This document shows, one piece after another, positions 1-64,000 of a DNA stretch of 64,000 bases. The position numbers and the translations under genes were made by a program. The notes under the pieces were generated by a model. That model had not been told where the DNA came from, did not search any database, and worked only from the letters and a program-made list of their open reading frames with translations. Numbering within the stretch: position 1 is the first letter of the stretch; each line of letters begins with the position of its first letter. This DNA comes from a virus: the IMG/VR virus record IMGVR_UViG_3300042894_002769, positions 15,226 through 79,225 of that record; one strand, 5' to 3'.

Positions 1-1608
1 ACCTGCACCAGTAGTCAATACTAATACAATAAAGCCTTCAGATTCATTGAGGAACTTATCACGAAGAACAGTGTTTTCGAAATACGCAGTTAAGTTACCA
101 GATACGTCGATAGCGCCAACAAATACATCAGGAGTTACATCTGAGCCAACGCAATCACCTTTTGTACCATTACCGTTAATAGTAATGTCAAATGCCGTGA
201 TTAAGCCAGATTCGATAACGTCATCAATGTAAATCGCACCAACAGCTGATGAGAATACTGAATCTGTACCAATTGCTTGTGCGCCAGCTGCTAATACTGA
301 TGTCGTACCTGAAGTCATGTTTTGACCCATGAACGAAATATCAGCAGTAACCAAACCAGATGCAGGTGCTTTAATTGCTAACTGAGTTGCACGGCAACCT
401 TTGAATACTTCAGATACAGCAATATCACTAAACCAATGTTCAACACTGAATGAATCATTAGTGTGACCTGTTGTTGGAATAAATGTATTTTTACCAACAG
501 TTGCAAATGTCACAGCTGAAGATGCTGTGCCAGCAGCAGTACCATAACCAGCCGCACCCACCCACAAATCAACACCGTTAGCAATACGAACATCAATAAC
601 AGTTGAGCTAACAACGCGCAATACGACTAAATGGCGATTCAAACCACCAGCAGCTAATGATAACCAACCACCAGTAGCAGCAGTAGCTTTGATAACTGAA
701 CCAACTTTAACATTGGCAAAAGTACCAGTTGTTGCAGTTAATCTTGCACCAACAGCAGTTTCTAATGATGGTGTCACAGCAGTTGGGAATGTTGCAGCAG
801 GTGTGCTAAAGTTTCTACGCAAAACAGCTGCAATAAAATCAGAATATGAATTACTTGATAATTCACCACTAATTGAACCGTCAACAGATTTACCACCGTG
901 TCTGAAATCAGCACGTTGCATATCAGTACGAATTTCATTTGATTTGAAAGTTGCTTTTTTCAATTCAATGTTAGAAGTAACACGACGTGCAATTTTTGGA
1001 GTTGAGCCAGTTAAACTCAATGTTACCGCTACACCAGTTGCGATAGCTTGTGGTAAAGGTGGTACAAATGTAATTTCAGTTGTAGTTGTTGCATTGTTAG
1101 TAATACCTGTAACTGTAAATACTTGTGTAAGACCGGCTAATGTAAATTGCTGACCTAATGCGTAAATACCTGTCACAGCTGTTAGTAAAGTATTGTTATC
1201 ACCAGCCATATTAGAACCACTAGTAGAACCAGCGGCACTTGGAACAGTGATGGTGTCAACAGCAGTTGAAGTTACTAGTGTAGCAATTGCATTATTTGCA
1301 GCAGCGACAGCAGCATTATTTAATGTTAAAGCAGTTGTCACGCCAGTTGCACTGTGTGTTGCCGCAGTTACTTTGAATGATTCACCATTGATTTTAATAA
1401 CTTGACCAACAAGAAATGTTCCAGTTGTACCAGCTGCTAAAATCGCAGTTGCTACAGCTGCCGCAGTTGCAGCTGCCGCATAAGTAACACCGCCTGTAAT
1501 GGTCGCAGGTGAGAGTAAGCCTTCACCAGATACTCGCGTACCTAGTACACCGAAAGTAGATTCTTTCGCGTAAGCCACCTGCTTAAATATACCAGTTGCT
1601 ATAGTCAT
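1..1608 (-). CDS. Major tail tube protein (Phage_tube_2-like), 3' end beyond window, with large N-terminal insertion
   Basis: Not in the ORF track; manual translation from ATG at 1608 gives MTIATGIFKQVAYAKESTFG...RRVTSNIELKKATFKSNEIRTDMQRADFRHGGKSVDGSISGEL...VSGNLTAYFENTVLRDKFLNE; follows the tail terminator gene. Confidence 0.88.
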   Translation of the reverse strand, partial: MTIATGIFKQVAYAKESTFGVLGTRVSGEGLLSPATITGGVTYAAAATAAAVATAILAAGTTGTFLVGQVIKINGESFKVTAATHSATGVTTALTLNNAAVAAANNAIATLVTSTAVDTITVPSAAGSTSGSNMAGDNNTLLTAVTGIYALGQQFTLAGLTQVFTVTGITNNATTTTEITFVPPLPQAIATGVAVTLSLTGSTPKIARRVTSNIELKKATFKSNEIRTDMQRADFRHGGKSVDGSISGELSSNSYSDFIAAVLRRNFSTPAATFPTAVTPSLETAVGARLTATTGTFANVKVGSVIKATAATGGWLSLAAGGLNRHLVVLRVVSSTVIDVRIANGVDLWVGAAGYGTAAGTASSAVTFATVGKNTFIPTTGHTNDSFSVEHWFSDIAVSEVFKGCRATQLAIKAPASGLVTADISFMGQNMTSGTTSVLAAGAQAIGTDSVFSSAVGAIYIDDVIESGLITAFDITINGNGTKGDCVGSDVTPDVFVGAIDVSGNLTAYFENTVLRDKFLNESEGFIVLVLTTGAG

Positions 1609-1620
1609 TTCGTTAATTCC

Positions 1621-2028
1621 TTAATTAAGAAAGTTAGAATAAAAATATACCTTCACAGTTACCACGAATCTATCACCATTGGTATAGTTCGAGGTTTCAG
1701 GTGTGGCGTATATTACCACGTTAATTCCATTTTTAGTTAAAACAGTTCCTCGCTTGAATTTATTTCTCACGAGGTCTGCTCTGCGTAATGCGTCACCAGT
1801 ACCTTTACCTCTTGGATAAAGTAAGTCAACTTGAAGATAACCTTCTTCTCTGTGCTGAATATCACCTATTGTTGAGTTGACAGGTTTAGTGGATGTGATG
1901 GTTACATATTGAAACGGAACATCAACTTTTGGTGTATATGATGTATTTTCAAAAACCGTATCGATTGCCGGTGTCATTGTCAACAATGCTGACTCTAAAG
2001 CTGATTTAATGTTAATTAAACTACTCAT
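1621..2028 (-). CDS. Tail terminator-like protein (DUF4128-like)
   Basis: Size, synteny, motif GYLQVDLLYPRGKGTG...FKRG. Confidence 0.75.
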   Translation of the reverse strand: MSSLINIKSALESALLTMTPAIDTVFENTSYTPKVDVPFQYVTITSTKPVNSTIGDIQHREEGYLQVDLLYPRGKGTGDALRRADLVRNKFKRGTVLTKNGINVVIYATPETSNYTNGDRFVVTVKVYFYSNFLN

Positions 2029-2597
2029 TGTTTATATTCCATAATAGCTTTTCGTAATCCTTGTGTCATTGCTGCATCAATATCAGAAGCAGTAATGTTA
2101 TCACCAAGTACAGCATCAGGTGACGTTGCTGTTGGTGAAGGCATTACATACGCCCATGTCGCACCACCATTACCATGACCATCCCATTTTTCAACAGCTT
2201 CAGCATAATATTTTTGAGGATTTCTTGAATTCGGTTTACTTCTAGCGTTGTTATAAATTATATACCGCTTTGGCTTAACGCCATCTAATCCATGATTTGT
2301 TTGTAATCTTGCAACTTCTGCTAATGCGCCAGAACCTGATGCGTCAGCTTCTCTTTGAAGATTTAAATCAAAACTAAATGTAGTTACATTCCAGTTATTT
2401 TTATAACCGCCAGCAGGTCTATGTGATGGTAATTCGGGCATAAAATCATTTTTACCACCTCTCCAAAACTCAGGATGTCGAATAGGTGACATCTGTATCA
2501 AATAGGTTGTCAAATCAGCAACACCGTATCTAACAGCACGATGCCCAATGCGCTCGGCTTTATTTATTTGAGCCTTTAAAAATTCTTCAAGGTTCAT
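2025..2597 (-). CDS. Neck/tail-completion protein (HK97 gp10-like position)
   Basis: Synteny; SP...GGYKNNWNV...IYNN...YAEAVE pattern. Confidence 0.55.
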   Translation of the reverse strand: MNLEEFLKAQINKAERIGHRAVRYGVADLTTYLIQMSPIRHPEFWRGGKNDFMPELPSHRPAGGYKNNWNVTTFSFDLNLQREADASGSGALAEVARLQTNHGLDGVKPKRYIIYNNARSKPNSRNPQKYYAEAVEKWDGHGNGGATWAYVMPSPTATSPDAVLGDNITASDIDAAMTQGLRKAIMEYKQ

Positions 2598-2953
2598 GTC
2601 ACACCTCGTACTTGAACCTCGTACAGAACGACAACTGATGCCGGTTTAATAATTTTCACATCGATGACTGAAAATTTATCAGTACCAACAGTTATGGTGT
2701 CATTTGGTAAAATTGCAGATACCCCGACTGGACTAACTAATAACTTTCTATCTGAGAATTTGATTGAACCTGAACTTTTCTCATTGTCTGTAAACGTATC
2801 GACAACTGCCACAGTCGATACAGTTACTTCAGTTTCGCTATAGCCGCCAGTATTGGCATCATATTGACCTGTCGATTTAGAGGTAATCGTAACGGCTTGC
2901 CCAAACTCCGCAAGCAAATTATCCGCAGTTATGAGCAAATTTTCGTAGTTCAT
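2594..2953 (-). CDS. Head closure protein
   Basis: LLAEFGQAVTIT...YD.NTG...DRKLLV...VVLYEVQVR; synteny. Confidence 0.7.
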   Translation of the reverse strand: MNYENLLITADNLLAEFGQAVTITSKSTGQYDANTGGYSETEVTVSTVAVVDTFTDNEKSSGSIKFSDRKLLVSPVGVSAILPNDTITVGTDKFSVIDVKIIKPASVVVLYEVQVRGVT

Positions 2954-3459
2954 CGGATTACTCTACCACTACCAGTTGTATTCGATAATAAAGTCTTAGC
3001 TAAATTATCAGCCATGATGTATTGTGAAAACTGCTTTCTTGTTTCAGGCTGATTATATGGACGTTCAATAACATCAACTGTTTTAATACTACCGACAGTT
3101 CGTTCAGTACGGGTATTGATTTGCAACTCAGTATCGATATTATTTGCAAGTTCAGCCTTAGCTGCAATCACAGCATACTCACAAATAGCTTTGAGCATAT
3201 TTGGTGGCATCGCTACGTCGCCATCACGAGGGAACGACAATGATTGTGTTTCAGTTAACGGTAAATCTTTTAATTTTGTTGCAAAGCGCATTTCAAAATA
3301 GTCAGTTGCTTTGACCAATGCGATTTTTTTCGCATCAGTAAACAAGTCTACCCAAGTCGCATTTCCGCGCAATGTGAAATACTCATTTGCAAACTCTAAT
3401 GTACATAAAGAATTAGCATCCACTAATCCTGTACCATCTTCAGCAATAAACATGACCAT
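2950..3459 (-). CDS. Head-tail adaptor (DnaT_2-like family)
   Basis: EDGTGLVDANS...ALVKATDY...QSLSFPR signature. Confidence 0.75.
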   Translation of the reverse strand: MVMFIAEDGTGLVDANSLCTLEFANEYFTLRGNATWVDLFTDAKKIALVKATDYFEMRFATKLKDLPLTETQSLSFPRDGDVAMPPNMLKAICEYAVIAAKAELANNIDTELQINTRTERTVGSIKTVDVIERPYNQPETRKQFSQYIMADNLAKTLLSNTTGSGRVIR

Positions 3460-3482
3460 CCTCGCTTAACATTATTTTCAAC

Positions 3483-3511
3483 ATATTACAATGTTTTTTA
3501 TAAATTGTCAT
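3483..3511 (-). promoter_or_regulatory. Putative sigma70 promoter for head-tail genes
   Basis: ATGACA-17nt-TAATAT just downstream of a terminator. Confidence 0.45.
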
Positions 3512-3518
3512 TATTAAA

Positions 3519-3546
3519 TAAGAGCTATTTATCGCAATAGCTCTTA
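3519..3546 (-). terminator. Hairpin terminator ending the accessory virion block
   Basis: 11-bp stem TAAGAGCTATT/AATAGCTCTTA. Confidence 0.6.
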
Positions 3547-3551
3547 ATGGT

Positions 3552-3755
3552 TTAGCCAAACGTCATGCCAATTTCAACATATTGGTTTTTTGAAAACTCA
3601 GGAACTTCGGCTATCGTACCGACAACTCCTGTTTCAACATCATAATATTTTTGAACCACAATTGAATCGATTTCTTCTTGTGATAGACCTTGATAAAAAT
3701 GTGTGCAATTTGGCATTTTGTCTGCCAGTTTTAATGTTGCCATTGTCAACTCCAA
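3552..3755 (-). CDS. Hypothetical protein
   Basis: ORF coupled to the upstream gene. Confidence 0.6.
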   Translation of the reverse strand: MELTMATLKLADKMPNCTHFYQGLSQEEIDSIVVQKYYDVETGVVGTIAEVPEFSKNQYVEIGMTFG

Positions 3756-4753
3756 AATTGAATTAAAGTTTCTGTGTATGTACCACTACCTGTATTTTGT
3801 TGCCAGCTTGCAGGTGGAGCTGAGAGAATACGCGCTAAATTGAATCCTGTAAATAAGACGGACGTATAATCAAAAATAAGCGTTTTCGCAGACGGGTTAG
3901 CAATGAGCATTGTGTTCATTCCCGAACCATAATTAAACATATCTGTGAATCTTGAATCGCTAATGGTTATTAACTTCACAGAACCTATTGTGGACGTAAT
4001 TGCGAACACATCTCTAAAGTCTTTGATTGACACCACTCTACTAGCCGATATGAATGATGTTTTAAATAGTTCAGTATCTATGTAAAATTTAAGCGTGTTA
4101 ATTTTAACTGAACCTGTAAAGCTAAAGAGCAGTCTGTCAATAGGTACGTTAAGTGACGCAAAAGTGACATTAGCCATGCTAACTGTCTGCATACCATAAA
4201 AATTACTTCTAAGTATCGCCATTGACGGGTTGTCGCCAAAAACATAATCGTATTTTTTAAAAGTTACAATTTTACCAAGTGGTACTGACGATGTTTTAAA
4301 TAGTGAGGTGTCCCTATAAAACTTAGCTGTTGTTATTTTCGGCAAACTAATAAGTGACCCAACGTCAAATCTAAGAATACTTTTATTTAACATTGAAATT
4401 ACTTTAACTGTTGTCAATCCAGCAAATTTATAAACATTTTTTAGATTTGATATTGTTGTGACGCTCACGGGTTTAACAAAAGTAACAAATTCAGGTCTAG
4501 CTATACTTCTTGTGATAACGGGAGCAGGTTTAATAAACGAATGGTCAAATCTTAATTTTACTGAGTATTTTGAATATAAACTTCCAGTGGGATTGGTTTT
4601 TAATCCGGCAAATTTATAAATTTGTTGAATGCCCGCGCTAACAAGTAACGCGGGTTTCAGTGCCGATATTTCACGAGTAAGCGAACCGATAGCCGCACTG
4701 CGACTACCAAATCCGAATTTATAAATTCCCGTGACATCGACTATTGGAATCAT
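3746..4753 (-). CDS. Hypothetical virion-associated protein with internal repeats
   Basis: YKFAGL and KFY.DT.LFKTS each recur; coupled ORF. Confidence 0.6.
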   Translation of the reverse strand: MIPIVDVTGIYKFGFGSRSAAIGSLTREISALKPALLVSAGIQQIYKFAGLKTNPTGSLYSKYSVKLRFDHSFIKPAPVITRSIARPEFVTFVKPVSVTTISNLKNVYKFAGLTTVKVISMLNKSILRFDVGSLISLPKITTAKFYRDTSLFKTSSVPLGKIVTFKKYDYVFGDNPSMAILRSNFYGMQTVSMANVTFASLNVPIDRLLFSFTGSVKINTLKFYIDTELFKTSFISASRVVSIKDFRDVFAITSTIGSVKLITISDSRFTDMFNYGSGMNTMLIANPSAKTLIFDYTSVLFTGFNLARILSAPPASWQQNTGSGTYTETLIQFWS

Positions 4754-6954
4754 GCTGGCATTGCAATTTGACCAAGATTGATTGTACCAGTTGGATTTCC
4801 TCCAACTGATAATCCACCATTGACGTTACTGTAGACTTTAAGACCTGTATCAACAGATACATAAATACGCGAACCATCAAAGAATGCAATGCAGTTTGCT
4901 GTAGCAAACGCATTAGGTGTGCCTTGGTCAATCATCAACACAGGAGCAGCAAGCACAGTTGTCGCTGTTTTGCCTAAAGAAGATATGAACCAAGCATTAG
5001 CAACAGCTGAATTCTGAGGTATCAGCACAAGCGAACCTTGACATTTAAATGCAGCCATAGCTCGGTTTGCAGTTAGTGCCGATGCAGTACCAACTGACGT
5101 TGCACCAATTAACACACCTGTTCTTGGATTAAACTGAGTCTGATAAATTGTACTTGATGTCACAGCTTGCCAAGAAATAGCATTGTTGCCATCTAACATT
5201 TGAACATTGACGTTACTAGGAATACCGCCTGTTGCAACTGTTGTTATCAATGTGGGTGTTGTGCCATTAAAAGGAATTTTAATAATTCTAAAATTGACTG
5301 CTGCAACTGGAATTGGACTAGCTAAGAAATTACCTTCAAAATCCGCCTCAATATCACGAACAATTTGAGATTCTGATGCAGGTAAAGCAGGACTTGTTAC
5401 CGTTGCAGGTGATGCTGCGGTTATTGCAGTCACAGTTCCTGTTGATGCTTGTGCAATATATCTAGCAAAAATCGGAGTATTCGATGCTGCGAAAGGTGCG
5501 CAAACAACTGTACCGCCATTGATACCAATAGCACTATAACCAGCACCAGCTGCTATGGTTGCAACAGTTTCATCAGCTGTATCGATACGAGTTAGAGCCG
5601 TTGCCGCTGTACTAGATGTCGCATAAACAAAGCGTTCACCATCAAATTCAATATCGGTGTAACCACCACCTGAAGCAACGGTATTTGCGGTTTTAGTATC
5701 AAGTCTAAATCTCACAATTGAGCCACCACCAGCTAAAATTGCGTAAATCGAAACACCTGTGTAACAAACAGCTTCGGGTCTACCGCCAAACGCATATATC
5801 TCATTTGTCCATGATGTATTGGCAAACCAAGATGTGTTATCGGTACTTGCTGTTTTATGGTGGCAGTTTAATAACCAATGAGGTCTATCAGTACCAGTGC
5901 CAGATGCGTTGCCATCTGTATCACAAGGTATTGTGATTTTATTCATATTTTGACCAATTGGCGCTAATACCTTTAAGCCAAAAATTTGACCATAGTTAGT
6001 AATAGTTGTTGCAAAATCAGAAATAGGTTTTATTGGCAATGTCAATCTACGAGTAGAATCCCAACCATTTGACACAAATTTATTACCTAGGTTTCCTAAG
6101 TACCAAATAAAAGGATTAACTGTCAATGCTAACCAATTTGGCATAAAGGTTGCGCCATAGTCACCACCCCATGTTTTAGCCGCGTTGATACCAAAATAAC
6201 CTTGACGGGTTCTTGGCATGCAAATCAATGTGTAATCAGTATTGTTTAACGGTTTACCTGAACCACCTGCGGTTTGTGAACCTAAGCACCACAATGTTGA
6301 CGACACCCATCCCCAACAAGGATAATTCGCAGTTGTTGTGTCCATCACATCTTCACGCGCAGTTTCAAAAATACCTGCCCACAGTGAAGGCTCGTTATTC
6401 ACATAAGAGTGAATCATTCCCCATCGCGGTGCAAAATTTACAATGAAATCACAAGAGGTTAAGTTAAATCCAATTGGCGCACTATCCATATAAGTATAGG
6501 CTTCGTTGACACCTGTTTTAGATGAAGTCGCTGTTGGTGTAGCTGAATTGTAATTAACAGGGTTATCCCAATATTCAAAGCATGTGATATTAACAATCAA
6601 TCGTTTTAAATTGTAACGTAATACTGCATTTTTGTAAGTCACACCGTCTTTATTTCGACATCTAAACACTTGTGTGTAAATTGGCGATTGTGTTCCTGAA
6701 GTAGCATCTTGACCACCCCAAAATGAATCGAATAATATCCAACCGCTATCAATTTGAGCTGTTACACCTGAAGCTGCTGTGAAGGTCACACCGGATAACG
6801 CACCCGCGCTGCCAACAGTCGTATCGGTAATTGCATCCGCAATCGCATTAGCAAAAGTTAAAAATGGCGTTAAATTTGCCGCACCCGATGTAGGGGTAAA
6901 TTGTGTAGAAATTTGAACAGTGGACTGTCCTATGTATTTAGCTGAGATTGTCAT
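4750..6954 (-). CDS. Large beta-rich virion protein (fibre/spike-like, C-terminal propeller-like)
   Basis: 734 aa, T/A/G/S-rich, FDGERFVY and FDGSRIYV repeats; structural operon. Confidence 0.55.
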   Translation of the reverse strand: MTISAKYIGQSTVQISTQFTPTSGAANLTPFLTFANAIADAITDTTVGSAGALSGVTFTAASGVTAQIDSGWILFDSFWGGQDATSGTQSPIYTQVFRCRNKDGVTYKNAVLRYNLKRLIVNITCFEYWDNPVNYNSATPTATSSKTGVNEAYTYMDSAPIGFNLTSCDFIVNFAPRWGMIHSYVNNEPSLWAGIFETAREDVMDTTTANYPCWGWVSSTLWCLGSQTAGGSGKPLNNTDYTLICMPRTRQGYFGINAAKTWGGDYGATFMPNWLALTVNPFIWYLGNLGNKFVSNGWDSTRRLTLPIKPISDFATTITNYGQIFGLKVLAPIGQNMNKITIPCDTDGNASGTGTDRPHWLLNCHHKTASTDNTSWFANTSWTNEIYAFGGRPEAVCYTGVSIYAILAGGGSIVRFRLDTKTANTVASGGGYTDIEFDGERFVYATSSTAATALTRIDTADETVATIAAGAGYSAIGINGGTVVCAPFAASNTPIFARYIAQASTGTVTAITAASPATVTSPALPASESQIVRDIEADFEGNFLASPIPVAAVNFRIIKIPFNGTTPTLITTVATGGIPSNVNVQMLDGNNAISWQAVTSSTIYQTQFNPRTGVLIGATSVGTASALTANRAMAAFKCQGSLVLIPQNSAVANAWFISSLGKTATTVLAAPVLMIDQGTPNAFATANCIAFFDGSRIYVSVDTGLKVYSNVNGGLSVGGNPTGTINLGQIAMPA

Positions 6955-7841
6955 GAGTACACCATAATTAAGTTTAAGTTTTTACCACCAGTTGTTAACA
7001 AATCTACCGTCAAATAATCATTTTCAGTTACGGTCAATGGTAATGGTTGTTTGTCTGATTTTTCAGTATCTGGCGGCAATGATATTGACCCTACCATAAT
7101 ACCATTTTTATTGACATTTACAGTTACTTCTTCTTGTGAATTAACACCAATTGATAAATACGCTTCAGTGATAACAATAGTCTTATCAGGAAAAAACTTA
7201 ACTGTTCCTAGCATTGGAACAAGTGTACCAATCAAATTAAATATTCGTATGTCGCTAGGTTTTGGAATATTTTTCCAAAGATTAGTAGTAGCATCGTATG
7301 AAATAATATCATCGTCTTGTGGCGTAGTTATCGCAACATTATGGAGTTCTTCAAGCTCGTAACCATTTTGAACTTTTACTGAAATTGAGCCATTGTTTAT
7401 TTGCTTACGAGTAACAACACCAAGATAAACTAAATGAGCAGGCGCATGTGGTTTGTCGGTATAGCCATAAATCAATCCGCCAGCAACTGTCGGACTTAGC
7501 CAAACTGGGTCGCCTTCTTGCGTTGCGGCATTAGTATTTAAACCACTAAGCAAGCCATCATTTACAACATAGCCTTGCGCATTTTTAGCTAAATCTTGTT
7601 CAAGCAATCCTAGTGTTTTACTTGATGTTAACTCAGAATTGGCTTTAGCTAATTTGACTAAAACATTAGCACCTGATGCACCACTAACGTAAACAGCTTG
7701 CCCTTTATATATAGTAAAGTCTTCGCCATTTTTCACATATTGGCGAATTTGTGTAGCCGAAATCTCACCGATAATTGAATCACCAACTGGCAATTCGCTT
7801 ATGATTTCATCTATTAAAATTAACGGTCTTCTTGCAGTCAT
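6951..7841 (-). CDS. Putative head fibre/decoration protein
   Basis: KGQAVYVSGASG...GDPVWLSPT..G..GVVTR module; ELHNV...D.ISYD...W.N repeat typical of fibres. Confidence 0.55.
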   Translation of the reverse strand: MTARRPLILIDEIISELPVGDSIIGEISATQIRQYVKNGEDFTIYKGQAVYVSGASGANVLVKLAKANSELTSSKTLGLLEQDLAKNAQGYVVNDGLLSGLNTNAATQEGDPVWLSPTVAGGLIYGYTDKPHAPAHLVYLGVVTRKQINNGSISVKVQNGYELEELHNVAITTPQDDDIISYDATTNLWKNIPKPSDIRIFNLIGTLVPMLGTVKFFPDKTIVITEAYLSIGVNSQEEVTVNVNKNGIMVGSISLPPDTEKSDKQPLPLTVTENDYLTVDLLTTGGKNLNLIMVYS

Positions 7842-7842
7842 T

Positions 7843-8469
7843 TTAAATTTTAATCACAGGTGTGGAAATCGTAATGTACATTTTCGTAGCTGAAATCGCT
7901 GTTCCTATTAACTGGATTAATCCTGCTGTTGGAACAGTCGTTGTAATTTGACCAAGGTGTGTCAAATAATATTTGTCACCAATTGTTAAGTTTTGGAAAT
8001 TTTCAATAAGGCTTCCCGATACACCTATGTCCAGTGTAGCACCAGCAACAGCTGCATTTTTAACAAGACCTATGATTTTTCCGTACAGGGCAGTATCATC
8101 AACATCAGCTACAACTATCCCAGTTGCGCCAGCTGCAATAACGGTATGTGTAGCAATACTAGGTATTGACTGAGGTAGCGGTAAGTGCAATATGGCATAT
8201 TCGCCCGTGTCACCCTTATCGCCTTTTTCACCTTGAAGTCCAGCTGCTGTCACATGGATAATATTTTTTGTGACAGGATTTACTTCGATGATTGTTTTTG
8301 CTTTATTTGAAACTTCTATTATATGATTTTCAGTGGCGACATTTATCGCTCCAGCTGAACTGACTGATGCCACAATTGAATTCGATTTTGGTGCTACCTC
8401 AATAACAGTTTGTTTTTTGGTAGATAGGTCAATTGAATTCTTTTCTGTTGTGACATTTATTATAGTCAT
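7843..8469 (-). CDS. Putative capsid fibre/cement-like protein with short collagen-like stretch
   Basis: GLQGEKGDKGDTG; C-terminal GD.YYL...G.ITTT...IG.A module. Confidence 0.55.
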   Translation of the reverse strand: MTIINVTTEKNSIDLSTKKQTVIEVAPKSNSIVASVSSAGAINVATENHIIEVSNKAKTIIEVNPVTKNIIHVTAAGLQGEKGDKGDTGEYAILHLPLPQSIPSIATHTVIAAGATGIVVADVDDTALYGKIIGLVKNAAVAGATLDIGVSGSLIENFQNLTIGDKYYLTHLGQITTTVPTAGLIQLIGTAISATKMYITISTPVIKI

Positions 8470-8840
8470 GTTGCTCTTGTGACTTCAGGTACTACTAGCA
8501 CCTTGTCTTTGTAATCTGCTACAGGCGGAACGATAGTTGAAACAGTTGTGCCGATTGCATACTGAACGTCATAAAAATATGCGCCAGCAGGAATCAACTT
8601 AGTCATGCTAGAAGGCACGCATAAATAGGCTATGCCGCCAACAATATCATCATTGACATTATTACCAGCCGTTGAGCTAAATTGCAGCACAGCGTCAATA
8701 TCAGCGTCATCGAGAGAAGTTTTTAGCGTTATCCAAAATTTATAACCAGTGATGTTCTGTGGACTACCGGCTAAATCAGTTAGGCGTAACTCAAGATTAA
8801 ACTCGTCGCCTATGCGCATATCATCAATATATTTAGCCAC
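8466..8840 (-). CDS. BppU-N/Ig-like structural adaptor protein
   Basis: GDEFNLEL...NITGY...G.YFYDVQ...VVPEVTR. Confidence 0.6.
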   Translation of the reverse strand: MAKYIDDMRIGDEFNLELRLTDLAGSPQNITGYKFWITLKTSLDDADIDAVLQFSSTAGNNVNDDIVGGIAYLCVPSSMTKLIPAGAYFYDVQYAIGTTVSTIVPPVADYKDKVLVVPEVTRAT

Positions 8841-8882
8841 GATAACCTCTTTCTAAAAGACTTCTCACAATGATTCCTAACA

Positions 8883-9227
8883 TTAATCTACTTCGCTGTT
8901 ATAAACTATTTTTGCAGATACAGTACCTGTTACAGCTGTCACATCCACAATCAAATTGATTGCCGATGCGATAACATAATTTGTAGCACCAGCGGTACTA
9001 ATTGTCGATAACACTAAATCTTTAGCCGCATCGCCAAAAGGATTGCTGATTACTTTAACTGTCGCAGTACCTGTAATATGAACACAAACGGTACTCAAAG
9101 CAGGGCAAAAAAGCTCGCTAGAGCGTGTAGGCGCTGTAACACTTAATTTATCGGTAATTGTAGTTACATCATTAGCTGTAGCTACAGTTGCTGGAAATAT
9201 AAATGCGGTTTTAAAATTATCGCTCAT
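8883..9227 (-). CDS. Hypothetical beta-sandwich virion protein
   Basis: ORF in the structural operon. Confidence 0.55.
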   Translation of the reverse strand: MSDNFKTAFIFPATVATANDVTTITDKLSVTAPTRSSELFCPALSTVCVHITGTATVKVISNPFGDAAKDLVLSTISTAGATNYVIASAINLIVDVTAVTGTVSAKIVYNSEVD

Positions 9228-9784
9228 GGCATTTTACGCGCATCAATTGGATTAACATATCCAAGAATGTCATTAAGACCTAAGCCTGATTCAACAAAGG
9301 CTTTTTGGCGTTCTTCTTGCGCTCTGCGGTCTTGGTCTGCCGCTGCAAAGAATATTTGAATACCGCGAGTCAATTTTGAATCATCGTCTTCATGTGCTAA
9401 TAATTTGCGCAATCCTGCAACTTCAACATGTGCAACTTCCAACTGTTCTTCAATACTGGTTTTTTGAACATTTAGTTCAGAAATAGTGGTTTCCAATGTA
9501 GTGATGCGTGTCAATAACTCATCATCGCTAATAACAGGTTGCTCATCAATAACAGATTGTTCAGGTACAGCATCTTGCGATGCTTGAGCTGGTTTTTTCT
9601 TAGGCGGCTTATATGTTGCCACATTGCTACGAAGTAAACCGTATGCCACATCGTTAATGTTCTCACGAGTGACTTCAACACCAAGTAAACCTGACACGAT
9701 GTCAAGACGAGGTAAACCGTCATCAGTCCATAGACCGTCATCTTCAGGTGATAGTGATTTTAAAGTGCTTAATAAATTTTCCAT
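9224..9784 (-). CDS. Capsid-downstream conserved protein with coiled coil
   Basis: L.PEDDGLWTDDGLPRLD motif common after phage capsid genes; likely start MENLL behind GAGG RBS. Confidence 0.65.
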   Translation of the reverse strand: MENLLSTLKSLSPEDDGLWTDDGLPRLDIVSGLLGVEVTRENINDVAYGLLRSNVATYKPPKKKPAQASQDAVPEQSVIDEQPVISDDELLTRITTLETTISELNVQKTSIEEQLEVAHVEVAGLRKLLAHEDDDSKLTRGIQIFFAAADQDRRAQEERQKAFVESGLGLNDILGYVNPIDARKMP

Positions 9785-9842
9785 GATTACCTCAAATTTG
9801 GAAATGGTGCGCATAAAATATGCGCACCAAAAGAGCAGTTAA

Positions 9843-10874
9843 TTAGGCTTCGCGTGTTACTAAACGAGCAAATGGAATTTGCTTACGTTCTGAATAAACA
9901 CGTTGCCATGAAGCAGCTGCTGCCAAAGTTGTATCATCAGCACCGCCACTTGGAGTAGTTGAGCCAACCCAACCACAGCCAACAGGTGCAATTGCCCATT
10001 CAACACGGTTGTAGAGTTCTTCACGACCACCGCCAGTACCAAGTTCAGGACGACGGATTGTTTCGGTAGGTACTTTTGGAGCGCCAAAGCCTAAGCGAAC
10101 AGCGCCATCAGCAAATAACCAAGATTCATAAACACCAGTTGCAGGATTTGGCATAGCGTCATCAACAATTACTTCTTTACCCATGAAGTAAGGAATGCTC
10201 ATTGCGCCTTCAGATGGTTTGATAAATTGAATCAAATCATTTTTAAGCATACGAGCGTAAACGATGCTGTGTACCATAATTGTGTTGATAACATCCATGC
10301 TATCGCCCATCGTTGCAGCAGCTTCAATGAATGCTGACGCGCTGAATGTGGTTGTTGATGCGTTATAAGTTGTCGCTGTATTCAAACCGTCTGTTGAGAA
10401 CGCTAAGTTACGAACTAAGTCATAACGGACGTGTTCTGAAGCAGTTGGAGCTGCGTCATTGTCAGCAAAGATTCCTTTCATTGTTGCAATAAATGTAGCT
10501 TGATGCGCACGCGCCCAAACTGATGCAACACGATTAGCAATGCTCATCATTGGGTCAGCACCTGCTAATGCAGCTTCCAAATCGTAGCTTGACCATGCAC
10601 CATTGCGTGATAAACGGATTTGAGTTTCAACTGCCGCAGTAGTTACCGCTGGAGTTGCTGCTGAAGAAGTTGCTGTTGATACGTTGATTGCCGAAGTTGA
10701 CAAATCGCGGAATGATGGGATGTTGGTTGTGTAACCGCCACCAGCTAAGAATGAATCCAATAACGGGTCAAGAGTTACCGCACGAGATTGAATTAAGCGT
10801 GATTTTTGTTGTGTTAACTGTTGTACATAAGGGTTAAATACCTCTGGTACAATGATATTGTTTAAAGAAGCCAT
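9843..10874 (-). CDS. Major capsid protein
   Basis: IIVPEVFNPYV...G.T.NIPSFRDL...GADPM..IA...MHS.VY...VIVDD...WQRVY.RKQIP. Confidence 0.9.
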   Translation of the reverse strand: MASLNNIIVPEVFNPYVQQLTQQKSRLIQSRAVTLDPLLDSFLAGGGYTTNIPSFRDLSTSAINVSTATSSAATPAVTTAAVETQIRLSRNGAWSSYDLEAALAGADPMMSIANRVASVWARAHQATFIATMKGIFADNDAAPTASEHVRYDLVRNLAFSTDGLNTATTYNASTTTFSASAFIEAAATMGDSMDVINTIMVHSIVYARMLKNDLIQFIKPSEGAMSIPYFMGKEVIVDDAMPNPATGVYESWLFADGAVRLGFGAPKVPTETIRRPELGTGGGREELYNRVEWAIAPVGCGWVGSTTPSGGADDTTLAAAASWQRVYSERKQIPFARLVTREA

Positions 10875-10982
10875 GATTGATTCCTAAGTAAAGATAAGTG
10901 TTTAATTTTTTCATAACTAAAATTCCTTTCCCATGATTAGAATTTATAAAAGAAAACGTCAACCATTTGACGCGCTTACCTT

Positions 10983-11012
10983 AACTTAGCATATCTAGCG
11001 TATTTTTGTCAA
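10983..11012 (-). promoter_or_regulatory. Sigma70-like promoter of capsid operon
   Basis: TTGACA-18nt-TAAGTT with extended TG. Confidence 0.55.
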
Positions 11013-11013
11013 T

Positions 11014-11042
11014 AAAAAAGCCACCGTTTTACGGGTGGCTTT
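11014..11042 (-). terminator. Intrinsic terminator after scaffold gene
   Basis: AAAGCCACC/GGTGGCTTT stem plus T-run. Confidence 0.7.
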
Positions 11043-11057
11043 AGTTGGCGTTGTTGC

Positions 11058-11855
11058 TTAGTTAAGCGACACACCGTGCATTGCCGCAAGTCGTACTGCT
11101 TCGGCTTTATTATTTGTATAAACCTCACCTTGTTTTGTGAGATTTAGCGTAGCCGGATTCCAAGGATTTGTTGCGCCACCATAACTAGTTGATGAGCCGC
11201 CCATCGAACCGCCACCTTGAGATTGACCCCACCAGTAAGGATTCAAAGGTTGTCTTTCAGATAACCAAACACTCACATCTAAAAATGGCGTACAGCCAGC
11301 ATTTTCACGAGTGACTACTTTACCTTCGTCGTTCACAACAAATACTTTTTCAGCCAATAACTGAACATGCTCACGATGCTCAGGAACAATTTTGGCTTTG
11401 TTAATTTCGGCTTCAACAGCATCTTTAATTAAACGTGCATTACGTTCAGCTTGATGTTGTTGTAATAGTTTGTCACGGTCAGCTAATTGCTGTTGCAAAG
11501 TTTGTTTTTCAGCTTCAAGTGGTCTGACCAAGGCTTTGACACGCGCTTCAGCAACTTCATTAACTTTTGATTCGTCAAAAGTACCAGTGCCAGCAGCTTC
11601 AAGTTCAGTCAATTTTGTTAATGATGATTTCAATGTATCAATATCGCCAAGCTCAATGTAAGGACGTAGTGACTCTTTGACAAGACGATGGTCATTACGT
11701 TCTTTTGTTAACGAACTTGTTAAGCGTTCAATATCAGCATCGGTTTTTAAACCAACAACGCCCGTTAATTTATATGTGTCACCTTCTTGTGTGTAAAGCA
11801 CATGGAAGGCTTCAGGAATGGCATCAAGTGATGCTTCAACTGGGTTTAACTTCAT
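11058..11855 (-). CDS. Capsid scaffolding protein
   Basis: Coiled coil; C-terminal GGGS...NPW...NLTKQG motif; lies between portal and capsid. Confidence 0.8.
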   Translation of the reverse strand: MKLNPVEASLDAIPEAFHVLYTQEGDTYKLTGVVGLKTDADIERLTSSLTKERNDHRLVKESLRPYIELGDIDTLKSSLTKLTELEAAGTGTFDESKVNEVAEARVKALVRPLEAEKQTLQQQLADRDKLLQQHQAERNARLIKDAVEAEINKAKIVPEHREHVQLLAEKVFVVNDEGKVVTRENAGCTPFLDVSVWLSERQPLNPYWWGQSQGGGSMGGSSTSYGGATNPWNPATLNLTKQGEVYTNNKAEAVRLAAMHGVSLN

Positions 11856-11877
11856 GATAATTTCCTAATTGGTTAGT

Positions 11878-13410
11878 TTATTTAGGTGCGTTATTGTAAC
11901 CTGTTTTTAGCGTATTAGCTGGATTATCAGGTGGTACATTTTGCGCATCTGGTTGTGGTGGTACTACTTTTGGCTGCATTGCTTCTTTCTGTTTAATTGC
12001 CTGCTCGCGTTGGTCAGCAAGTTCTTTTTCAGCAGTTTGCAATTCATTTTCAAATTCAAGTTTAGTAAAGTTTTGAGTTTTAAGCAAGGTATGAATAGAC
12101 TCATTTGCCAAAGGCGCACCCATAGTTTTAGCTTGCATAAGCTGAACAAAATCTTGACCAGTAAGTTTTAAATTCACGAAATCTAAGTTAGCTTTCACTG
12201 AAACTTCTTTTGGGTCACATCCCATCCACTCCGCAGCAATTCTCAAAATACGCTCAAGTCCTGACGCACAAGTTAATGCAACTTCCATCAAATTTGCAGT
12301 TTGTGCAGTCATTCGCAATCTTAACGCATCGCCTGATTCTTGAGTTGATTTTGAGTTAAGTAACTGACCTGCTTTTGCTTGTGCGGAAGAACGGTCATTT
12401 TCAATTGCCATACGCATTTCAGAAAGACCTGATGATGACACGCCTATGTATTTAGCATCGCCACCTATGTTCACATCAATTTTAGAGCCAGCACCAACAC
12501 GCACATCTTCATCAGGATTTCCCATGCCGCCAATCACAATTAAAGTTTCTTGACCTTGCATGTAAAGCGTATGTCGATAATCTGCTTCGCCACGATATAT
12601 CAACATGCACGAATCAACTAAACCTTGCAATGGCATTGCATCCACTTTAGCTAAGTTGTTTTTACTGTTAATAAACACAAACGGTATTTGCTGTAATGTT
12701 TCTGACCGAATTGCAGGAATATATCGCTCAGTCATGTTTTCAAGACTTATGGTATCGAAGCCTTGATAAACCGATTGCACATAACCGTAACCGGCATTTG
12801 ACGGCTCATTAGCTTCAATGTCACCAAGTGTCAATACGCGATAACGATTTACCCATTGCCATTCAAACGATTTTCTAAAGTAACGTGACTCATCAAGTAC
12901 GACTAAATTAAGACTGTTTAAACCACCAATATTATCGTTATCGTCCCAGTTAATGATTGTTTCAGCTGGATACATTGCAATGTATGGCTCAAGCTCAGTA
13001 ACCTTATCAGCAGGTAAATCAAGCAATAATCCGACACGACCTGTTAATAATTGTTCGTGATGAATTTTTCTAATCAGAGTATTTAAACTATCGTTAGTAA
13101 TTGTTGCCTTTTTACGCAAAAATTCCATCTTAGCCGGTAGCTCAATAATGGTTTCTTTGTTATTTAAAAGACCAATATAAGATTGCGTGGCAGTTGCTAC
13201 ATAATCAGGAAATACTGCACGTTGCTTATATGACTCATAATTAATATAACCGACTTCTTTAACATTCATACCGTCTTGCAAATGACTTGCTGTCGCTGGC
13301 AGGTACAATTGACCTTTGCGCTTAACGTATCTCTCGCCAGCGTAACAATCACGCGCTGTTACCCAGTCGGGTGCTTGCATTAAATATTCAGGGTGTTTTG
13401 TTGTTATCAT
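11878..13410 (-). CDS. Portal protein (DUF4055 family)
   Basis: HPEY...W...RD...GE..VK..G..YLP...Y..Y..RA.F; GR.GLL.D; ESG.AL.LR. Confidence 0.88.
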   Translation of the reverse strand: MITTKHPEYLMQAPDWVTARDCYAGERYVKRKGQLYLPATASHLQDGMNVKEVGYINYESYKQRAVFPDYVATATQSYIGLLNNKETIIELPAKMEFLRKKATITNDSLNTLIRKIHHEQLLTGRVGLLLDLPADKVTELEPYIAMYPAETIINWDDNDNIGGLNSLNLVVLDESRYFRKSFEWQWVNRYRVLTLGDIEANEPSNAGYGYVQSVYQGFDTISLENMTERYIPAIRSETLQQIPFVFINSKNNLAKVDAMPLQGLVDSCMLIYRGEADYRHTLYMQGQETLIVIGGMGNPDEDVRVGAGSKIDVNIGGDAKYIGVSSSGLSEMRMAIENDRSSAQAKAGQLLNSKSTQESGDALRLRMTAQTANLMEVALTCASGLERILRIAAEWMGCDPKEVSVKANLDFVNLKLTGQDFVQLMQAKTMGAPLANESIHTLLKTQNFTKLEFENELQTAEKELADQREQAIKQKEAMQPKVVPPQPDAQNVPPDNPANTLKTGYNNAPK

Positions 13411-13411
13411 G

Positions 13412-13636
13412 TTAAACGCCTACCTTATCGGAAGTAATATTGATTAGATAGACATTTAGTCCACCCATCGCACTCATGAATTGCGTATATTGGTCGGTTG
13501 TTAAATTAAAGTCGGGAATGAAACTGGCAATTGCGGGAGCAATGATGACAAAAATGTTTAAAATAATTTGAAATCGCTTAACGCCTGTTGCACATGATAT
13601 GACATTTCCTTCTTTCAAAGCTGTGATTGGTGACAT
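13412..13636 (-). CDS. Small membrane protein (holin-like)
   Basis: Two hydrophobic segments, C-terminal TSDKVG; start placed at MSPI. Confidence 0.5.
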   Translation of the reverse strand: MSPITALKEGNVISCATGVKRFQIILNIFVIIAPAIASFIPDFNLTTDQYTQFMSAMGGLNVYLINITSDKVGV

Positions 13637-13671
13637 GCGCCATCCCTCGAAAATGTTAATTTTAATCACTG

Positions 13672-13700
13672 CTTATACCATATAGGTCGTTTTTTGTAAA
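13672..13700 (-). promoter_or_regulatory. Sigma70-like promoter of portal operon
   Basis: TTTACA-17nt-TATAAG with extended TG. Confidence 0.5.
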
Positions 13701-13713
13701 TAAAGCAACTTTC

Positions 13714-13773
13714 AAAAAAAAAAAACCGAAGCAGTGTGACGTACTTCGGTTAAAGGAGTTCCACTAATGGAAT
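13714..13773 (-). ncRNA. Putative ~60-nt sRNA (small hairpin + CUCCUUU + terminator)
   Basis: Promoter TTGCTA(13804-13809)-18nt-TATAGT(13780-13785); terminator stem AACCGAAG/CTTCGGTT followed by a long T-run. Confidence 0.4.
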
Positions 13774-13785
13774 GACAATACTATA

Positions 13786-14025
13786 TCACATTATGGAATC
13801 ACTTAGCAAAGGCATGTACATTTTGCTGAAATATTCTTTTGAAATCCATGTGACATAATCGATATTTTCATTAATTTCAGTAACAACTAAATAACCATCT
13901 TCATTACTTTCTACCTCATCAGTTCCATCTGAGATGTAAATATCGCCACCAGTTATTGACAATTCATATTCAAACCATGTCATCGGTTTGGCTTTTACTT
14001 TTGCAAAACTCACATAACTTTGCAT
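13786..14025 (-). CDS. Small protein resembling the N-terminal half of the 16334-16792 protein
   Basis: AKPMT...EDGYLV...YVTWISKEYF vs AVEMT...DAGYLV...YVTWSPKEVF; start MQSYV just after the TerL stop. Confidence 0.65.
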   Translation of the reverse strand: MQSYVSFAKVKAKPMTWFEYELSITGGDIYISDGTDEVESNEDGYLVVTEINENIDYVTWISKEYFSKMYMPLLSDSIM

Positions 14026-14026
14026 T

Positions 14027-15553
14027 CTATGCTCCTTTTGTTTTACCAAATCTCGCTCCGGTAGCAGTTGATAATATTTTGTATCGTAATTCGTCAGCAA
14101 TATGGTCACAAGAATCCGTATCCAAATCGTCTAAGTTTTTAGAATCACGAGGGAGTGTTGGGAAAATTTCAATGAAATCTTTACAAGTATTAAAAACAAA
14201 TAATCCTGCCTTTTCGCGTATTCCTGTAGGCGGTTTAAAAGAATTGCTCAAAAACTCTCGAACAGCAATCCATCCACCGACACGACTTCCAGCTGACTTA
14301 TCTGACCTTGCCCATGCTACGCCTTGGCGTATTGTCCCATCGTCCAGTCTAACCGGCTTTAACATGTCACCAGCAATCGAAATACCTGATTGAATGTTCC
14401 ATATTGCATTATCGGCTGCACCAGCGCGTACACGCCCATAGATGCCCATTTTTAGTTCTCTTTCGATGATGCCTTTGGAAATCATTTCATTTTTCATATA
14501 CAAACCTTTGTTTGTATCATCAGGGTCACAACCATACCATTCACCTATTCTGAATACATCGCCTTTCACTGTTGACATCAATCGCCCATTGGCAAGAACA
14601 ATATCTGAGCCATCAGAAGTCCAATACCAACCGACAGAAAATGGTGCGCTACTTCCCCAGTCAAAACATCTATCAATTGTACCCGCATTAGGAATATTAA
14701 AAGGTTTAACCACATGCACAAAACTATCCCAAACATCATCGAACATACCTCCGTCAACACCAGCATCCCAATCGCCAAATAACCAAGCTCTGCGTTTAGC
14801 AGGGTCTTTGATTTTATATAAATCGACAATATATTTTGGTGAAAGTTTTTTGTTTTCTGCCCAAGTTGAAAAAATGTGACACTGTGTCGTAGTTATTGGT
14901 TCGACTTCTTGGGTTCGAGGATTTAAAATTTCTACAGTTGTTTTTAGTATTTCACCCGATATACTTGCATCGATAAAGCGTTTTTTAAGCCAATTTCGAC
15001 CAACACCTGATGGGTTGCTGGTATAAAATTGACACATGGGAATTTCAGGCAGTATTGTGCCATCTGATAATGGATTTTCTTCAGGTACAAATGATGACCG
15101 ATTGAGTGATGACAATAAATCGACTATCACAGGTGTGGGTTGCTTACTGACCTCGTTAACACCGATAAATGGAAACTCTGACCCATGTAGCTTGTCATAG
15201 TCATCCATTGAACGTATGGCGCGTAGGAGTAATTCTTCGCCTGTTTTCCATACCCATTTGTACTCACCTTTTGATGCCAAAAATTTAGCACCATCATTGA
15301 ACTGTAAAAAATATTTTTTAGTTTTTCCGATAATATCATCAAGTGACGATAACTGTGTATCGATGATTAATCCGCGCCAGAAAATACCATAACCTCTACC
15401 AACAGTTTGCCGAAATCGCATAATTTGAACGTCTGTCTTACCGCCACCACGAGTACCGTGATAGAGTATGGTATTACTTGGACAAGACATTGCCAATCGT
15501 TGACTGCCTTCCTGTGCTTCCCAAACTAATTTTTGATTTGGTTCTAATTGCAT
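14027..15553 (-). CDS. terL: Terminase large subunit
   Basis: Walker A GTRGGGKT, TSNPSG coupling motif, RNase H-like FDWGSSAPFS and DHIADELRY. Confidence 0.92.
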   Translation of the reverse strand: MQLEPNQKLVWEAQEGSQRLAMSCPSNTILYHGTRGGGKTDVQIMRFRQTVGRGYGIFWRGLIIDTQLSSLDDIIGKTKKYFLQFNDGAKFLASKGEYKWVWKTGEELLLRAIRSMDDYDKLHGSEFPFIGVNEVSKQPTPVIVDLLSSLNRSSFVPEENPLSDGTILPEIPMCQFYTSNPSGVGRNWLKKRFIDASISGEILKTTVEILNPRTQEVEPITTTQCHIFSTWAENKKLSPKYIVDLYKIKDPAKRRAWLFGDWDAGVDGGMFDDVWDSFVHVVKPFNIPNAGTIDRCFDWGSSAPFSVGWYWTSDGSDIVLANGRLMSTVKGDVFRIGEWYGCDPDDTNKGLYMKNEMISKGIIERELKMGIYGRVRAGAADNAIWNIQSGISIAGDMLKPVRLDDGTIRQGVAWARSDKSAGSRVGGWIAVREFLSNSFKPPTGIREKAGLFVFNTCKDFIEIFPTLPRDSKNLDDLDTDSCDHIADELRYKILSTATGARFGKTKGA

Positions 15554-15581
15554 AATTGTTATTATTAAAATGGCTCAAAAT

Positions 15582-15622
15582 AAAAAAGGCAACCAACGAG
15601 CCTGAAGGTTGCCTTTCTTTTT
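15582..15622. terminator. Bidirectional-type intrinsic terminator
   Basis: AAAGGCAACC/GGTTGCCTTT stem flanked by A and T runs. Confidence 0.6.
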
Positions 15623-15645
15623 ATAGCAAAATAATTATTTGCAAA

Positions 15646-15720
15646 CTAGCAAACAACTTTTTTACCTTTACCTTTACCAGTGCCTTTTTTTGGCATCATT
15701 GGTTTTTTCATAGCAGCCAT
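15646..15720 (-). CDS. 24-aa Lys/Gly-rich peptide MAAMKKPMMPKKGTGKGKGKKVVC
   Basis: Manual translation; GGAG RBS upstream; followed by a terminator. Confidence 0.55.
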   Translation of the reverse strand: MAAMKKPMMPKKGTGKGKGKKVVC

Positions 15721-15752
15721 GATAGCTTCTCCAGTCAGATTAAAATCGAATC

Positions 15753-15905
15753 CTACTTTAACTTAGTACCGCAAACGGTACAAGTAAAATTATTTTTAGT
15801 ATCTGAATTCATCACACGCATATCTTTGCCATGTAACTTATCTTGTGATTGACCTGCTAATGATTTTTTGTCGCAATTATTGCATCTTTTAATCTCAGCC
15901 GTCAT
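15753..15905 (-). CDS. 50-aa zinc-ribbon protein
   Basis: Manual translation MTAEIKRCNNC...QDKLHGKDMRV.N...CTVCG; overlaps the upstream stop. Confidence 0.65.
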   Translation of the reverse strand: MTAEIKRCNNCDKKSLAGQSQDKLHGKDMRVMNSDTKNNFTCTVCGTKLK

Positions 15906-16167
15906 TTTGAATTTCCTCGACAGGCGCTACAGGTAACTCGACATCAATTACGCTATCATCAGTTAGTGCAAATAGCGCTATTCTTTTTTCAAGTGCCACT
16001 AAGTAGCCAGTCATGTGTAATAACTGTGTGTTAAGTAAAGCTACATGTTCCTGTGAAATATCCACATTAATTGCGCCATGTGCAAGGTCTGTTAAGAACT
16101 TTGACAAGTCATTAAGTTTAACCTCTAAGGCTTCTTTTTCACTAATTACTCTTTCTTGGAATGACAT
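15895..16167 (-). CDS. crAss001_48-like helical protein
   Basis: FQERVISEK..L..KL..L..F...LL..QL..M..Y...LE.RI. Confidence 0.7.
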   Translation of the reverse strand: MSFQERVISEKEALEVKLNDLSKFLTDLAHGAINVDISQEHVALLNTQLLHMTGYLVALEKRIALFALTDDSVIDVELPVAPVEEIQNDG

Positions 16168-16183
16168 AATTTTTCCTCTAAGT

Positions 16184-16246
16184 TGGTCAGTTATGAGGGA
16201 CTTGCACCCCCGACCTCAGCGCTCTACCAAACTGAGCTAATAACTG
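16184..16246 (-). ncRNA. tRNA-like RNA lacking the anticodon arm, CCA-ended
   Basis: CAGTTAT TA GCTC-AGTTTGGTA-GAGC GCTGAGGTC GGGGG-TGCAAGT-CCCTC ATAACTG A CCA. Confidence 0.8.
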
Positions 16247-16257
16247 TAATATAAACG

Positions 16258-16333
16258 TGGTGTCCTCACAGGGAGTCGAACCCCAATCTTACGCATTATG
16301 AGTACGGAGCATTGACCGTTATGCTATAAGGAC
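16258..16333 (-). tRNA. tRNA with CAT anticodon (Met elongator or Ile2)
   Basis: 76-nt cloverleaf: GTCCTTA/TGAGGAC acceptor, GCAT/ATGC D stem, CT-CAT-AA loop, TTCGACT T loop, ACCA end. Confidence 0.88.
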
Positions 16334-16792
16334 TTACTCAATCACATACCAATCATCTGCAAGTGTGTCACTAACTGATGCAACCCATGTGTCAAATGAA
16401 TTTCTGGTATTTTTAATAACAAAATGCGCACATAATTCTGAAAATTCAAAGTCACGCGCTTTAACTAATTTAACATACATACCATTACCGTTCCAGCCAG
16501 CGCGAGCCACAATGTGACCCACTTTAAGCGCTTCAATTGCCATACCAAATGACAATCTATCAACAGGGCGATAGGCTTTTGAAAAAACTTCTTTTGGCGA
16601 CCATGTAACATAGCCGTCATACTGTACGGTATTAGCTTGACCACCATCAAGATATTCAACTAAATAACCTGCGTCGTTTGGGTTTTCATCTTTTGGAAGT
16701 TCCCATCCGCGAAAATCATTGTACTCTTGACGTGTCATTTCAACAGCGTTAATTACTTTTGTGCCGATATATTGTCGCATAAAATTTCTCAA
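16334..16792 (-). CDS. DUF2829 / Thoeris anti-defence Tad2-family protein
   Basis: LSFGMAIEALK.G..VARAGWNG.GM...WVASVSD.LADDW. Confidence 0.8.
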   Translation of the reverse strand: MRNFMRQYIGTKVINAVEMTRQEYNDFRGWELPKDENPNDAGYLVEYLDGGQANTVQYDGYVTWSPKEVFSKAYRPVDRLSFGMAIEALKVGHIVARAGWNGNGMYVKLVKARDFEFSELCAHFVIKNTRNSFDTWVASVSDTLADDWYVIE

Positions 16793-17499
16793 TTGTTGTA
16801 ACGTAGTAAAATATCACGACAAATGCCTGACCGAACAACGTCATCGATGGTGAAATAGCAAAATTGAATGTTATTCACATTTTGTAATCGATTCATAGCA
16901 TCTTTAAGTCCTGATTTACAACTTATATCACATTGATTCACATCACCATCGATAATTATCTTACAGCCTTCACCAACACGAGTTAGAAACATGCGCATTT
17001 GTTCAACTGATGTATTTTGTGCTTCATCAAGTATCACAACTGAATCGGTGAATGTCACACCTCGCATATAGGCTAATGGTTTGAACTCAATCATTTTCTT
17101 ATTCAGATAATAATCCACCACAGGCTTACCCAAACGTCGTGATAATATCTCTATCATTGGGAGCATCCAAGGCTCAGTCTTATCTGATAATTCACCTTTC
17201 AAATAACCAAGGCTTTCACCAGCTTCAACTATTGGACGACAAATGATTATTTTGGTTATGTTTTTTAATTGCAATTGTTGCGCAGCATAACTTAGCGCAA
17301 TATAACTTTTTCCAGTACCAGCGCAACCTACGCCAAAAGTAATAATATTGCCATAAATTGCATTTAAATATTGTTGTTGTGCATCGTTTAAAGCAGTGGG
17401 TGCTTTGACATGATATGTCTGCTCAACCTGATACGATACAGATTCTTCTAATTTAGCTTTACGTTTATCCCTTCTTTTTGCTCTTTTATCAAATTCCAT
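16789..17499 (-). CDS. phoH: PhoH-like ATPase
   Basis: G.AGTGKS, RP.VEAGE.LGYL.G, LAYMRG.TF, LDEAQN, FLTR.G, GD..Q.D, VVRS. Confidence 0.93.
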   Translation of the reverse strand: MEFDKRAKRRDKRKAKLEESVSYQVEQTYHVKAPTALNDAQQQYLNAIYGNIITFGVGCAGTGKSYIALSYAAQQLQLKNITKIIICRPIVEAGESLGYLKGELSDKTEPWMLPMIEILSRRLGKPVVDYYLNKKMIEFKPLAYMRGVTFTDSVVILDEAQNTSVEQMRMFLTRVGEGCKIIIDGDVNQCDISCKSGLKDAMNRLQNVNNIQFCYFTIDDVVRSGICRDILLRYNN

Positions 17500-17523
17500 A
17501 AAGTCCCTAGTTAGTTTAGAAGT

Positions 17524-17670
17524 TGATAGTTGCTGGTACTGAACTCCGGCTTGTGGTGCTGTTTAACACACGCTTACTCTTTCGAGATAGTTACCCCTAC
17601 AGTAACACTCCACTAGGCTTTTGGGCTTCTACCCCGTTCCATAGCATATCAGCCTATGCTTTAACTATCA
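17524..17670 (-). ncRNA. Structured RNA, resembles skipping-rope RNA motif
   Basis: Closing stem TGATAGTT/AACTATCA; 5' hairpin GCATA-GGCTGA-TATGC; 3' hairpin GCCGG-AGTTCAGTA-CCAGC; loops complementary (GCTGA/TCAGT). Family name from memory of the consensus. Confidence 0.6.
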
Positions 17671-17765
17671 CGCATGCCAACTGGTATGCAATTAGCATGC
17701 GTGATAATACTTAGCACATTGCGGAAAACGTATATATCCATTAACCGCATGTGCAATTTTGTCAT

Positions 17766-17859
17766 TTACCCAATGGGAATTGAACCCATAATTTATCATA
17801 AATATCGTGTCGCGCTTGATAAGATATGATTTGGTTTACCTAGTTTAACCTATAGGTTT
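17766..17859 (-). ncRNA. tRNA-like element with expanded, non-canonical anticodon domain, no encoded CCA
   Basis: D arm GGTT-AAACTAGGTA-AACC; T arm ATGGG-TTCAATT-CCCAT; 5-bp acceptor ACCTA/TGGGT. Confidence 0.5.
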
Positions 17860-17872
17860 ATCACAAGGTTTT

Positions 17873-17902
17873 ATCTTACTGCTGGTTTAGGGCGCTTGTC
17901 AA
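17873..17902 (-). promoter_or_regulatory. Sigma70 promoter for ncRNA cluster/phoH operon
   Basis: TTGACA-18nt-TAAGAT. Confidence 0.6.
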
Positions 17903-18060
17903 TACTGTTTGCGATTAGTTGCTAAAATACCTGTCACAATGATATGAACAAGTCCTAGCGTACTGATGCACAAAAATAAAATATTGCGAAAATCGTTATA
18001 ATTTTGTGACCAATTATGCGTGTGGTGATTTTCATGTGGAATTCTCACAAGGAGTTTAAA

Positions 18061-18243
18061 AAGAAAAACCCCGCATCACACGGGCAGCGATACGGGGTTT
18101 GTCCTTATTTTTATGCCGATTCTGCATTAAGAGTCGTGGAGGATATGATGAGGTATCGGCATTAATAATATTGCCGTCTTTCCGAGCTGTCATTTCACCA
18201 CAAAAGGAGAGTATAAATGTCACATGAACGTCACAAATAATAC
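18061..18243 (-). ncRNA. Putative ~180-nt sRNA with anti-RBS modules
   Basis: Own promoter (18250-18278) and terminator (AAACCCCG/CGGGGTTT plus T-run); internal hairpins; no substantial ORF. Confidence 0.55.
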
Positions 18244-18249
18244 AGCCTT

Positions 18250-18278
18250 ATGGTAAATAGTAATTGCCCGTATGTCAA
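18250..18278 (-). promoter_or_regulatory. Sigma70 promoter
   Basis: TTGACA-17nt-TACCAT. Confidence 0.6.
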
Positions 18279-18282
18279 TAAA

Positions 18283-19059
18283 TTATTCGATAGGTTCAGG
18301 CGCAGGCTCAAATGATTCGCCTTCCGCTACATCTGATAATTCTTTGGCAAATGAAGATATTTTTTCCATCACAGCTGCTACCGCAGGGTCGCTTAGATGG
18401 TTTGCAATGGGTTCGTATTTGATGCCAAAGTGACTGATAACTTCTTCCATTAGCGCGTCATCTAAGACTTGATTGTCCTGCATTGGAATTCTGATGTCAG
18501 AAGCCATGTAAGGCAATTGAATTTCTTGGCATGAAGCGACATAGGCAATTTGGTCATTTTTCACATAGCCAAGGATACCGCCATTTGTGTTACCTGTTGT
18601 GACATCGTAATGTAGTATCGCATGGACATCGTAGAATTTAATCACAGCAGTGTCGGTTGGGTAAGTTTGGACTTTGAGAATTGACTTTTTACGATTACTC
18701 ACACGGTAAAGCGCATCTTCGGATACTTCGTGGGTCTTATTGACCAAATTGTTGAATACGGGATAGAAGTAATTATTAGCATCTTCTAAGACATTGCTCA
18801 CAGAGAATAACTCACTGAAGTCGTCATCGTCGTCTTCAATTGGGGTCAGGGGTTGTTCCCATAGGAGCGAGCTGACCATACCACCTACTGCTGCGGCTGA
18901 GTGTTGGTTTAAGTTAGCTTTTTCGTCTTGAGCGAAAGCAGCTTGAAGGTCAGTGATGAATTTTTCAACGAGTGGGATTGCAACCGAGATTTCAAAGATA
19001 CCGCGTGATTCTAGGTCGTCTTGCAAGCGTTGTAGTTCAAATGCGTGGTGTGTTGTCAT
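18283..19059 (-). CDS. Hypothetical acidic protein
   Basis: 258-aa ORF. Confidence 0.7.
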   Translation of the reverse strand: MTTHHAFELQRLQDDLESRGIFEISVAIPLVEKFITDLQAAFAQDEKANLNQHSAAAVGGMVSSLLWEQPLTPIEDDDDDFSELFSVSNVLEDANNYFYPVFNNLVNKTHEVSEDALYRVSNRKKSILKVQTYPTDTAVIKFYDVHAILHYDVTTGNTNGGILGYVKNDQIAYVASCQEIQLPYMASDIRIPMQDNQVLDDALMEEVISHFGIKYEPIANHLSDPAVAAVMEKISSFAKELSDVAEGESFEPAPEPIE

Positions 19060-19403
19060 AGGTGATTATCATTTTCTAAAATTAAGGAAACCCAATTTTA
19101 AGGATTTGCTTGCTGAAAAGCAAGTTTTTTGGATTGGGGTGGGTGCATGGCATGAATAGGAAGGTGAATAGGAAATCGTGGCGTAGAGGGCGAGTTTGGT
19201 GGGTTGTAGGGTGGGGAATGAGTAGGAAGGTGTGGCTGAGGGGAGAGTTTGAAAATCATGATGACTGTGTGGAGCTGGGGATTGGATAGATATATAAAAT
19301 AGTTTCGACCTGTTTAGGGTAGGTTAAATTTACTATTTTCGTTAAAATTGACGTTTTTTTGCCGTTTTTTTCCTATCCGGTGGGGTAAAACCTTGCAAGC
19401 GAT

Positions 19404-19434
19404 AAAAAAAAAGCGCCTTTTGAGCGCTTTTTTT
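19404..19434. terminator. Bidirectional terminator ending the early operon
   Basis: A9-GCGC...GCGC-T7. Confidence 0.7.
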
Positions 19435-19456
19435 CCGAAAATTATTTTTTTTCGTG

Positions 19457-19676
19457 CTATTCGTAGCGGTCTACCGTTATTTTTTCGCCTTTAATAATGA
19501 TATAAAGCGTTCCGATATTAGAAAAAATGCAGCAATAAACGCGATACGCTCGCCCGTTGGTTAGCGCCTTATAAGGTGTCTTTAATTTTTTCCCATATCC
19601 TGACGCGGTTTGTTGTAGTCCGCGCGTGTGATACCACAAAGGCGCTTCAATGAATTCTAAGTTAACGGGTCGCATG
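19457..19676 (-). CDS. Conserved small early phage protein (start codon approximate)
   Basis: PLW...GL..TASGYG.KL.T.Y...GR..RVYCCIFSN.GTLYI. Confidence 0.7.
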
Positions 19677-19677
19677 T

Positions 19678-20193
19678 CTATTTTCTCCAGTGCATTGTGA
19701 TTAGTGCGGGCGTGTCTGTTAGCGTTCCAAGTATCTCGCACTCTTTCAAGTCGTGCGGCTCTGCTATCAATTCAACGCTAAACGGTTTCATCTGAGCGTT
19801 TTCCCATTGTGCAAGCGCTTGCGCCTCACCATCTGTTAAACCTGTAATATCTCCATTTTGTAGCGCTGCAAGGTATGGCGCGTGGATTGTTGCGCGTCGC
19901 GTGTGCCATTTTTTACAGTGCCTTCTTATCCATACTTTCAACGCTTCGACGCTCTTAAAATATACTCTGATTTCATGCGCTGGTTGTGTGAAGTTCTGAT
20001 AATGAAATAAATTGATAGTGTTCAGGCGTAAATGATTAATATCAAAATCAGTGAAGACTATAGGCGTGTTGTCATAACGTCCCGTGTTTATGCTGTAATC
20101 CTGACCATTTACACGAATTTTAAAACCGTGTAAGCTGTCAATTCTTTGCGCTCTGTCTCTGATTTTATACAATGCCAGTTGTTGCGGTTTCAT
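19678..20193 (-). CDS. Early hypothetical protein (C-terminal DUF6926-like)
   Basis: YL.AL.NGD.TGLTD.E motif. Confidence 0.6.
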   Translation of the reverse strand: MKPQQLALYKIRDRAQRIDSLHGFKIRVNGQDYSINTGRYDNTPIVFTDFDINHLRLNTINLFHYQNFTQPAHEIRVYFKSVEALKVWIRRHCKKWHTRRATIHAPYLAALQNGDITGLTDGEAQALAQWENAQMKPFSVELIAEPHDLKECEILGTLTDTPALITMHWRK

Positions 20194-20501
20194 AATATCG
20201 CGCTCCCGTAATCGATGGCGTAAAGTGGGCGCTCTGTCGCGCGTTCTTTGATAATAATATTGTATCCATCATCATCAATGCTACATCTTCCAGCGCTTGC
20301 GCTTGTTAAGTATCCTGACTCCCTAAAATGTTTCAATAGTTGGCGCGGTGTCCAGTCTAAACAATCAGCGCTAATTGTTCCGATTGTGTGCCAATTATTC
20401 CAGTCGTAGCCGTTGCGGTTATTTCCCCACGCATCAATTGATAATATTTTCAAATCATCAGGCGCGGGCGTTGGTGTTGGTGTCGTGTTAATTAATAGCA
20501 T
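20190..20501 (-). CDS. Early hypothetical protein
   Basis: LSIDAWGN...YDWNNW; likely start MLLINT behind GGAGG. Confidence 0.65.
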   Translation of the reverse strand: MLLINTTPTPTPAPDDLKILSIDAWGNNRNGYDWNNWHTIGTISADCLDWTPRQLLKHFRESGYLTSASAGRCSIDDDGYNIIIKERATERPLYAIDYGSAIL

Positions 20502-21087
20502 GATAAATGCCTCCTTTTGTATAGGTGTATTCATTTAAAATTAAATTTTCTTTAATGTTTTCTTCGCTTGTTTGGTTGTCGTGTTCGCGCTGTAATATCC
20601 GATATATGACGCGGTTTAGGTCAATCAATAAATCGTCAAAATCTTCACACTCTACCGCGTCGCCCGTTTTGCTGTTGCTACAATCTGCGCTTGTGCTTCG
20701 TTCGTGGGTGTAATTCCCTCGATGGGTTATCGTCGCCCGTAACCTGTAAAGGTGGCGCTTTTGGATTGCTTGCAAGCGCTTTGCAATGTCTAATAATTCC
20801 GACGTTGGGCGGTCTTGTTGTAGCGTTTTAAATGCGCCTTTATCATAGCTATAATTACCAGTGATGCACGCTCCTGACCCTTGGCAATGGCTCAAGTCAT
20901 ACATAATTTTAACGTCATAAAATCCCATAATTTCAAGCGCTGCCGTGATATCTTCTTCGATAAAGTCTAAAAAAGTCCATTCGTAGCGCTCGCGCTCTAC
21001 AATTCGCGCTTGTACTGCTGGTGATAAGTCTTTGAAAAAATAAACCGGAATCACTCCAGCGGGTGTCGCTGTTGTTTCGTGTGTCAT
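20488..21087 (-). CDS. Early hypothetical protein of a phage/MGE family
   Basis: F..LS..VQ...SQGSGA-like CQGSGA...HRGNY.HE...IYR.L..E.D..TSEE...NEY.Y. Confidence 0.7.
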   Translation of the reverse strand: MTHETTATPAGVIPVYFFKDLSPAVQARIVERERYEWTFLDFIEEDITAALEIMGFYDVKIMYDLSHCQGSGACITGNYSYDKGAFKTLQQDRPTSELLDIAKRLQAIQKRHLYRLRATITHRGNYTHERSTSADCSNSKTGDAVECEDFDDLLIDLNRVIYRILQREHDNQTSEENIKENLILNEYTYTKGGIYHAIN

Positions 21088-21089
21088 TG

Positions 21090-21788
21090 TTACGCTCCTA
21101 TCTTGCGTTTGATGATGCGGTGGTTGTAGTGCGGCTGGTTTGCTTGATAGTCCGCAAGGGTCGCGCGTGCGGCTGTCATTGTGTCATCAACGCTTGATAA
21201 TTCCCATTTTTTGCCATCATATAAACTTTCGATGTGATATTCAAATATAGGAATTTTGAGCGCTTGTTTTTGTGTGTCTGTGCCATTGTTCGCATAATAG
21301 GAAAGTATGCTCAAAAGGGCGTGCGGGTCGCGTATCTGGTCGCCTTTTGCGCCTTGTCGTAGCTTTGGTGTGATGTTCAGGCGCTGGGCGCTAAATGCTC
21401 TGTATTGTTCCGCGTGCGGCTTGATTTTCAAAAGGCTGTTGCCGTTTTTATCTACTCCATTAAAAAACGCGTCAAAATGTATAAAGCTGTCAGGTGTTGG
21501 CGCTTGTTCAGGCGCTGGCGCTGGTTCGTTTAACGCTCTGAAGTCGCGCGTGAAAAAATAACTTTGAGCGCTGTCGTTTGCGTATCCTGCAAGGTTAAAA
21601 CCTCGCAATTCTAAAATGTCACGGGCGTGATGGTCGCATGTCTGAAAGCTGTCATCATAGCTGAAAATTTCCGATACTTTGAAGCGAGTATCTGTAATTT
21701 TAAAGCGGGTAGGCTTGTGGTCGGTTGCTCCTATATAGTTCACAATAAACAATTGATGATTGATAGAGGATAATAATTTTTCTTTCAT
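21090..21788 (-). CDS. Early hypothetical protein
   Basis: YIGATDHKPTRFKITD motif; GGAG RBS. Confidence 0.7.
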   Translation of the reverse strand: MKEKLLSSINHQLFIVNYIGATDHKPTRFKITDTRFKVSEIFSYDDSFQTCDHHARDILELRGFNLAGYANDSAQSYFFTRDFRALNEPAPAPEQAPTPDSFIHFDAFFNGVDKNGNSLLKIKPHAEQYRAFSAQRLNITPKLRQGAKGDQIRDPHALLSILSYYANNGTDTQKQALKIPIFEYHIESLYDGKKWELSSVDDTMTAARATLADYQANQPHYNHRIIKRKIGA

Positions 21789-21897
21789 GGTGTTTTCTCC
21801 AGTGTTTAAAATTTAATTTTACCGTATCTTTTAACGCTAAAATGTCGCGCTAAAATAATGACAATAATCAAAACAATAATAATGCTTAAAATTGCCT

Positions 21898-22332
21898 TTA
21901 ATCCTCCCATTTTTGAATCTCCGATAATAATTGCATCAGGTCTCCGGATAAAGTGACGGCTTTAAAATCACCGTCCAATCGATAATATTTTTCAAGCGCT
22001 CCGCGTGCGTCCATAATATTTTGTACGGCTCTATTTTTCGCGGCTTGCCGATTTATAGCGCGGTCTAGTGTTTGAGCGTGCTTTCTTGTTGTCGTATCTC
22101 TAACGACGTATTGAGCAACAATAGCGCGTAATTCATCAGGCGTGGCGCTGGTATAAATTGCCTCATCGTTTTGTAGTGTAACGATGTATAAAACAAAGTC
22201 AGAAAAATGTAAAATGTCCATGGTTTGCGCTTCGCTGTCGTCTATAATTTCCACTCCCTGTGATACAGTCGCGCGTAAAGTAAAGCGCTGTATTTTTGCC
22301 GCGTTCGCGGCTCTTTCGTGTTCAGTTATCAT
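21898..22332 (-). CDS. Early hypothetical protein
   Basis: ORF with CCACCACCGGAGA leader. Confidence 0.65.
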   Translation of the reverse strand: MITEHERAANAAKIQRFTLRATVSQGVEIIDDSEAQTMDILHFSDFVLYIVTLQNDEAIYTSATPDELRAIVAQYVVRDTTTRKHAQTLDRAINRQAAKNRAVQNIMDARGALEKYYRLDGDFKAVTLSGDLMQLLSEIQKWED

Positions 22333-22386
22333 TTTTTTTCTCCGGTGGTGGTGGTTTGGCGCTGGTGGTGTCCAGCGCCTTTTGTT

Positions 22387-22596
22387 TTAAATAAATCTCA
22401 TTTTATAGAGTAGCGCATCCTGCAAGATAATTTGATTTTTGAATCCTGCCGCGGTCAATGCTTTGCTTGTTGCTAGCATCTCTGAGGTGGTCAAGTTTTT
22501 AAAGATAATCGAATACTCATCACTATTAAATGAAAGTACTCCAGCATTTTGCAGGTGGAGGCTGGTGTAAAGTTCTACTAATTGCGAGTAAGTCAT
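22387..22596 (-). CDS. Early hypothetical protein
   Basis: Same leader CAAACCACCACCACCGGAGA as the downstream gene. Confidence 0.6.
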   Translation of the reverse strand: MTYSQLVELYTSLHLQNAGVLSFNSDEYSIIFKNLTTSEMLATSKALTAAGFKNQIILQDALLYKMRFI

Positions 22597-22841
22597 GATT
22601 TTAATCTCCGGTGGTGGTGGTTTGTTGTTTGGGTTTCATTTACAGCGCGGTTAGTGTATCGCGTTTTTTAAAAAAGTTTTAAAAAAGTTTAAAAATATTT
22701 TTCTGTTTTTTCGTAACTTGTTGAATTATAACGATATTTATTTTTTTCAAAAATTTTAAAATAAACATTTTTCGGATTTTTTCCGCACTTGTTGCGGGTG
22801 TCATACTGGTAAGCGCTGCCGGTTATATCTCCACCTTGCAA

Positions 22842-22912
22842 GCTCTGCAGCTCTGCAGCTCTGCAGGTGTTCAGGTAGGTGTTCAGGTAGGTGTTCAGGT
22901 AGGTGTTCAGGT
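22842..22912. repeat. Tandem repeats (GCTCTGCA)x3 then (GGTGTTCAGGTA)x~4
   Basis: Read directly. Confidence 0.95.
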
Positions 22913-22924
22913 CTGCCGGAATTT

Positions 22925-23110
22925 TGACGCGTCAATTTTACAGCGCGTCAATTCTCTGGCATGTCAACTTTCTGACGCGTCAATTCTATGACGGTGTCAA
23001 TTTTCTGACGCGTCAATTCTATGACGGTGTCAATTTTCTGACGCGTCAATTTTGTGACGCGACAATTTTTTGACGCGTCAAATTTCAGGCGCGACAATTT
23101 TTTGACACTC
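22925..23110. repeat. Array of ~12 palindromic TGACGCGTCA-type units with 16-17 bp period
   Basis: Unit starts 22925, 22941, 22957, 22973, 22989, 23006, 23022, 23039, 23055, 23071, 23087, 23103. Confidence 0.92.
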
Positions 23111-23164
23111 CCTGCCGCCTGTGGAATTTATGCGAGCGAATCCGCAAGGGGATGCAATGGCAAT

Positions 23165-23202
23165 AAAAAAAAGCGCATGATAGATTTTACCCATCAATGC
23201 GC
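23165..23202 (-). terminator. Intrinsic terminator after the DnaN-like operon
   Basis: AGCGCAT.GATGG/CTATCATGCGCT stem plus T-run. Confidence 0.65.
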
Positions 23203-23279
23203 TGTCGTCTGTAAAATTAATTGCCTTGGTTAGCCTTTAGCATTAATTGCCTTGGTTAGCCTTCATGCCGTTAGCCTTC

Positions 23280-24317
23280 TTAGTGACGTTGCCCCATTGC
23301 AATATTGTACCCGTTAGCCTTCTCGATGACTGCACACATTTCGGTAAAAATAATTTCAACGTCGTTAGCCTTCTCGATTGTGAGTAAATCAATCAGATAG
23401 TTACATTCAAATCTACCTATAATTTGGATGCCCTTAGTATTATTGTCGTGGTTAGCCTTTACGCTAAACAGCGTTTTCTTTTCGTGGTCAGCTATGTCGT
23501 GAAATAGTAAATCGTTTCCATCCAGTATCACAGTCACACCTTTTGACTTATCCACTGATAATAAATTACTGAGGTTAGCCTTCAATCCTTTAAGCATTTC
23601 CTTTCTTTTAACTGTCACAGTGGTTAATTTATTATTGACATATTGCGCCATCAACCTGTCAAAGCTAGGATATTTAGAGTTGATTGGCGTTACATACAAG
23701 GCAAAGTCAACACCATTAAATTCAATAACGCTCAAATTACCTTCTTTTGTGTACCTGACGTAAACATCGACATCGGCATCAATAATGCTTAATATTTCGA
23801 CGGCATTCCTTGGTATGAGTACATCAATTAAATGTTTGCATGGAACATCAAGTTTATCTGTTACCAGTCTATAGCCGTCACTCACAGCGGTGTTGATAGA
23901 CTTATCTGTAAACGATACGAATTGACTGTTTAAGTAATACCTAACATCAGCTTTACCCATAACAGTCAGGTAGGCTTTGTTAAACAATTTTGCGGCATTT
24001 ACTTCACATATTTTAGCCGTCACAGGTGATTCGAGTATGAGCGACTCAAAGCGTTCTTTAAGTACATCCGCAAAAACTGTTGATACCGTTAAACTCGGAT
24101 AAACCGCATTTAAATCCTTACCGTGCATAAGCGCATCAACAAATGAAATTACTGACGGCTTAATGTTATTATTGTTCTCTGAAAAGTCATTGCGTACCAC
24201 TAAAGATACCTCAGGACTTGTTGCAAAAACGTGTGATTCTGTTAATAGTACACCGTCACCAAAAATATATTTTTTGCCAACTGATTTAATAAATTTACTG
24301 ATAATTTTAGATTTCAT
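23280..24317 (-). CDS. DnaN (beta sliding clamp)-like protein
   Basis: DVRYYLN...AVSDGYRL...LIPRNAV..L...YPSFDR, as in beta-clamp domains II/III. Confidence 0.75.
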   Translation of the reverse strand: MKSKIISKFIKSVGKKYIFGDGVLLTESHVFATSPEVSLVVRNDFSENNNNIKPSVISFVDALMHGKDLNAVYPSLTVSTVFADVLKERFESLILESPVTAKICEVNAAKLFNKAYLTVMGKADVRYYLNSQFVSFTDKSINTAVSDGYRLVTDKLDVPCKHLIDVLIPRNAVEILSIIDADVDVYVRYTKEGNLSVIEFNGVDFALYVTPINSKYPSFDRLMAQYVNNKLTTVTVKRKEMLKGLKANLSNLLSVDKSKGVTVILDGNDLLFHDIADHEKKTLFSVKANHDNNTKGIQIIGRFECNYLIDLLTIEKANDVEIIFTEMCAVIEKANGYNIAMGQRH

Positions 24318-24374
24318 TTTAATTCGCCCGTGATTTTAATTAGTGTTTACTTTATTTAACCATTTCGCTTTTAT

Positions 24375-24770
24375 TCAGCAAATAACTTTAACGATTTCGT
24401 AACCGTAATCATGCGCAATTTCAAGCAATGTTCGTTCAATTCTACCTTCGCTAATTGAACTAAATGCGCTAAATCCTGCATTTTGGACAGCTTCCTGAGC
24501 TGCGACATTGTGCTTATTGTATCCGCCACCGCTAGCCTTACCGTTGCCTTTTGAATAAATACCGTTTTCAAAATCGCCCAAGCCATAAGCGTGAAAGTCA
24601 GCATAGATTGTACTGGCAGAAGCACTGCGCCCACTATAGATACCCAGTTCCATAATGGTGCGAATTTCGTTATCAACTAACGCGACAACAACATACTTTT
24701 GCACGCATTCTTTATCAGAATGATTTTGAAAACGAGGTGATACTTTTGATACATCGAATTTAATAGCCAT
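24375..24770 (-). CDS. Hypothetical protein
   Basis: SKGNGKASGGGYNK...A.QEA..NAG motif; likely start MAIKF behind GGAG. Confidence 0.7.
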   Translation of the reverse strand: MAIKFDVSKVSPRFQNHSDKECVQKYVVVALVDNEIRTIMELGIYSGRSASASTIYADFHAYGLGDFENGIYSKGNGKASGGGYNKHNVAAQEAVQNAGFSAFSSISEGRIERTLLEIAHDYGYEIVKVIC

Positions 24771-24889
24771 GTTAATCTCCAAATAATGTGGTAAAGTGTA
24801 AGTAAGACAGCGTGTTTTCTCGCTGTTGCTGAGTAATATACCGACATTTTTAAAAAACAAAAGAAATTTTTAAAAATTTTTAAAATTTT

Positions 24890-25405
24890 TTAAATTTGAA
24901 AAACTAAAGATTCGTCAATTTCTAGGCTATCTTCTTGTTTTATAACGTCAATTAGTGATTTATGATAAGTAACTTTACCGTCGCGTCCTTTGCGCAATAG
25001 GTGCAATCCTTGCGCAGTCGCGTCGCCTTCAGCATCAGCAATGCCTAAATCACAAAGAAGGCTTTTTATCACATTGCTTTTAACACGGGTCTTAATGCGC
25101 AAGGTGGCGAAACTCACAAAGTCAGGTGATGGCGTGTAATCGACATTTTTATGAAATACGCTAGCCGGTTCTCGGTCTTCAGGCAGCGGTCTTCTGTCAG
25201 ATTTGTCGAAATTGGTACGCATTGCCCTGCTATTTCGCTTTTCACGTTGTTCGTTAGCCTTTTTAGCGTCAAGAAACTTCTGGCGCTTAGGTGACACCTT
25301 ATTGCTTGGGATTAGCCTTTTACCGGTTTTGTCAAAAACAGATTTGATTTCAGTCAACGGTTTGAGTTTATCGTATTCAGACATGCCGTTAGACCTCGCT
25401 TTCAA
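24890..25405 (-). CDS. Hypothetical basic protein (possible C-terminal DNA-binding domain)
   Basis: ORF in operon. Confidence 0.6.
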   Translation of the reverse strand: MKARSNGMSEYDKLKPLTEIKSVFDKTGKRLIPSNKVSPKRQKFLDAKKANEQREKRNSRAMRTNFDKSDRRPLPEDREPASVFHKNVDYTPSPDFVSFATLRIKTRVKSNVIKSLLCDLGIADAEGDATAQGLHLLRKGRDGKVTYHKSLIDVIKQEDSLEIDESLVFQI

Positions 25406-25991
25406 TATAATTGAGAACTATCACAGCAGCAAAGATTAACAATGACCATTTTCGATACCCGCTAATTGTCGCAATATACGGTGATGCGTTAGCCTTAGTT
25501 AGCCTTCTGGTTAAACCTTCGTTAACTATCTCAATTAACCCCATGTCACATAAATACTTATCGATGGTCGAGCGTTTCACGCCACCTAGCACCGACATTT
25601 CAAAGACACTCAGATAGCCTTCGTTAAAAGATGTCGTTAGCTGCTCTGCATAACTTTCGTCAATGTCAATGAAAAGTAAATACTTACTGATATAGGTATC
25701 AACAAAATGAACATCTATGTCAGTTGCTGTCGAATCGAGTTCCAGTAACACATTGCTCACAAGGTCTTTTCCATAACCAATTACTGAGATGATTGCAATA
25801 TCAACTGGGATTTCATAATTTTTAACAGCTCTGCGCCCAATGCTCTCAATAGTGTAATCAAGTTTTCTAATTAGCCTGTCACTGATTAGCCTTTTTAACA
25901 TAGCGTTGTAATCGGAACTGGTTAGCCTTTCTTTTTTATTAGCGTACTTATTGAACGCTTTAAGAAACGTAAATACGTTAGTTTTTTTCAT
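25389..25991 (-). CDS. Hypothetical protein (antirepressor-C-like tail)
   Basis: ORF behind a promoter; GVKRSTIDKYL.DMGLI...RLT pattern. Confidence 0.6.
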   Translation of the reverse strand: MKKTNVFTFLKAFNKYANKKERLTSSDYNAMLKRLISDRLIRKLDYTIESIGRRAVKNYEIPVDIAIISVIGYGKDLVSNVLLELDSTATDIDVHFVDTYISKYLLFIDIDESYAEQLTTSFNEGYLSVFEMSVLGGVKRSTIDKYLCDMGLIEIVNEGLTRRLTKANASPYIATISGYRKWSLLIFAAVIVLNYIESEV

Positions 25992-26033
25992 GTCGTTAGC
26001 CTTTAATGCAGTGAATAGAATCGACGCTCGCTA

Positions 26034-26062
26034 AGTGTATCACTACCAAAACAGTCAGTCAA
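26034..26062 (-). promoter_or_regulatory. Sigma70 promoter
   Basis: TTGACT-17nt-TACACT with upstream A/T tracts. Confidence 0.6.
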
Positions 26063-26219
26063 AAAAAAATCTCATGAATTTTGCACGAGTTTTAAAATTT
26101 TTTTGAAAAAAAAAATAAAAATAATTTTTCACCATCCGCACCCATTGCCGACGACCCCTAAAAAATCCGATTTTGTTGTAAAAATACCACTGATGTTTAG
26201 CCGTCTAAGTAGTATTTTG

Positions 26220-26670
26220 TCCGTAAGTATTTGATTTATATACATATTTTCAAAAATATTTCTTGCAAAATGAATAAAATCAATAGCTTGCCATGTTAAT
26301 ATATATGTTATATATAATATATATATTATATATATTTATATATAGTATATACTATATATAAATATATTTTTAATCGTTACACGATTTACCCCTATACACC
26401 CCGTTTTGCTCATCAGTACCTACCACAGATTAGCCCTTCCTGTCAAGCATTATTTTTACTCTATTTTCCACCTATCCGAAAAAAAAAACGACTACCCACT
26501 TTTTTAAGCACCACTTACCAATAGTGTACAGCTGGTCTACATATCATTTTGCCAATTCAAAAAAAGTCTGTGACGTTTTTTAATCGACCCTTTTTTAACC
26601 TATATTTCAATACGTTGCCACAAAGCCTAAATTTGCATTTTTAAAAACCCCCTTATAACTTATTGATTTA
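26220..26670. other. Putative replication origin: (AT)n unwinding element with IHF-consensus sites
   Basis: Nearly pure AT 26296-26372; WATCAANNNNTTR at 26224-26236(-), 26278-26290(+), 26656-26668(-); between divergent units and upstream of primase-helicase. Confidence 0.55.
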
Positions 26671-26784
26671 TAAAAACAACAAGTTTCCACTTCACCTCAA
26701 TTTTACCAGCTCTCTCATAAAAATTTTCTGATACCACCCACTATTTCCACCATCCCTACCGACCCCCATTTTTAAATTAAAAAG

Positions 26785-26813
26785 TTGCACACAACTTTCT
26801 ACAATGTTAAGCT
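26785..26813 (+). promoter_or_regulatory. Sigma70 promoter of replication arm
   Basis: TTGCAC-17nt-TAAGCT with extended TG. Confidence 0.55.
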
Positions 26814-26928
26814 CTTTATCGACCCTGTGAGCGATAATGTTCCGCCATGAACATCTCTACCTATTGAAATTTATCAATACATCGCTCTCAGCGGTCACTT
26901 TACTAATTTCAACAGGACAACCTTACTA

Positions 26929-27555
26929 ATGACTCAATCATCCACTGTGACCCCCATAGAATTAAATTTAACAACCATTGCACCATACCTGCACAACGTA
27001 AATGTCGCACTGCGGTCTTTCAACAGTCATTGCGAAGCCACATTAGCTCGCGGTGTCGCTTTAGGTATCGAACTCTTAGCGTTACGCGTGTCTGTTGTGA
27101 CTCAATTTGAAAAAGCAAAATCAACTTCTATCGAATCGCGTGAAGGTCAAATCGCATGGCGAAATTACGCAAAAGAAAACATCCCTATCTCAATAACGCA
27201 TTGCAATCGTTTCATAAACCTTGCACGATATTACATGCAACACGACGCTCTACCTATCCATAGCTCTATAAGCGCAGCATGCGCAGCAATTGGAGCATCG
27301 CCTGAAGTCCTAAAGTCACTTCAAGAACGTGAATCTAATGGCGAAAACATCAGCAGGGATAAAGTAACAAAAGCCATTAACCTTTCACGAAATACGCTTA
27401 ACCTTAAAAAATCAATTCAGGCAGTTAATCAAAACACACTTAAAATCATCGACGGTCACGCACCTAATGAATTATCCAAAGACCAATGGTTAATCTTGCG
27501 TGACGAATTAACAGATATCGCTGACCACATCACTGCGATTATTAAAAAACTATGA
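26929..27555 (+). CDS. DUF3102-like protein
   Basis: LG.ELL..R...W..Y...N..IS...CNRFI.LA. Confidence 0.55.
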   Translation: MTQSSTVTPIELNLTTIAPYLHNVNVALRSFNSHCEATLARGVALGIELLALRVSVVTQFEKAKSTSIESREGQIAWRNYAKENIPISITHCNRFINLARYYMQHDALPIHSSISAACAAIGASPEVLKSLQERESNGENISRDKVTKAINLSRNTLNLKKSIQAVNQNTLKIIDGHAPNELSKDQWLILRDELTDIADHITAIIKKL

Positions 27556-27701
27556 AGAAAATTCGCAAAAGATACAAAACACTACGAATTTACGAATCGG
27601 ATTACCCCAATTTGTTAAAAATTAAAAAATCTCTTAATTTACCTTCGCTATCGGACGCACTGCGATTTGCAATCAGTACCACTATGGAAATGCGGAAATG
27701 A
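27552..27701 (+). CDS. 49-aa ribbon-helix-helix-like DNA-binding protein
   Basis: Manual translation MKKIRKRYKTLRIYESDYPNLLKIKKSLNLPSLSDALRFAI...; coupled to both neighbours by ATGA overlaps. Confidence 0.6.
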   Translation: MKKIRKRYKTLRIYESDYPNLLKIKKSLNLPSLSDALRFAISTTMEMRK

Positions 27702-30277
27702 ATGACCAACTTAACAATTTGCCGCAAGAATTACGACTATTGCCACAATGGTGCTACACGTCACCTGACCGCAATGGTAAATACAAAATTCCAATGGGTA
27801 GAAATAAAACCTATGCTGCGAGCAATGACCCCGATACATGGTTAACCTTTGAAGATGCAGTTAGCCTGTCTGAAGGAAAACCTATTGGCTTTATGCTGTC
27901 AGCTAATGACCCCTATGCTGTGATAGACATTGATACGGGATATGCGTTTTGCGATATTGCAGGACAATTGCAACCCGACTTAGCCTTAATGCGCTATGAG
28001 TTTCATCAGCGATTATTGTCGTATTTGAATACCACGCCTACTTATAGCGAGATTACGCTGTCAGGCTACAATTATCACACTTGGCATCGATTGCTTGATA
28101 TGTCGGAGATATTTGCAGGGATTCGTGTATCGAGAATGCCTATTAAATTGCCTGATGGAACGCACCATACGCTTGATAATGCGGGGATTGAAATTTACTC
28201 TAAGGAGCGATTTATTGTCTGCACGGGTAATTCGATTTCACTAGATACCATTAGCCTTGCGTCTACTGAGTTTTATACGTTTTTGGAAAAAGCGCGTAAA
28301 TTGACGACAAGAGCCGGTGGTAGCAAAGCCAGTGATTCTAAACCGCAAGTGGATACGGATGTGACCGTCCTGTCGAATTTACTGGGCATTGACTTTGATG
28401 AGGATTCTTATGTGAGAGCCATTGATGTTGTGACAGCAATTACCACTGAAGGCAATGCTTTTGAGGAAACCTATCGTGAGTTATTTCGCGGTGATATGAC
28501 GGATTATCCATCGCAAAGTGAAGCTGATTATGCGCTGATAATTGCTATAGCCAAAATATCCCCTAATGACCCGCAGGTATTTAGGTTGTTTCGATTATCT
28601 GCACTGGGTAAACGTCCAAAGGCTATGGACAATGATGTCTATTTGCAACGCTCTGTGAATACGGCTAGAGCTGAGATTAAGCGCGAAGAATCTGAAATGA
28701 ATGAAGTGCGTGACTTTATCAATTCGACGAGAAAAGCCAAGGAGAAAAAACCTCAGCCTCGACTATTGACACAGACTGCGACGAAATCTGCGATATTGGA
28801 TGTACATGGTAAGCCACTAGTGTCTACTAGAGTACGTCAGCATAAGAAAGCCATTATGCCTGATATTTCGGATATTGTGCCTGAAGGAACTGACCTCAAA
28901 TTGGTGGGAACTGAAAATGAACTAGACTATCCGCCTGCCTTAGCAGGTGAGCATAGCAATTGGCTAATGGAACATGCGCCACAACCAATGGCAGAAGCCT
29001 GTATTGTGAACACGTTGTCACTCTTGGCAGGTATTGGCGGAGCGTCGTATAAAATCAACCCCATTAGACCGACGGGTATTAACAGCTATTTTGTTTTGAT
29101 GTCACTGTCTGCGACAGGTAAAGATATTTTGCATTCGGGCATGGGGTATATTAAAAAATCGATGGCAGATGTTGCGCCAGAATTGATAGATTTTATTGAT
29201 AATAATCAATACAAGTCACAAAGTGCCATTATGCAAGCCATTGATGTGCATAAATTTGATAGCTTTTTGCATTTGATTCCTGAATTTTCTAAATTATTGC
29301 ATAGTGCAAATACTGTGTCACACTACGCAGAACTGTTAAACTTTACCTTATCGGCATATACGGCTTCGAGTGACGGTAATGAATTGCAAGGTGTGCGTAA
29401 GTCGGGATTTGCGACAGGTAAAGCTGGTGCAGAACTTAAACCAAGACCTAATGGCTTTGGGTATTCGTTTTGCGGTGAATGTACTGAAAATGATTTTAAC
29501 TCAGCGCTCAATAATGGCATGCTAAGAGATGGCAAATTGTCGCGCTTTATCTGCGTTAGGGGTGATGACTATTTGACCATTGGCAACCCCACAAATCCGC
29601 ATTTACCGCCTAAGTTGAAACATAACTTAGCTAAAGCGATTAAATTTAGTGCTAGTGGTCAAAAAAGAATGATTCACATGACCGATAGGGCGCAGCGACT
29701 TGACCAAGCATATTATGTGCTGATGTCAGATACGCTTAACCAGCATCGCTCGGTTGATGATGACCCTATGCGCGTTGTTTATAACCGCGCTAGGCTTAAA
29801 GTGTGGCGTGTTGCAGGTAGCCTAGCTATGCTTGAGAATCCTGATGCGCCTATTATCACAGAAGAACAATATTTGTGGGCAATGGGTCTTGTGAATCGTG
29901 ATGTGTCAATAATGTCATACAAAATTATTAATCGCATAGTCGGTGATGGCGCGGATGACCATGACAGAATGGATAAGGTTAAGAGCCTAATTGATGATTT
30001 TACGGTTTATGGTTACACGCACAAAGAACACGACGTGCTGTATGGCAATGCGCTTGAGAAACATGGCGTAGTGGCACGCAGGGCATTGCGTGAAAGTGTC
30101 AAATATTTGCCGATATTTAAAAACCCGCGCACGGGGAAATCGGATGTAGCTTTGATTGATAGTGCAATTAAAAATCTTGTTTCAGAAGGCGTGATTAAAT
30201 ATTACGACGCTAAGGCAAGTAATGCTAATTTCGGTATTCGTACCGAGTGTTATTCACTGCAAGGAAAAGTAAAATGA
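27698..30277 (+). CDS. NrS-1-like primase-polymerase fused to DUF3987-like helicase
   Basis: LP.ELR..PQW, DP.TW.TF, IDID, SE.TLSG...H, EIYS..RF; SQSEAD..L middle domain; SATGKD; DG.LSRF. Confidence 0.85.
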   Translation: MNDQLNNLPQELRLLPQWCYTSPDRNGKYKIPMGRNKTYAASNDPDTWLTFEDAVSLSEGKPIGFMLSANDPYAVIDIDTGYAFCDIAGQLQPDLALMRYEFHQRLLSYLNTTPTYSEITLSGYNYHTWHRLLDMSEIFAGIRVSRMPIKLPDGTHHTLDNAGIEIYSKERFIVCTGNSISLDTISLASTEFYTFLEKARKLTTRAGGSKASDSKPQVDTDVTVLSNLLGIDFDEDSYVRAIDVVTAITTEGNAFEETYRELFRGDMTDYPSQSEADYALIIAIAKISPNDPQVFRLFRLSALGKRPKAMDNDVYLQRSVNTARAEIKREESEMNEVRDFINSTRKAKEKKPQPRLLTQTATKSAILDVHGKPLVSTRVRQHKKAIMPDISDIVPEGTDLKLVGTENELDYPPALAGEHSNWLMEHAPQPMAEACIVNTLSLLAGIGGASYKINPIRPTGINSYFVLMSLSATGKDILHSGMGYIKKSMADVAPELIDFIDNNQYKSQSAIMQAIDVHKFDSFLHLIPEFSKLLHSANTVSHYAELLNFTLSAYTASSDGNELQGVRKSGFATGKAGAELKPRPNGFGYSFCGECTENDFNSALNNGMLRDGKLSRFICVRGDDYLTIGNPTNPHLPPKLKHNLAKAIKFSASGQKRMIHMTDRAQRLDQAYYVLMSDTLNQHRSVDDDPMRVVYNRARLKVWRVAGSLAMLENPDAPIITEEQYLWAMGLVNRDVSIMSYKIINRIVGDGADDHDRMDKVKSLIDDFTVYGYTHKEHDVLYGNALEKHGVVARRALRESVKYLPIFKNPRTGKSDVALIDSAIKNLVSEGVIKYYDAKASNANFGIRTECYSLQGKVK

Positions 30278-30528
30278 GTTTACTAACTGAACAACAACTT
30301 GAGGACATTATGTCAAATGTCCATGTTTGCGATGAAGATTGGTTTGAAAGTTTACTTAGAAAATGGAACGACAGGCAATCTGACTTCCCAGAACCAAAAT
30401 GGCAAACAGCACCTAAAAATGCAGTAGTTGCTCAGATAAGAGAATACTGGCTTGATGAAAATGACAATGTTATTGAATTCAATGTACTTAAACAAAGAGT
30501 AATCACAAAGGTGGAAGATGGACAATAA
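30274..30528 (+). CDS. Hypothetical protein
   Basis: Coupled start MSLLTEQQ. Confidence 0.6.
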   Translation: MSLLTEQQLEDIMSNVHVCDEDWFESLLRKWNDRQSDFPEPKWQTAPKNAVVAQIREYWLDENDNVIEFNVLKQRVITKVEDGQ

Positions 30529-30799
30529 AGATAAAACATTCCTGTTAGAACGTCGTGCAGCGTTGCTAAAACAGCAATTCGATATGATGGAGCAGGTTCA
30601 AGAAATTGATAGGTTATTAGAAGCAAATAATGCAAAGCCTAAGTGGAATCCTGAAGGCGGAGATTGGTGGATTACCGGTAATAGTGACATCGTGCCTGCA
30701 ACAGTGGCGACGCTGTTTGGTGCAAGACGACCAACTGAGCAACAAGCAGAACGCGCATATCAATTGAGATGCGTAGATTTAATCGTTTGCTTGCACTAA
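30518..30799 (+). CDS. Hypothetical protein, possibly frameshifted near the C-terminus
   Basis: KW.PEGGDWWI...FG..R.TEQQAE.A; alternative frame continues IEMRRFNRLLALRDELCG. Confidence 0.55.
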   Translation: MDNKDKTFLLERRAALLKQQFDMMEQVQEIDRLLEANNAKPKWNPEGGDWWITGNSDIVPATVATLFGARRPTEQQAERAYQLRCVDLIVCLH

Positions 30800-30817
30800 G
30801 GGACGAGCTTTGCGGCT

Positions 30818-31102
30818 ATGAAATCAATTTTAATAATTTTTTTAATGTGCATGTCCAGCGTGACATTTGCACACGGTTCAAGTCACCAAACCAAATGGGA
30901 ATATCACATTGATGATTTAGGCACGCCTTATATGCAATGCGGAAGACTGATGTATTCTGAATTATCTACATTGTTCGTCACTGTCGGTAATTTGCAGTAT
31001 CGACTGCTACCAGAAATAATTGGTCGTGAAACAATGGCAGGTGCGGTTAAAGAAAAAGGTCAACGATGCTACGGGCATGGTTTTTATAATTCTTGGAGAT
31101 AA
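30818..31102 (+). CDS. Hypothetical exported protein
   Basis: N-terminal signal peptide MKSILIIFLMCMSSVTFA. Confidence 0.55.
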   Translation: MKSILIIFLMCMSSVTFAHGSSHQTKWEYHIDDLGTPYMQCGRLMYSELSTLFVTVGNLQYRLLPEIIGRETMAGAVKEKGQRCYGHGFYNSWR

Positions 31103-31452
31103 TGATGGCAGTATTAAGTGAAAAACAAATTGAAGAACTCGTCGCTCTATTTGATGTATGGTGGAATGGTGAGCAGTCGTATCGTGATTATTTAACTGAG
31201 TGGAACGATAAGCAACCTACTCAGCAGCATGCGTCAAGTGATAAGCCACCTAACTCATCAATTGGCGTTTCTGAAATAACCTTGCGTGACTATTTTGCAG
31301 TGGAAGCAAGTGATGTCGATGTTGACAAATTTATGCCTAAAACTGTTGGCGATTGGGACAAAATGCACAAAGAAGACGGTGAAGCACGAACTCGACAACG
31401 TGCGAGATACCTCCATGCTGATGCAATGCTTAAAGCAAGGGGTCGAGTATGA
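31093..31452 (+). CDS. TLRDYFA-motif phage protein
   Basis: TLRDYFA...ARY.HADAML.AR. Confidence 0.7.
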   Translation: MEIMMAVLSEKQIEELVALFDVWWNGEQSYRDYLTEWNDKQPTQQHASSDKPPNSSIGVSEITLRDYFAVEASDVDVDKFMPKTVGDWDKMHKEDGEARTRQRARYLHADAMLKARGRV

Positions 31453-31706
31453 GTAAAATTAAAACTGGCGGTGCAGCATTTCCAAGTGGTGAGTCGTACA
31501 GTGTTAATGGTGCGATAAATCAAAAAGCGCCATTACACCAAGGCATGACCTTGCGCGATTATTTTGCAGCAAAAGCCATGCAAGCTGAAATAAATGAATA
31601 CTCAGGCATACCGACGACAAAACAAGAATATTTGTTTGAAATTGCGGTAAACGCTTATGCTATGGCTGATGCAATGCTTAAAATGAGGGATGTGGAAATT
31701 GAGTAA
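31449..31706 (+). CDS. TLRDYFA-motif phage protein (Gp38-like)
   Basis: TGG.AFP...GMTLRDYFAAKAM...AY.MADAML..R. Confidence 0.75.
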   Translation: MSKIKTGGAAFPSGESYSVNGAINQKAPLHQGMTLRDYFAAKAMQAEINEYSGIPTTKQEYLFEIAVNAYAMADAMLKMRDVEIE

Positions 31707-31716
31707 GGTGACGATT

Positions 31717-32226
31717 ATGCCAAATAATAACGATTTCAGAACCTATTTGCCGTCAGAAATTGAGTTTCGACAAAACTTTGCGGCTGAGTATGTCAAAGAT
31801 AATGACGCGGTAAATGCACTTATGCGCTGTGGAATGGTCGCAGTTTATGCCATGCAACACGCAGCGGAAATTATGGAAGAACCGTATGTTCAAGAATTAA
31901 TCAGCAGAGAAAGTTTTAAATTTCAAGAACTTGATGCTACCAAAGAATTAAAAGAAGAATCCATTATGGAACTTCGACGAATTATTAGTAGTAAGACAGC
32001 AAAAGATAATGATAAAATATCTGCGATTTCAAAGTTAAGTTCTATTTACGGTTGGGAATCAAACGGTAACTCAGAGTTACCATCGGGCGTGATGATAGTG
32101 CCAGCAATGACTGATATTGATAGTTGGTCAACAATGGCAGTAGCGTCACAAGACATGTTACGCGAGAAAATGTATGACATGGCTAAACAAATTGAGTTAA
32201 AGGAACAGGAAGATGTCGCAAAATGA
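31717..32226 (+). CDS. terS: Terminase small subunit
   Basis: F..EYVKD.DA..A..R.G...A..IM.EPYVQ HTH pattern; KISAISKL..I.G; GVMIVP tail. Confidence 0.72.
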   Translation: MPNNNDFRTYLPSEIEFRQNFAAEYVKDNDAVNALMRCGMVAVYAMQHAAEIMEEPYVQELISRESFKFQELDATKELKEESIMELRRIISSKTAKDNDKISAISKLSSIYGWESNGNSELPSGVMIVPAMTDIDSWSTMAVASQDMLREKMYDMAKQIELKEQEDVAK

Positions 32227-32584
32227 TGTTGTCTTACCTTTATCGAAAAAGCACATCGAAGTAATCAAATTTAAGCTCGCGTTGCAATACGCAGCTGACA
32301 AAGAATACACATGTTTGAAAAATGTTAATGCGCTAGTCAACATGGACTATGTGTTTTTTACTGTTAAGATGATAAATAATCACATTGAAAAAGCAATCAT
32401 GCAAGGACATGACACGGTTTGTATTGAATGTGGGCATATTCATTTTGATGGTATTCGCAAAGTTGAATGGGATATGGTCATGATGCTTTTTGAAGAAGCT
32501 GATGCTTTTAAGATACGTTCACAAGAGTTTCAAATTACGCCAAATTTACCATCACGAAGAATCACAATTTACTGGGAGAAGTAA
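32213..32584 (+). CDS. Hypothetical protein
   Basis: Coupled ORF. Confidence 0.6.
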   Translation: MSQNDVVLPLSKKHIEVIKFKLALQYAADKEYTCLKNVNALVNMDYVFFTVKMINNHIEKAIMQGHDTVCIECGHIHFDGIRKVEWDMVMMLFEEADAFKIRSQEFQITPNLPSRRITIYWEK

Positions 32585-32585
32585 G

Positions 32586-33542
32586 ATGTCAAAAGAATAT
32601 TTAATTAACAAAATAGTCTATCACGACTATGCTGAGGGGTTTCAAGAGTTAATTGATATTGAAAAACTATTATCAAAATTTCCAACAGATGCTGTCATTG
32701 CTTTAGCAATCGATACATGCACTGATGTTGAAGCAATAGCCAGACACGGTAAACCGTCTGATAATGCAGCATTAGTGCGTAAATTATTGCTTTTAGTTGC
32801 GCTGGATTCTGAAGTACCGCCTATGATGGATAATAAAGCCATTGCCAATAAGATTGTTCATATTATGCGTAAATCTTTTATAGATAAATCATCAGCACTT
32901 GATTTACGCGATGCTATTTGCAATGCAATAACTGAGTATTTTCCAAGAAATACCACATCACTATTTCCTGACACTTTAAATGGACTTTATGAAAAATATC
33001 TTGTAGAAAATAAAAAAAGTATGCTTTTCACTGCTGGCGATTATGTTATCGATAAGAAAACTAAAGTCACCTATTTCATCACTACTTGTGAATATATAAA
33101 AGTTACAAAATGCGTGCAGCATACACTTTCAATTGTGCGCAATGGTATAACTACAACAATTGGTGTGTACGACAATGATATTTATGACAAATTTGAATTA
33201 ATTGAAACCAAACCTCAGCGTAATCAAATTTATCAATTAAGACTTGGTGATTTAAAAGTTAGAGTTTTAAAAGTTACCAATCAAACTGTTTATTATGAAA
33301 ACTTATATAACGTATCTTTACTTAGTCAGTGTGAACTAGAAAAGTTTATTCAAATATATAAACAAGTGAAAGTATTTGCAGGCGAAAAATGGATGGTCGA
33401 TGGTGTAGTACAGGGTAATATTGTTTTAGTAAACACTAATGCCGACCATGTGACAAATGTTGTTATAAAGCAAAACAACGCTTCGTCAACTATTAGAATA
33501 TTGCTTTCGTCATTCGTAAATTATCAACCAACCGAGGAATAA
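32586..33542 (+). CDS. Hypothetical protein with several SH3/KOW-like C-terminal modules
   Basis: F.AGD.V, PQRNQIY and F.GEKW segments; start MSKEY. Confidence 0.6.
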   Translation: MSKEYLINKIVYHDYAEGFQELIDIEKLLSKFPTDAVIALAIDTCTDVEAIARHGKPSDNAALVRKLLLLVALDSEVPPMMDNKAIANKIVHIMRKSFIDKSSALDLRDAICNAITEYFPRNTTSLFPDTLNGLYEKYLVENKKSMLFTAGDYVIDKKTKVTYFITTCEYIKVTKCVQHTLSIVRNGITTTIGVYDNDIYDKFELIETKPQRNQIYQLRLGDLKVRVLKVTNQTVYYENLYNVSLLSQCELEKFIQIYKQVKVFAGEKWMVDGVVQGNIVLVNTNADHVTNVVIKQNNASSTIRILLSSFVNYQPTEE

Positions 33543-33543
33543 A

Positions 33544-33804
33544 ATGTCAAATTTAATTAATTTAGTTATGCTTTGTATCGTAGCATTCGCTATGTCTTTG
33601 CACTATCCATCAGAAGCACTTTTTGTCGAACAATTTGTTATTTTGGTGCAAGGTTTTACCTATATTGTTGTATTAAGATTTATTCAAAGTGAATCGGTAA
33701 AATTAGCATTTAGCTTTTTGTCATTTCAGTTACTGCATATCGGTACAGCATTTGCGTTAGGCTTAGGATATGTTTTAATCACAAGTCCTATGACATTAGG
33801 TTAA
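33544..33804 (+). CDS. Small membrane protein
   Basis: Three hydrophobic segments; GAGG RBS. Confidence 0.6.
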   Translation: MSNLINLVMLCIVAFAMSLHYPSEALFVEQFVILVQGFTYIVVLRFIQSESVKLAFSFLSFQLLHIGTAFALGLGYVLITSPMTLG

Positions 33805-33806
33805 AA

Positions 33807-34058
33807 ATGAATATCACGCATATATACCAAAGTTTAACACCTTATTTGCGTGATAGATTTTGCAGTGAAGTTTTTACGCTTGGTTTGGTACACGAGTTAA
33901 ATCAAGCCAAGTATGAAGCGCATTGCAGAAGGCTTATCAAGCAACACAACGGGTCATCGCGTACACTTTATAAAGCGATGATGAATCTTGATTTAGAGCA
34001 AAGAAAACGCTTTTTTGATGTGATTAGTGGAGTATTGGAACATGAGCTTACCAATTAA
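33807..34058 (+). CDS. Hypothetical protein
   Basis: Coupled ORF. Confidence 0.6.
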   Translation: MNITHIYQSLTPYLRDRFCSEVFTLGLVHELNQAKYEAHCRRLIKQHNGSSRTLYKAMMNLDLEQRKRFFDVISGVLEHELTN

Positions 34059-34680
34059 CGGATTATTGCCGACGGAAGAAGAAACAGCGATACCAGTTTA
34101 TGTGCAAATTGAATCTATTGTAAATGACCCTTACGCAATTTTGCGTGACTATTTTAAATATTCACCCGAAACAGGTGTTATTTCTCGCACACAGTGTTAT
34201 CAATCGCGCTTTATTGGTAAACCAACGCTGATAAAAAGCCAAGCAGGTGACAACTTTCAAGTTTACATAATGCTTGGTAAAAAACGAAAAGTATTTGCTG
34301 CGTGGAAGGTAGCAACATATTTGATGACTGGGATATTTCCAAATAAAAATTACGTCGTGCATTTTATGGATGGCGATAAAAGTAATCTTTGCGCACAAAA
34401 TCTATCAGTCATACCAAAAACATTTGCGACGCATTTAAATAACAATTTAATGGGTGAGAATCTATCGGTAAAACAAAATGGTAAACGGTTTGTGGTTGCC
34501 ATAAAAAGAAATTCTGACCATCGATACCTAGGTACTTATGATTCTGAAAAAGAAGCACGGGTTGTGTATATGCGCGAGAAATTGCGCCTACGCAATGAAA
34601 TTTTAGAAATTGTAAAGTTATCAAGACTTAATGTTGTTTCCATCACCAAGAGGTTATATCAACCATGTGCGATACAGTAG
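34027..34680 (+). CDS. HNH-AP2 homing endonuclease-like protein (divergent)
   Basis: F.YSPETG; VVHFMDGDKSN...NL; AP2-like RYLGTYDSE.EA..VY. Confidence 0.7.
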   Translation: MEYWNMSLPINGLLPTEEETAIPVYVQIESIVNDPYAILRDYFKYSPETGVISRTQCYQSRFIGKPTLIKSQAGDNFQVYIMLGKKRKVFAAWKVATYLMTGIFPNKNYVVHFMDGDKSNLCAQNLSVIPKTFATHLNNNLMGENLSVKQNGKRFVVAIKRNSDHRYLGTYDSEKEARVVYMREKLRLRNEILEIVKLSRLNVVSITKRLYQPCAIQ

Positions 34681-34970
34681 CTAGAATTGTTGTTGTTGTT
34701 TTACCTGATGATATTGATTTTTCAATTTATGTTTCGATGACACTTACTGGAAGTCTTATTCCAGCTACATTTCACGATGATATTGACGACAATCGTGAAA
34801 TTGATGTGACCGATATTAAATTTGAAGAAGGTTATAGCGAGTATGACACTTGCGATTTTAAAGAAAAGGTCTATAATTACGTTAACTATCACTTGCCAAG
34901 AATTTTTAATGAAGTGCAACGTGATAGTGATTTGATTTTTCTACCACACAGATTAAAGGTCACAACATGA
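34665..34970 (+). CDS. Hypothetical acidic protein
   Basis: Coupled ORF. Confidence 0.55.
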   Translation: MCDTVARIVVVVLPDDIDFSIYVSMTLTGSLIPATFHDDIDDNREIDVTDIKFEEGYSEYDTCDFKEKVYNYVNYHLPRIFNEVQRDSDLIFLPHRLKVTT

Positions 34971-35164
34971 AGTTTGATAAAAACAGTTTGATTATGGGAA
35001 TCATTCTAGGTATTTTGCTGAGTGTATTTTCCGTTTGGCTATTGCCATTTTATATGGTTCACGACGCTGATATTGGCGGCTTTGTGTTCCGCGATAACAA
35101 AGTCTATGAGCTAACTGAAATGCTCAACGAACCGCCACAACAGACACAACAACGGGTAAAATAA
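34967..35164 (+). CDS. Small membrane-anchored protein
   Basis: N-terminal TM segment. Confidence 0.55.
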   Translation: MKFDKNSLIMGIILGILLSVFSVWLLPFYMVHDADIGGFVFRDNKVYELTEMLNEPPQQTQQRVK

Positions 35165-35358
35165 TGATTAATGAATATTTAAAATTTATACTATTCACAG
35201 TAGTTTTAGCTGCGTTTAATGTAAAGATTCTTGACATGTCGCTTAAAGAATCTATTGATTTATCAATGCTTTCAATTGCAGTTGTATCAGTGATTGAGCT
35301 GAAATTCCATGTCAAGCGCATTTTGAAACAATTGCGCGAACTTGATATTCTTGATTAA
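35164..35358 (+). CDS. Small membrane protein
   Basis: Two hydrophobic segments. Confidence 0.5.
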   Translation: MINEYLKFILFTVVLAAFNVKILDMSLKESIDLSMLSIAVVSVIELKFHVKRILKQLRELDILD

Positions 35359-35458
35359 CACCACAAAAGGTAAAACCATGCGATTAAATAAAACAATGCA
35401 AGAAGTCTTCCTGTTGCAACTAACATTATCACAGACTTAAAACAATTGGGGTGGAAAA

Positions 35459-35797
35459 ATGGCAAATAAAATATTATTAAATGTCGGCTATAACCGATAC
35501 ATCAAACTGCCAGAAGTTGCGACAGCTGAGTTTATTGTTGCGTTGCTCGGTGTGAAATCGTATTACGAAAAAAGTTACCAAACTGGTAAATTTACAGCGT
35601 TTAAATGTGATGGAGCTAGTGACATAGCTGAAATAATCTCAGTTGATGAAAACGAACTGCCTGATACAAATCCTCAAATAGTCGAAATGAATGACATTAT
35701 GGCTGAAAACAATCGTTTGACGCGAGAAAATGAAATGCTCTTGAACAAACTAAAAGAATTATCACCATCTGAAGAAACTGCTGTGGTAGTGCTATGA
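35459..35797 (+). CDS. Hypothetical protein
   Basis: ORF with C-terminal coiled coil. Confidence 0.6.
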   Translation: MANKILLNVGYNRYIKLPEVATAEFIVALLGVKSYYEKSYQTGKFTAFKCDGASDIAEIISVDENELPDTNPQIVEMNDIMAENNRLTRENEMLLNKLKELSPSEETAVVVL

Positions 35798-36165
35798 CTC
35801 TTGAAAAGTTGATTATCATTTTGAAGTCACATGAGTTTCAAAATAGTAAGAATATATCCATCATTCATGACTTTTTTGAAAAATTCACGGCTTTAACTAT
35901 TAATCCCGAAGACGATTGGACTAACACTCACTTAATTCGTATCGGTAGTGAAATGGCTGATGCTATTGTTCAAACAGGCGTGCAATGTGAAGTGAAAATC
36001 CCAAGTAGTCACACAATTCAAGGTTTATACTTTGGATTATTGATGAGCTATGACGAGCCTTGGTTACAGTTTTCTGAAGTTGGGCAAGATGGTAAATTAG
36101 TTCGGTGTGTCGCACCATTGTTTTTTAATGGTGAACACAAATATGTTTGGCATGGCTTGACTTAA
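35794..36165 (+). CDS. Hypothetical protein
   Basis: Coupled ORF. Confidence 0.6.
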   Translation: MTLEKLIIILKSHEFQNSKNISIIHDFFEKFTALTINPEDDWTNTHLIRIGSEMADAIVQTGVQCEVKIPSSHTIQGLYFGLLMSYDEPWLQFSEVGQDGKLVRCVAPLFFNGEHKYVWHGLT

Positions 36166-36229
36166 AGCATATTATGATTTAGTATGACACATCGCTTAGT
36201 TGTTGAATCACTAAGCGATGTTTTTTTTT
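36157..36229 (+). promoter_or_regulatory. Sigma70 promoter immediately followed by a terminator-like hairpin
   Basis: TTGACT-17nt-TAGTAT; stem ACATCGCTTAGT/ACTAAGCGATGT plus T-run. Confidence 0.55.
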
Positions 36230-36346
36230 CACCAAGGAGAAATTTTATGTTTTCAATTTTAGGTATATCTGTGCTTTGCTTTTTTGTTGTTGTTTTTTTG
36301 TGGCTATAGGAAATTGTAATGAATAAATTAACTAACGGGCAATAAA

Positions 36347-38668
36347 ATGAAAATTACACCTTCAAAACATCAATTAGCAATTTTTGACCATATTCAAAAT
36401 TCTAAAAACAATCTGCTGGTACAAGCCTGTGCCGGTAGTGGTAAGACGACTACTATTTTAGGTTGTCTTGAATTAATACCGCCATCAGAATCTGTTTTAT
36501 TATTGGCATTCAATAAATCTATTGTTGAAACATTAGTCAAACGCGCTCCGACAACAGCAGATATTAAGACGTTCAATTCTGTTGGCAATAGCCTTGTGAC
36601 TCGATATATGGGTAAAGTCACACTGACACCTAATAAGATTCGTGAAATCGTTTACAGCTATGGTCTTGAAAAAGAAACTGGCGAAGCCTTAATCAAAATT
36701 ATTGAGCTATGTAAGCGATTAAACATTGCTCTCGATGGTGGCTGTGCGACGCTTTTAACACCTGAGATAATGGAGTACATAATCTCACGATTCGGCATCC
36801 CTGTTCCTAAAACATTCAATCGTGAAAAGCTATTTAACCTAGTCAGCGACGGTCTATTGCGAAACATTTACATGGCTGTTGAAAACAAAATCATTGATTA
36901 CGATGACCAAGTGTTTTTGCCAATTTATCGTGGTTGGGAATCGGTGCGCTACGATTGGGTATTTGTTGATGAAGCTCAGGACATCTCGCCAATTAGAACA
37001 GCATTGCTAGAAAAGCATTTAAAGCATGATGCTCGTATGATTGCTGTTGGAGATAAGTGTCATCCAGTTGGAACAAAAGTAACCAGATATTCAAAAAATG
37101 GTGAGAGATATGAAACAAATATTGAAGACCTTGAAATAGGCGATATGGTTACGACATACCGTACTCATGATTGTGCATTTAGAAACCAAGGTAATGTGGT
37201 AAATGGTAAAACAATAAGACCGTTTGAAGGTGAGCTAGTAATTGTCACAACGATAAGCGGTGAGGAAAGTAGATATACGCCAAATCATATATGTTTAGCT
37301 AATTTTGAATCGCATCGAAATAAACATGCTGTGTATTTAATGCGAAAAGGTAATCAATATCGCATAGGTAAGTGTTCAATGTCATATCATAGGGCAAGTG
37401 GGTTATCTGCTAGAATGCGCTCAGAATCTGCTGAAGCTATCTGGCTTTTAGACTTATACGACACTGAGAATGAAGCATTTTTTTGGGAGCAAGCTATCTC
37501 AGGTAAATTCGGAATACCTCAACTAATGTTCGACTCTAACAAAATGAATCGTGAACACGCACATCGACTTTTAAGTAAAGCGTGGGAGTTTATAGGTGAT
37601 AATAGCGATAGAGCTAATGTCATACTTCGTTATTATAAACGTGACATAAATTACCCATTGTTTGATATTAAAAGCAAAGCGCAAATGACAATGAAGCGTC
37701 CAATTCTGGTAAGAGCTTGTAATTTGATAGATGGCACTAGAGTCCTCCCGTTTAAAAAAGATAGAACTTCAACTCATGTTAGAAAAATAGAATGGGAAGA
37801 AATTAAAATCAGTTATGCGGAATATCGAGGTGATGTTGTATCACTTGATGTATCGGGAAATAGTTTATATGTTGCCGACAATATTGTGACACATAATTGC
37901 CAAGCAATTTATGGCTTTACCGGCTCAACAGCGAGAGCTATGGACGAATTAAAGAGCAAATTTAACTGTGACCAGCTACCATTGTCAGTGAGTTATCGAT
38001 GCCCTGTAGCTGTTGTTGCAGAAGCTGCTAAACTCGTCCCAGTGATTGAGCATGCTGAAAATGCGGAAGAAGGTTCAGTAACCGATTTAACGCAAATCGA
38101 AGCTAAAATTAAAATTTCAACATTAAGTGAGTATGACATTATACTATGTCGGACTAACGCGCCATTATCAGCATTGGCATGGAAGTTAATTCAGGCAAGG
38201 ATACCTGTGAGTATTCTTGGTCGTGACATTGGTAAAAATTTAATGGTACTGATTGATTCATTTAGAACCAATGACATTATTGAAATGACAACCAAATTAA
38301 AAGCGTGGCTTAATTTGCAATTGGATAAATATGCTGATAATGAAATGATGCAAAGTAACGTGCTTGACCGATACCAAAGCATCATGTGTTTTGCCGAAGA
38401 TAGTCTTGATGTCCCATCAATGAAACGGACTATTGAAGAATTATTTTCTGATGATTTAAGTGATTCAAAATTGGTTTTATCGAGTATTCACAAGTCAAAA
38501 GGTATGGAATTTAACAATGTTGCAATTTTAAATCCTGAATTAATACCTATCAAATATGCCAAGCAGGATTGGCAATTGGAGCAAGAACGTAATTTAAAAT
38601 ATGTAGCGATTACACGAGCGATAAAATCACTGGTATATTTCAAAGATACGCAACTCACAAGTAATTAG
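36347..38668 (+). CDS. UvrD/Rep-family SF1 helicase containing an intein
   Basis: ACAGSGKTT, VDEAQD, VGD..QAIYGF (split), SYRCP, HKSKGMEF, YVAITRA. Confidence 0.92.
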   Translation: MKITPSKHQLAIFDHIQNSKNNLLVQACAGSGKTTTILGCLELIPPSESVLLLAFNKSIVETLVKRAPTTADIKTFNSVGNSLVTRYMGKVTLTPNKIREIVYSYGLEKETGEALIKIIELCKRLNIALDGGCATLLTPEIMEYIISRFGIPVPKTFNREKLFNLVSDGLLRNIYMAVENKIIDYDDQVFLPIYRGWESVRYDWVFVDEAQDISPIRTALLEKHLKHDARMIAVGDKCHPVGTKVTRYSKNGERYETNIEDLEIGDMVTTYRTHDCAFRNQGNVVNGKTIRPFEGELVIVTTISGEESRYTPNHICLANFESHRNKHAVYLMRKGNQYRIGKCSMSYHRASGLSARMRSESAEAIWLLDLYDTENEAFFWEQAISGKFGIPQLMFDSNKMNREHAHRLLSKAWEFIGDNSDRANVILRYYKRDINYPLFDIKSKAQMTMKRPILVRACNLIDGTRVLPFKKDRTSTHVRKIEWEEIKISYAEYRGDVVSLDVSGNSLYVADNIVTHNCQAIYGFTGSTARAMDELKSKFNCDQLPLSVSYRCPVAVVAEAAKLVPVIEHAENAEEGSVTDLTQIEAKIKISTLSEYDIILCRTNAPLSALAWKLIQARIPVSILGRDIGKNLMVLIDSFRTNDIIEMTTKLKAWLNLQLDKYADNEMMQSNVLDRYQSIMCFAEDSLDVPSMKRTIEELFSDDLSDSKLVLSSIHKSKGMEFNNVAILNPELIPIKYAKQDWQLEQERNLKYVAITRAIKSLVYFKDTQLTSN
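37058..37897 (+). mobile_element. 280-aa intein in helicase motif III
   Basis: Starts CHPVGTKV, block B YTPNH, ends YVADNIVTHN before Cys+1; removal restores VGDKCQAIYGF. Confidence 0.9.
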
Positions 38669-38676
38669 GAATCACT

Positions 38677-38937
38677 ATGGCAAGAACAATATTATCCTTC
38701 AGAGTAACTGGGGAAGAATACGCGCAATTAAAAGCATTAGGCGCAAGCACTCACATTCGAGCAAAGTTAAATGAATGGTCAAAAACTGAAGAACCGCCAG
38801 TTTTAAAACCAAGAGTAGGTGCTTTAATGGCAGTTATCAACTGCAAGGTCAACACCCGTGATTATGAGTTTTACCGTCAAAGTGCGAATAAGTACAACAT
38901 GACGATTTCAGAATTTGTTAAAGCAATAGTGCTTTAA
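38677..38937 (+). CDS. Tandem ribbon-helix-helix DNA-binding protein
   Basis: LSFRVTGEEY..L and INCKV...Y...A...MTISEFV repeats. Confidence 0.6.
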   Translation: MARTILSFRVTGEEYAQLKALGASTHIRAKLNEWSKTEEPPVLKPRVGALMAVINCKVNTRDYEFYRQSANKYNMTISEFVKAIVL

Positions 38938-38970
38938 AATTATATTAGGTTTACAAACGTGAATAAAATG

Positions 38971-38999
38971 TTGCATAAAAATTATCAAACTGTTAGTAT
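38971..38999 (+). promoter_or_regulatory. Sigma70 promoter of recombination operon
   Basis: TTGCAT-17nt-TAGTAT; shares TAGTATGACAC with the promoter at 36180. Confidence 0.55.
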
Positions 39000-39032
39000 G
39001 ACACTTTATTTACACCACACGAGGATTTACAA

Positions 39033-40025
39033 ATGGCTTTAAAAATTGTACCAGAAGATGCACCGATTGCAGGAATTCGCGCTGTTTTTTATGGCGGTGA
39101 AGGTATCGGTAAAACAACAACTGCATGTAGCGCACCAAGTCCACTTTTAGTTCGCATTGAAGATGGTGCGACATCGGTTGACAGAAAAAAAGTAATGATG
39201 ACTGAGATTCACCGTGAAGCAATCGACGTTATTGAAACGACCAAAGATTTAGTAAAATGCTACGATGCTGAGAAAAAACAGTTAATCGTAAATGGTCGTG
39301 TGATTAAAACGATTGTTTATGATTCGGTCACAGCATTAGAGCGTAAAGTCCATGCGGCTATTATTAAGACTGACCAATACTGGCAACCAAACAATCCAAA
39401 GAACGTCACAATGGAATCAGCTGGCAATGGTTACGCTAGTGCGTACCAAGTTGCTAATGAGTTTTTTGTTGATTTTCTTCAACGCTTAGAGTTTTTTAAG
39501 AATCGTGGCATTAACATAATTTTAATTGCTCACAGTTTAAATAGCATTGAACGCGATACAATTGCCGGTAGCGAGTATTCAATGACAAACTTAGCATTGC
39601 ATTCACCTAATAACGGTAAAGCCAACGGTAAGCGTGAAACAGTCCGTGAATGGGCAGATTTAATTGGTTATTTACACATGCCTATCACAGTAAGTAAATC
39701 AAAAGGCAATAAGATGGCTTTGGCATCCACTAGCGGGTCAGTAACGCATGCAATGGCGGTCAATAAGTCAACACGTTATGTTGCTAAAAATCGTTACCAC
39801 ATTGATGAAATTGATTTGATTGAAATCAAAAAGTCAGCTGGTTGGAATTGCTTGGCAAAAGTTATTTTGGATTGTGACGGTAAAGATTACACAAATCCTG
39901 ATTACCCAATGCCTGATGGTTTGATTACATCAACTGATGTTGAAAAAGAAATTAATACCGATGCGGCATTTGAAGAAAGCATTGAAACCACTGAAACCTA
40001 TGCTGAAGAAATTATTGAGGATTAA
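39033..40025 (+). CDS. Sak4-like (AAA_24) ssDNA annealing ATPase
   Basis: YG.EGIGKTT, EDG, DSVT.LE, LIAH, EWAD.IG, AKNR. Confidence 0.85.
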   Translation: MALKIVPEDAPIAGIRAVFYGGEGIGKTTTACSAPSPLLVRIEDGATSVDRKKVMMTEIHREAIDVIETTKDLVKCYDAEKKQLIVNGRVIKTIVYDSVTALERKVHAAIIKTDQYWQPNNPKNVTMESAGNGYASAYQVANEFFVDFLQRLEFFKNRGINIILIAHSLNSIERDTIAGSEYSMTNLALHSPNNGKANGKRETVREWADLIGYLHMPITVSKSKGNKMALASTSGSVTHAMAVNKSTRYVAKNRYHIDEIDLIEIKKSAGWNCLAKVILDCDGKDYTNPDYPMPDGLITSTDVEKEINTDAAFEESIETTETYAEEIIED

Positions 40026-40027
40026 TC

Positions 40028-40537
40028 ATGGCTGCGCTATACGAAATATCTAGTGAATATCGTGAAATGTTTGAGCATCTTAGCGATGCTTTGAGCAATG
40101 AAGAAATTGAAAATAAAGAACAATTGATTGCGGATACATTGATTGAGCTTGAAAACAAATTTGATGAAAAAGCATTAAACGTCGCAATGTATATTGCTGA
40201 ACTTGAAGCACAAGCTGATGCTGTAGCAAAGGTGGCAAAAGCGCAGGCAGAACGAGCCAAGAGCATTGCTAAAAAAGCAGATAGTTTGCGTTCATACTTA
40301 TTGGTGCAAATGCACAGTATGCACAAAGAGAAACTGCAAAACACACAAATTACTTTACAGGTTGCAAAAAACCCTGTTAAAGTAGAGATTCTCAACGATT
40401 CGGTGATTTCCGATGAATTTAAGAAGCGCGTTGTCGAAGTATCTATCGATAAAACAGCAATCAAAACAGCAATCAATGCTGGTAAAACTGTAGAAGGCGC
40501 AATACTTGTGTCAACTACTCGTTTAAACATTAAGTAA
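40028..40537 (+). CDS. Siphovirus Gp157-family protein
   Basis: LYEIS.EY...K..N.A..I..L...IDK.AIK.AI..G..VEGA.L. Confidence 0.85.
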   Translation: MAALYEISSEYREMFEHLSDALSNEEIENKEQLIADTLIELENKFDEKALNVAMYIAELEAQADAVAKVAKAQAERAKSIAKKADSLRSYLLVQMHSMHKEKLQNTQITLQVAKNPVKVEILNDSVISDEFKKRVVEVSIDKTAIKTAINAGKTVEGAILVSTTRLNIK

Positions 40538-40550
40538 ATTGGATTACAAC

Positions 40551-41096
40551 ATGAGTATTTTTGATAAGAGCAGAAACTGGGACGAAATCACAGAAGCTGG
40601 TGTGAGCAATCGTATCCGCAAAGGTTGGTTTAAAGTTATCATCACTGATGCAGAAGATAAAGACACCAAAGCTGGTGATAGCGTTCCTGAGTTCACTTTC
40701 AGAGTAGTTGACGGTGAAGACAAAGGTCGTGAAACACCACACAGATTTAACATTGAGAACAAAAATGAATTGACCGTGCGCATTGCTTTTGGTCAAATCA
40801 AAGCAATTATGAATTCTATCGGTATGCTTAAAGACGGTAAAATTATTGCTAACGGTTATGCTGATATTCTCAACAAGCAATTCTGGTTAAATGCCGATGT
40901 TAACAAAGAAGGCTTTATTGAACCAAAAGCATTTAAACCGCTTGACTTTAAACCACCGTATGAGGGTGCGCATCCAATGCAACCACCTCCACCTGCTGCT
41001 CGCAATAATGATGGTGCGCAAGGCGCTGCGCCTAGTTATGCAAATGCAGGAAAACCTACAAGTTACGCTGAAACTGACGATGACATTCCCTTTTAA
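40551..41096 (+). CDS. Single-stranded DNA-binding protein (DUF669-like)
   Basis: G.F.V.ITDAE.K.TK.G...F.VVDGE.KGR; acidic DDDIPF tail. Confidence 0.8.
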   Translation: MSIFDKSRNWDEITEAGVSNRIRKGWFKVIITDAEDKDTKAGDSVPEFTFRVVDGEDKGRETPHRFNIENKNELTVRIAFGQIKAIMNSIGMLKDGKIIANGYADILNKQFWLNADVNKEGFIEPKAFKPLDFKPPYEGAHPMQPPPPAARNNDGAQGAAPSYANAGKPTSYAETDDDIPF

Positions 41097-41107
41097 GGTA
41101 AATTATT

Positions 41108-41395
41108 ATGGCTAATGGAACAAAAGCTGAACTAGTGTCACTGGTTCACACAAAGTTAAAACAAAGTGGCGTTACATGCTACAAAAACCAAGTTGACGAC
41201 ATCATTGACGTTGTTTTGACCAGTATTCTTGAAACTGCTAAACAAAACGACAATGTGATTATCAGAAATTTTGGTACGTTTAAAGTGAAAACAAGACCTG
41301 AGCATTTTGGTTCAAATCCAAGAACTCAAGAACGTATCACAATTGCTGAGTCAAAAGTATTTACATTTAAAGCAAGTAAATCGCTAGAAGTGTAA
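41108..41395 (+). CDS. HU/IHF-family DNA-binding protein
   Basis: TKAELV...IRNFGTF.V..R...G.NPRT.E.I.I....FKASK.L. Confidence 0.9.
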   Translation: MANGTKAELVSLVHTKLKQSGVTCYKNQVDDIIDVVLTSILETAKQNDNVIIRNFGTFKVKTRPEHFGSNPRTQERITIAESKVFTFKASKSLEV

Positions 41396-41452
41396 TGTTT
41401 GAATTGACGGGTATCTAACCTGCCCGTCAATTTCACCAAATTGGAAAAATTT

Positions 41453-41668
41453 ATGAATTATCATAAAAGACAAAATGAAATTAGACGTAAAGCAGATTTT
41501 CAAGCAATGTGCGTTGTTGCCATAACTTTATTGCTAATGGTCGCATCGTGGTGTACTCACATTGGTGTAGCATTTGCCAATGAGCAATGGTTATTATTAA
41601 TCGCTGGTGCAATAGCGTTTCCAATCGGAATGGTTCACGGCATTGGCATTTGGTTTGGAATTTTTTAA
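41453..41668 (+). CDS. Small membrane protein
   Basis: W.THI...W.LLIAGAI.FPIG.VHG.GIWFG. Confidence 0.7.
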   Translation: MNYHKRQNEIRRKADFQAMCVVAITLLLMVASWCTHIGVAFANEQWLLLIAGAIAFPIGMVHGIGIWFGIF

Positions 41669-41821
41669 ATGAAAGTTGGCGATAAAGTTATTTTTTCAAA
41701 AGATGGTGTTCGACAAAAAGGTATTATTGTTGAAATTGTTGGCGAAACAGCAAAAATTGAACATTGGGTTGGGTGGGGAGTTTCATTTCGTAAATTGGAA
41801 TGGTTAAAACCTTGTGATTAA
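41669..41821 (+). CDS. 50-aa SH3/KOW-like protein
   Basis: Manual translation MKVGDKVIFSKDGVRQKGIIVEI... Confidence 0.55.
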   Translation: MKVGDKVIFSKDGVRQKGIIVEIVGETAKIEHWVGWGVSFRKLEWLKPCD

Positions 41822-41859
41822 GCACAATGCCGGTTTACCGGCATTTTTATGGTGGTTAC

Positions 41860-42075
41860 ATGAGCAACAAAACTTTAGATTATCATGGTATTGTAATATC
41901 TGATGTCGAATCAGTTAATTTGACATCAGACAGTATCACAATTGTGAAATACAATGGTGATACTAACAAATATGTAAATACAAATAAGCAAACAGTACAT
42001 TTACTTTCAGATTTATATTTCTCAGAACTTAGGTCAGCTCTAATCAATGATTGGTTTAGCAAGCTATGCGAATAG
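41860..42075 (+). CDS. Hypothetical protein
   Basis: Coupled to the nuclease gene; start MSNKT. Confidence 0.55.
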   Translation: MSNKTLDYHGIVISDVESVNLTSDSITIVKYNGDTNKYVNTNKQTVHLLSDLYFSELRSALINDWFSKLCE

Positions 42076-42956
42076 CCGATAAGACATTAAATGCTATCGA
42101 CAAAGTAACATTTGAAACACAAGGTGGTAAGTATCGGGAAGCACTTAGAAAATGGCTACCTCAAATGGAAGATGCTTACCGACCACAAGAAATGCTGCCA
42201 CGCGGTCACTTAGGTGCGTCTTTACTTGGCAGAGAATGTTCACGTCAATTATGGTATGGCTTTAGATGGGCGGTTTATCCAAAATTCCCAAGCCATGTGA
42301 TTAGATTATTCAATACAGGTCATTTATATGAAGCACGATTTTTAGCATTGCTCGAATCAATTGGTTGTACAGTAAAACAAAGTGACGAAAAAACAGGCAA
42401 GCAATTTCGCATAAATCATGGCGCATTTTTAGGTGGTAGCGGTGATGGCATTGCTCTTGGTGTACCTGATGTACCAGCTGGTAAATGGTGTTTACTTGAA
42501 TTCAAAACTCACAATGACGCATCGTTTACAAAATTGATTGAAAAAGGTGTGCGATACGCAAAGCCTGAGCATTATGTTCAAATGCAAATTTACATGCGAA
42601 AAATGAAGTTATCGCATGCGCTTTATATGGCAATGAATAAAAATGATGACAAGTTGCATGCTGAGATTATTTACTTAGACCAATACGCTGCTGATTTTTA
42701 TATCAACCGAGGTATGGATATTATTCATGAGAAAATACCAAAAAAGATTTCAAATAATCCCGATTGTTTTAATTGCGCTTATTGCACATTTCTTGATGTT
42801 TGTCACTATGGTACACCACCTGAAAAGAACTGTCGTACTTGCCGATACTCGCGCCCAAGCGAGGAAGTATCATCATGGGTATGTGAGTATTACCGCGCTA
42901 AGTTAAGTGTCGATAGGCAAATTAAGGCATGTGATAATTATATGCCCATAACGTAA
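42066..42956 (+). CDS. Cas4-like PD-(D/E)XK exonuclease
   Basis: HLGAS.LG.EC.R.LWY.FRW, G.GDG, LEFKT, QMQ.YM, C..C.F...C. Confidence 0.88.
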   Translation: MRIADKTLNAIDKVTFETQGGKYREALRKWLPQMEDAYRPQEMLPRGHLGASLLGRECSRQLWYGFRWAVYPKFPSHVIRLFNTGHLYEARFLALLESIGCTVKQSDEKTGKQFRINHGAFLGGSGDGIALGVPDVPAGKWCLLEFKTHNDASFTKLIEKGVRYAKPEHYVQMQIYMRKMKLSHALYMAMNKNDDKLHAEIIYLDQYAADFYINRGMDIIHEKIPKKISNNPDCFNCAYCTFLDVCHYGTPPEKNCRTCRYSRPSEEVSSWVCEYYRAKLSVDRQIKACDNYMPIT

Positions 42957-42965
42957 GGATTTAAA

Positions 42966-43820
42966 ATGCTAGATAAAAAATTAGTAGTGACTTTTTCAGG
43001 AGGTGAAACATCAGCAATGATGACATATCATCTTTTGAAAAAATATAAAACTATGGGATATTCTGAAATAGTTGTTATATTTGCAAATACAGGTCAAGAA
43101 AATGAAGAAACTTTAATTTTTGTTAATAATTGTCAAAAAATATTAAAATTTCCTGTAATTTGGTTGGAAGCCGATGTTGTGCATGAATTTAGAAAAGGAA
43201 CTAAGCACAAGATTGTGAATTTTGAAACTGCCAGTAGAAATGGCGAACCTTTTGAAGAAGTCTGTAAAAAGTACGCAATACCGTGTCATACATCAAGTCA
43301 TTGTACAAGAGAATTAAAATTACACCCAATAAAATCATATTTGCGAGAAATTGGATGGAAAAAAGGAATGTACGATACGGCTGTTGGGATACGATTAGAT
43401 GAAATGCACAGAGTATCCATAAAAGCTATGGATGAAGGAGCTATTTATCCATTAGTAGATTGGAAAGATACTAAGAATACTGTAAGAGCTTTTTGGGAAA
43501 AAATGCCATTTAGGTTGAATTTACATGAACATCAGGGAAATTGTAAATGGTGTTGGAAAAAATCAATGCGCAAATTACTTACTATTGCCACTGAAAACCC
43601 TGAGTATTTTGATTTTCCAAGAAAAATGGAACAAAATTATGCAAAACCCCATAAACAATTTTTTTTTAGAGGTTATAAAAGTTCAGATGACATTATTGAA
43701 TTATCAAAACAGCCTTTTGAAAAGTTTACAGACAATTACCGTGTAACAATTGCTAATTTTGACCCAATATTAGATGCCGCAGGTTCATGTAGTGAATCGT
43801 GTGATATTTATAGCCAATGA
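42966..43820 (+). CDS. PAPS-reductase-family protein
   Basis: FSGGETS PP-loop, FANTG.E.E.TL, CTRELK, GIR.DE, GNCKWCW. Confidence 0.85.
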   Translation: MLDKKLVVTFSGGETSAMMTYHLLKKYKTMGYSEIVVIFANTGQENEETLIFVNNCQKILKFPVIWLEADVVHEFRKGTKHKIVNFETASRNGEPFEEVCKKYAIPCHTSSHCTRELKLHPIKSYLREIGWKKGMYDTAVGIRLDEMHRVSIKAMDEGAIYPLVDWKDTKNTVRAFWEKMPFRLNLHEHQGNCKWCWKKSMRKLLTIATENPEYFDFPRKMEQNYAKPHKQFFFRGYKSSDDIIELSKQPFEKFTDNYRVTIANFDPILDAAGSCSESCDIYSQ

Positions 43821-43837
43821 TTAAAAAGGAACAGTAG

Positions 43838-44602
43838 ATGATACATGTAATTAGTTTTTCAGGCGGTATGGGTAGCTTTGCCGAAGCAAAGTCATGTGTT
43901 GATAAATTTGGTAAAGAGAATACAAAACTATTATTTGCTGACACGCTCATGGAAGACGAAGATTTATATCGATTTAAAGATGAATGTGTTGAGTTTTTAG
44001 GTTGTGAATTAATCACATTAGTGCAGGGCATGACACCATTTGAAATATTTAAAAAAGAAAAGTTTATGGGAAATAGTATGGTTGACCCGTGTTCAAAACT
44101 TTTAAAACGAATTCCATTAAATAATTGGTTTACTAAAAACTACCAAATAGATGAAGCACACATGCACTTGGGTATTGATTATTCGGAAAGCCATCGATTG
44201 GTAAAAGTAAAAGAAAGAATGTCGCCATATATATATCGGTCTACGTTAGTTGAAGATGGGCGAATTATTAACAAAGATTATAGCGAACAATTCGGTATCA
44301 AACGTCCAAGATTATATGATTGGAAACTAGGTCATAATAACTGCGGTGGGTTTTGTATTAAAGCAGGACTTGGACATTACAAAGCGCTTTATGAAGCTAA
44401 TCCTGAAAGATATAGAGAGTTTGAAAGTAAAGAACAAGAAGTCTACGACGTAATAGGCGCAACGTATCCGTTTTTAAAAAAGACGGAAAATAAAGTGCTT
44501 AGAAGATTAACGCTTAAACAGTATAGGGAAGAATTTTTAATGCAAGGTAAAGTAACAGCATTAGAAAGCCAAGAATATGGCGGATGCGGTTGCGCAATCT
44601 AA
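43838..44602 (+). CDS. Second PAPS-reductase-like protein
   Basis: FSGG.GS, FADTL.EDED.YRF, CS..LK, HNNCGGFC.KAG, GGCGC. Confidence 0.82.
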   Translation: MIHVISFSGGMGSFAEAKSCVDKFGKENTKLLFADTLMEDEDLYRFKDECVEFLGCELITLVQGMTPFEIFKKEKFMGNSMVDPCSKLLKRIPLNNWFTKNYQIDEAHMHLGIDYSESHRLVKVKERMSPYIYRSTLVEDGRIINKDYSEQFGIKRPRLYDWKLGHNNCGGFCIKAGLGHYKALYEANPERYREFESKEQEVYDVIGATYPFLKKTENKVLRRLTLKQYREEFLMQGKVTALESQEYGGCGCAI

Positions 44603-44629
44603 ATTTAAAATTTGTTTACGGGCAAACAA

Positions 44630-46318
44630 ATGAAAAAACAATTACGACCATATCAAAAAACTGCCAATAACAGTATTTTTGATTATTACAGACAAGGGCA
44701 AACTGGAAATCCATTGGTAGCATTACCAACTGGGACAGGCAAAGCCTTGTGTATTGCTGCGCTAATTTCAGCAATTTACAATAAGCGCAATACCATAAAA
44801 ATAATTATGGCGACACACAATAAAGAATTAGTGTTCCAAAATTGGGAGGAAACGGTCAGCTACGACGATTCTTTACCATTGGGCGTATATTGCGCAGGGC
44901 TCAATCGAAAAGAAGTGTCACAGATTACTTATGGTAGTATTCAGTCTATGTCATCAAAAGTATCATTATTTGGTCACATTGACTTGATAGTTATTGACGA
45001 AGCGCATCGCATTTCAAATAAAAAAGATACGGCTTATCAAAAATTTATTACGGCTTTACGCGAAGTAAATCCAAACCTTAGAGTTGTTGGCTACACTGCA
45101 ACGCCTTGGCGACTTGGTGAAGGCAAACTGACTGATGGTGATTTATTTTCTGACATCACATGTGATTTAACTGTTGGCGATGAGTTTCTATGGTTCATTG
45201 AAGAAGGCTATTTGGTAGACATCGTATCCAAAGCAACGCAAACAGTTCTCGATGTGAGCGACGTTCAGATACGAGGTGGTGAGTTTGTACCATCACAGTT
45301 ACAAAAAGCCGTAGACAAGCAAGAAATAACCTACAACGCACTATGTGAAGCACTGCCCTACATCAATGCTTTCAATAGTGTGATTATTTTTGCATCAGGT
45401 ATCGAACATTCCGACCATATTGCTGAAATGCTCAATTCTGAATTTGATATACCGGCAATAAGCGTTCATAGCAAAATTCACGAAACTTTACGCGACGATG
45501 CAATTGAAAAATATAAATCGGGTGACTACAAAGTCATTGTCAATAATAATATTTTGACAACTGGGTTCAATCATCCTGAACTTGATTTGATGATTGATTT
45601 ATCACCAACCGCATCTTCTGCGCTACATGTTCAGAAAAATGGCAGATTGACGCGACCATTTTATGCAAAAGAATTCGACCTAGACGAGAAAGAAAGTCGC
45701 CTAGCATCAATAAAGGCTAGCCAAAAGCCGTATGCAATGCTTCTTGATTATGCCGGAAATATCATGCGTAATGGTAAAATAAACGCACCGCGTATCCCAA
45801 GAAAAAAAGGAGATGGCGGAGGTGGTGAAGCGCCTGTTAAATCATGTCCCGCATGTTTGACTTTGCACCATACGTCACGAAGAATTTGTAACACTGAGAA
45901 TATTTTGACAGGTGTAATCTGTGAGCATGAATTTGAGTTTAAAACAAAACTCACAGTAGAAGCAGCAAATGAAAGTGTCATCAAACGAAATGTCGAGCCT
46001 GTCATGGACTGGTTTCATGTGACAAGCGTGAGCTATGCTCAAAAAGTATCTACAAAGGATAAGAAAACACCAATGCTGGTTGTGACATATCAGTGCGCAA
46101 TGAATCGTTTTTCAGAATATGTGTTACTTGAACACGAAGGATTTGCAAAATCAAATGCTAAAAAATGGTGGCGACAACGTCAAATTGATGGAGTACCACC
46201 GATACCAGAAACTGTCATTGAAGCATTAGAACATAGCAGTAAGTTACTAACGCCTAAAATGATTTACGTTGAAACAAATACGAAATACCCAAAGATAAAG
46301 GAGTTTGCTTTTGAATGA
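44630..46318 (+). CDS. SF2 DEAH helicase (RadD/YejH-like, C-terminal Zn finger)
   Basis: LRPYQ, PTGTGK, DEAH, TATP.R, LTTGF, Q..GR..R, K.CP.C. Confidence 0.9.
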   Translation: MKKQLRPYQKTANNSIFDYYRQGQTGNPLVALPTGTGKALCIAALISAIYNKRNTIKIIMATHNKELVFQNWEETVSYDDSLPLGVYCAGLNRKEVSQITYGSIQSMSSKVSLFGHIDLIVIDEAHRISNKKDTAYQKFITALREVNPNLRVVGYTATPWRLGEGKLTDGDLFSDITCDLTVGDEFLWFIEEGYLVDIVSKATQTVLDVSDVQIRGGEFVPSQLQKAVDKQEITYNALCEALPYINAFNSVIIFASGIEHSDHIAEMLNSEFDIPAISVHSKIHETLRDDAIEKYKSGDYKVIVNNNILTTGFNHPELDLMIDLSPTASSALHVQKNGRLTRPFYAKEFDLDEKESRLASIKASQKPYAMLLDYAGNIMRNGKINAPRIPRKKGDGGGGEAPVKSCPACLTLHHTSRRICNTENILTGVICEHEFEFKTKLTVEAANESVIKRNVEPVMDWFHVTSVSYAQKVSTKDKKTPMLVVTYQCAMNRFSEYVLLEHEGFAKSNAKKWWRQRQIDGVPPIPETVIEALEHSSKLLTPKMIYVETNTKYPKIKEFAFE

Positions 46319-46405
46319 AAAAATAGAAAAATTATTTTTAACCATAGTTGGCATTTTGCTAATCGCATTGGCATTTCAAATAATTTACATAGTGAGTGGT
46401 ATGGT

Positions 46406-46780
46406 ATGGATGGTTTAAAATACGATGATGGTAAAGCGCCTTTGCATTTGGTTGATATGGACGTATTGATTGATGTGGCAAATGTATTTGGCTATGGTGC
46501 TGAAAAATATGCCGAACATAATTGGCGCAAAGGTATGAAAATAACAAGGCTTTTAAATGCAGCAATGCGCCATATTGCCGAGTTACAAAAAGGCATCGAT
46601 ATTGACCCTGAAAGCAATCACTCACATGCTGCGCATACTATTGCCAATTTGGTTATGGTGTCAGCATTACTTCGTGATATGCCAGAATGTGATGACCGAT
46701 ACAAAAAAATAGTTAAAAAAGAACCTAAGTCAAAATCTGACTGCGACCCAACTTGGCAATTCGACAAAAAAGGTAATTAG
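46406..46780 (+). CDS. dATP/dGTP diphosphohydrolase (DUF5664)
   Basis: KYD.GK...V..V..YGA.KY..HNWRKG...AAMRH...D.ES...H.AH. Confidence 0.88.
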   Translation: MDGLKYDDGKAPLHLVDMDVLIDVANVFGYGAEKYAEHNWRKGMKITRLLNAAMRHIAELQKGIDIDPESNHSHAAHTIANLVMVSALLRDMPECDDRYKKIVKKEPKSKSDCDPTWQFDKKGN

Positions 46781-46781
46781 A

Positions 46782-47639
46782 ATGAGCAAATCATCAGTAC
46801 AAATGGTTAAGCACAGTGTCGCAGCTGATACAAAAATTGAAATTGCGACGTTAGTTATTCGCATGCCACGTTTAATTTTGGCTCAATTCAACACGCATCG
46901 TATGTTTAGTCGCAGTGCGCAATCGTCACGCGCTATCCCAGTAAAAAAATTATTAGCTGACGTGTATGCAAATCCTTATGTGCCTGAGTTTAGAGAAAAT
47001 GAAAAAGGCATGCAATCGAGTATTCTGATTAGAGGTTTTCGTAGAGCGCTAGCTAAGTTTTTGTGGCTTTCAGCTAAAAATTTTGCAGTATCTATTGCAT
47101 GGTTACTGTCAAAACTAAATGTGGCTAAGGAAATTGCAAATCGTGTATTAGAACCATTTTCGTATGTCACAGTTGTTGTAACATCGACAGAATGGGATAA
47201 CTTTTTTGAATTACGGGCGCATCCCGATGCACAGGCAGATATTGACCAAGTTGCTGTGATGATTAGAAATGCGATTAACGATTCAAAACCACAAGTTTTG
47301 GCTATTGATGAGTGGCATTTACCATTCATAAGCGACTTTGAAGTTATAGAAGCGGTATCTTTAAAAGACTTGTTAAAAATGTCAACAGCACGTTGCGCAA
47401 GAGTATCGTATTTGACGCACGATAGAGAGCGCCCAACGCGCGAAGAAGATTTCGCATTGTACGCACGATTGATTGAAAGTACACCAATGCACGCATCGCC
47501 ATGTGAACATCAGGCAACACCACTTGGGGATTTTGAGCCATTTGGTATAACGCATATTGAACACAGTAATAATCAACCTTGGTCGGGTAACTTTAGAGGT
47601 TGGATTCAACATCGACAGTTAATTCAACAATCACAGTAG
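46782..47639 (+). CDS. thyX: FAD-dependent thymidylate synthase
   Basis: PR.ILAQFNTHRMFSRSAQSSRAIP; NFF.LR; ARCARVSY; HASP.EH. Confidence 0.88.
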   Translation: MSKSSVQMVKHSVAADTKIEIATLVIRMPRLILAQFNTHRMFSRSAQSSRAIPVKKLLADVYANPYVPEFRENEKGMQSSILIRGFRRALAKFLWLSAKNFAVSIAWLLSKLNVAKEIANRVLEPFSYVTVVVTSTEWDNFFELRAHPDAQADIDQVAVMIRNAINDSKPQVLAIDEWHLPFISDFEVIEAVSLKDLLKMSTARCARVSYLTHDRERPTREEDFALYARLIESTPMHASPCEHQATPLGDFEPFGITHIEHSNNQPWSGNFRGWIQHRQLIQQSQ

Positions 47640-47647
47640 GCTACGTG

Positions 47648-47803
47648 ATGGCTGATATTCCTGAAAGAAATAAATGTCCAAAATGCGGTAATGGGATGGC
47701 AATTTACATGAGTCGCAATGAAAAAGTTTGTCATGATTGTAAAGTAGTTATCCCTTGGCATCTTGAGCCTAAACAAAAACCCCTTATTCAACATACGAGA
47801 TAA
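47648..47803 (+). CDS. Small zinc-finger protein
   Basis: CPKCG...CHDC. Confidence 0.55.
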   Translation: MADIPERNKCPKCGNGMAIYMSRNEKVCHDCKVVIPWHLEPKQKPLIQHTR

Positions 47804-47807
47804 AGAC

Positions 47808-48029
47808 ATGGGTATCATCGTACCGTTAAAACCAGTTGAAATTGAAACACCTCCAAATCAAGTCTTAGAAGAAGCAGTTGATAATTACGAAGCATTGCTT
47901 TTATTGGGGTACAACGTGCATGGTCAAATTGATATTAGAGCATCGAGTAATTTGAACCATGCTGAAATACTTTGGCTAATTGAAATATTTAAAAGAAAAC
48001 TATTAGATGGTGATTACAGTGACGCATAA
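47808..48029 (+). CDS. Hypothetical protein
   Basis: PP..VLE.A...LLLGY...G...R.S...AEILWL.E.FK. Confidence 0.6.
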   Translation: MGIIVPLKPVEIETPPNQVLEEAVDNYEALLLLGYNVHGQIDIRASSNLNHAEILWLIEIFKRKLLDGDYSDA

Positions 48030-48633
48030 AATTGAAAGTAAAATTGTTGGGTACAAAGTTGTTGATAAATCTGTGGAAGAAGTTAAACCTGCTGTAATAT
48101 CACAAGTTATGCACGAATCATTAAAAAGACCTGATTCATTGGTTGGTACAACGTACAAAATAAAAACACCGCAATCAGAACATGCGCTGTATATCACTAT
48201 TAACGATATGATTTTGGACGGTGTTTACCATCCGTATGAAATGTTTATCAATAGTAAAAATATGGAGCATTTCCAATGGGTACTCGCTCTCACAAGGTTG
48301 GTTTCAGCTGTATGGCGCAAAGGCGGGGATAGTGTGTTCTTAGTTGAAGAATTAAAAAACGTATTCGACCCGAAAGGCGGATATTACAAACGTGGTGGTG
48401 TTTATATGCCGTCGCTAGTAGCCGAAATTGGTAGCATTGTCGAACAGCATTTAAAAGCTATAGGCATGATTAAAGTGGTTATTGACGAGCATCAAAAAGC
48501 ATTTTTAGATGCCAAAAAAGAAGAATCACAAGGAATTGAGTTGCAGTTATGTTCAAAGTGTAACGTGAAGGCAATGATTTTGATGGACGGTTGCATGACT
48601 TGTACCAATTGCGGTGATTCAAAATGCGGGTAA
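48007..48633 (+). CDS. NrdJb-like TSCPD-domain protein (class II RNR C-terminal subunit)
   Basis: RP..L.G.TYKIKTP.SEHALYITIND...SKNMEHFQW..ALTR..SAV.RKGGD...C.KC...DGC.TC.NCGDSKCG. Confidence 0.85.
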   Translation: MVITVTHKIESKIVGYKVVDKSVEEVKPAVISQVMHESLKRPDSLVGTTYKIKTPQSEHALYITINDMILDGVYHPYEMFINSKNMEHFQWVLALTRLVSAVWRKGGDSVFLVEELKNVFDPKGGYYKRGGVYMPSLVAEIGSIVEQHLKAIGMIKVVIDEHQKAFLDAKKEESQGIELQLCSKCNVKAMILMDGCMTCTNCGDSKCG

Positions 48634-49349
48634 ATTTACATCACGGTGATTGTATCGAATTTATGAAAACTCTACCCAATAATTCAGTTGATATGGTGTT
48701 AACTGACCCTCCTTATGGTACGACTGCGTGTAAATGGGATAGCGTGATACCTTTTGAGCCTATGTGGGCAGAATTAGAACGAGTCATTAAAGATAATGGT
48801 GCGATTGTATTGTTTAGTTCACAACCGTTCACGAGTGCGCTAATAATGTCAAATGTAAAAATGTTTAGATATGAATGGGTGTGGGTTAAATCTAAAATAA
48901 CAAATGTTTTAAATGCTAAGGTTATGCCTGTTAGAAAACATGAATTACTGTTGGTATTTTCTTTTAAAAAATTACCTAATTATTATCCTCAAGGATTAAT
49001 AAAAGTTGATGAAATTGTAAAACAAGGCGGAGATTCAAAATGCTACGGTTCGCGTAATAAAATGCCATATTTAAAAGAAAACGCAAATTGCCCAAGAGAT
49101 GTGCTAGAGATACCGAGTGCAGGTAAAACAGTTCACCCAACCCAAAAACCCGTAGCACTTTTAGAGTATCTAATTAAAACTTATACAAATGAAGGTGAAA
49201 CAGTTTTAGATTTTACAATGGGCAGCGGCTCAACAGGCGTAGCTTGCGTTAATACAGGGCGCAATTTTATTGGTTGTGAGTTAGACAAAGGTTATTTTGA
49301 TATTGCTGAAAAGCGGATAAGTGAAGCTCAAAATAGAGGTGAATTATGA
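48624..49349 (+). CDS. N4/N6 DNA methyltransferase (beta class)
   Basis: DPPY; HPTQKPV.L; LDFTMGSGSTG. Confidence 0.92.
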   Translation: MRVNLHHGDCIEFMKTLPNNSVDMVLTDPPYGTTACKWDSVIPFEPMWAELERVIKDNGAIVLFSSQPFTSALIMSNVKMFRYEWVWVKSKITNVLNAKVMPVRKHELLLVFSFKKLPNYYPQGLIKVDEIVKQGGDSKCYGSRNKMPYLKENANCPRDVLEIPSAGKTVHPTQKPVALLEYLIKTYTNEGETVLDFTMGSGSTGVACVNTGRNFIGCELDKGYFDIAEKRISEAQNRGEL

Positions 49350-49531
49350 CTAAAGAAACCATTTACATCGATGCTGTGAGCAAATTAAATCAGCAGGATG
49401 CGTTAATTAACGAACTTGCCACTGCATTAAGTGGTATTTCTAATGCGTATCACAATAATGACTATGAGCTATGTTATTCGAGAATTGAAGCAGCTGATAT
49501 TATTTTAAAAAAGTGTGAGGAAGAAGAATGA
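49346..49531 (+). CDS. Hypothetical protein
   Basis: Coupled ORF with GAGG RBS. Confidence 0.55.
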   Translation: MTKETIYIDAVSKLNQQDALINELATALSGISNAYHNNDYELCYSRIEAADIILKKCEEEE

Positions 49532-49713
49532 GCAAAAAATGGGAAATGCCAATTGCTGAAAAACTACTATTGTTAGTCATGTTCACATCTGTAATAAGCG
49601 TTGGTAGTGCTTTAGTAGTGTGGTTTGCAGGATTATTCAAATGCGGATAAATTTTGAAAAGTCACAAAATTACGCAAGACAACTACAAGGTCTTGTGGCA
49701 ATGGTAAACTGCG

Positions 49714-50127
49714 GTGAATTACATTTATTGTCGGAGTCTTACAGTGGTAGAAGAAAACAAATCAGAGAAATTAAAAAATCAAAGCGCAAAACCGACATAT
49801 TATTATCGGTATGATGGTGTTCATATCGGCAATAACTGCTCAATATATTTATCGTCGTTTGAAGTTGTAGGCACAACACCAAAAGGTGTTCGCATCGACA
49901 CGTTTAATAATAGTAAAAAACTTATTCTTAACGATTGGGTAAAAAAGTATGCGTATCCAACAAAAGAAGAAGCTCTATCGGCATTCATCAAGCGCAAGAA
50001 ACGAGAAATTGCTATTCTTGAAAGTCGATTACGTTTTGCAAAAAATTATTTAAAAATTGCAACCAGTGATGATATTGAAGGCTATGTGACTGACGGTACT
50101 ATCACTTTGGAATTAGGTGGGTGGTGA
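49714..50127 (+). CDS. Hypothetical conserved phage protein (start uncertain)
   Basis: YYRYD...V...TPKG..I...KKYAYPTKEEAL..FI.RK. Confidence 0.65.
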   Translation: MNYIYCRSLTVVEENKSEKLKNQSAKPTYYYRYDGVHIGNNCSIYLSSFEVVGTTPKGVRIDTFNNSKKLILNDWVKKYAYPTKEEALSAFIKRKKREIAILESRLRFAKNYLKIATSDDIEGYVTDGTITLELGGW

Positions 50128-50132
50128 TAGAA

Positions 50133-50294
50133 ATGCGAAAAGGCACACCTGAGCAAATAAGCGCAAGAGATGTTGAGCTTCGAGAAAGACAGGATGCTCG
50201 GACATATAACAAAGCCTACAGGGAAGCGAATAAGGAACGCTTGCGAGAATACGAAAAACAGCGTTACCAAAAATCAAAATCTGTGGTAAATTAA
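50133..50294 (+). CDS. 53-aa basic helical protein
   Basis: Manual translation ...YNKAYREANKERLREYEKQRYQK. Confidence 0.45.
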   Translation: MRKGTPEQISARDVELRERQDARTYNKAYREANKERLREYEKQRYQKSKSVVN

Positions 50295-50322
50295 CTGTCA
50301 AAATAATTCAAAAGGAACACTT

Positions 50323-50691
50323 GTGGCAAAATTAAAAATACCTGTATTGTCAGAACACGAAGAACAAGTTATCTTTGTGACATACTGTAGAAATCATAAA
50401 AATTCTGTAGTGCATGACATATTTGCAATACCAAATGGCGGTAAACGAAGTTTAATTACTGCCATAAAATTGAAAAATGAAGGTGTTACGGCAGGTGTTC
50501 CTGATTTATTCTTACCGTATCCGTCAAATGGTTATCACGGATTATTTATTGAGCTAAAAAAATCAAAAGGCGGTACGGTAAGTTCTGAGCAAAAAATAGC
50601 CATCGAAAGATTGAACAAAAATGGCTATAAAGCAGTTGTTTGCAAAGGTGCGCAAGAAGCAATAGCTGTGGTCGAAGCGTATATCAACTAA
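50323..50691 (+). CDS. VRR-NUC nuclease (Holliday junction resolvase-like)
   Basis: EH.EQ...FAIPNGG.R...EGV.AGVPDL...FIELK...S.EQ. Confidence 0.9.
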   Translation: MAKLKIPVLSEHEEQVIFVTYCRNHKNSVVHDIFAIPNGGKRSLITAIKLKNEGVTAGVPDLFLPYPSNGYHGLFIELKKSKGGTVSSEQKIAIERLNKNGYKAVVCKGAQEAIAVVEAYIN

Positions 50692-50712
50692 TTCATACTT
50701 AACGGGCAAATT

Positions 50713-50901
50713 ATGAAAGCAAAATTAATTTATGTGATTATCTACACAATGACAGGTAATCCAGTTTTAACCAAAGAATATCCAACACTGCCATATTGCA
50801 TTATCGGTTTGAAGCAAGATGTGAGATTCAATGTCGCATCAGCTGCTTTATTGACATCTTTGCCGCCAATATCGTGTATAAAAAAGAATGCCAAAACTTA
50901 G
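50713..50901 (+). CDS. Hypothetical protein
   Basis: ORF. Confidence 0.45.
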   Translation: MKAKLIYVIIYTMTGNPVLTKEYPTLPYCIIGLKQDVRFNVASAALLTSLPPISCIKKNAKT

Positions 50902-51079
50902 CTGGTCAGATTTAACGCTACCCCCAATTAATCTATGGAACGCGCCCAATCATGAAAATAACGAAACAATGCACGAACACTTCTTGCCCAAGCAAGAAGA
51001 TTTGTCGATTATTTCTGAAAGAATCAGTAAAAGGAATCAGGCGTTACACTTTCAATACTCACAACGGAGAAAAATGTGA
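50888..51079 (+). CDS. Hypothetical protein
   Basis: ORF; LTLPPINLW. Confidence 0.45.
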   Translation: MPKLSWSDLTLPPINLWNAPNHENNETMHEHFLPKQEDLSIISERISKRNQALHFQYSQRRKM

Positions 51080-51238
51080 CAGTTTTGAAAAAGAATATTT
51101 GGCAAAAAATTAAATTATTGTTTTTGCCACATCAATGCAGTAAATACGAAGTCTTCCCTGCAACTGGAACATTAAAATGTTCTGAGTGCAATAACGTCGA
51201 ATTATCGACACCTACACCACTGAAAAAGTGAGATTATT

Positions 51239-51913
51239 ATGAGTTTAGAAAAAGTTGAAATTATTATTTTAGATGAACGTGCTGAAATTCCAAAAAGAGC
51301 AACTGATGGAAGTGCTGGTTATGATGTGAAAGCTATCATGGATGAGTCTATCACATTGCTTTGTGGTGAAAGAAAGTTGATTCCAACAGGCTTGTCAATT
51401 TGTATTAACAATCCCGATTACGCATTATTTCTATTACCACGCTCAGGTCTTGGTCACAAAAATGGTATTGTTTTAGGCAATCTTGTCGGTTTAATTGACA
51501 GTGATTACCAAGGTCAATTGATGGTATCTTTGTGGAATAGTGGTTTAGAACCGTTTACGATTAAACATGGTGATGCAATTGCACAAATGGTATTCAAAAA
51601 AGTAGAGCATCCTGAGTTTGAACAAGTTACCGAGTTTTCCTTGGCAACTGAAAGAGGCTCTGGCGGGTTTGGCTCAACAACAAAATCAACTATTCAATTA
51701 GAAATACCTTTAGATGAGCAATTGGAAGTTGAAATTGGAAAACTTTACACTAATGGTAAAAACGAAAGAGTGCTTATTGTTGGTAAATCACGAGCTTTAG
51801 ATTATCCTTATATGGGTGATAACGGTAGTGCTTACTCAACTACTGGACAACACATTGAAATGAAAGACCCTTCTTTTAATTTAGTTGATGAGTTTTTAGC
51901 ATTTGGACATTAA
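51239..51913 (+). CDS. dut: Trimeric dUTPase with ~75-aa C-terminal extension
   Basis: [28 protein letters not shown]. Confidence 0.93.
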
Positions 51914-51914
51914 T

Positions 51915-52079
51915 ATGGGCGAAGCAAAAAAACGTGGTACATTTGAGCAAAGAAAAAAGCAAGCACAGGAAGTAAAATCTAAACCAGTTTACAAAAACAT
52001 ACGACCATTTAGAGGTAGAAAAGCTGCGCTAGTTAGTAGCATTTTATTTTCAATGGGTGCTTATTTTTGGGGTGGATGA
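51915..52079 (+). CDS. 54-aa MGEAK.RG-type small phage protein
   Basis: Manual translation MGEAKKRGTFEQRK... Confidence 0.55.
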   Translation: MGEAKKRGTFEQRKKQAQEVKSKPVYKNIRPFRGRKAALVSSILFSMGAYFWGG

Positions 52080-52146
52080 TGTTGTTAAATATGCTTTTTC
52101 AATAAATGTTTGCTATTATGGGGGTAATTAAAACCCCCATTTTTAT

Positions 52147-52662
52147 GTGAGCAATATCATGAAAACAAACGATGACGGCATTGAGTTAATCAAACATTTT
52201 GAGTCATTACACGATGGTGATTTGACTCTCATTGGCATTCAGCCTAAAAAAGACCCGATTGGAATTTGGACAATTGCTTATGGTCACGCACTGATTGACC
52301 CTGTGACTAAAAGATTTTTAAAAGGCGATGCTGATAAAGCAGCTGCGTATAAGGTAATGACTGACTTGACGTTACAACAAGCTGAGGATTTATTGCAATC
52401 AGATTTAATTACCTTTGAGAAACATGTAGACAGTTATGTAAAAGTGCCGCTTACTGAAAATCAATTTTCAGCATTGGTTTCATTTACCTTTAATGTGGGT
52501 TCAGGTAATTTAAAAAGCAGTACCTTGCTAAGATTATTAAATACAGGTATGTACGATTTAGCTTCAAAAGAATTCATCAGATGGAACAAAGGTGAAGGTA
52601 AAGTCTTGCGCGGGTTGACACTACGCAGAGAAGCTGAAGCAAAACTATTTTTAACAGCATAA
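52147..52662 (+). CDS. Endolysin, GH24 lysozyme
   Basis: LIK.FE...D..GIWTI.YGH...QF.ALVSF.FNVG...W....G..L.GL..RR.AE..LF. Confidence 0.92.
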   Translation: MSNIMKTNDDGIELIKHFESLHDGDLTLIGIQPKKDPIGIWTIAYGHALIDPVTKRFLKGDADKAAAYKVMTDLTLQQAEDLLQSDLITFEKHVDSYVKVPLTENQFSALVSFTFNVGSGNLKSSTLLRLLNTGMYDLASKEFIRWNKGEGKVLRGLTLRREAEAKLFLTA

Positions 52663-52671
52663 AAAACTAAT

Positions 52672-53085
52672 ATGGCAGTTACTCAAAAAGGTGTTAACGT
52701 ATTAGCATCTATCGTCCCATATCACAGCTATATGTTTGACGAGTACATAGGATTTGGATATAAAGGGGAAACTCCCCGCGACCTCGTGACCCTCAATGAA
52801 TTAGCATCTGGTATAAGTGTTCACAAAGCTGAACAAATATTAAAACTACAGCTAAATCACATTGAAAATTCACTATCACAGCAAATGTCATTTTTCTCAT
52901 CACTCGACGATGTTACCAAATTCGCAGTAACTGCCATTGCGTTTACACATAGTATTAACTACGTCTTATCCAATAAAGTATTCTTAATGCACTTAGAAAA
53001 AGGTTGCCACAGTCAAGCGGCAAGCGCATTGCAGAATTGTCATATCAAATTAATTTTAATCCTAAAGACAGGGAAAATACGATGA
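52672..53085 (+). CDS. Degenerate lysozyme-fold protein
   Basis: IGFGY...GIS..KAE..L...F.SLDD...A; ends LKTGK like 56703-57182; no catalytic Glu seen. Confidence 0.45.
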   Translation: MAVTQKGVNVLASIVPYHSYMFDEYIGFGYKGETPRDLVTLNELASGISVHKAEQILKLQLNHIENSLSQQMSFFSSLDDVTKFAVTAIAFTHSINYVLSNKVFLMHLEKGCHSQAASALQNCHIKLILILKTGKIR

Positions 53086-53486
53086 CCGACGAGCGTAGAG
53101 TTGAAAAAATAGAAGACAATGTGGATAATGTCCGAAACGACCTTAGTGACATAAAGGAGTCGCTTAGACAGATAGAAAGGGAAGTTCGACAAGATTTGAC
53201 TAAAGTATCAATGCAGGTCAGCGATTTCACGAGGATGATGGAAGTGTTTGCAACCAGAGCCGAAGAACGTGACAAACGAAATTCAGAGATGTTTTTAGAA
53301 AATAAAAACGCATTTGAAAGAATTTCTAAAAAAATCGATGTTATTGAAGCTAAACAAGCAGATTTGGTTAAAGCTGAAGTTCAAACAACGATTAAAATAC
53401 AATTTCTTGAAAAAATTATCTACGGGTCAATTACAACATTAGTCGGTTTGATTGTGTTTGTAGTTGAGAATGCTATTTCAAAATAG
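53082..53486 (+). CDS. Coiled-coil protein with C-terminal TM segment (holin/XhlA-like)
   Basis: Architecture; lysis context. Confidence 0.55.
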   Translation: MTDERRVEKIEDNVDNVRNDLSDIKESLRQIEREVRQDLTKVSMQVSDFTRMMEVFATRAEERDKRNSEMFLENKNAFERISKKIDVIEAKQADLVKAEVQTTIKIQFLEKIIYGSITTLVGLIVFVVENAISK

Positions 53487-53530
53487 ATTATTGTACTCAC
53501 CTCCGTGATGCAATAGTCACGGAGGTTTAA

Positions 53531-54499
53531 ATGTTAAGTGCAGTCAATTTCTGCTTTAATGCTATCGATAAGAAAGCAATTCGCCCTGAACAGCAATGTT
53601 ATTTAATCAATAACGGCTTACTGTTTGCTTCAAATGAAAGAGTGACACTTTGTCACCATATCGGAATACCAATAGACTGTCAGCCAAATGCGGCTAAATT
53701 TACAGCCATTGTAAAAGCTGCGGCTAATGCAAATGACATCCCCGCATTCACAAAAACTGCTGGCGGAAAATTATCAGTTCGTGCTGGAAAATTAAAAAGT
53801 TTGATTGAGTGTGCCTTTGTCAATACTGAAATACCAAGACCAGAAGGTATTGATTATGAAATTGACGGTGAAGCATTTATCAAATGTCTTCGCACACTTG
53901 AACCGTTTATCGGTTTAAATAAAGCACATACTTGGACAAATGGGATATTGCTAACAGGTAACAATGCCTATGCCACAAATAATGTCACGATGGTTCGATA
54001 TTCGACAAATTTTGACATTAAGAAAAGAATTGTTCTGCCAATAGATTTTGTTAGGGGGTTGATTGCAGTTAAGATGATACCGATAAAGATACGGTATTGT
54101 GATAAATCGATTACCGTATTTTACGATGAACATGTTTGGGTCAAAGGGCGACTTCTCGAAGACGGATTTCCTAAAGCAAACATTGATAATTACTTTAAAA
54201 GTCAATCAGAATTACAAACTATCAATGCTGATTTTATTGAAGGTTTAATCAAAATAAAACCATTCATTGATGACAGCTTTAACTCAGTTACGTTTACCGC
54301 TACCGGAATGCAAACTTTTGATGGTAGTACGACCATCGACATCGAAAACATGTTTTGCACTTATGGTATGTACAATTATTTTGTACTACGCGATGTTCTA
54401 AATATTGCCATTCGAGCAGATTTCTCAGCCTATCCTAAACCAGTTGTCTTTGAAGGAGAGAATATTGTTGGTGCATTAGTGGGGATTAGACGCTCATGA
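53531..54499 (+). CDS. Phage sliding clamp (beta-clamp-like)
   Basis: 322 aa directly upstream of PolB; GILL....AYATNN; P..FEG...GALVG.R. Confidence 0.7.
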   Translation: MLSAVNFCFNAIDKKAIRPEQQCYLINNGLLFASNERVTLCHHIGIPIDCQPNAAKFTAIVKAAANANDIPAFTKTAGGKLSVRAGKLKSLIECAFVNTEIPRPEGIDYEIDGEAFIKCLRTLEPFIGLNKAHTWTNGILLTGNNAYATNNVTMVRYSTNFDIKKRIVLPIDFVRGLIAVKMIPIKIRYCDKSITVFYDEHVWVKGRLLEDGFPKANIDNYFKSQSELQTINADFIEGLIKIKPFIDDSFNSVTFTATGMQTFDGSTTIDIENMFCTYGMYNYFVLRDVLNIAIRADFSAYPKPVVFEGENIVGALVGIRRS

Positions 54500-56634
54500 T
54501 AATGAAGACAATAAGCGCATTTGATTTATCACAAATCAGCAAAATAAAGATTCGTGATATTTATGAAAAATTAGGCGTGTCTAATAGTTACGATGAAGAA
54601 TTGGCATTTGGTCTTGACCTTGATGAAGAAAGCGAAGAAAAGTTATCGATATTCTTTAAGAATCAGCCTGTGTTGACCGGAAAACAATCAAAAGATACCT
54701 TTGGCTTGTTTTATGAGTTAGAGCCTAAGACGGTCACAGTGAAGCCTGAAAAGATATGGCTACGACCTGATTATTTGCCCAATCTTCAAGAATGTTTAGA
54801 TTATAAATATGATTTGTTCACACGCGAAGAACTGATTGCTCGTAAAGAGCCATTGGTGTTCGACATCGAGGTTTATAACAACTGGGCATTAGTTGGGTTT
54901 ATGGGTGTCCATTCAGGTAAATTGGAGTTCTTTGAGATATTTGCAGATAAATCTAAAAATACTAATTTGAACATAGCCAAATTGGAATGGATGTTGCGAA
55001 ATTATCTAACGATTGGTTTTAACAGTATCAAGTTTGACTTGGCTATTGCTAAGTTACTATTGCATGGAAAAACGCCACATGAGTTGCAACGCGCCACAAC
55101 AATGATTATTGAACATGACATGCAATCATGGGATGTGTTAAAACTATTTAAAACTAAGCCATTTTTTAAAAATGAGTTAAACCATATCGATATTTGTGAG
55201 GTAGCAAAAGGCGTAGGAATTTCATTGAAAATGTATGGTGCGCGACTTGGTACATACAATTTGCAAGATTTACCATTTCCAGCTGGTATCGATTTGTCTT
55301 ATGAGCAGCAAGTCATCACAAAAAGATATAACGTAAATGACCTACAAATGACCCGTGAGCTATATTTGTTCCTAGATGCACCTCTTACTATTCGTGCTGA
55401 GATGGTTGACCGATATACGACTGATATGCGCTCAAAATCGGATGCTCAAGTTGCCGAAGCGGTAATCAAAGAGGAATATGAGCGTTATACAGGAATTGTA
55501 CCAGTTAAGCCTGAGATACTTGACTACGAGTCATTTAAATACCAAGCACCGCCATTCTTAGAATTCACAACTAAATTGATGCAAGACGTATTCGATGAGT
55601 TCAAGGCAATCAAAATTGAAGCATGGGATGGTGAAATTAAATGTCCTATTCTTGATAATTACACGGTCACGATAAACAAGACGGTTTATTCAATGGGTCT
55701 TGGTGGCTTACATTCATGTGAGAAATCAATATCACATTATACGGATGACGAGTATCAGCTAGAAGATATTGACGTTGAATCGTATTACCCAATGATTATG
55801 CTGATATGCAAATTATTTCCACCGCATTTGCGAGAAATATTTTTAACTGTGTTTCAAGAAATTCTTGATACGCGATTACATGCAAAGCATAACGGTCTTA
55901 AAATTTTAAATGAAATGTTAAAAATTGTACTCAATGGGACATTCGGTAAACTCAAAGATGTTCACAGCGTTTTATTTGCATGTCGATTGCTCACAGGTGT
56001 GACTATCACAGGTCAGTTGTCGTTATTGATGCTTATCGAAAGTTTTGAAAAAGATGGTATAGCAGTTGTATCTGCAAATACTGATGGTATTGTAATCAGA
56101 TATAAAAAAACTGAAGATGTTGCTGTTCGTACAAAGATTAAGGATTGGGAAGTGAAGACTGGTTTTAAGATGGAATCCAATCAATACAAATCAATTCATT
56201 CGCGTGATGTAAATAACTATTTTGCGATTAAAGATGGTAGCGTAAAGCGTAAAGGTGTCTATGCTGAAAAGCGTATTGATAAAAATCCACCGTTAGAAGC
56301 CTGCATTCAAGCAGTTGTGGCTTATTTGACTGAAAATCGAAATATCGAAGATGTGATATTTGAGCGAACTGACATCAAAGAATTCTTAGTTGTTCGCAAA
56401 GTATCAGGTGGCGCGTGTAAAGATGGTGAGTATTTGGGTAAGGTAGTACGGTTTTATCACAGCACCTCAACTAAAACATCATTGGTCTATGCCAATAGTG
56501 GTAACAAAGTGCCAGATTCGGATGCGTGCCGACCAATGATGCGCTTATCTGAAATCATACCTGAAGACTTAGATTATCAGTGGTATATCGACAAAGCCTA
56601 TGCGATATTGCAAGAAATCGGTGTGACCGTTTAG
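54496..56634 (+). CDS. Family B DNA polymerase
   Basis: ExoI FDIEVY, ExoII GFN..FD, motif A DVESYYP, motif B K...NG.FGK, motif C NTDG. Confidence 0.92.
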   Translation: MIMKTISAFDLSQISKIKIRDIYEKLGVSNSYDEELAFGLDLDEESEEKLSIFFKNQPVLTGKQSKDTFGLFYELEPKTVTVKPEKIWLRPDYLPNLQECLDYKYDLFTREELIARKEPLVFDIEVYNNWALVGFMGVHSGKLEFFEIFADKSKNTNLNIAKLEWMLRNYLTIGFNSIKFDLAIAKLLLHGKTPHELQRATTMIIEHDMQSWDVLKLFKTKPFFKNELNHIDICEVAKGVGISLKMYGARLGTYNLQDLPFPAGIDLSYEQQVITKRYNVNDLQMTRELYLFLDAPLTIRAEMVDRYTTDMRSKSDAQVAEAVIKEEYERYTGIVPVKPEILDYESFKYQAPPFLEFTTKLMQDVFDEFKAIKIEAWDGEIKCPILDNYTVTINKTVYSMGLGGLHSCEKSISHYTDDEYQLEDIDVESYYPMIMLICKLFPPHLREIFLTVFQEILDTRLHAKHNGLKILNEMLKIVLNGTFGKLKDVHSVLFACRLLTGVTITGQLSLLMLIESFEKDGIAVVSANTDGIVIRYKKTEDVAVRTKIKDWEVKTGFKMESNQYKSIHSRDVNNYFAIKDGSVKRKGVYAEKRIDKNPPLEACIQAVVAYLTENRNIEDVIFERTDIKEFLVVRKVSGGACKDGEYLGKVVRFYHSTSTKTSLVYANSGNKVPDSDACRPMMRLSEIIPEDLDYQWYIDKAYAILQEIGVTV

Positions 56635-56702
56635 CGTCTTACTTAATTTAAGAAAACTTTAAGAAATCTATAGTAAGCTATCGGTTCTTAAACAATAAAA
56701 CG

Positions 56703-57182
56703 GTGAAAAATATGATAACTTCAGCAGTTCTTGCAATGTGCGTACACGGTGCAACAATACATGAAGGCTTTAGTCAAAAAGTTTACGTTGATGTGGACAA
56801 ATCATTGGCAATTGGGCATGGTTATAACTTGACTCACAATCCATTAAATTTGCCAAAGAGCGAGATTAAAAATTTAAAAAAGCACGGCATATCAAAAGCA
56901 GAAGCGCTTAAATTGACTGAGAGATTATGTGAGCAAACTGAAAATAAACTACATGAATTATCTTGGTTTGACTCACAGCCTGATTATGTCAAATATGTGA
57001 TAATTGATATGGCATACAATATGGGAGTCACTGGTGCAATTGGATTCGATAAGAGCATAAAATTGATAAAAAATAATAAAATGCTTTTAGCATCAAAAGA
57101 AATACTCAATTCAAGATGGGCAAGACAAACACATGGTCGAGCTAAGGAACTAGCTGAAGTCTTAAAGACAGGTAAAGTTTAA
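56703..57182 (+). CDS. T4-like lysozyme (GH24)
   Basis: HEG...VY.D....IG.G.NL...DMAYNMG...SRWARQT..RA..L...L.TG. Confidence 0.85.
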   Translation: MKNMITSAVLAMCVHGATIHEGFSQKVYVDVDKSLAIGHGYNLTHNPLNLPKSEIKNLKKHGISKAEALKLTERLCEQTENKLHELSWFDSQPDYVKYVIIDMAYNMGVTGAIGFDKSIKLIKNNKMLLASKEILNSRWARQTHGRAKELAEVLKTGKV

Positions 57183-57436
57183 TCAGAATCATCGTCGTCA
57201 TAAGTTTTGTATTTTATGGCGACGTTTATTTTTTGGGTCAAACGAATAACATCGTTATCAAGTAACCGTATATGGTCAACTAAATCAATTAAAACGTCGT
57301 TTGCTTCACTAAGCAATGGTTTAATGATAGTAGTTGCCCAAATCCACACAAAATAAATTACATATCCCATACCGCCAGTAGCAATTATTGGAAATCCAAA
57401 TTTATTTAACGCATTGGCTAATTGTTGTAAGTCCAT
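57179..57436 (-). CDS. YvrJ-like small membrane protein (holin-like)
   Basis: GFPI.A.G...IYFVW; paralogue of its neighbour. Confidence 0.65.
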   Translation of the reverse strand: MDLQQLANALNKFGFPIIATGGMGYVIYFVWIWATTIIKPLLSEANDVLIDLVDHIRLLDNDVIRLTQKINVAIKYKTYDDDDSD

Positions 57437-57711
57437 CAGTCTTTCCTAGCATCAACTTTTTTAGCTCGTGAAATCCTTTCAGTATCAGGATTTAGTTTTA
57501 AAACAGTGCTTGCAAGTACATCAATTTTTATGATGTCATTTGCCATACATGTCACACGATTATCGAGCTTTTTCATGATGTCAATTAAATCTTGAACAGA
57601 TGATTGTACGTTTTTTAAAATAAACTTTAGCGTTAGTAAGACAAAATAAATACCCACTAACGCTAGTGCAATAGGAAATCCGACTTCTGCAACAAAAGTC
57701 AGTAAGTCCAT
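57436..57711 (-). CDS. YvrJ-like small membrane protein (holin-like)
   Basis: VAEVGFPIA...LDNRV...DARKD. Confidence 0.65.
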   Translation of the reverse strand: MDLLTFVAEVGFPIALALVGIYFVLLTLKFILKNVQSSVQDLIDIMKKLDNRVTCMANDIIKIDVLASTVLKLNPDTERISRAKKVDARKD

Positions 57712-57866
57712 TATTTTTTCTTTTTTGCTTTGAACTTACCGGCTTTTTTATCAGCACTCATAAAGTCTTTTGCTACTGACATTGGTATGCCAACTTTTTT
57801 AGCAAAGGCTTTATTGTGTGCTGCGGCAAGCATTGTTTTGTGTTGTGCTGCTGATTTTGATGGCAT
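57711..57866 (-). CDS. 51-aa basic conserved phage protein
   Basis: Manual translation MPSKSAAQHKTMLAAAHNKAFAKKVGIPMSVAKDFMSADK... Confidence 0.7.
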   Translation of the reverse strand: MPSKSAAQHKTMLAAAHNKAFAKKVGIPMSVAKDFMSADKKAGKFKAKKKK

Positions 57867-57875
57867 GACAATTCC

Positions 57876-58319
57876 TTAAATCTTACTAGCATTATCGAAA
57901 AAGTCTTCAACTTCTTGTTCGGTCATATCAAAAAGTTCAACTAATGAGTCATCTGATTTAACAATAATAGCATATTCCCATACAATTTGAATTTCTTTAC
58001 TGGCTGTTTTTATTTTAGTTTCAATTTCATCTAACTTTCCTAATTTTAAAAGAGCTAATCTAATTTGACATAATGTCGCAGAAGGTTGTGGGAATAATTC
58101 ATCGATAAATTCTTGATTAATACACGTCCAAACACCATCTAAATATGTCCAACATGCACCACTGAATTTTTTAGGAAGTTCAGTTACTTCTTCAATAATC
58201 GCATTATCAATGTTCAAAAATTGGTCATGACAATCGTTTGCGATAGCTTTGTCAGCATATAAATAAACATCACCTGTATAGATGACGAGGTTGTCTTCGA
58301 GTCTTTTTAAAATTTTCAT
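57876..58319 (-). CDS. Tail fibre assembly/chaperone-like protein
   Basis: Q.RLAL..LG.LD.IE...WEYA...D.FF..A; follows the fibre genes. Confidence 0.65.
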   Translation of the reverse strand: MKILKRLEDNLVIYTGDVYLYADKAIANDCHDQFLNIDNAIIEEVTELPKKFSGACWTYLDGVWTCINQEFIDELFPQPSATLCQIRLALLKLGKLDEIETKIKTASKEIQIVWEYAIIVKSDDSLVELFDMTEQEVEDFFDNASKI

Positions 58320-58346
58320 ATTTTTCCTTTTTGTATTTTGGTTTTA

Positions 58347-59783
58347 TCAAACAATATTCATAGAACTTATCGCAATAGCGGCAACGTATGAAGTACCGCT
58401 TGAAGCGAGATAAACAGTTGCGCTTAATTTTGGACTTAAATTGCAGCAACTTAAATAATAAGATGTGCTAACATTATGTATGAGGGATATATTAGCAACT
58501 TGTAATTCTGTGCCAGAACTAATTAATCTTCCCATATATATATAATCATTAGCACCTCTAAATACAATCAATGCCGATACTGAATTTAATGGAGATATTG
58601 CTCTACGCGCACTAGCATTATTAGCTGCTTCAGTTGAAATATGACCTGTGTACACAACAAGTTGTGAACCGACACTGATTGTTGAGCCAGATAAAGTTAG
58701 TAAATTAGCAAAACTATTTCCAGTATTGTTATATCGTTTATAATATAGTATGAATTTTGTTGGTGATAATTTGCAAATATTAACAGTAGGTGCAAAATAA
58801 TTAGTATTGTCAGTAGCTACATTATATTGAATTACAGCACTAATCACATTTCCTGATATATTTAATACACTTACAGAAACAGTTGTACCAGATGTGTATC
58901 TATAACTAATAATAGCAGTTGTTGAATTAGCAACAACCATATCAACATAATCAGGGTCACTTGTCCCTATTACTGTATATACAGCACCAACAGATATAGT
59001 ATTTCCTGAAAAAGTCAAAATTCGACCATAGGTGTAACCAGATGTACCTCTATAGAGAATAATAGCTGTTGTTGAAGTTAGCAATTTTAGGATATTAGTG
59101 GCTGATACCATTGTATCAACAGCATAGTCATATGCGGTAATAGTAGTTCCACTTATATTTAAAATAGAAGCTGATGTACCAGAACCGCTATTTGCTCCCA
59201 TAATGAGCTTAGTTGAGTTAATAACTTCTACTGACGGAAAACTAGTAGCAGTTGAACCACAAATCATAGGGCTACCTACGGTTATTGCAAGTGTCGTTGT
59301 ATTTATAGTAACTATATATGCAAAAACATTAGTTCCATTATAATAAAAAACTATTGCTGACGTAGCACTAAGACCATATGTTGAATGACATCCAACAGAA
59401 CTGGTACTTGATATAGCTCCAGTTGTCAGATTGAATTTAGTAGTGGTATATGACCAAGTACCTTGAGTAGTTGATACATCAGCACACCATAATACAGATT
59501 GTGAATAAGGAGCTATTGAAAATAGATAGTTTCCCAAACTATCGAAAATATCTAAATAAATATTTGTGCTGTTATTATTTTTTATAAATATCTGTCTATT
59601 GATACCTTGTATCTGTGAAGTATCTGGTAAATAAATACCATTACCATTTGAATTAGTTACAACGATTGTATTCATCATATCTGATGATGACAGATACAAA
59701 GAAGCTGTTAAATTAGTGTAAAAAATTCCATACTTAGGTTTATTTTTTCGGCTTATCGCACCGTATGTTCCGTAGTTTGCCAT
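58347..59783 (-). CDS. Tail fibre/receptor-binding protein, repeat (propeller-like)
   Basis: ~50-aa repeats ending L.ISG.TISVG. Confidence 0.7.
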   Translation of the reverse strand: MANYGTYGAISRKNKPKYGIFYTNLTASLYLSSSDMMNTIVVTNSNGNGIYLPDTSQIQGINRQIFIKNNNSTNIYLDIFDSLGNYLFSIAPYSQSVLWCADVSTTQGTWSYTTTKFNLTTGAISSTSSVGCHSTYGLSATSAIVFYYNGTNVFAYIVTINTTTLAITVGSPMICGSTATSFPSVEVINSTKLIMGANSGSGTSASILNISGTTITAYDYAVDTMVSATNILKLLTSTTAIILYRGTSGYTYGRILTFSGNTISVGAVYTVIGTSDPDYVDMVVANSTTAIISYRYTSGTTVSVSVLNISGNVISAVIQYNVATDNTNYFAPTVNICKLSPTKFILYYKRYNNTGNSFANLLTLSGSTISVGSQLVVYTGHISTEAANNASARRAISPLNSVSALIVFRGANDYIYMGRLISSGTELQVANISLIHNVSTSYYLSCCNLSPKLSATVYLASSGTSYVAAIAISSMNIV

Positions 59784-59812
59784 ATTCGTATAACCAATCC
59801 TTAATATTTGTT

Positions 59813-61228
59813 TTAATAAACTAAATTAGCGATATCAATCACTCTTGTTTGACAATTAGATACTGATGCTAAGTATAGAGTTAACGCTTTAGTTGTTGAT
59901 AATTTACAAATGCTTAATAATGGGTCAACAAATGCGTATAGTGTAAAAGGTGCAGTAGCCGAAACACTTAACCCGTCTACCGAAATAACTCTAGTGGTTG
60001 AGTTAGTTGTACCATCACGACAAATAAGAATAGCATTACTTGAAGATAATTCGCTTAGGCAAGGATATCCAGATTGAGAATTTAGTGTTAATTGTGAACC
60101 AACAGTAATAGTTGTTCCATTTATATTTAAAGCATTTAGGCACATAGTATAATTGGTATTCCCATTAAGATACCCGACAAGTGCAACAGTTGAACTTAAT
60201 GCACATAATGTGTAATTCCAAACATTATCTGTATAGACAGTGACCATTGAACCAACTGTTATTGTCGTACCCGATATAGTTAAGACTGCCGATAACGCAA
60301 TTCTGTTATTTCCAATAAGAAATAAAATAATTGATGTGCTACTTAGCGTTGCAATTATATTACCAGCTGAAGGTTGCGCATAAATAGTAGTCCTTGTCCC
60401 AACCGATATGGTAGTACCTGATAAAGTTAAGACATTGGCGTAGCAATAGTAAGAAGTGTGTCTATAACATACAACAAATGATGTAGCACTTAATGCACAT
60501 AGCGATTCAAAAAGGATTTGATAAGTACCGTCATTGGTAGCATAATTATAATAAGTATTTACAGTAATCGTTGTGCCAGATACCGATAATACCATAGCAT
60601 AACCAGCATAGGTGTTTGCAGTTACCAATAATAGTGATGTGTCATTTATTCTTTTGGTATCGACAAAATTATTAACCCAAAAATAACCATTGAGATTTGT
60701 ATTTCCACCAACACTAATTGAACCGTTAGTAGATATAGTTAGCACATTACAATAACAAAAATAACCACTACTATTTGAAATATAAACACCAACTGCTGTT
60801 GTTGGAGTTATTGCACATATCGATATGGCATACATACCGTTAGCACTAAATGCAGTGAAAGAACCACCTGCCGAAGTTTGGGTAAACACCATGTTATTTA
60901 TTTTCCAACTACCAGATGTAGTTGATATGTTAGTACACCAAAATAATGCTTGCGCATAAGGAGCTAGTGTAACAACATAACTCCCAGAATTATCATAAAC
61001 CGTAACATTTATTCCCTGCGTGTTTTTTAAAATAACTTGTCTATTAGCTCCTTGCAATGACATAGCATTTGGCAACCATATACCGTAACCATTTGTAATT
61101 CCTATGCGAATAGTCTTCATCGTATCGGATGGTGCTAAAATTTTATTAGCACTTAAATTCGTATATAAGGGACTTGCCAACGGTTTACCAGCAACCCTTG
61201 GATTTCTAAGTAAACCGTTATTGGACAT
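59813..61228 (-). CDS. Tail fibre/receptor-binding protein, paralogue of 58347-59783
   Basis: Shared YTNL.A...L..SD.M.TI...GI.LP....QG.NRQ..KN...APY.Q..WC N-domain and repeats. Confidence 0.7.
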   Translation of the reverse strand: MSNNGLLRNPRVAGKPLASPLYTNLSANKILAPSDTMKTIRIGITNGYGIWLPNAMSLQGANRQVILKNTQGINVTVYDNSGSYVVTLAPYAQALFWCTNISTTSGSWKINNMVFTQTSAGGSFTAFSANGMYAISICAITPTTAVGVYISNSSGYFCYCNVLTISTNGSISVGGNTNLNGYFWVNNFVDTKRINDTSLLLVTANTYAGYAMVLSVSGTTITVNTYYNYATNDGTYQILFESLCALSATSFVVCYRHTSYYCYANVLTLSGTTISVGTRTTIYAQPSAGNIIATLSSTSIILFLIGNNRIALSAVLTISGTTITVGSMVTVYTDNVWNYTLCALSSTVALVGYLNGNTNYTMCLNALNINGTTITVGSQLTLNSQSGYPCLSELSSSNAILICRDGTTNSTTRVISVDGLSVSATAPFTLYAFVDPLLSICKLSTTKALTLYLASVSNCQTRVIDIANLVY

Positions 61229-61890
61229 TAGAAATCACCACCAATAGCAGTCACATTGATACCAGCACTTGTCTGAGTTGTACTAACAGTTGCGCGTAAT
61301 GAAAATCCAGCTGGCAATAATATCGGCAAGATTTCAGGATTTAAAAAGCTAGATAACTGTGTGTTGAAGGCAGGTGTTGTAGCAGAAGGTGTAATTGCTG
61401 CGAAAGTTGTTTCTTTCAATAATGAGTTTTTAATTGATGCGTCTGCTCGCGTTGTCGCATAGTAACCAATTGAATCTGCTGCAAAATTATTCACGGAAAC
61501 AATTTGGTATGTAAATGAAGTTGTTGTCACAACGGAAATAGCGACAGATTTAACATTAAATTCAATAGGCGTGCAACCTTGGACAGTAATTAAGTCACCG
61601 TTCGCCAAGCCATGTGCAGTTGCAGTTGTGACTGTTGCAGTGGTTGTAGAAGATGTGATTGATGATATAGTTTTACCGGCAATACCTTTTGTGATAAATA
61701 ATCGCAATTGACCTGCAACAGTTGTTCCAATAGCTGATAATAAAATGTTATCAATTCTTGAGCCTAATGCGCCAGCAGTAAATACAATTCCAGTATTTGC
61801 AACAGCTGGTTGTGATAATGATGAATCTGCGGTAAGGACAAGTGCATTGTCCACTTTAGGGGTTGCTGAATATTGTGCTGTAGCTGCCAT
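61228..61890 (-). CDS. Tail protein with inserted FCCH-like beta domain
   Basis: MAATAQY..TP...GSRID...RLF [ATVTT..AHGL..GD.ITV.G...FTY] LPAG.SLRA...GGDF. Confidence 0.65.
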   Translation of the reverse strand: MAATAQYSATPKVDNALVLTADSSLSQPAVANTGIVFTAGALGSRIDNILLSAIGTTVAGQLRLFITKGIAGKTISSITSSTTTATVTTATAHGLANGDLITVQGCTPIEFNVKSVAISVVTTTSFTYQIVSVNNFAADSIGYYATTRADASIKNSLLKETTFAAITPSATTPAFNTQLSSFLNPEILPILLPAGFSLRATVSTTQTSAGINVTAIGGDF

Positions 61891-62552
61891 TAGATTATTC
61901 CTGCGTTAATTAATATAAAATCGGGCGTAGATTTTGGTGGGTCTTGCCAAGTTGCTGTTGTTGGTGATGTTGCTATAAGTATCTGCTTTTCTACTGGGGG
62001 TGTTGCTGCATTTATTATCACAGGTGAACCAGTAGTAGCAAGGGATGTTGCAACACCACCTCCAGCAGCACCTACTGAAATTACCCATGATGTAAAAGTA
62101 CCTGTACCAATAACGCTATTGACGTTCACAGTCATAGCACCAGTTGTTGAGTTATACGCAGTTATCACGCCAGACATCACTGTGGCAACAGTTGAATTAG
62201 CCACGTTAACTGTTTGACCAAGTGAGTATGCCTTTCCAGTTTCATTCAATGTGAATGATTTACTCCCTATGCCTGAAACAATAGATGAGCTTGACGTAGC
62301 ATTAGTATAAGGCGATTGCGCCACTGTTGCTGCCTTAGCATCAATTGTCGTGTAAGCAGTGCTTATTTTTGAATCAAGTAAGCTAATTTGTTGCTCACAA
62401 TACAAAGCAATTAAAACGCTATCGGCAAACATTGGTACAAGATTTACCGTGTGCATACCACCGGCTAATCCTGTTGACTGATTGTCGTCATTTGTATAGG
62501 TATGGTCGGTTGTTCCAGTTATCCGAGCTGGTATGGTGACTGAATCTACCAT
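61890..62552 (-). CDS. Tail fibre proximal protein
   Basis: GL.GG.H..N.VP.F; TS.SS...G.GSK.F...M.G.ITAY..TTG.MTV.V. Confidence 0.7.
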   Translation of the reverse strand: MVDSVTIPARITGTTDHTYTNDDNQSTGLAGGMHTVNLVPMFADSVLIALYCEQQISLLDSKISTAYTTIDAKAATVAQSPYTNATSSSSIVSGIGSKSFTLNETGKAYSLGQTVNVANSTVATVMSGVITAYNSTTGAMTVNVNSVIGTGTFTSWVISVGAAGGGVATSLATTGSPVIINAATPPVEKQILIATSPTTATWQDPPKSTPDFILINAGII

Positions 62553-63751
62553 TAGAGCATTTCCTCTATGTTAATTGTTGCGCCATATAAACCATAATTA
62601 GGCATTGTTATTGGATTTAATTGTGAGAATCTACCAATAAACGATTGTGCATATTGAAACGCATCGATTCTCACAGGTGAAAAACTATAAATAACTGGTC
62701 GAGAAATACCTTGTTGCCGATAGGCTTCGTACACACTTCCAAAGGCTTCTTGTTTATCCATGAAATCTAATACAATGCTCACAGTTCGAGCTTTTGCTTT
62801 TTCATGAAAATACTTTTGTCCACTATCAGATTGCTGTACTTCCGATATATCAATATAGCCTTGCTCAATAGCACCATACTGAGGATTGATTGTGGTTTGA
62901 AAATACTGACCGAACATGAAGTAGCCAATTTCAATAAATCCGTCACCGTTACTAGAGTCATCAATATCAATATGGATATGCGTCCCAATTGGTTGTAAAT
63001 TCTCATTGGTTTTACTAGTAAGAAAATTTAAGCATAGTTTTGTATAACTTACACGTTGTTCTTCTTCAATAGCACCTGTCCAAAAATTAGATGATTCCCA
63101 AACAAGAGCAGGTGAATCGACTTCATATAGACGTTGCCAAACATTCACCCACTTGGGAGTATTGACGAGCATGGGTTCAACCGATGTGCTTACTGCCACA
63201 TACCATAATGAATAACTAGTGCCAGCAGTACCATTGCTATCTGAAATGGTCATTGTGATTAAACCAGTTCCCAAGTTATGCGCAGTGACTGTGCCAGTTA
63301 TGTAATTACCATTTGTAGCAACACCTGTATCGTTTGAGCAACCAAAGATGCGTAATTTTGTTGGTGGTGATGTCATCAATGTTGTGGTCAACGTGCTGAC
63401 CGTAAACGATATACTTCCTGATGACACGATTGTCACAGGTGTCTTGCTGTAGCCAATAGCAGGCTCGTTAAATACAGAATGTTTTATTCTAGCGGCAGTT
63501 GTCAGATTGTGATTGAGTAGCGCAACTGCACCGATAGTACGATAAGGTATTTTTGATAAACTTAACCCAAACGATGCAACAAGGTCAGAAGTTCTAGCTG
63601 TTTCAGGTAGACAATCCGTCAGCATGTTCGTTAATGGTAAGTTTGAATTTTCCGTCCAATCGGCTGCGTGTAATCCAATAATAGCTCCAGTGGAACTATT
63701 ACGAGCGACTTCGATTGCTCTATTTGGATAAACTAACGCAATATTGCTCAT
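62552..63751 (-). CDS. Tail tip/distal-tail-like protein
   Basis: VAL.NHNL...IDI.D..N.DG.IEIG...G......EE terminus. Confidence 0.65.
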   Translation of the reverse strand: MSNIALVYPNRAIEVARNSSTGAIIGLHAADWTENSNLPLTNMLTDCLPETARTSDLVASFGLSLSKIPYRTIGAVALLNHNLTTAARIKHSVFNEPAIGYSKTPVTIVSSGSISFTVSTLTTTLMTSPPTKLRIFGCSNDTGVATNGNYITGTVTAHNLGTGLITMTISDSNGTAGTSYSLWYVAVSTSVEPMLVNTPKWVNVWQRLYEVDSPALVWESSNFWTGAIEEEQRVSYTKLCLNFLTSKTNENLQPIGTHIHIDIDDSSNGDGFIEIGYFMFGQYFQTTINPQYGAIEQGYIDISEVQQSDSGQKYFHEKAKARTVSIVLDFMDKQEAFGSVYEAYRQQGISRPVIYSFSPVRIDAFQYAQSFIGRFSQLNPITMPNYGLYGATINIEEML

Positions 63752-64000
63752 ACTTTATAACCCATTAATCGCATTTTCATTGATTTCAATTGAACATTAA
63801 TCTCACTACTGACAAGAATAAAGCTAACACCATTTTCATAACCAAGTCGCGGATAATATAATTTTACTGTCATACCTAGTGTTACACGCGGTAACTCATT
63901 AAAAACATATTCAATATCTATAATATCACATCGTTTTTTAAAAAACGATAATAATCTGTCAGTTACAGATTGCATTGCTGTCTGCGATATTAACAAACTC
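63748..64000 (-). CDS. Tail tip protein, C-terminal part (5' end beyond window)
   Basis: LG.TV.L.YPRLG..G motif; frame open to the window edge. Confidence 0.6.
   Translation of the reverse strand, partial: SLLISQTAMQSVTDRLLSFFKKRCDIIDIEYVFNELPRVTLGMTVKLYYPRLGYENGVSFILVSSEINVQLKSMKMRLMGYKV

Follow-up and report, generated by a model that had tools for sequence, protein, structure and literature searches.

To our knowledge, trans-acting small RNAs (sRNAs) of virulent phages are few, and we know of none that controls several of the phage's own genes by means of multiple seed modules. RNAIII of Staphylococcus aureus, a chromosomal, dual-function RNA of 514 nt from a Gram-positive host, contains several modules in one molecule, and it pairs with the Shine-Dalgarno (SD) regions of several mRNAs through C-rich loops, among them that of the terminator hairpin, the motif UCCC being directed against the canonical SD. 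The c4 antisense RNA has a single target, located on the operon transcript from which c4 itself is processed, and species 1 and 2 (band C/D) of phage T4 are stable RNAs encoded in a tRNA cluster, with no assigned function. In phage lambda the gene Q is followed by the promoter pR', the 6S RNA (194 nt) and the terminator tR', with the Q-binding element located in the promoter spacer, and we know of no reported complementarity of the 6S RNA to ribosome-binding sites. VpdS from phage VP882 and PreS from lambda are Hfq-dependent sRNAs of temperate phages with host RNA targets, and the c4 RNA of phages P1 and P7 masks a ribosome-binding site by means of two short complementary blocks (PMC12197685). 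The concept of a sigma-dependent pause caused by a -10-like element in the initial transcribed region has also been described (PMC5001585).

The stretch of DNA analysed here (the window, 64,000 nt) covers positions 15226-79225 of an IMG/VR phage record of 79,225 bp, which has direct terminal repeats and is found in lake and freshwater metagenomes. The phage is an uncultured freshwater siphophage of about 79 kb that looks virulent. Leftward genes occupy positions 1-26,000 and, from right to left, include ORFans and a DnaN-like gene, a 258-aa ORFan (18283-19059, minus strand, stop codon at 18283-18285), a 780-nt gap, PhoH (16789-17499), a tRNA-Met (16258-16333), TerL (14027-15553), portal and major head protein. 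Rightward genes (26,900-57,200) encode a primase, helicases, a Sak4-like protein and a dUTPase, and the earlier labels of the helicases and of the Sak4-like and DnaN-like genes hold. A minus-strand promoter-to-terminator unit of about 185 nt, which probably encodes a small non-coding RNA, occupies the right end of the 780-nt gap, where the leftward non-structural genes meet the late genes.

The original prediction comprised a minus-strand promoter (TTGACA-17-TACCAT) and a terminator, and both are present. The promoter (18278-18250) matches the consensus at 10 of 12 positions. Its -35 hexamer TTGACA (18273-18278, minus strand) lies 5 nt past the stop codon of the 258-aa ORF, and the -10 hexamer TACCAT (18250-18255, minus strand), located by consensus scan, would set the transcription start near G18243, from spacing only. 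With this start, a -10-like TATTAT (18237-18242, minus strand) would fall at about +2 to +7 and may constitute a sigma-70-dependent pause element. A second promoter-like match, ATGACA-17-TATTAT (18165-18193, minus strand), is found inside the unit, and a shorter isoform of about 100 nt could arise from it. The intrinsic terminator consists of a G+C-rich stem of 14 pairs (18066-18100, minus strand) with the 7-nt loop UGCCCGU (18086-18080, designated module 3), followed by the U-run UUUUUCUUUUU (18056-18065, minus strand), and is situated about 187 nt after the putative start. An independent unit, that is a promoter together with a Rho-independent terminator and its U-tail, was thus found as a sequence pattern by consensus scans only. 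The whole genome contains 12 sense-strand promoter matches of at least 10/12, three of them inside the 780-nt gap (18278, 18193 and 17902), the last one on the minus strand just past the terminator. Two further promoter-short RNA-terminator units on the minus strand are located ahead of late genes (portal/capsid), one at 13809-13724, with CAU-N8-CUCCUU between promoter and terminator, and the other at 11013-10956. A comparison with Rfam revealed that only the tRNA-Met passes the gathering threshold within the window, the best local match of the unit being Thr_leader (26 bits, with a threshold of 55).

The predicted RNA fold (z = -3.4) begins with a weak hairpin in the 5' 33 nt (18211-18243, minus strand), the part that varies across natural variants, and continues with an open CUCUCCUU, a long-range imperfect helix formed by GUGGUG with CCUCCAC, an apical hairpin, a small hairpin AUGC-AGAAUCG-GCAU (18113-18127, minus strand), the A/U-rich stretch UAAAAAUAAGGAC (18101-18113, minus strand) and the terminator. 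A GACAGCTCGGAAAGACGGC hairpin had been proposed to separate the modules; the predicted fold gives instead the apical hairpin CGGCA-AUAUUAUUAA-UGCCG at 18176-18157 (minus strand). The C/U-rich sequence CUCUCCUUUUGUGGUG is exposed as a single strand by folding. Module 1, UACUCUCCUUUUGUGGUGA (18195-18213, minus strand), is largely unpaired, with an opening cost of 3.7-4.1 kcal/mol, and is complementary to leaders of the type CACCAC-AAAAGGAG. Module 2, CAUCAUAUCCUCCAC (18136-18150, minus strand), pairs weakly with the GUGGUG of module 1 and requires 1.2-1.4 kcal/mol to be opened, and the terminator loop is fully unpaired (0.0 kcal/mol). The stretch UAAAAAUAAGGAC, directly before the terminator, occupies a position typical for an Hfq-binding site, which suggests a possible role for Hfq.

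Complementarities were found for the terminator loop and for module 1. The octamer ACGGGCAA occurs exactly four times in the genome, always on the sense strand and in intergenic positions, three copies being located at the SD position of genes and the fourth in the promoter spacer of the unit (18264-18271, minus strand). The three genes, none of which has a canonical SD, encode a 773-aa DNA helicase (phrog_1967; motif at 36335-36342, plus strand, 4 nt to the ATG), a 562-aa DNA helicase (phrog_16; 44618-44625, plus strand, 4 nt to the ATG) and a 62-aa ORF starting at 50713 (50702-50709, plus strand, 3 nt to the ATG). As originally claimed, the loop UGCCCGU complements the ACGGGCA found at 36335, 44618 and 50702, each 4-6 nt before the ATG, and these leaders are candidate loop targets with predicted net energies of -6 to -5 kcal/mol for both helicases and -8 kcal/mol for the small ORF. 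The leader of the DnaN-like gene had been included among the loop complements, and a variant, ACGGGCGA (24324-24331, minus strand, 6 nt to the ATG), is present there with a predicted net energy of -8 kcal/mol; this candidate is weaker evidence because ACGGGCGA is also found four times inside coding sequence. No ACGGGC was detected before the gene in 11 helicase relatives (at most 42% identity), and the motif pattern gave only coding-sequence matches in five related records. A pairing of ACGGGC with positions 1401-1406 of the 16S rRNA was considered and rejected, since this region is already paired within the ribosome, and the sequence TGCCCGT at 41421 was rejected as a related loop because it belongs to a hairpin stem.

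For module 1, the exact recurrence of CACCACAAAAGG at 18196 and 35359 was confirmed. A recurring exact 12-mer exists in 98% of the 187-nt segments of this genome, so that this recurrence is uninformative by itself; for GTGGAGGATATG no other good copy was found. The CACCACAAAAGG leader (35359-35370, plus strand), located before a 20-codon ORF, would form the best predicted module-1 duplex, with a net energy of about -13 kcal/mol. Other predicted targets of this module are CCACCACCACCGGAGAA in the leader of a 144-aa ORF at 22332 (22338-22354, minus strand, about -10 kcal/mol), CCACCACCACCGGAGAT in the leader of a 69-aa ORF at 22596 (22604-22620, minus strand, about -9.5 kcal/mol) and CACCACACGAGGA in the leader of the Sak4-like gene (39007-39026, plus strand, about -9.5 kcal/mol). 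Taken over both modules, the accessibility-corrected duplexes have net energies of -5 to -13 kcal/mol and cover positions -27 to -4 of the start codons.

A statistical analysis of the pairing between the RNA and 101 start regions (-30 to +15) was carried out by scoring the best contiguous helix with Turner stacking energies, G·U pairs being allowed; whole-length duplexfold was dropped because it produced unrealistic looped duplexes. With the whole RNA, the mean best helix was better than that of 300 dinucleotide shuffles (p 0.003), 13 strong matches were found against 5.2 ± 2.4 expected from shuffles, and the RNA ranked in the top 1.8% of natural 187-nt segments of the sense strand and in the top 14.5% of the antisense strand. 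When the terminator stem was excluded and the accessible part considered, the mean was still slightly better (p 0.015), but the proportion of strongly paired start regions was not above shuffles (p 0.32), and the comparison of start regions with coding interiors gave p 0.075. The global multi-target pairing signal therefore appears real but small, the tests being marginal.

The picture is stronger at the level of motifs. The core anti-SD pentamers CCTCC and CTCCT are 2.5-3-fold depleted on the sense strand (20 sites), and the unit is the sole sense-strand locus with two of them within 187 nt, a third one being located just beyond the terminator. Three anti-SD blocks have a CAU at start-codon distance, counting the block at 13753 in the unit 13809-13724. 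The only GC-rich heptamers present in at least three start-region cores are ACGGGCA and CGGGCAA, and CACCAC and ACGGGC are the only GC-rich hexamers present in at least four; both have their complements in the RNA (GUGGUG and GCCCGU). For module 2, no strong phage target was found, and its CCUCC core is mutated in one natural haplotype.

The relatives of the unit that were found are near-identical variants only and belong to one narrow lineage. No match to the unit was found by blastn in phage GenBank, the JGI metagenome protein scan found nothing, and an exact 28-mer search of IMG/VR and GTDB genomes gave nothing new. A metagenome DNA pattern combining module 1 and module 2 gave two matches, both in unrelated coding sequence. 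Neither the RNA nor the 258-aa gene was present in 80 TerL relatives (at most 67% identity). The IMG/VR protein scans revealed one 4.6-kb fragment in which the unit is identical and a 200-nt insertion is found just downstream (17999/18014). Natural variation was surveyed by comparing the reads of four DNA runs with the unit, and haplotypes were derived from translations of a spurious ORF in public protein sets. The X10 variant, about 4% diverged, includes among the differences listed positions 18214, 18216, 18238, 18244 and 18247 and one base inserted after 18229, which cluster around the start and the first 30 nt, with three substitutions and the 1-nt insertion in the 5' part and two substitutions just upstream; its -10-like element reads TATTGT. 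Three haplotypes were recognized, namely the reference, one with 5' changes only and one with two more changes in the body, C18141 to U, which converts CCUCC into CUUCC in module 2, and A to G in the loop of the small hairpin. Both body changes affect predicted unpaired positions and alter a residue encoded by the ORF (P to L and N to S), and G·U pairing is retained with the C to U change. Module 1 and the terminator loop are unchanged across these haplotypes, which are near-identical.

The best-supported reading of these data, which we hold tentatively and at somewhat less than an even chance, is that the unit encodes a trans-acting base-pairing sRNA by which the ribosome-binding regions of some of the phage's own genes are occluded. 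The host sigma-70 RNA polymerase would start at about 18243 and halt at the intrinsic terminator to yield an RNA of about 185 nt, or the same RNA may be generated as the 3' end of the mRNA of the 258-aa gene. The molecule would expose the C/U-rich strand, a weakly paired CCUCC, the open UGCCCGU loop, and an A/U-rich stretch and U-tail as in Hfq-dependent sRNAs. The loop would pair with the SD-less ACGGGCAA leaders of the two helicases and the small ORF, possibly also with the ACGGGCGA leader of the DnaN-like gene, and the single strand with the CACCAC...GGAG leaders of two small leftward ORFs, the Sak4-like gene and the leader at 35359, and we infer that pairing across these ribosome-binding regions would lower their translation. 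The proposed mechanism is plausible, and the element is specific to one uncultured lineage.

The original prediction of a multi-target anti-SD RNA is thus retained in part: the non-coding unit is plausible and its unpaired stretches complement recurrent ribosome-binding motifs of the phage, but the pairing is modest and module 2 lacks phage targets. The proposed silencing at a late switch was not supported, since the promoter is of the consensus sigma-70 type and would predict early or constitutive synthesis by the host polymerase. Besides the promoter and terminator signals, the fold and the motif complementarities, the sRNA reading is favoured by the location of the natural variation, mostly in the 5' 30 nt and, in the body, at predicted unpaired positions, and by the precedent of the trans-acting Hfq-dependent phage sRNAs VpdS and PreS (PMC12197685). 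Against it, the only homologues found are near-identical variants, a duplex with the 7-nt loop is short, the coincidences of motifs were noticed after the fact, and, with a start at 18243, RNA pairing does not account for the copy of ACGGGCAA in the promoter spacer. If real, this sRNA would be a compact example of temporal control by RNA in a phage that is open to experiment, and would explain the odd SD-less ACGGGCAA leader on two helicase genes. A more elaborate version, which we consider rather unlikely, is a modular RNA antisense to the two non-standard ribosome-binding signatures of the phage replication and recombination genes (ACGGGCAA and CACCAC...GGAG) that also serves the late operon as its terminated leader. 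In that case, transcription at the early/late junction would directly throttle translation of the helicases, the Sak4 protein and the clamp-type gene, and the smaller unit 13809-13724, with the same design, would point to a phage-wide strategy.

The reading that survives best after the sRNA is that the 258-aa gene simply has an ordinary 3' UTR and operon terminator here, and that both the promoter-like hexamers and the complementarities arose by chance in an AT-rich intergenic region. We regard this as somewhat unlikely. Promoter-like sites overall are not above shuffles (20 versus 15.2 and 58 versus 62.8), but a correctly oriented 10/12 match is expected about 0.04 times in a 220-nt interval from the genome-wide rate, and two were observed. 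Likewise, the count of ACGGGCA (7 versus 3.7 expected) is not significant on its own, a recurrent 12-mer is expected in such a segment, the global pairing tests are marginal and the element is confined to one narrow lineage; the occurrence of three of the four ACGGGCAA copies at -12 to -5 of start codons, together with a complement in an open loop, has nevertheless a rough chance probability of 0.005-0.04, choices allowed for. The three anti-SD blocks with their CAU are also not anticipated by a plain 3' UTR, and a structured 3' UTR of 220 nt would be long for a phage.

A terminated leader similar to lambda pR'-6S RNA-tR' was absent from the original prediction, although as a structural analogy it would be equally good as the sRNA. 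A constitutive sigma-70 promoter would produce a short RNA, and a phage factor, possibly the 258-aa ORFan acting as a novel antiterminator, would permit read-through into the late genes, the RNA itself being mainly a by-product and its complementarities secondary or accidental; as the explanation of the locus it is a serious rival, though unlikely. The order of elements agrees well with it, namely a gene, a promoter, about 187 nt, a strong terminator within approximately 200 nt of the start, and then the co-oriented late cluster from PhoH to the major head protein. The sigma-70 promoter is accompanied, as a sequence and relative to the putative start, by a -10-like element in the initial transcribed region (TATTAT, 18242-18237), which resembles the element causing the sigma-dependent pause for Q loading (PMC5001585). 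The 8-bp motif ACGGGCAA is inside the promoter spacer, and the two further units before the portal and capsid genes (13809-13724 and 11013-10956) indicate that strong terminators are embedded in the late cluster; these two units, however, lack the -10-like repeat. The consensus promoter at 17902, just downstream, argues against this reading, since read-through would not be needed for downstream expression, and the complementarity between the loop and the ribosome-binding motif is left unexplained.

No known Q-family antiterminator is encoded immediately upstream, and for the 258-aa ORFan no relation could be detected, either with a Q family or with any other protein. It had no match in Pfam, PHROGs, ESM Atlas or a phmmer search of 1.8 billion representatives, tblastn found nothing, and only two homologues were retrieved among 5.8 billion proteins (P0001, 97%, and P0002, 59%); its AlphaFold model was unusable (pLDDT 40). 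If the unit were a 6S-like leader, this protein would represent a new and unrecognisable antiterminator outside the lambdoid phages. The lambda 6S RNA has itself been reported as Hfq-bound (PMC12197685), and therefore the sRNA and terminated-leader readings can coexist.

It is improbable that ACGGGCAA is instead a protein-binding site that acts in DNA, as an oriented operator or 'stoperator', or in RNA, as the operator of a translational repressor; the copy in the terminator loop would then be incidental or one member of an inverted pair around the unit. The stoperators of mycobacteriophage L5 and the T4 translational repressor RegA are analogues of such sites. Each of the four copies occupies a short intergenic gap in sense orientation, one of them in a promoter spacer, the three motif-bearing genes have no canonical SD, and the motif (18271-18264) and an inverted copy of it (18086-18080) flank the unit. 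However, no candidate binding protein has been identified, the motif is absent from the equivalent positions in distant relatives, and the loop copy is a match of only 7 nt.

A trans-acting sRNA aimed at host mRNAs or sRNAs, whose generic anti-SD blocks CUCCUU and CCUCC would serve host takeover, is very improbable. Immediate-early expression is suggested by the consensus promoter of host type, no good phage target was found for module 2, and both VpdS and PreS act on host RNAs (PMC12197685), but the specific GC-rich complementarities are to phage motifs.

Finally, coding by the region, through a basic 45-aa minus-strand ORF or through the plus-strand micro-ORFs MMRYRH and MSHERHK, these micro-ORFs perhaps as CreT-like mini-ORF RNAs, is highly unlikely. 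The original prediction of about 180 nt without a real ORF was borne out, the only frame (45/55 aa) running through the terminator stem to a stop after the U-run. Although gene callers predict this frame (45/55/59 aa) in public assemblies, the ORF (ATG at 18193 to 18056) has a misplaced SD, only GGUGA at 1 nt from the ATG, its stop is located beyond the U-run, so that the terminated RNA would contain no stop codon, and both observed body substitutions are non-synonymous. On the plus strand, GGAGG-N2/5-ATG and AAGGAG-N7-ATG have the proper geometry, and CreT-type RNAs likewise consist of an SD followed by a mini-ORF (PMC10097628). Translation of MSHERHK had been named as an observation that would overturn the prediction; this micro-ORF is frameshifted in the natural X10 variant and is therefore not a conserved peptide. 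No plus-strand promoter of at least 9/12 precedes the micro-ORFs within about 230 nt; the nearest matches, weak ones of 9/12, start at 17765 and 17563, and no plus-strand gene lies downstream. Neither a CreT-like mini-ORF nor a type I toxin was recognized, with no nearby plus-strand promoter, a frameshifted micro-ORF and a minus-strand peptide that is basic and hydrophilic.

Compared with the described systems, the locus resembles T4 species 1 and 2 as a small stable-RNA-like gene beside tRNA or tRNA-like genes of a virulent phage, but it has no sequence relation to them. It is similar to the c4 RNA of P1/P7 in being a phage RNA with short complementary blocks that are likely presented in loops, whereas its candidate targets are about ten and scattered over 30 kb. 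With the 3' hairpins of RNAIII it would share the multiple modules and the terminator loop as a predicted pairing element, although the loop is predicted here to pair with the non-SD motif ACGGGCA. The arrangement is like lambda pR'-6S-tR' in its strong sigma-70 promoter right after a gene, the -10-like repeat in the first transcribed bases, the predicted terminated RNA of about 190 nt and the co-oriented late genes downstream, and unlike it in the lack of a recognisable Q protein and in the presence of another promoter after the terminator. Like Hfq-dependent sRNAs of the VpdS/PreS type, the unit has its own promoter, a Rho-independent terminator with a U-tail and an A/U-rich stretch before the terminator, and, like Hfq sRNAs that occlude ribosome-binding sites, it contains unpaired seed-like stretches with predicted duplexes over positions -27 to -4. 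It differs from VpdS and PreS in having no sequence or Rfam relation to them, in its phage, which looks virulent, and in its proposed targets, which would be the phage's own replication and recombination genes, reached through at least two separate modules.

The intergenic gap of 780 nt that holds the candidate sRNA, located between the PhoH gene and a gene encoding a 258-aa protein (18283-19059, minus strand), is a hot spot for indels and recombination. In this same gap, one insertion of 200 nt and another of about 350 nt set near-identical relatives apart; these insertions map to window positions 17999/18014 and 17525-17553, corresponding to positions 981-1180 and 1655-2007 of the IMG/VR fragment L002, and a third variant, found in the public DNA run X10, carries yet another sequence to the left of 18014. 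The adjacent gene codes for an extreme ORFan: this 258-aa protein has two homologues (97% and 59% identity) in a set of 5.8 billion clustered proteins, no homologue among 1.8 billion representatives and no Pfam or PHROG match. To the left of the sRNA, the minus strand presents a second consensus promoter in the region 17768-17902, TTGACA-18-TAAGAT (17902-17873), followed downstream by a 90-nt tRNA-like sequence. This sequence scored 27.8 bits, slightly below the Rfam tRNA threshold of 29, and no tRNA was called in it by ARAGORN.

The analysis of gene leaders has revealed that the Shine-Dalgarno (SD) sequence is replaced by ACGGGCAA in two helicase genes and in a 62-aa ORF (36335, 44618 and 50702, plus strand), at a distance of 3-4 nt from the ATG. 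The sole further copy of this 8-mer in the 79-kb genome lies in the promoter spacer of the sRNA. The only other TGCCCGT on the sense strand, besides the terminator loop of the sRNA, was found in the stem of the hairpin UUGACGGGUA-loop-UGCCCGUCAA, which precedes a UUU and is located between two rightward genes (41405-41435, plus strand). The leader CCACCACCACCGGAGA is common to two small ORFs that are adjacent and run leftward (22338-22354 and 22604-22620, minus strand), and CACCAC also precedes the SD sequence in the Sak4-like and dUTPase genes; it may be a recurrent element upstream of ribosome-binding sites (RBS). On the transcribed strand of the whole genome, SD-like pentamers were strongly depleted (GGAGG, 9 versus 44 expected; AGGAG, 18 versus 73 expected), and likewise the anti-SD pentamers (CCTCC, 9 versus 22 expected; CTCCT, 11 versus 36 expected).

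Other combinations of promoter and terminator are present on the minus strand of the late cluster. Directly before the gene for the major head protein, a terminator is followed by TTGACA-18-TAAGTT and, about 40 nt further on, by a second terminator (10956-11042); this late gene is thus preceded by a promoter and an immediate terminator. At 13724-13809, a promoter-like sequence with a TG element (TTGCTA-18-TATAGT) precedes a predicted RNA of about 60 nt. This RNA contains a small hairpin, leaves CUCCUUUA open and has a strong terminator with a stem of 10 bp and 13 residues in its T-run; AAGGAG-N8-ATG is read in its complement. The unit has the same design as the candidate sRNA, with an 'anti-RBS' placed between promoter and terminator.

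Follow-up and report, generated by a model that had tools for sequence, protein, structure and literature searches.

The locus described here raises the question of what the 9-mer GTTAGCCTT, which recurs in a single orientation across several genes of a phage, signals and which protein reads it. The phage is of lake-water origin, and the sequencing runs listed for it are lake or freshwater metagenome DNA, with no RNA run among them. The analysis covered a window of 64,000 nucleotides, to which coordinates refer unless otherwise indicated, and genome-wide counts cover 79,225 bp. The window contained 12 exact copies of GTTAGCCTT on the + strand and none on the other, all located at 23229-26003. 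The whole genome gave the same counts (12 forward, 0 reverse), with no copy outside this zone, and GTTAGCCTT was the commonest 9-mer of the 79-kb phage genome. Dinucleotide shuffles of the window predicted 0.53 copies, with a maximum of 3, versus the 12 observed. Eight one-mismatch copies were found at 24531, 25311, 25613, 25885, 27841, 27860, 27979 and 28250, all on the + strand. A sequence-only reading of the window had listed these 12 and eight copies; every one of them was present in the orientation described, and the strand bias held at the scale of the genome. A two-mismatch copy at 25870 could be added to its list. With degenerate copies counted in, ~21 sites were distributed across 5 kb, in a single orientation throughout.

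Shorter versions of the word showed the same polarity. The 8-mer TTAGCCTT was found 16 times forward and 0 times reverse, always at 23230-28251, and the 18 forward copies of the core 7-mer TTAGCCT were all within the zone, with the 2 reverse copies both outside it. The sole conserved feature of the flanks was the exclusion of T at position -1, information being present in only 9-10 positions; two copies in the window read TTGGTTAGCCTT. Spacings between sites were irregular, ranging from 10 to 1846 bp, and inspection by eye revealed no periodicity indicative of helical phasing. Among other IMG/VR loci, 15 had three closely spaced copies; in 14 of these, all on unrelated contigs, the copies belonged to tandem repeats of regular or near-regular spacing. 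Locus L013 was the only irregular one, and L011 was alone among the 15 in giving weak tblastn matches (24% identity) to two of the phage's proteins, outside the replication module.

The copies were found in three reading frames, six of them encoding KAN (frame 0) and others RL (frame 2) or EGY (frame 1); four exact copies lay between genes. The sites span two divergent transcription units with the DNA orientation constant. When synonymous codons were resampled with the protein sequences kept, 0.098 copies of GTTAGCCTT were expected in the four minus-strand genes versus 8 observed, and 0.126 copies of TTAGCCT were expected in the primase gene versus 3 observed. The copies use the rare codons AAG, AAC, AGG and CTA. 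All six KAN tripeptides encoded in the zone are written AAGGCTAAC, while the five KAN tripeptides found elsewhere have AAA as the lysine codon. Because the codon null was exceeded (8 versus 0.1) and rare codons were used, the word is a nucleic-acid signal. This agrees with the sequence-only reading, which had noted copies in unrelated ORFs, in different frames and between genes, and had excluded a protein repeat. GTTAGCCTT is a DNA-level, strand-polar signal written with rare codons into four or five unrelated genes.

The zone that carries the sites is a replication module, comprising a sliding clamp, an AT-rich divergent region and a prim-pol-helicase. Cluster A (23229..23582, + strand) contains seven exact copies, at 23229, 23255, 23270, 23313, 23364, 23451 and 23574. 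Three of them are untranslated, lying 3' of the clamp stop codon and ahead of the intrinsic terminator of the clamp operon (23165..23202, minus strand; a hairpin followed by U8), which they adjoin. The other four are in the final 100 codons of the clamp gene (345 aa, 23280..24317, minus strand; phrog_947 at 7.3e-11, PF02767 sub-threshold), each coding for KAN. The spacings in this cluster (26, 15, 43, 51, 87 and 123 bp) are wider farther from an array of other repeats at 22842..23110, made of (CTCTGCAG)x3, (GGTGTTCAGGTA)x4 and ~10-12 TGACGCGTCA palindromes, which is probably read by a different protein from the nonamer reader. An isolated one-mismatch copy, GCTAGCCTT (24531..24539, + strand), codes for KAS in a 131-aa gene.

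Cluster B (25253..26003, + strand) is made of exact copies at 25253, 25488, 25498, 25921 and 25995 and degenerate copies at 25311, 25613, 25870 and 25885. It lies in the genes for a 164-aa protein (24890..25384, minus strand, two sites) and a 200-aa protein (25389..25991, minus strand, six sites), including the 5' leader and ribosome-binding site of the latter. Cluster C (27841..28258, + strand) consists of four degenerate copies, at 27841 (GTTAACCTT), 27860 (GTTAGCCTG), 27979 (CTTAGCCTT) and 28250 (ATTAGCCTT), all within 560 nt of the start of the primase gene; their DNA orientation is unchanged despite the reversed transcription. Between clusters B and C, an AT-rich divergent intergenic region (26065..26785) peaks at 86% A+T at 26300-26399, the highest local A+T content of the genome lying in the zone, and is the point of genome-wide transcription divergence. 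Divergent promoters were predicted from sequence at 26062-26034 (minus strand) and 26777-26805 (+ strand). The AT-rich region is a candidate DNA-unwinding element; exact copies come no closer to the AT peak than ~300 bp, and the densest cluster lies at a distance of 3 kb.

The gene at 27698..30277 (+ strand) encodes an 859-aa prim-pol-helicase (phrog_3022 at 1.8e-107). The N-terminus of the protein matched SaPI5 PriRep (7OLA) and the NrS-1 N300 chains. BLASTP against the NrS-1 primase gave E=4e-8 for residues 17-177, with 25% identity over 168 residues. Homologues of the primase carry PF22763 and PF13148, PF22763 being present in most; PF22763 was not detected in the window primase itself at E<=0.01, and the plasmid collection contained no closer relative of the primase. 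An AF2 model of protein residues ~750-859 (29945..30274, + strand; mean pLDDT 91.6) showed a winged-helix domain, aligned by VIA-align to Rpa2, MCM, ORC and histone H5 with Z scores of 8-9 and an rmsd of 1.5-2.8 A over 63-77 residues. Foldseek returned weak matches to the same kinds of fold. In the model, the primase thus has a confidently predicted C-terminal winged helix in addition to its N-terminal AEP prim-pol domain, and this winged helix is a candidate reader of duplex DNA. Three further uncharacterised proteins, possibly DNA-binding, are encoded in the zone.

Distant relatives of the primase also have short repeats nearby. Clusters with a unit of 9-10 bp were found directly 3' of the primase-helicase gene: TTGCAACTT x7-9 in two Acinetobacter elements and GGTTCGTTG x4-5 in a Steroidobacteraceae element. 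In NrS-1, GTTACACTT is repeated 11 times beside the primase gene (L035, 17061-17377). GTTACACTT is identical to GTTAGCCTT at 7 of 9 positions, with a chance probability of roughly 0.01. One NrS-1 repeat overlaps the sole genomic copy of TTTGGTTA, the 8-nt recognition sequence of the NrS-1 primase (PMC8718748, PMC7102993). In the Queuovirinae, which share the primase (28% identity) and the local order of genes, a comparable polar word was absent or only weak.

We hypothesize, with a probability of roughly 55%, that the phage's own NrS-1-type prim-pol-helicase recognises the nonamers as iteron-like elements. The enzyme would be a self-loading replication initiator, and the sites would indicate a wide zone of initiation around the AT-rich divergent stretch (26.1-26.8 kb). 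It may bind GTTAGCCTT as a duplex via the winged helix, as SaPI Rep reads iterons, or as the single-stranded + strand template via a helix-bundle domain, in the manner of the NrS-1 8-nt start sequence; the two modes may also operate together. Many weakly spaced sites would concentrate hexamers near the AT-rich region, and their uniform polarity would limit loading or priming to one strand. Synthesis would then start leftward on the + strand template, co-directionally with transcription of the left arm.

Among the closest parallels are the SaPI/PICI origins, where the C-terminal winged helix of Rep binds short iterons on either side of an AT-rich stretch (PMC9371898, PMC6092414). As in these Pri-Rep origins, the phage has a primase-helicase initiator with a predicted C-terminal winged helix, a likeness of fold only, and short repeats near the initiator gene (5-6 bp in SaPIs, 9 bp in the phage), numbering six to twelve or more. 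Two sets of repeats likewise flank an AT-rich stretch, nine on the left (25253-26003) and four degenerate ones on the right (27841-28258), although at 0.3 and 1.1 kb they stand much farther from it than SaPI repeats do. The SaPI/PICI repeats form a compact non-coding block 3' of rep, whereas the phage sites are 5' of the initiator gene and inside its start, none of them past nt 560, and no repeat cluster follows the primase stop (30277). Documented Pri-Rep origins measure 150-400 bp, and the phage sites extend over 5 kb, mostly inside other genes. SaPI origins require copies in opposite directions (PMC9371898), unlike the phage core, with 18 forward and 0 reverse copies in the zone. NrS-1 shares the homologous N-terminal AEP prim-pol domain, and its enzyme requires a long, specific and strand-specific word (PMC8718748, PMC7102993). 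Its repeats, however, are found in both orientations within ~310 bp, 3' of the gene, and its recognition word reaches 5' of the repeat core, whereas in the phage the 9-mer alone is conserved.

Counting against our hypothesis, the layout is unlike that of every documented Pri-Rep origin in its 5' sites, its 5 kb spread and its single orientation. The distances from the AT peak, the weak or absent word in the Queuovirinae, the chance level of the 7-of-9 match with NrS-1, the three further uncharacterised proteins of the zone and the probable alteration of the 28250 copy in a close relative count against it too. Strict polarity, a spread of 5 kb and embedding in coding sequence are unusual for iteron-like sites. 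The iterons of P1, F, pSC101 and R6K are direct repeats in one orientation, with secondary clusters flanking the initiator gene, and the lambda origin repeats, which lie inside gene O, are embedded in coding sequence. Classical iterons are nevertheless 17-22 bp long, few in number and regularly spaced at about two helical turns, unlike the ~21 irregular 9-bp sites spread over five genes of the phage. Chi and KOPS, too, are short, asymmetric, strictly strand-polar and tolerated in coding sequence, but they are spread over whole replichores, and the phage has no copy of its word in the remaining 74 kb. The alpha protein of P4 recognises octamers ('type I iterons') that lie around its gene in two separate regions, several kb from each other, and its primase is DnaG-type, not AEP. 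The phage primase is AEP and differs from alpha in this respect; its predicted layout is otherwise like that of alpha, a primase-helicase with a C-terminal winged helix (PMC2777425).

It is unlikely, though worth weighing seriously, that the reader is another protein of the zone (the 200-aa protein, the HTH-like 164-aa protein or the 208-aa protein encoded upstream of the primase) and that the sites have a regulatory or organisational role. Examples would be autoregulation of the leftward operon or a roadblock in it, attachment to the membrane, or a clustering of this part of the DNA that resembles partition. The 200-aa gene carries six sites, one exact copy covering its own ribosome-binding site and 5' leader, and direct repeats around a regulator's own gene are common. 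The model of its product suggested a MerR/Xis-like winged HTH, best matching the RacA and pSK1 Par DNA-binding domains (Z 5.6), and a hydrophobic C-terminal helix. The protein atlas returned Rha, HTH_17 and ORF6N regulators at 0.86-0.88. Its HTH-like stretch is shared, with weak similarity, by the 164-aa protein, whose family is without assignment. These fold and feature matches of the 200-aa protein are, however, all weak and below the tools' own noise levels, and even at E<=5 Pfam had no match for the 200-, 164-, 208- and 49-aa proteins. Domains of the MerR, RacA and Par types dimerise on inverted repeats, which suits the TGACGCGTCA palindromes better than an asymmetric 9-mer; the RacA site is TGACGCCGGCGTCA (PMC4914108). 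Most sites are also distant from promoters.

Conservation also argues against this alternative. In a 78-kb relative, where the comparison used proteins alone, the primase is 98.8% identical and the 200-aa protein only ~73%; despite this ~27% divergence, the 200-aa protein retains five of its six motif-coded peptides, so that the site coding is mostly kept alongside a near-identical primase. All four KAN tripeptides of the clamp are retained in close relatives while neighbouring residues vary, again at the protein level only. The copy at 28250 is probably altered in the 98.8%-identical relative, as judged from the substitutions T184V and L187P. Distant homologues of the 200-aa protein do not retain the motif-coded peptides. 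Two metagenome scans for close relatives gave no match, nor did searches of viral contigs with the clamp, the primase, the primase alignment and the 200-aa alignment, nor a megablast against phage records.

A signal acting in RNA is improbable. The word would be read as AAGGCUAAC at the 5' (cluster B) and 3' (cluster A) ends of the leftward clamp-operon transcript, where an RNA-binding protein or a complementary RNA would control translation or stability. Seventeen sites do lie in one leftward unit, from the predicted promoter (26062-26034) to the terminator (23165-23202). In the 200-aa gene one copy is the ribosome-binding site (AAGG-N8-ATG), another sits before a mini-ORF of 7 codons, and the complementary word would be present in the primase mRNA. 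The single transcript is, however, putative, given at least one further probable internal promoter. No conserved structure or flank was found around the copies, and no Rfam family matched. The oppositely transcribed primase gene has the sites in the same DNA orientation, so RNA from it would carry the complement; the constant orientation on both sides of the divergent promoters therefore disfavours an RNA signal.

The sequence-only reading had proposed directional loading sites for a terminase (pac-like), a translocase or a genome-entry motor. The sites are polar, clustered and next to a complex repeat array, and some pac sites lie in coding sequence. The part of this proposal that stands is a directional protein-binding signal, in line with the reading frames and the codon null, and 'translocase' would be loosely right if the reader were the primase-helicase. 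A role in packaging or genome entry is highly improbable. The genes for the terminase large subunit (14027-15553) and the portal (11878-13410) are ~8-11 kb from the sites, and the zone, a replication module, encodes nothing terminase-like. Seven copies do lie within ~350 bp nearest the array at 22.8-23.1 kb, as had been described (354 bp in our measurement), but the array adjoins no known genome end. The sites had been likened to the short arrays beside T7 terminal repeats; no demonstrated terminal repeat coincides with the neighbouring array. The 127-bp end overlap of the record is ~38 kb away and probably an assembly overlap. The equivalent short repeats of the relatives adjoin primase genes, and replication initiation is therefore favoured over packaging or genome entry.

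Equally hard to sustain are polar barriers to forks or translocases, of the Tus-Ter or RTP type and bound by a phage protein, which would let replication leave the AT-rich region in one direction only or spare the clamp operon head-on collisions. Fork traps typically comprise several polar sites in tandem, and ~21 sites in strictly one orientation are present on both sides of the putative origin; however, the searches found no protein resembling Tus or RTP, the Ter sites known are longer (~20-30 bp) and few, and there was no independent sign of fork arrest. Promoter readings were rejected: for virion-RNA-polymerase promoters of an N4-like phage, the 4147-aa ORF is tape-measure-like and the copies have neither a hairpin nor a fixed -10 element, and for promoters in general no downstream element was found at a fixed distance and promoter-like matches were at shuffle level.

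For recognition by the prim-pol-helicase, which we favour, the phage offers a statistically unambiguous case, with ~21 polar sites and an identifiable candidate reader. It indicates that a DNA-binding code can strongly override codon choice across several unrelated genes, which matters for annotation, recoding and synthetic phage genome design. To our knowledge, the start-site choice of phage and mobile-element AEP prim-pol-helicases is known only for compact origins of the SaPI type, and for NrS-1 we know only of a biochemical 8-nt word whose genomic meaning is unclear. The NrS-1 repeat cluster that overlaps the published word, together with the phage sites, makes the link between template word and origin iteron directly testable. 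A more tentative proposal, which we regard as doubtful at present, is that the zone represents a new type of origin, a dispersed and strictly strand-polar 'start-site zone' in which ~20 copies of a long template-recognition word, concealed in coding sequence through rare codons, would allow an NrS-1-type prim-pol-helicase to prime and load on a single strand and so begin unidirectional leading-strand synthesis. If true, the single-stranded word read by the helix bundle and the duplex iteron read by the winged helix would be the same sequence, and this would explain how NrS-1-type enzymes choose their origins.

The window contains twelve exact copies of the nonamer GTTAGCCTT, each on the + strand and each at a coordinate reported by the sequence-only reading; dinucleotide shuffles gave an expected count of 0.53 and a maximum of 3. 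The full 79,225-bp genome contained the same 12 forward and 0 reverse copies, none of them elsewhere, and GTTAGCCTT ranked first by count among all its 9-mers. Eight one-mismatch copies, also previously noted, lay on the + strand between 24531 and 28258. The 8-mer TTAGCCTT occurred 16 times forward and 0 times reverse, and every one of 18 forward copies of the 7-mer TTAGCCT fell within 23230-28251. Including a two-mismatch copy at 25870, the total came to about 21 sites in a single orientation. Alignment of the copies indicated that only the nine positions were informative, plus "not T" immediately 5', and revealed no longer hidden repeat or hairpin around them. Seven exact copies formed cluster A (23229-23582), adjoining a separate repeat array (22842-23110); nine copies formed cluster B (25253-26003), which extends to the ribosome-binding site of a gene for a 200-aa protein; and four degenerate copies formed cluster C (27841-28258), inside the primase gene. 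The nonamer cluster is real and strongly non-random. Three untranslated copies at 23216-23284 (- strand) comprised a 26-bp tandem (AAGGCTAACCAAGGCAATTAATGCTA) and a 7-codon mini-ORF (MKANQGN*), whose ribosome-binding site and initial codons were both copies of the GTTAGCCTT word; degenerate AAGGCAAT units adjoined the exact copies there.

Four minus-strand genes carried copies in three different reading frames, the plus-strand primase gene carried them in its sense strand, and copies also fell in four intergenic places. When synonymous codons were resampled from the phage's own usage, the null suggested by the sequence-only reading, observed counts were far above expectation both in the four minus-strand genes (8 copies versus 0.098) and in the primase gene (3 TTAGCCT versus 0.126). 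The codons forming the nonamer are rare (AAG 19%, AAC 28%, AGG 5%, CTA 11%). Each of the six KAN tripeptides in this zone was coded AAGGCTAAC, and the five KAN elsewhere in the genome have AAA for lysine. Frames, intergenic copies and codon null agreed with the initial view of a nucleic-acid signal, not a protein repeat, and the nonamer is a DNA-level signal.

The phage record, of which the window covers bases 15226-79225, comes from lake-water metagenomes and has ends overlapping by 127 bp and two divergent genome arms that separate at 26.0-26.9 kb. Local A+T reaches its genome-wide peak in this stretch (86% at 26300-26399), and the cumulative GC-skew minimum falls nearby, in the 26-28 kb bin. 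Leftward lie genes for the 200-aa protein, a 164-aa protein, a 131-aa protein (phrog_7028) and the sliding clamp (phrog_947), after which comes a strong terminator (23165-23202). Rightward lie genes for a 208-aa protein, a 49-aa ORF and the 859-aa primase-helicase (phrog_3022, 1.8e-107), and farther right those for helicases, an annealing protein and a family-A polymerase. Leftward-facing phased A/T tracts (AAAAATTTT-type) at 22650-22790, 24840-24890 and 26060-26130, upstream of three leftward gene groups, are probably curved upstream promoter elements. Other words were over-represented and strand-biased genome-wide (TGTCACAG, 13 forward/1 reverse; TATCACAG, 13/5; TCACAGGTG, 7/0; for example at genome positions 586, 9885, 12345 ... 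78656); these bear no relation to the nonamer and may act as a transcription signal. A single 4147-aa ORF (whole record, G000:C1:1719-14162, - strand, outside the window) was considered as a virion RNA polymerase and rejected, being tape-measure-like (residues 723-1153) with a transglycosylase-like stretch (residues 1431-1556).

Conservation was assessed using the proteins of one 78,040-bp relative and more distant homologues. The relative's primase was 98.8% identical, and its 200-aa protein, about 73% identical, kept 5/6 site-coded peptides, KERL being lost. Its clamp was 99% identical over residues 1-225 and 82% over residues 226-345, and all four KAN were kept amid adjacent changes (L249R, V286T, H290R, V320I, Y337V); a clamp only 64% identical also kept 4/4. 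The KAN and RL peptides were not kept in 200-aa homologues at 35% and 28% identity, and are therefore not required by the protein itself. At the protein level this amounts to a modest indication of site conservation, although the degenerate copy at 28250, hit by two of ten primase substitutions in the 78,040-bp relative (T184V, L187P), speaks against it. Within the clamp gene a mosaic boundary was noted near residue 245, where the first KAN lies (window 23280-23642 encodes residues 226-345); in the 64% relative, identity rises across it from 53% to 84%. The C-terminal third of the clamp, bearing cluster A, seems to move as a module in its own right.

The primase-helicase was examined as a candidate reader. 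Its N-terminus matched the SaPI5 PriRep structure 7OLA and NrS-1 N300 chains and aligned to the primase of Nitratiruptor phage NrS-1 (E=4e-8), and its homologues bear PF22763 (the NrS-1-type helix-bundle domain) and PF13148. The last 199 residues were modelled from a 52-sequence alignment (mean pLDDT 91.6). Model residues 1-81 superposed on MCM lid helices (Z 9.3), and residues 90-199 were predicted to form a winged helix, with Rpa2, MCM, ORC, SAMD1-DNA and histone H5 as top matches (Z 8-9, rmsd 1.5-2.8 A, 63-77 residues); Foldseek returned similar kinds of protein at non-significant E-values. The model supports a DNA-binding module and points to no particular specificity, since this fold is widespread and the Z-scores are middling. 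SaPI Rep proteins recognise 5-6-bp iterons through a C-terminal winged helix, six to twelve of which surround an AT-rich core immediately 3' of rep (PMC9371898), and Gram-negative PICIs share this iteron-origin layout (PMC6092414).

Repeats also accompany prim-pol genes in distant relatives. The top over-represented 9-mer of NrS-1 (AB746912) was GTTACACTT; its 11 copies (6 forward, 5 reverse) are confined to 17061-17377, directly 3' of the primase gene (14895-17051), inside ORF NRS1_29 and interleaved with AT-rich stretches. It is identical to GTTAGCCTT at 7/9 positions, and G or C usually precedes both; at an estimated chance of about 0.01, offsets allowed, this likeness is only suggestive. 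The published recognition sequence of the NrS-1 primase, 5'-TTTGGTTA-3' (PMC8718748), is present once in that genome, overlapping one GTTACACTT repeat as TTTGGTTACACTT. The recognition word has been described as confined to the genome centre, possibly serving as origin, and the oligonucleotide used contains TTTGACCA (PMC7102993), three of whose four copies are at most about 250 bp away from the GTTACACTT cluster. The cluster looks like the origin of NrS-1. Directly 3' of the primase-helicase ORF, TTGCAACTT occurred 7-9 times in two Acinetobacter elements and GGTTCGTTG 4-5 times in a Steroidobacteraceae element. Compact 9-10-bp repeat clusters were located in bacterial elements with related prim-pol genes (Acinetobacter, Steroidobacteraceae, Methylococcales; L029 11967-12105, L030 11910-12047, L032 11999-12197, L031 2049-2134). 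Those of L029 and L032 immediately follow the checked primase-helicase ORF, in PICI-like fashion, L030 mirrors L029, and that of L031 lies about 1.1 kb beyond the point where the matched N-terminal segment stops. Judged from the NrS-1, Acinetobacter and Steroidobacteraceae sequences, an adjoining 9-10-bp repeat cluster is a recurrent property of the NrS-1-type prim-pol-helicase family, and only GTTAGCCTT and the neighbouring palindrome array qualify as candidate equivalents in our phage. Queuovirinae loci share the local gene order, with a primase 28% identical, and contained no word comparable in strength to the nonamer. A weaker echo came from the Seuratvirus GottfriedDienst (MZ501071), where 7/8 forward copies of AAGCTGCC lie in a 5.4-kb stretch around the primase gene. 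TAACCACA was spread over that genome about every 1.2 kb (27 forward, 18 reverse); its complement TGTGGTTA resembles TTTGGTTA, and related words (TGACCACA) head the lists of Nipunavirus-like loci L024 and L027.

The main rival readers are the 200-aa protein, with a predicted MerR/Xis-like winged HTH and a terminal hydrophobic helix, and the 164-aa protein, which has an HTH-like stretch in common with it. The best matches of the former, the RacA and pSK1 Par DNA-binding domains, fell under the noise level of the tool (Z 5.6). MerR/RacA/Par-type domains act as dimers on inverted repeats. The adjacent TGACGCGTCA palindrome array (22842-23110) shares its half-sites with the RacA "ram" site, TGACGCCGGCGTCA (PMC4914108), and both proteins are therefore likelier readers of these palindromes than of the nonamer. 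As modelled, the array and the 200-aa protein (25389-25991) may form a membrane-anchored centromere- or anchor-like pair. An RNA signal carries low weight: the DNA orientation of the nonamer is unchanged where transcription reverses at 26.0-26.9 kb, which would require two different words, and no Rfam family matched in the region. Packaging or genome entry, for which loading sites had been proposed initially, has similarly low weight, with the terminase large subunit and portal genes 8-11 kb left of the zone, as does a polar fork barrier.

The simplest interpretation makes the nonamers recognition elements for the primase-helicase that define an initiation zone around the AT-rich region. The duplex nonamer might be bound by the winged helix, as in SaPI, or be read as a single-strand template by the helix-bundle domain, as in NrS-1. 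Strict polarity would be more natural under the template mode, and would also suit loading in one direction. If the NrS-1 enzyme is a guide, the + strand would be the one recognised, and synthesis would start just 5' of each word on this template and run leftward. SaPI-type origins have repeats 3' of the gene and in opposed orientations, whereas the nonamers are not so placed and all point one way; for these two reasons the zone is not assigned to that family, though it would work like one. NrS-1 repeats likewise lie 3' of the primase gene in both orientations, unlike the single-orientation nonamers. The likeliest explanation of the nonamers as a whole is that a prim-pol-helicase is controlled through iterons or recognition sites in a new form, set apart by strict polarity, wide dispersal and a location largely inside genes.
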